In this document: positions 1 through 5,018 of the stretch, piece after piece
How positions within the stretch are numbered: position 1 is the first letter of the stretch
How the letters are laid out: each line of letters starts with the position of its first letter
Assembly (NCBI RefSeq): GCF_006345805.1
Contig: NW_021830296.1
Location: forward strand, 1-5,018
Direction of reading: 5' to 3'
Source of the DNA: Octopus sinensis
Lineage: Eukaryota
Length of the DNA stretch: 5,018 bases
Position numbers and translations under genes: made by a program
Notes under the pieces: model-generated
Told to the model about the DNA's origin: nothing
The model's input: the letters and a program-made list of their open reading frames with translations, nothing else
The model's database searches: none

Positions 1-9
1 TATGTAGAA

Positions 10-124
10 GCATTCGTCCTCCAGTTTTTCTAAGCCCTGTAAAAGAACTCGGAAGTTTGGGCCTCCGATCAGGCTTTTCGCAAAACCCTTAAAGCCAGGA
101 ACTTTTCAGCACACCTTCCCCCTA
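10..124 (-). mobile_element. Tc1/mariner-derived non-autonomous element fragment (one TIR plus transposase C-terminal remnant)
   Basis: The minus strand reads TAGGGGGAAGGTGTGCTGAAAAGTTCCTGGCTTT (124->91), a mariner-type TIR starting at a TA. It is followed by KA*SEAQTSEFF / (frameshift) LQGLEKLEDEC, which resembles the mariner transposase C-terminal W..Q..EFF..G(I/L)EKL..R(W/C) segment. No second TIR is present in the window. Confidence 0.6.
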
Positions 125-127
125 CAT

Positions 128-205
128 CTGTATGTATATGTGTGTATGTGTGTCTGCATCTGTGTGTGCTTATGTGTGTGTGTATGTGTGTGTGTGTATG
201 TTTGT
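128..205. repeat. Degenerate (TG)n/(TATG)n microsatellite
   Basis: Visible tgtgtatgtgtgt runs. Confidence 0.9.
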
Positions 206-270
206 AGATAGTAAAATAGATAGGTAGATATAGGTATAGGGTGGTATAGAAACAGCATATTGAATGGTAG

Positions 271-272
<2 letters not shown>

Positions 273-320
<48 letters not shown>

Positions 321-467
321 CTATATATATATATTATATATATATAAGTATAAATATGTATATTTATATATATAATTATATATATATAGTATATATATAT
401 ATATATATATTTATATATTATATTATCTATATATATTATATCTATAATAATATATATATATATATAT
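273..467. repeat. Degenerate (TA)n microsatellite
   Basis: About 195 bp of near-pure TA dinucleotide; source of the YI-repeat ORFs. Confidence 0.95.
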
Positions 468-530
468 TGATAAAAATGGTGAGACAACAAAAGAAAGAAG
501 AACCTTGATACTATGTAAATAGAGGAATTC

Positions 531-688
531 ATCTGTAAATGTAATATGTGACAATTATTCGGTAGCCATGATAAAATTCTGATGGCCAGAAAACTGAAGA
601 GATGGCGGCGTGGATTTCCACCTCGGCATCCGAAACTCGGAGTTTTATCATGGCTACCGAATAATTGTCACATATTACATTTACAGAT
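531..688. repeat. Perfect 46-bp inverted repeat (531-576 / 643-688) with a 66-nt spacer
   Basis: ATCTGTAAATGTAATATGTGACAATTATTCGGTAGCCATGATAAAA at 531-576 is the exact reverse complement of 643-688. It extends to 52 bp (531-582 / 637-688) with 2 mismatches. Confidence 0.97.
583..656 (+). ncRNA. Type I hammerhead ribozyme motif (minimal, probably dimer-dependent; this copy partly degenerate)
   Basis: Core CUGAAGA at 594-600 and GAAA at 632-635. Stem II: GATGGCGGCGTGGA / TCCACCTCGGCATC (601-630; 2 mismatches, 1 GU, extra C631). Short near-palindromic stem III: ACTCGGAGT (635-643). NUH triplet GUU at 642-644. Stem I: TGGCCAGAAAA (583-593) pairs with TTATCATGGCTA (645-656) with one mismatch and one bulge. 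Confidence 0.72.
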
Positions 689-701
689 ATATACATGCGT
701 G

Positions 702-722
702 GTGTGTGTGTGTGTGTGTGTG
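702..722. repeat. (GT)n microsatellite
   Basis: About 10 GT units. Confidence 0.9.
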
Positions 723-1142
723 GAGCACGTGTGTAGAGATGTATGCCTATATGTATGCCTATATCGCATTTAAAATAAAATGTACTTACTGAGTTATTAA
801 AACACATATCGATTATAATTTCACTTCATAATCAAATACTATGAATAACAATTACATTCTCTTTTTGCTATATTTCTGTATTTTCTGAATGATCCTCGTT
901 ATTCATTTCTCTTTATCTATTCACTATAGGGATATAAACAGTATGTTGCATAATTGTTAGCTGTCTGTATTTTCGTTTACCCGCTGAGAGAAACGTTGAT
1001 CTCACCTGTCTGCGATTACTTTATAATGATAGTAACTGCGATATGGGTAAGTGAATTCGTTTACTGTATTCGTTAATAATGTACGAGAGCTTATACGTCT
1101 GTCACAACGACTGATATAGGGTTTGACAGTTAAATATATATA

Positions 1143-1548
1143 TACTCTTTTACTCTTTTACTTGTTTCAGTCATTTGACTGCGGCCATGCTGGAGCACCG
1201 CCTTTAGTCGAGCAAATCGACCCCGGGACTTATGCTTTGTAAGCCCAGTACTTATTCTATCAGTCGCTTTTGCCGAACCGCTAGGTGACGGGGACGTAAA
1301 CACACCAGCATCGGTTGTCAAGCAATGCTAGGGGGACAAACACAGACACACAAACACATACACACACACACATATATATATATACATATATACGACAGGC
1401 TTCTTTCAGTTTCCGTCTACCAAATACACTCACAAGGCATTGGTCGGCCCGGGGCTATAGCAAAGACACTTGCCCAGATGCCACGCAGTGGCCGAACCCG
1501 GAACCATGTGGTTGGTTAGCAAGCTACTTACCACACAGCCACTCCTGC
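1143..1548 (-). mobile_element. tRNA-derived SINE (octopus-type), copy 1
   Basis: Reverse complement of 3396-3785, with about 11 substitutions and a few small indels outside the internal microsatellite (manual alignment). Box A TGGCTGTGTGG is intact; box B is damaged (GGTTCGGCCAC). It has an internal (TA)/(TG) tract and a 3' tail of (GTAAAAGA)2. Confidence 0.92.
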
Positions 1549-1580
1549 ATATATATATATACATATATATATATTTATAT
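1549..1580. repeat. (TA)n microsatellite
   Basis: TA run abutting the 5' end of the SINE. Confidence 0.9.
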
Positions 1581-2081
1581 CCAACACGGAATCAAAGAGA
1601 AAAGATTTCAATAAAAAGATTTCAACTAAAGACCTGATGTTACGTTGACAGATGCCTGCTGAGTCTTGTAAGCCGTTCAGTGATTTAGAATATGTTCTGA
1701 TTTCGATGATTGTCATACGGGCAAGTGAATTAATAGACTACATAGCATGTAACAGGGTGAGAAATTTTGACATAAAGAATTACACTGGTTGTGTCTGTGT
1801 GTTCCGTCTCTTTTGTCCTACTAAATCAGAACATAATTCTTTCGTTAATGATTTACTATTTCGTAACTAATCGGTGGATTTCTACATGGTTATTGCCCCT
1901 GACGTAGATGAAACATTTCTCAATCATACCCTTCAACAACAAACTTAAAGACTCGAGCGAAGAATAAGCAGTCTACGTGTATAGCGACGCCATATATGAA
2001 TTAATTCTCAATAATTTTTTTACTGAAACGGAATGGAGGACACAGAGAGTAAAGTACTGTAAGATATGCATATTGGGTTGA

Positions 2082-2269
2082 AATAATGATGATAATGATG
2101 ATAATGATGATGACGACGATGATGATGACGATGATGATGATCATCATCATCATGATGACGATGACGATGACGTTGACGATGACGATAACGATGTGATGAT
2201 GATGATGACGACGATAACGATGACGATGATGATGATAATGACGATGACGTTGACGATGACGATGACGAC

Positions 2270-2301
<32 letters not shown>

Positions 2302-2421
2302 CGATGACGATGATGATGATGACGATGACGATGACGTTGACGATGACGATGACGATAACGATGTGATGATGATAACGATGACGATGATGATGATGACGAT
2401 GACGTTGACGATGACGATGAC

Positions 2422-2454
<33 letters not shown>
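2082..2454. repeat. Compound trinucleotide microsatellite (GAT/GAC/AAT)n
   Basis: About 370 bp of GAT/GAC units with AAT, AAC and GTT variants; source of the poly-His/Ser/Ile ORFs on the minus strand. Confidence 0.97.
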
Positions 2455-3316
2455 ACAATGGAAGGGACTACACAATCAATTCCACGTAGCTGCAACAGAA
2501 GTTGCTGGGAAAGTAGGTGAGATTGGCTGATAAAAGAAACACCAATAAAAGAGATCGAGAGCACTTTACTAGTATCACAGGACCAAGCTTTGGTCAGGAA
2601 CTGGAGGACCAACGTTAAGAATACTTAATGTCTCCGCTGTACCGTATCTGCAATAGAGCGTATGAAACCATTGCCCACATCATGAACGAATGCCCTACAC
2701 TTGCCCCAAACCATTACAAGTTGTGGCGACATGACCAGGTAGCGAAAGTGCTACGTTGGAAGCTGTGCGTAAAGGGGACGGGGTCTTGATTGACGCAAGA
2801 CGTGGTATGAGAACTAACCGCAGAGTGGAAGTGTCGGAGACTAGCAAAATCCTCTGGGATTTCCCAATCCAAACGGAACAGGGCCTAGAGCATAAAAGAC
2901 CGGACCTAGTGGTGGTGGACAAGATGCACCACATATGCTATATAGTTGACGTTGCATGCCAATTTGACGCACGAATAGTCAAGAAGGAAGGCGAAAACAT
3001 AGATAAATACAACCCTGTTAGTTTGGAAATAGCCCTGCTATGGAAAATGGAGAAGACGGAGATAGTGCCTATTATTGTTCGGTCCTTGGGAACAGTATCA
3101 GAAGGCATGGAGGTGAGTATAACGAAAATTGGAATAGAGTGCCCAGTAGAAATGTTACAAAAGTTTTGCCTCATTGGTACAGTCAGAGTAATCAGGAAAT
3201 GTATTAGTTTAAAAGAACGAATAGCATGATACTACACGCTGCGAGTAGTAAGCCCCGTTACGCATGCATGACTCAAGGAGCTTCAACAAAACATGTGATG
3301 AAGAGAAAATAATAAT
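2455..3316 (+). mobile_element. 5'-truncated R4/Dong-like (R2-group, RLE-type) non-LTR retrotransposon including 3' UTR
   Basis: Post-RT C-terminal motifs occur in the expected order, followed by a stop at 3227-3229, a ~80-nt 3' UTR and an (AAT)3 end at 3308-3316. The 5' end is lost at the triplet array. Confidence 0.85.
2459..3229 (+). pseudogene. Disrupted retrotransposon ORF C-terminus: CCHC zinc knuckle and restriction-like PD-(D/E)xK endonuclease
   Basis: Read across frames: WKGLHNQF (2459); *DWLIKETPIKEIESTLLVSQDQAL (2518); YRICNRAYETIAHIMNECPTLAPNHYKLWRHDQVAKVLRWKLC (2640; first Cys->Tyr, RHD at 2727-2735); WYEN*P (2803); KILWDFPIQT..RPDLVVVDK..IVDVA..KE.ENIDKY..VPIIVRSLG..LQKFCLIGT. 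At least 4 frameshifts plus in-frame stops. Confidence 0.9.
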
Positions 3317-3392
3317 TGAAGAGTGAGGGGAACAGACATAAAGTAGGGGGGGCGGGTTACAGATGATGGATGATAAAAAATAGAAAATAATA

Positions 3393-3790
3393 GGCGCAGG
3401 AGTGGCTGTGTGGTAAGTAGCTTGCTAACCAACCACATGGTTTCGGGTTCAGTCCCACTGCGTGGCATCTTGGGCAAGTGTCTTCTGCTATGGCCCCGGG
3501 CCGACCAATGCCTTGTGAGTGGAATTGGTAGACAGAAACTGAAAGAAGCCTGTCGTATATATGTATATATTTATGTATGTGTGTGTGTTTGTGTGTCTGT
3601 GTTTGTCCCCCTAGCATTACTTGACAACCGATGCTGGTGTGTTTACGTCCCCGTCACTTAGCGGTTCGGCAAAAGAGACCGATAGAATAAGTACTGGGCT
3701 TACAAAGAATAAGTCCCGGGGTCGATTTGCTCGACTAAAGGCGGTGCTCCAGCATGGCCGCAGTCAAATGACTGAAACAAGTAAAGAGAG
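3393..3790 (+). mobile_element. tRNA-derived SINE (octopus-type), copy 2, apparently full length
   Basis: Begins GGCGCAGGAG, with Pol III boxes A and B, a central body, an internal (TA)/(TG) tract at ~3555-3600, 3' hairpins GTCGA-tttgc-TCGAC (3721-3735) and CAGTCA-aa-TGACTG (3761-3774), and a GA-rich tail. Near-identical to copy 1. Confidence 0.93.
3403..3456 (+). promoter_or_regulatory. Internal RNA polymerase III type 2 promoter (box A and box B) of the SINE
   Basis: Box A-like TGGCTGTGTGG at 3403-3413 and box B-like GGTTCAGTCCC at 3446-3456, with tRNA-like spacing. Confidence 0.8.
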
Positions 3791-4303
3791 AAAGAGAGAG
3801 AAACGGTATACATTAGAAGAAGGGAATAATACATCGTATATGTCACCAGAAGAAGAGAGAATAAATGTGACAGTGATGGGATCTTCCTTATACAGGAGGG
3901 CCTCTAGGAATAATCAAGGAACCCCACCATTCAAGATCACCCTGAGTACCAAGGACAACGCCCAGAGTCTCCCCGAGCATGTCGCCGCTCTTTCCCGCCA
4001 TTGATCAATTATATATATATATATACTTTAAGTGGAACATCCACCGATCCTATTGCCCGAGTGACAAAGGACAGAGAGGGCAATGGCAAACATGTTCGCA
4101 AGCAAAGTGGACATGCATTAAAATATGCAGGTATAGATATACATACGGCCTCAAACATAAACATAGGAAGACAACGATACGTGCGGGTTATACATACATA
4201 ATAACTAAATAAGTATAAATAAATAAATATATACATATCGATAGAGAGAGACAGAGAGAGGAAGACAGAGGGAAACAGACTGACAAATAGAAGTCGATAC
4301 ATG

Positions 4304-4306
<3 letters not shown>

Positions 4307-4341
<35 letters not shown>
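4307..4341. repeat. (TA)n microsatellite
   Basis: About 17 perfect AT units. Confidence 0.95.
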
Positions 4342-4343
<2 letters not shown>

Positions 4344-4568
4344 AGACCCGGTGCATGGGTTGACGAGAGGCAATTACCTTGAAACTATAGTCCGTATGTA
4401 TCACTTAGGTTTTCGAGGGAGGATGACCTCCCTTTGCAAATAACACAAGGGCACTGAAATTTTGTGTCTAAAGTCCATCTGGTTGACGTTGATCGCCTGG
4501 GGCTAAAAGCATCAGTAACACCCCACCCCCAGGGCTAGCCACATTCAGATGGCTAGTACACCTTACGT
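4342..4568. other. Hairpin-rich, higher-GC island embedded in (TA)n; probable unclassified repeat fragment
   Basis: Sharp boundaries with (TA)n on both sides and four successive stem-loops (4416-4433, 4443-4467, 4496-4533, 4535-4556). Confidence 0.4.
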
Positions 4569-4602
4569 TATATATATATATACATATATATATATATTAT
4601 AC

Positions 4603-4642
<40 letters not shown>

Positions 4643-5018
4643 CATATAATTATGTATGTATGTATACATGTATGTATGTATGATGTATATAAATACACAC
4701 ACAAACCGCACACAAGCAACACATATGTATGTATAGTGATACATATATCTGCGTGTGTATTTATAAATATATATGTATACTGATAGATATATTTGCATGT
4801 GTGTAAATATATATATATATATGTGTGTATGTATATATATATATATATATATACAGGTAGTGATATAGAGAAGTGCGTTTATGAAAATGTACACATTATA
4901 TACTTATATATATATATATATATAATATATATATCTGTCTGTATGTGTGTGTGTGTGTGTGTGCATTCATATAAATATACGTGTGCATTTATATTCGTAC
5001 ACACACGTACACTTACAC
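4569..5018. repeat. Degenerate (TA)n/(TG)n/(CA)n low-complexity region
   Basis: Alternating purine-pyrimidine microsatellites dominate to the end of the window. Confidence 0.9.

Follow-up and report, generated by a model that had tools for sequence, protein, structure and literature searches.

Judged by its sequence, the inverted repeat at 468-688 of the analysed window (the whole stretch of 5,018 nucleotides of Octopus sinensis DNA, a complete 5-kb contig) represents the ribozyme-bearing end (pLTR) of a Penelope-like retroelement (PLE) of the Hydra clade, inserted into (TA)n as a short, now decayed piece made of two partial copies that stand head-to-head. In itself the locus is an unremarkable dead stub. 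From the copies of its family we consider it likely that the two head-to-head copies arise because both cut strands of the target act as primers for the reverse transcription of a single element RNA, with two fixed starts about 65 nt apart; this mechanism is read entirely from genomic footprints. The family data bear on the open question of how PLEs make inverted ends and tails: they yield a pairing rule that is exact, trace both arms to a single parent and in many cases to a single stop point, exclude simple fold-back, and give sharp predictions for the existing in vitro PLE assay.

Structure of the inverted repeat

Positions 531-582 and 637-688 are complementary over 52 nt at 96%, and the pairing is exact over 46 bp (531-576 with 643-688), both as the initial annotation had described. 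It had also seen about 60 nt of non-microsatellite sequence to the left of the arm, running into (TA)n; these nucleotides (468-530, adjoining (TA)n at 273-467) are the inverted tail of the element, with an outer end common to most family copies, and together with the 531-576 arm they make up the long arm of this locus. The features are as follows, element positions (+ or -) being numbered from the predicted cut site 644/645.

273-467, no strand: (TA)n microsatellite (TRF), left part of the target site
468-530, minus strand: element tail, antisense, +45 to +109 from the predicted cut; its outer end coincides with the fixed long 3' end of the family
531-576, minus strand: left arm, antisense copy of +44 to -2; 46-bp exact match to 643-688
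577-582, plus strand: head-to-head junction; the sense strand begins at -68, with 5-6-nt microhomology with the reverse complement of 637-642
583-593, plus strand: stem I, 5' strand, with two substitutions (588, 591) in this copy, one disrupting the pair with 647
594-600, plus strand: core CUGAAGA
601-630, plus strand: stem II, identical to the family majority
631-634, plus strand: unpaired C (631), then GAA (632-634)
635-643, plus strand: palindromic stem III, 4 bp around one base
within 635-644, plus strand: predicted cleavage triplet GUU, with the cut predicted at 644/645
643-688, plus strand: right arm, comprising the 3' strand of stem I (645-656) up to the family's short 3' end, without the tail
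689-722, no strand: right flank, a short TA remnant and (GT)n

The junction had been placed exactly at 582/583, at the edge of stem I. Positions 577-582 instead agree with the family's sense strand from -68, apart from one CpG change at 580, and thus the junction is 576/577 or lies within the 5-6-nt microhomology at 577-582. Stem II had been taken as mutated and the perfect arms as a sign of recent formation, and neither reading holds. The sense part (577-688) departs from the family majority only at 580, 588 and 591, upstream of or in stem I, so that stem II is unmutated and stem I is damaged in this copy; and the tail carries 7 substitutions and a 2-nt deletion relative to the family, meaning that this copy is not young. 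A perfect 46-mer arm has a chance of about 4.5%, at a locus chosen because its arm is perfect. As RNA, the inverted repeat folds into a hairpin of -96.4 kcal/mol (z -18.8), with 0 of 200 shuffles as good. Contigs from four DNA-type sequencing runs contain the family and the unique right flank, and none of them bridges this junction; among the sequencing runs listed with a match, none is of RNA.

The hammerhead-like motif

A hammerhead-like type I motif spans 583-656, with stem I formed by 583-593 and 645-656 and a single base left unpaired next to the first pair of stem II. It was annotated by eye because Rfam gave no hammerhead match at E<=5 for the whole window or at E<=10 for 570-700. The motif combines CUGANGA and GAAA cores, G10.1-C11.1 and a short, palindromic stem III, as type I hammerheads of PLEs do. 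In the folding model 634-644 forms a self-duplex of -11.5 kcal/mol, and the intramolecular stem III has a probability of at most 0.03. Hammerheads of pLTRs with a palindromic stem III have already been described, with poor cleavage in vitro, in the available text of PMC4209133.

The family and its parent element

A search of the 2.72-Gb genome with 468-700 gave 40 scored matches of the whole unit at 83-92%, from 1550 candidates, and the 29-nt core 594-622 has 405 exact genomic matches. The family copies have fixed outer ends adjoining (TA)n, a variable inner junction, and the tail on either arm. Upstream of the window-type motif, which is 92-94% identical at loci L131, L132 and L175, about 1.1 kb of low-complexity UTR leads to a truncated frame for an RT thumb and an endonuclease. 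A protein search then led to a sister subfamily that is very young (its copies are about 0.5% from their own majority), has 1382 exact motif matches and includes a 717-aa open frame (L152/L156/L158). At L158 the order is pLTR with hammerhead, tail, 5' UTR, 717-aa ORF and pLTR, in (TA)n. In the sister-subfamily tandem copies L157/L158 the sequence runs beyond the tail end into the 5' UTR and ORF, and partial tandems with direct pLTRs occur at L158, L157, L183 and L213. The link to an RT plus GIY-YIG ORF that the initial annotation had envisaged is therefore found (L131, L132 and L175, and the sister L158).

The RT and endonuclease domains were assigned by motifs and by-eye homology to Hydra proteins; searches of Pfam, NCBIfam and PDB with the ORFs gave no significant match, and among 120 listed of the 825 protein homologues two are labelled 'hypothetical protein' and the rest are without names. 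The frame at L152:382-2532 lacks CCHH and contains RWK, DKT, a CxCx5C linker, and both CxxC and CxH around the catalytic E and N; linker, CxxC and CxH are seen too in the frames of the window's subfamily. The same set (RWK, DKT, CxCx5C, no CCHH, CxxC, CxH) defines the Hydra clade in the available sections of PMC8557442, and is found there, with a unit of <3 kb and a (TA)n target, in Hydra-1_Obim (Craig et al. 2021). The sister-subfamily unit of about 2.6 kb falls within the <3 kb of the Hydra clade, and the window's own subfamily, with its longer UTR, may exceed 3 kb at full length. TA-rich DNA adjoins 81 of 82 ends of young inverted copies. The pLTR is contiguous with a single ORF for RT plus, at its C terminus, a GIY-YIG-type endonuclease, and an inverted 5'-truncated copy occurs with a tail at one end, both as in EN+ PLEs. 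By these motifs the family is an EN+ Penelope-like element of the Hydra clade.

Several further observations were made on the family loci. The 3' UTR, from ORF to hammerhead, measures about 1.1 kb in the window's subfamily (L132:6440-7340), about 0.7 kb at L161:1740-2490 and about 0.2 kb in the young subfamily (L156:4950-5130). In the latter, CCGAAGA replaces CUGAAGA in 99% of copies and U stands for C before GAAA (e.g. L158:5290-5350, minus strand); such variants in the young, most abundant subfamily may indicate that ribozyme cleavage is dispensable for spread. A second, unrelated RT and GIY-YIG-like frame with a CxxC linker lies at L132:763-2511, 3 kb upstream of the Hydra copy, and we take it to be Neptune- or Naiad-like. 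The compound locus L042-L044 has three arms with common private variants, joined across microsatellite.

One long and one short 3' end per insertion

In the young subfamily nearly all 3' ends lie at +31 or +107. The short ends fall sharply at +31 in this sister subfamily and at about +25 to +45 in that of the window. An ORF-selected sample of 56 loci held 41 complete inverted insertions, each of them long/short (41/41), and a motif census of 70 loci held 43 distinct ones, again without exception (43/43); one insertion being common to both sets, the combined count is 83/83 distinct insertions. Of the 65 unbiased loci that belong to the window's subfamily, 32 are inverted: 28 are long/short, 2 interrupted-long/short, 2 short/short (L050 and L128, in which both arms are tail-less) and 0 long/long. 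Close opposite-strand pairs are head-to-head in 25 of 25 cases, by a hand count among the first 100 motif matches listed. For these counts L161 (two insertions) and L184, L242 and L260 (one end missing) were set aside from the pairing, L178 was omitted from the ORF-selected end analysis, a stray fragment at L197 was ignored, overlapping or duplicated loci were counted once, and L002-L030, picked for their likeness to the window, were excluded from the pairing rule.

The published statement that the tail is often at one end is sharpened by the family data to an exact pairing rule. A search of mostly open-access literature found neither this rule nor twin priming described for PLEs.

Shared parent alleles, 5' ends and joins

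The two arms of a young insertion differ from each other by 0.33%, and insertions differ among themselves by 1.1%. At the 24 commonest polymorphic sites, leaving aside T/A tracts and one CpG site, 70 comparisons show the same allele in both arms and 0 a different one. When all alleles present in at least 4 loci are compared, 104 agree (33.6 expected if the arms were independent) and 43 differ (276 expected), the discordances being mostly in T/A tracts and CpG, for which reason arms of mixed parentage were rejected. Both arms of an insertion derive from the same parent copy.

The 5' ends are also coupled in part. On contig C1, to which the hotspot statistics were confined because L284 and L285 had been picked out of order as short pairs, 24 of the 78 arm 5' ends of 39 insertions fall in -48 to -76, around the 5' strand of stem I, with a hazard about 10x that of the flanks. 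Both arms end in this zone, picked after inspection of the data, in 11 insertions, one arm in 2 and neither in 26 (Fisher p 8e-8). Among the long insertions of this contig (n=18), both ends lie within 35 nt of each other in 7, where 1.3 are expected (p 9e-5). Of 65 core-bearing copies in the window's subfamily, 50 have their end in -51 to -100; among 64 inverted ends there, a single one is within 3 nt of the predicted cut. The clustering of junctions that the initial annotation had proposed to look for is seen at stem I and not at the cleavage site. As a small, post hoc observation, 4 of the 78 young arm ends (L216, L222, L228 and L268) lie at +1 to +6, immediately past the predicted cut, where the following 48 nt contain 4 in all; the ends at +1 to +6 could mark cleaved templates.

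Young joins without inserted bases show microhomology of at least 2 nt in 23 of 34 cases (18% by chance), and inserted bases are found instead of microhomology at 29 of 65 old junctions. It is the short arm rather than the tailed one that extends further 5' in 21 of 41 ORF-selected, 13 of 39 census and 15 of 30 window-subfamily insertions. The window belongs with these, the short arm reaching -68 and the tailed arm -2.

Proposed mechanism

In the mechanism that we favour, the GIY-YIG-type endonuclease of the element would cut both strands of (TA)n, and each 3'-OH would prime a cDNA, one at the tail end and the other at the short end, probably via a protein dimer. Both cDNAs would stop at or near the same template position, and their ends would be joined by microhomology or a few added bases and then filled in. 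Both arms are read as first-strand cDNA, each from its own target end. For the short copies, the common stop is slightly better than evenly placed to be the RNA 5' end from a start site in the pLTR, and a halt at the first helix of the hammerhead comes close to it in probability. If the protein requires sequence downstream of the tail, the 5' pLTR of the transcript would be a good template, and run-off from it to the RNA 5' end would result in short double stubs like 468-688.

In vitro work on a Poseidon PLE agrees with several of these steps: in the available text of PMC11167929 both strands are cut and extended, synthesis starts at two internal sites bounding the tail and requires sequence downstream of the start sites, a dimer is predicted, and ribozyme cleavage is not needed. 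Other points count against two-ended priming. The Poseidon start sites are alike on top and bottom strand, and the available part of that paper does not report a pairing of sites (PMC11167929). Of 18 long insertions, 11 have 5' ends that lie far apart, and a single shared RNA end leaves this unexplained; the trailing polymerase would have to displace the first cDNA; and two RNAs from a single source active at the time would share alleles too.

The most direct rival keeps the two priming ends and replaces the single RNA by two RNAs, or by two units within one tandem RNA, that an asymmetric complex keeps together and that might pair through the palindromic stem III as a hammerhead dimer. The self-duplex of stem III (-11.5 kcal/mol), the tandem units of the family, the uncoupled 5' ends in 11 of 18 long insertions and the proposal, in the available text of PMC4209133, that PLE hammerheads act as dimers all speak for it. 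Yet arms of mixed haplotype occur in 0 of 70 informative comparisons, despite several haplotypes, and both arms end within 35 nt in 7 of 18 long insertions; we judge it unlikely. The initial annotation had read 468-688 as a footprint of PLE-type inverted pLTR formation by fold-back priming or template switching; the footprint was sustained, and simple fold-back was not. A single cDNA (or an antisense RNA, as in PMC3846280) that folds back and copies itself, one arm being later trimmed by the endonuclease to the short end, would account for the shared alleles and the near-symmetric junctions; self-priming is the proposal published in the available text of PMC3846280, and that of PMC8557442 ascribes the tail to endonuclease resolution. 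But a fold-back cDNA re-copies only its own content, so the loop would have to lie on the tailed arm; since the short arm is further 5' in many insertions, by the counts given above and in this window, simple fold-back is excluded and survives only with later trimming. Against it stand also the loops of 1-2 kb closed by matches of 1-4 nt, which are common, and the tail ends, which are RT start sites in vitro in the available text of PMC11167929. Fold-back with trimming is, in our judgement, quite improbable.

We give very little credence to the hairpin being a selected regulatory device, caging the ribozyme or feeding Dicer or ADAR. The claim that the hairpin would switch the ribozyme off stands as a folding prediction: in the model the probability of stem I is 0.000 once the left arm is included, and enforcing the hammerhead-like fold costs about 35 kcal/mol with the left arm against about 9 without it, both figures being approximate since the enforced outer stem II register is suboptimal. 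The monomer without the left arm is nevertheless still predicted to lack stem III and two core-proximal pairs of stem I; stem I is damaged in this copy, and junction and arm length vary in nearly all copies. The arms decay at the family background rate (3.7% divergence per arm in inverted against 4.1% in non-inverted copies), and homogenisation of the arms, as had been suggested, is contradicted by an arm-arm difference of 6.5% in the window's subfamily, with 6 of 50 pairs identical over +1 to +31, about the level predicted by chance. Nothing points to selection, homogenisation or recent origin, and the hairpin, which in a read-through RNA is predicted to shut off the ribozyme, is a by-product. 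We consider an assembly artefact, or a DNA element of MITE type bounded by terminal inverted repeats, just as improbable. The inverted repeats do sit in (TA)n, the window comprises a 5-kb contig in full, and no sequencing-run contig bridges the junction; however, the ends are asymmetric, lengths run from about 150 bp to >4 kb, the element body continues into the RT ORF, and the same layout with other junctions is present on the large contigs C1-C28. As a description of the family the plain MITE, which had been named as the alternative, is refuted, since the copies show neither a fixed unit nor terminal inverted repeats that are symmetric; a target-site duplication, if any, would blend into the (TA)n around it.

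Two-ended priming on one RNA may be carried one step further. PLEs might integrate by obligate asymmetric twin priming, in which a dimer would provide one RT per cut strand and per fixed site of a single RNA, a generalisation in which our confidence falls a little short of even. If it is true, every inverted insertion is one tailed plus one tail-less arm from one molecule, and the many short stubs are run-offs to an RNA 5' end that lies in the 5' pLTR, a little upstream of the hammerhead. The young sister family with its 717-aa open frames is a ready test system.

Comparison with known systems

In L1 twin priming the position of the second priming site varies and each of the two cDNAs covers its own part of the RNA; here, unlike in L1, both sites are fixed and the cDNAs overlap, which leads to a palindrome. 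The likeness lies in two target ends that prime on one RNA and in joining by microhomology, as far as the available text of PMC2837659 describes them. Hydra-1_Obim, among the closest known elements in the available sections of PMC8557442, shares with the family a hammerhead with CUGAAGAG, a palindromic stem III of 4 bp that encloses one base, and a U at its cleavage site. The Hydra-1_Obim protein is visibly homologous to the family ORF along the parts compared; Hydra-1_Obim is nonetheless another family, with distinct protein, stem II and UTRs when compared by eye, unaligned.

Among the features known for EN+ PLEs are an inverted 5'-truncated copy beside the pLTR, a tail of 30-40 bp often at one end only, and microsatellite targets (available text of PMC8557442 and PMC3846280). 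The inverted pLTRs published there resemble ours in the head-to-head copy, the one-end tail, the microsatellite target and microhomology at the 5' join. The differences are a tail of 63-76 nt here against 30-40 in these sources, and a long/short pairing that is exceptionless in 83 young insertions against 'optional' or 'often' in the same texts; the family data moreover argue against the self-priming proposed in the available part of PMC3846280. PAc, the Anolis Poseidon element (Frangieh et al. 2024, PMC11167929), is similar in its two internal starts bounding the tail, in the cutting and extension of both strands and in an AT-rich target. Its ribozyme cleavage is dispensable, its clade differs from Hydra, and the available sections of that paper do not treat inverted insertions or the pairing of sites. 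Animal non-LTR retrozymes have a type I hammerhead related to those of PLE pLTRs (available text of bioRxiv 10.64898/2026.07.22.740005); unlike those tandem non-coding monomers, the window's unit is the truncated end of a coding element.

Other features of the window

The elements scatter hundreds of long inverted repeats across the genome, a potential source of dsRNA. Elsewhere in the window, 1157-1548 and 3396-3785 are two inverted copies of a dispersed repeat of about 390 bp, 91-98% complementary in three blocks, which also flanks many of the family loci analysed and is presumably SINE-like. A decayed coding fragment at about 2455-3230, with a 164-aa open stretch at 2735-3229, gave no Pfam or NCBIfam match, and we take its motifs to be those of the restriction-like endonucleases of non-LTR retrotransposons. 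Positions 2086-2454 are a long imperfect (GAT/GAC)n microsatellite (TRF).

What the first reader, a model, noticed from the sequence alone, without database searches (positions are those of the whole stretch)
583..656. Hidden type I hammerhead ribozyme in an ORF-less repeat
Seen: both catalytic boxes (CUGAAGA, GAAA), an NUH site (GUU, predicted cut after 644) and all three stems in type I order, with an unusually long stem II (~14 bp). Established: minimal type I hammerheads with very short palindromic stem III occur in Penelope-like elements and retrozymes and can cleave as dimers. Inference: a self-cleaving RNA of a cephalopod PLE or retrozyme-like family that is probably unannotated. ACUCGGAGU can pair with a second copy with one central G-G mismatch. 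This copy seems to have lost one G at the base of stem II and may be impaired.
Basis: partly seen in the sequence, partly recalled or inferred. Interest (0 to 1): 0.8.

Follow-up and report, generated by a model that had tools for sequence, protein, structure and literature searches.

The report
Hammerhead ribozyme of Hydra-type jumping gene
The stretch has the sequence pattern of a small self-cutting RNA and is the tail end of a truncated copy of a known kind of jumping gene, so it is real but mostly ordinary, and this particular copy is predicted to be unable to cut.

Summary
The motif is real (1 of 1000 shuffles): CUGAAGA 594-600, GAAA 632-635, palindromic stem III, predicted cut after 644. 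It lies in the 3' repeat of a Penelope-like retroelement (PLE) of the Hydra clade. Eight longer copies join it to an RT/GIY-YIG frame, and a sister subfamily has 717-codon open frames with the Hydra motifs. Hydra-clade hammerheads with this stem III are published, and so is one from another octopus family (Craig 2021, File S2). This family is not in that table. The scan noted a Hydra hammerhead before in another genome. The window copy is a 5'-truncated, inverted-repeat insertion. It did not lose a G of its own, because the whole lineage lacks it. It has a broken stem I pair, and its inverted arm buries the cut site in a -97 kcal/mol hairpin, so it is predicted inactive. Insertions show no pile-up of 5' ends at the cut (2 of 97). 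One twist: the youngest subfamily carries U4C in the catalytic core (2077 exact hits against 85 with U) while its protein stayed under purifying selection. Cleavage was not tested.

The parts
467..576 (-). Inverted, 5'-truncated copy of the element's 3' end, including the roughly 65-70 nt 'tail' found on this arm only; it stops 2 nt upstream of the cut site and holds no catalytic core
   Evidence: the tail continues the element in same-strand copies
577..688 (+). Direct, 5'-truncated copy of the element's 3' repeat (pLTR), starting 68 nt upstream of the cut and ending at the short 3' end
583..593 (+). Stem I, 5' strand; A591 (family U) breaks a pair, A588 (family G) keeps one
594..600 (+). Catalytic box CUGAAGA (C3-A9)
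   Evidence: sequence
601..631 (+). Stem II: 11 predicted pairs, two mismatches, 4-nt loop, one spare C before GAAA (family-wide)
632..635 (+). Catalytic box GAAA (G12-A15.1)
   Evidence: sequence
635..643 (+). Palindromic stem III with one central G; 3 bp plus a triloop as monomer, 8 bp as dimer (predicted)
   Evidence: same palindrome in published Hydra-clade hammerheads
642..644 (+). GUU triplet; predicted cut after 644
   Evidence: sequence
645..656 (+). Stem I, 3' strand
531..688 (.). 52-bp inverted repeat formed by the two arms; predicted -97 kcal/mol hairpin that buries the cut site in a read-through RNA
273..467 (.). (TA)n microsatellite, the likely insertion target
   Evidence: 90 of 97 sampled arms have a microsatellite within 130 nt downstream

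Best explanation
This is the minimal type I hammerhead motif in the 3' repeat of a Hydra-clade Penelope-like retroelement, left in the window as a short truncated insertion that is predicted to be catalytically dead. Shown: the motif, its place a few hundred to about 1000 nt behind an RT/GIY-YIG frame in longer copies, the Hydra protein motifs, the (TA)n context, the two alternative 3' ends and the inverted arms. Inferred mechanism: in an intact element transcribed from a tandem array, two copies pair through the stem III palindrome, probably with help from the element's protein, and cut slowly after GUU. The protein nicks (TA)n and starts reverse transcription just downstream of the ribozyme, at either of two sites about 70 nt apart, which gives the tail on one arm. 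The templates were mostly uncut RNA, and early termination left short ORF-less copies like this one. In this copy one stem I pair is broken, no partner lies in tandem, and any read-through RNA folds the cut site into the long hairpin.
For: Chance. Link to the ORF: eight A-type copies carry the endonuclease end 372-994 nt upstream on the same strand (one of them mis-sorted as C by my filter). 19 of 20 regions picked by protein alone have the motif behind the frame, and L122 is pLTR-ORF-pLTR. Hydra motifs in L121 match Craig 2021 section 11. Of 4 metagenome loci found by protein, the 2 that include the end of the frame (45% identical) both carry a hammerhead of the same build with other stem letters. 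On 16 chosen rows, 97.2% of stem I and III cells pair and 6 of 9 pairs change on both sides. Between subfamilies A and B the ribozyme region differs at 13 of 81 positions, against 0.43 per synonymous site in the ORF. Predicted inactivity of this copy. Uncut templates: 2 of 97 arms end within 2 nt of the cut, and the truncation rate is flat across it. This agrees with Frangieh 2024.
Against: No cleavage or expression data. Folding energies ignore Mg2+, tertiary contacts and protein. The rows are related, most were picked by a pattern holding the core, most two-sided changes come from the two distant relatives, and stem II was not tested. Even intact A copies have a low predicted monomer share (7e-4) and a competing longer self-duplex. 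The youngest subfamily has a non-canonical core, so cleavage may not be what is conserved in this lineage. Pfam and PDB gave no RT match for the frame (only GIY-YIG at E 0.11 for L071), so the clade call rests on motifs and by-eye comparison, not on a tree with reference elements.
Confidence: 0.85

Rival explanations
1. In this lineage the hammerhead is a decaying or repurposed structure. Its fold or DNA sequence is kept for another job (promoter, protein-binding landmark beside the reverse-transcription start), and cutting is no longer needed.
For: Stepwise changes from older to younger types: GUA to GUU, one purine lost at the base of stem II, a new mismatch in stem II, then U4C and C11.1U in B. 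B is nested in A with short tips and has 2077 exact C-type hits against 85 U-type. 0 of 27 gap-free B copies picked by protein have a canonical core, and a full B element holds no other canonical core. The ORF is under purifying selection (pN/pS 0.17). Core mutants did not affect insertion in vitro in an Anolis PLE (Frangieh 2024).
Against: The stem III palindrome and the proximal stem I are unchanged between A and B. A natural U4C variant kept enough activity for viroid infectivity (Perreault 2011 discussion). B copies were picked as best protein hits, which favours young copies.
Confidence: 0.35
2. It is a non-autonomous retrozyme, a short tandem repeat expressed as a circular RNA.
For: Most copies are short and ORF-less, and type I hammerheads mark animal retrozymes (bioRxiv 721605 passages).
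Against: Copies are nested 5' truncations of a PLE. 56 of 97 arms have an inverted partner within 550 nt and only 3 of 97 a same-strand neighbour.
Confidence: 0.03
3. The window copy is itself an active or domesticated ribozyme acting on a host transcript.
For: Core and triplet are intact, as in 40 of 56 sister arms.
Against: It has a broken stem I pair. The predicted competent share is 6e-6 alone and 5e-14 with the upstream arm. Core positions in sister copies depart from the commonest letter at 0.03, similar to non-CpG stem positions (0.03-0.06), as expected for neutral decay.
Confidence: 0.04
4. The motif is a chance match inside a repeat.
For: No Rfam hammerhead match.
Against: 1 of 1000 shuffles. 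It sits at the same place and has the same build in distant relatives and in published Hydra elements.
Confidence: 0.01

Closest known systems
Hammerheads of Hydra-clade PLEs (Craig et al. 2021, PMC8557442, Files S1 and S2), e.g. Hydra-2_aMil, Hydra-1_aJap, Penelope-16_HM
   Same: Type I; near the 3' end; 4-bp palindromic stem III with one central base (the same ACUC-N-GAGU in five listed families, with G in the centre in two); GUU, GUA or GUC triplets; (TA)n targets; protein motifs.
   Different: Longer stem II (11 pairs, against 3-7 in the table); a spare C on the 3' side of stem II; a roughly 900-nt low-complexity 3' region in subfamily A; U4C in subfamily B (every Hydra row of the table begins with CUGA).
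Hydra-1_Obim (Octopus bimaculoides; same paper)
   Same: Hydra clade, about 2.5 kb, (TA)n, hammerhead with CUGAAGAG, a one-base loop III and a GUU triplet.
   Different: A separate family: 29 of the first 44 residues identical to L121 by eye; stems I, II and III differ in sequence.
Minimal hammerheads of metazoan PLEs (Cervera and de la Pena 2014, PMC4209133)
   Same: Long helix II, short helix I, palindromic helix III, single motifs in truncated copies, pairs on opposite strands 100-700 bp apart; low activity reported, seen only in multimers or with a lengthened helix III.
   Different: They describe an unpaired base between A9 and 10.1; types A-C here lack it and have the spare base on the other side (the older D type has it).
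PAc hammerhead of the Anolis Poseidon element (Frangieh et al. 2024, PMC11167929)
   Same: Two 3' ends that define a tail; no sign of ends at the cut site.
   Different: Different clade; there the ribozyme overlaps the ORF start and was shown to be protein-assisted, which is untested here.
Animal (non-LTR) retrozymes (bioRxiv 10.1101/721605)
   Same: Type I hammerhead in a dispersed repeat.
   Different: No short head-to-tail arrays; part of an autonomous element.

Membership tests
Type I hammerhead ribozyme | CUGANGA and GAAA boxes, A15.1-U16.1, NUH triplet | tested here: met
   594-600, 632-635, GUU 642-644
Type I hammerhead ribozyme | Stems I and III with compensatory change | tested here: met
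   6 of 9 pairs change on both sides, 97.2% of cells paired, 16 related rows; the window copy breaks one stem I pair
Type I hammerhead ribozyme | Stem II closed by G10.1-C11.1, with covariation | tested here: inconclusive
   G601 can pair with C630 or C631, leaving a spare C; covariation not counted because registers differ between types
Type I hammerhead ribozyme | Self-cleavage | not testable with these tools
   folding predicts the competent fold is rare for this copy
Penelope-like element, EN+ | Single ORF with RT and C-terminal GIY-YIG endonuclease | tested here: met
   717-codon frames with YKDD and YVG motifs; weak Pfam GIY-YIG hit E 0.11; Pfam and PDB otherwise blank
Penelope-like element, EN+ | pLTRs, inverted 5'-truncated copies, tail on one end | tested here: met
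   L122 pLTR-ORF-pLTR; 56 of 97 arms inverted; two 3' ends
Hydra clade | RWK and DKT motifs | tested here: met
   RWK at 37, DKT at 114 of the L121 protein
Hydra clade | [quoted passage not shown] | tested here: met
   linker at 557, CxxC at 660, CxH at 691; no Cys between the two core motifs
Hydra clade | Under 3 kb, (TA)n insertion, hammerhead near the 3' end | tested here: met
   B unit about 2.55 kb; 90 of 97 arms next to a microsatellite; A units are longer by their 3' region and no full-length A copy was found
Hydra clade | Placement in the RT tree with named Hydra elements | not tested
   reference proteins were seen only as supplement text; compared by eye
Neptune or Nematis clade | CX2-5CxxC linker and CCHH motif | tested here: not met
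Animal retrozyme | Short head-to-tail arrays, non-autonomous | tested here: not met
   3 of 97 arms with a same-strand neighbour; linked ORF
Animal retrozyme | Abundant circular RNA | not testable with these tools
   only contigs were available

The most novel reading that the evidence does not exclude
This lineage is a natural time series of a ribozyme losing its catalytic job. The youngest subfamily spread to more than 2,000 copies with a U4C core and no second hammerhead while its protein stayed under selection, so self-cleavage is dispensable for PLE transposition in vivo. The hammerhead fold survives as a landmark next to the RNA start and the reverse-transcription start; the cluster of 5' ends just upstream of stem I may mark that RNA start.
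Probability: 0.3. Interest if true: 0.55.

Novelty: new member of a known kind. Interest (0 to 1): 0.27.

Why it matters
As a ribozyme it is ordinary: one more hammerhead of a clade in which they are described as universal, in a family not in the published table. The value lies in the subfamily series. Why PLEs carry hammerheads is open (Craig 2021 discussion; Frangieh 2024). Here a GUA type, two GUU types and a U4C type of one lineage can be assayed side by side from natural copies. If the youngest, abundant type does not cut, that is genomic evidence that cutting is not needed for spread.

Tried and rejected
Rfam scans: no hammerhead match. Pfam on the frame and two homologues, and PDB on the frame: nothing useful. 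My first clade guess, Neptune, was dropped after reading the motif definitions. The sequence directly upstream in L032 (oriented 1-760) is unrelated flank, not the ORF. Expression: no RNA holder listed (RNA status only guessed, contigs only). Four runs laid on L121 cannot show ends, strand or level, so I draw nothing from them. For the record, guessed-RNA run X1 held one contig joining the tail end to the 5' leader, which fits a genomic tandem as well as a circle. Test for in vivo cutting through insertion ends: negative, 2 of 97 arms within 2 nt of the cut. The reference L034 was mis-anchored; the analysis was redone with six references. The A counts were mixed with loci picked by a core pattern and were redone. 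In the tree L279 is an unrelated neighbour, L087 is an A copy mis-sorted as C, and L290, L307 and L308 are B-like copies with U4; only 8 of 40 B rows were used. Lunse et al. 2017 was not held, so I know it only as cited in PMC6765202. No tRNA genes in the window. Earlier scan notes by sequence: none.

Full report
OBSERVATION. The motif is in the sequence as described: CUGAAGA at 594-600, GAAA at 632-635, the palindrome at 635-643 and H17 at 644. A descriptor asking for both boxes and three stems finds only this site on either strand. It hits 1 of 1000 dinucleotide shuffles, and none with a 4-bp palindromic stem III. Rfam does not recognise it. Predicted stem II has 11 pairs with two mismatches, and one C is spare before GAAA.

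THE FAMILY. The window comes from a 2.72-Gb animal genome (G000), likely a cephalopod judging by the nearest published element; no tool names it. A DNA search gave 1558 first-look candidates, of which 40 were scored and 30 fetched. These have the same layout: (TA)n, an inverted arm with a tail, a direct arm, microsatellite; the query favoured that layout. An exact pattern for core plus stem III gives 981 hits, and a pattern downstream of the cut gives 1364; both controls gave 0. From the second search I took 90 loci holding 97 distinct arms (not all of the 100 listed places were fetched). Of these 97, 56 have an inverted partner within 550 nt, 3 a same-strand neighbour and 90 a microsatellite downstream. 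The arms have two main 3' ends about 70 nt apart. This is the tail signature of Penelope-like elements, which Frangieh et al. trace to two internal reverse-transcription starts (PMC11167929; parts 1-2 of 4 read).

THE PARENT ELEMENT. Walking upstream through longer copies leads through about 900 nt of low-complexity sequence into a broken frame with RT and GIY-YIG-like motifs. Eight A-type copies hold the endonuclease end and the hammerhead on one strand. A protein search of the genome gave 11778 candidates, 150 scored. Of 20 regions fetched around hits, chosen for long open frames, 19 have the motif behind the frame, and three have 717-codon frames 0.8-2.4% apart. L122 reads pLTR-ORF-pLTR. 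The protein has RWK, DKT, a CxCX5C linker, CxxC and CxH, and no CCHH cysteines. These are the marks of the Hydra clade in Craig et al. 2021 (PMC8557442; abstract, section 11 and passages read). One of 113 homologues is from Apostichopus japonicus, a named Hydra host. Pfam and PDB did not recognise the frame, and I built no tree with reference elements.

WHAT IS KNOWN. File S2 of that paper (read in full) lists Hydra hammerheads with the same build, five of them with ACUC-N-GAGU. File S1 has four octopus rows, one of them Hydra: Hydra-1_Obim, with its own hammerhead. That is a different family (29 of the first 44 residues identical by eye). Cervera and de la Pena 2014 (PMC4209133; parts 1-2 of 4) describe such minimal motifs in truncated PLE copies and on opposite strands, with low activity in multimers. 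My paper searches for hammerhead with octopus or cephalopod, octopus with Penelope and Neptune, U4C and degenerate or dispensable (listing only) turned up no description of this family or of a U4C core in a PLE. Subscription papers, Repbase, Dfam, Lunse 2017, bioRxiv supplements and one image page of the Craig supplement were not seen and may hold it.

IS THE STRUCTURE SELECTED? Four metagenome loci were found by protein alone. Two include the end of the frame, and both carry a hammerhead with other stem letters, ACAC-N-GUGU and GUA or GUC; the other two are fragments that showed none. On 16 chosen rows, stems I and III pair in 97.2% of cells, 6 of 9 pairs change on both sides, and all slid controls are lower. 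One octopus pair steps A-U, G-U, G-C across types. The rows are related, most were found by a core pattern and stem II was left out, so this is supportive, not a probability. Between types A and B the 81-nt ribozyme region differs at 13 places, against pS 0.43 in the ORF over 311 codons. Among inserted A copies the core decays like other non-CpG positions, and 40 of 56 keep it whole.

THIS COPY. It differs from the commonest A letter at two of 69 positions, 588 and 591; the second breaks a stem I pair. The missing G at the base of stem II is lineage-wide, and only older E-type copies have it. The predicted share of the cleavage-competent fold is 6e-6 alone, 5e-14 with the upstream arm, 7e-4 for intact A copies and 0.08-0.10 for relative L186. 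As a symmetric double hammerhead the window copy lies 8.6 kcal/mol above the best two-strand fold, intact A copies 2.4, B 13.8 and L186 zero. These numbers ignore Mg2+, tertiary contacts and protein. I infer that the copy is dead.

NO TRACE OF CUTTING IN INSERTIONS. If cut RNA were the template, 5' ends would pile up at the cut. Only 2 of 97 arms end within 2 nt of it. The loss rate per base is 0.006 around the cut and through the ribozyme, 0.031 at 58-95 nt upstream (46 of 97 arms, plus the window copy at 68) and 0.006 beyond. The cluster could mark the RNA start, a pause behind the folded ribozyme, or microhomology at T runs; I cannot tell which.

THE TWIST. A tree of the endonuclease DNA, drawn with distant relatives, puts C and D outside, A next and B nested within A with short tips; several inner forks are weak. 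B carries CCGAAGA: 2077 exact hits against 85 with U, and 26 of 27 gap-free copies picked by protein. A full B element has no other canonical core on either strand. Its ORF diverged from A under purifying selection (pN/pS 0.17). Against a simple decay story, B keeps the stem III palindrome and the proximal stem I, and Perreault et al. note a viroid U4C variant that is slow in vitro yet sufficient in vivo (PMC3088659; section 8 and passages).

VERDICT. A real hammerhead motif of a Hydra-clade PLE, a new family member of a known kind, in a copy predicted to be inactive. Interest 0.27, mostly for the subfamily series as test material.

Noticed in passing
L121:6135-6211 (+) and subfamily B genome-wide: The youngest subfamily has U4C in the core, C11.1U and weaker stems, yet intact 717-codon frames and 2077 exact hits.
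   Followed up: yes
97 arms in L190-L279: 5' truncations cluster 58-95 nt upstream of the cut, just before stem I (46 of 97); cause unknown, possibly the RNA start.
   Followed up: partly
L186:252-318 and 3011-3077; L187:347-410: Full or tandem Hydra-type elements in metagenome contigs with cleaner hammerheads; in L186 the hammerhead fold is the predicted minimum-energy fold.
   Followed up: partly
window 1157-1548 (-) and 3396-3785 (+): Two copies, about 96% alike, of one repeat in opposite orientation; it resembles an octopus SINE (recalled, not tested; ARAGORN found no tRNA gene).
   Followed up: no
window 2735-3229 (+): A 164-codon frame that looks like the C-terminal restriction-like endonuclease of a non-LTR element (motif recalled; Pfam gave only a weak DUF7817 hit).
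   Followed up: partly
window 1-125: End of another repeat, also seen by eye in L064; it resembles a mariner-type terminal repeat (recalled).
   Followed up: no
window 2086-2454: Long (GAT/GAC)n microsatellite, about 62 units of 6 nt.
   Followed up: no
L179:3146-4496, L108, L135:989-1437, L151, L141, L279, L018: Fragments of more distant Hydra-like families (29-60% protein identity) met by chance in flanks, so the genome holds several Hydra lineages.
   Followed up: no
L053 and L054: A whole inverted-repeat unit duplicated 363 nt apart, giving two same-strand hammerheads close together, each inside its own hairpin.
   Followed up: no
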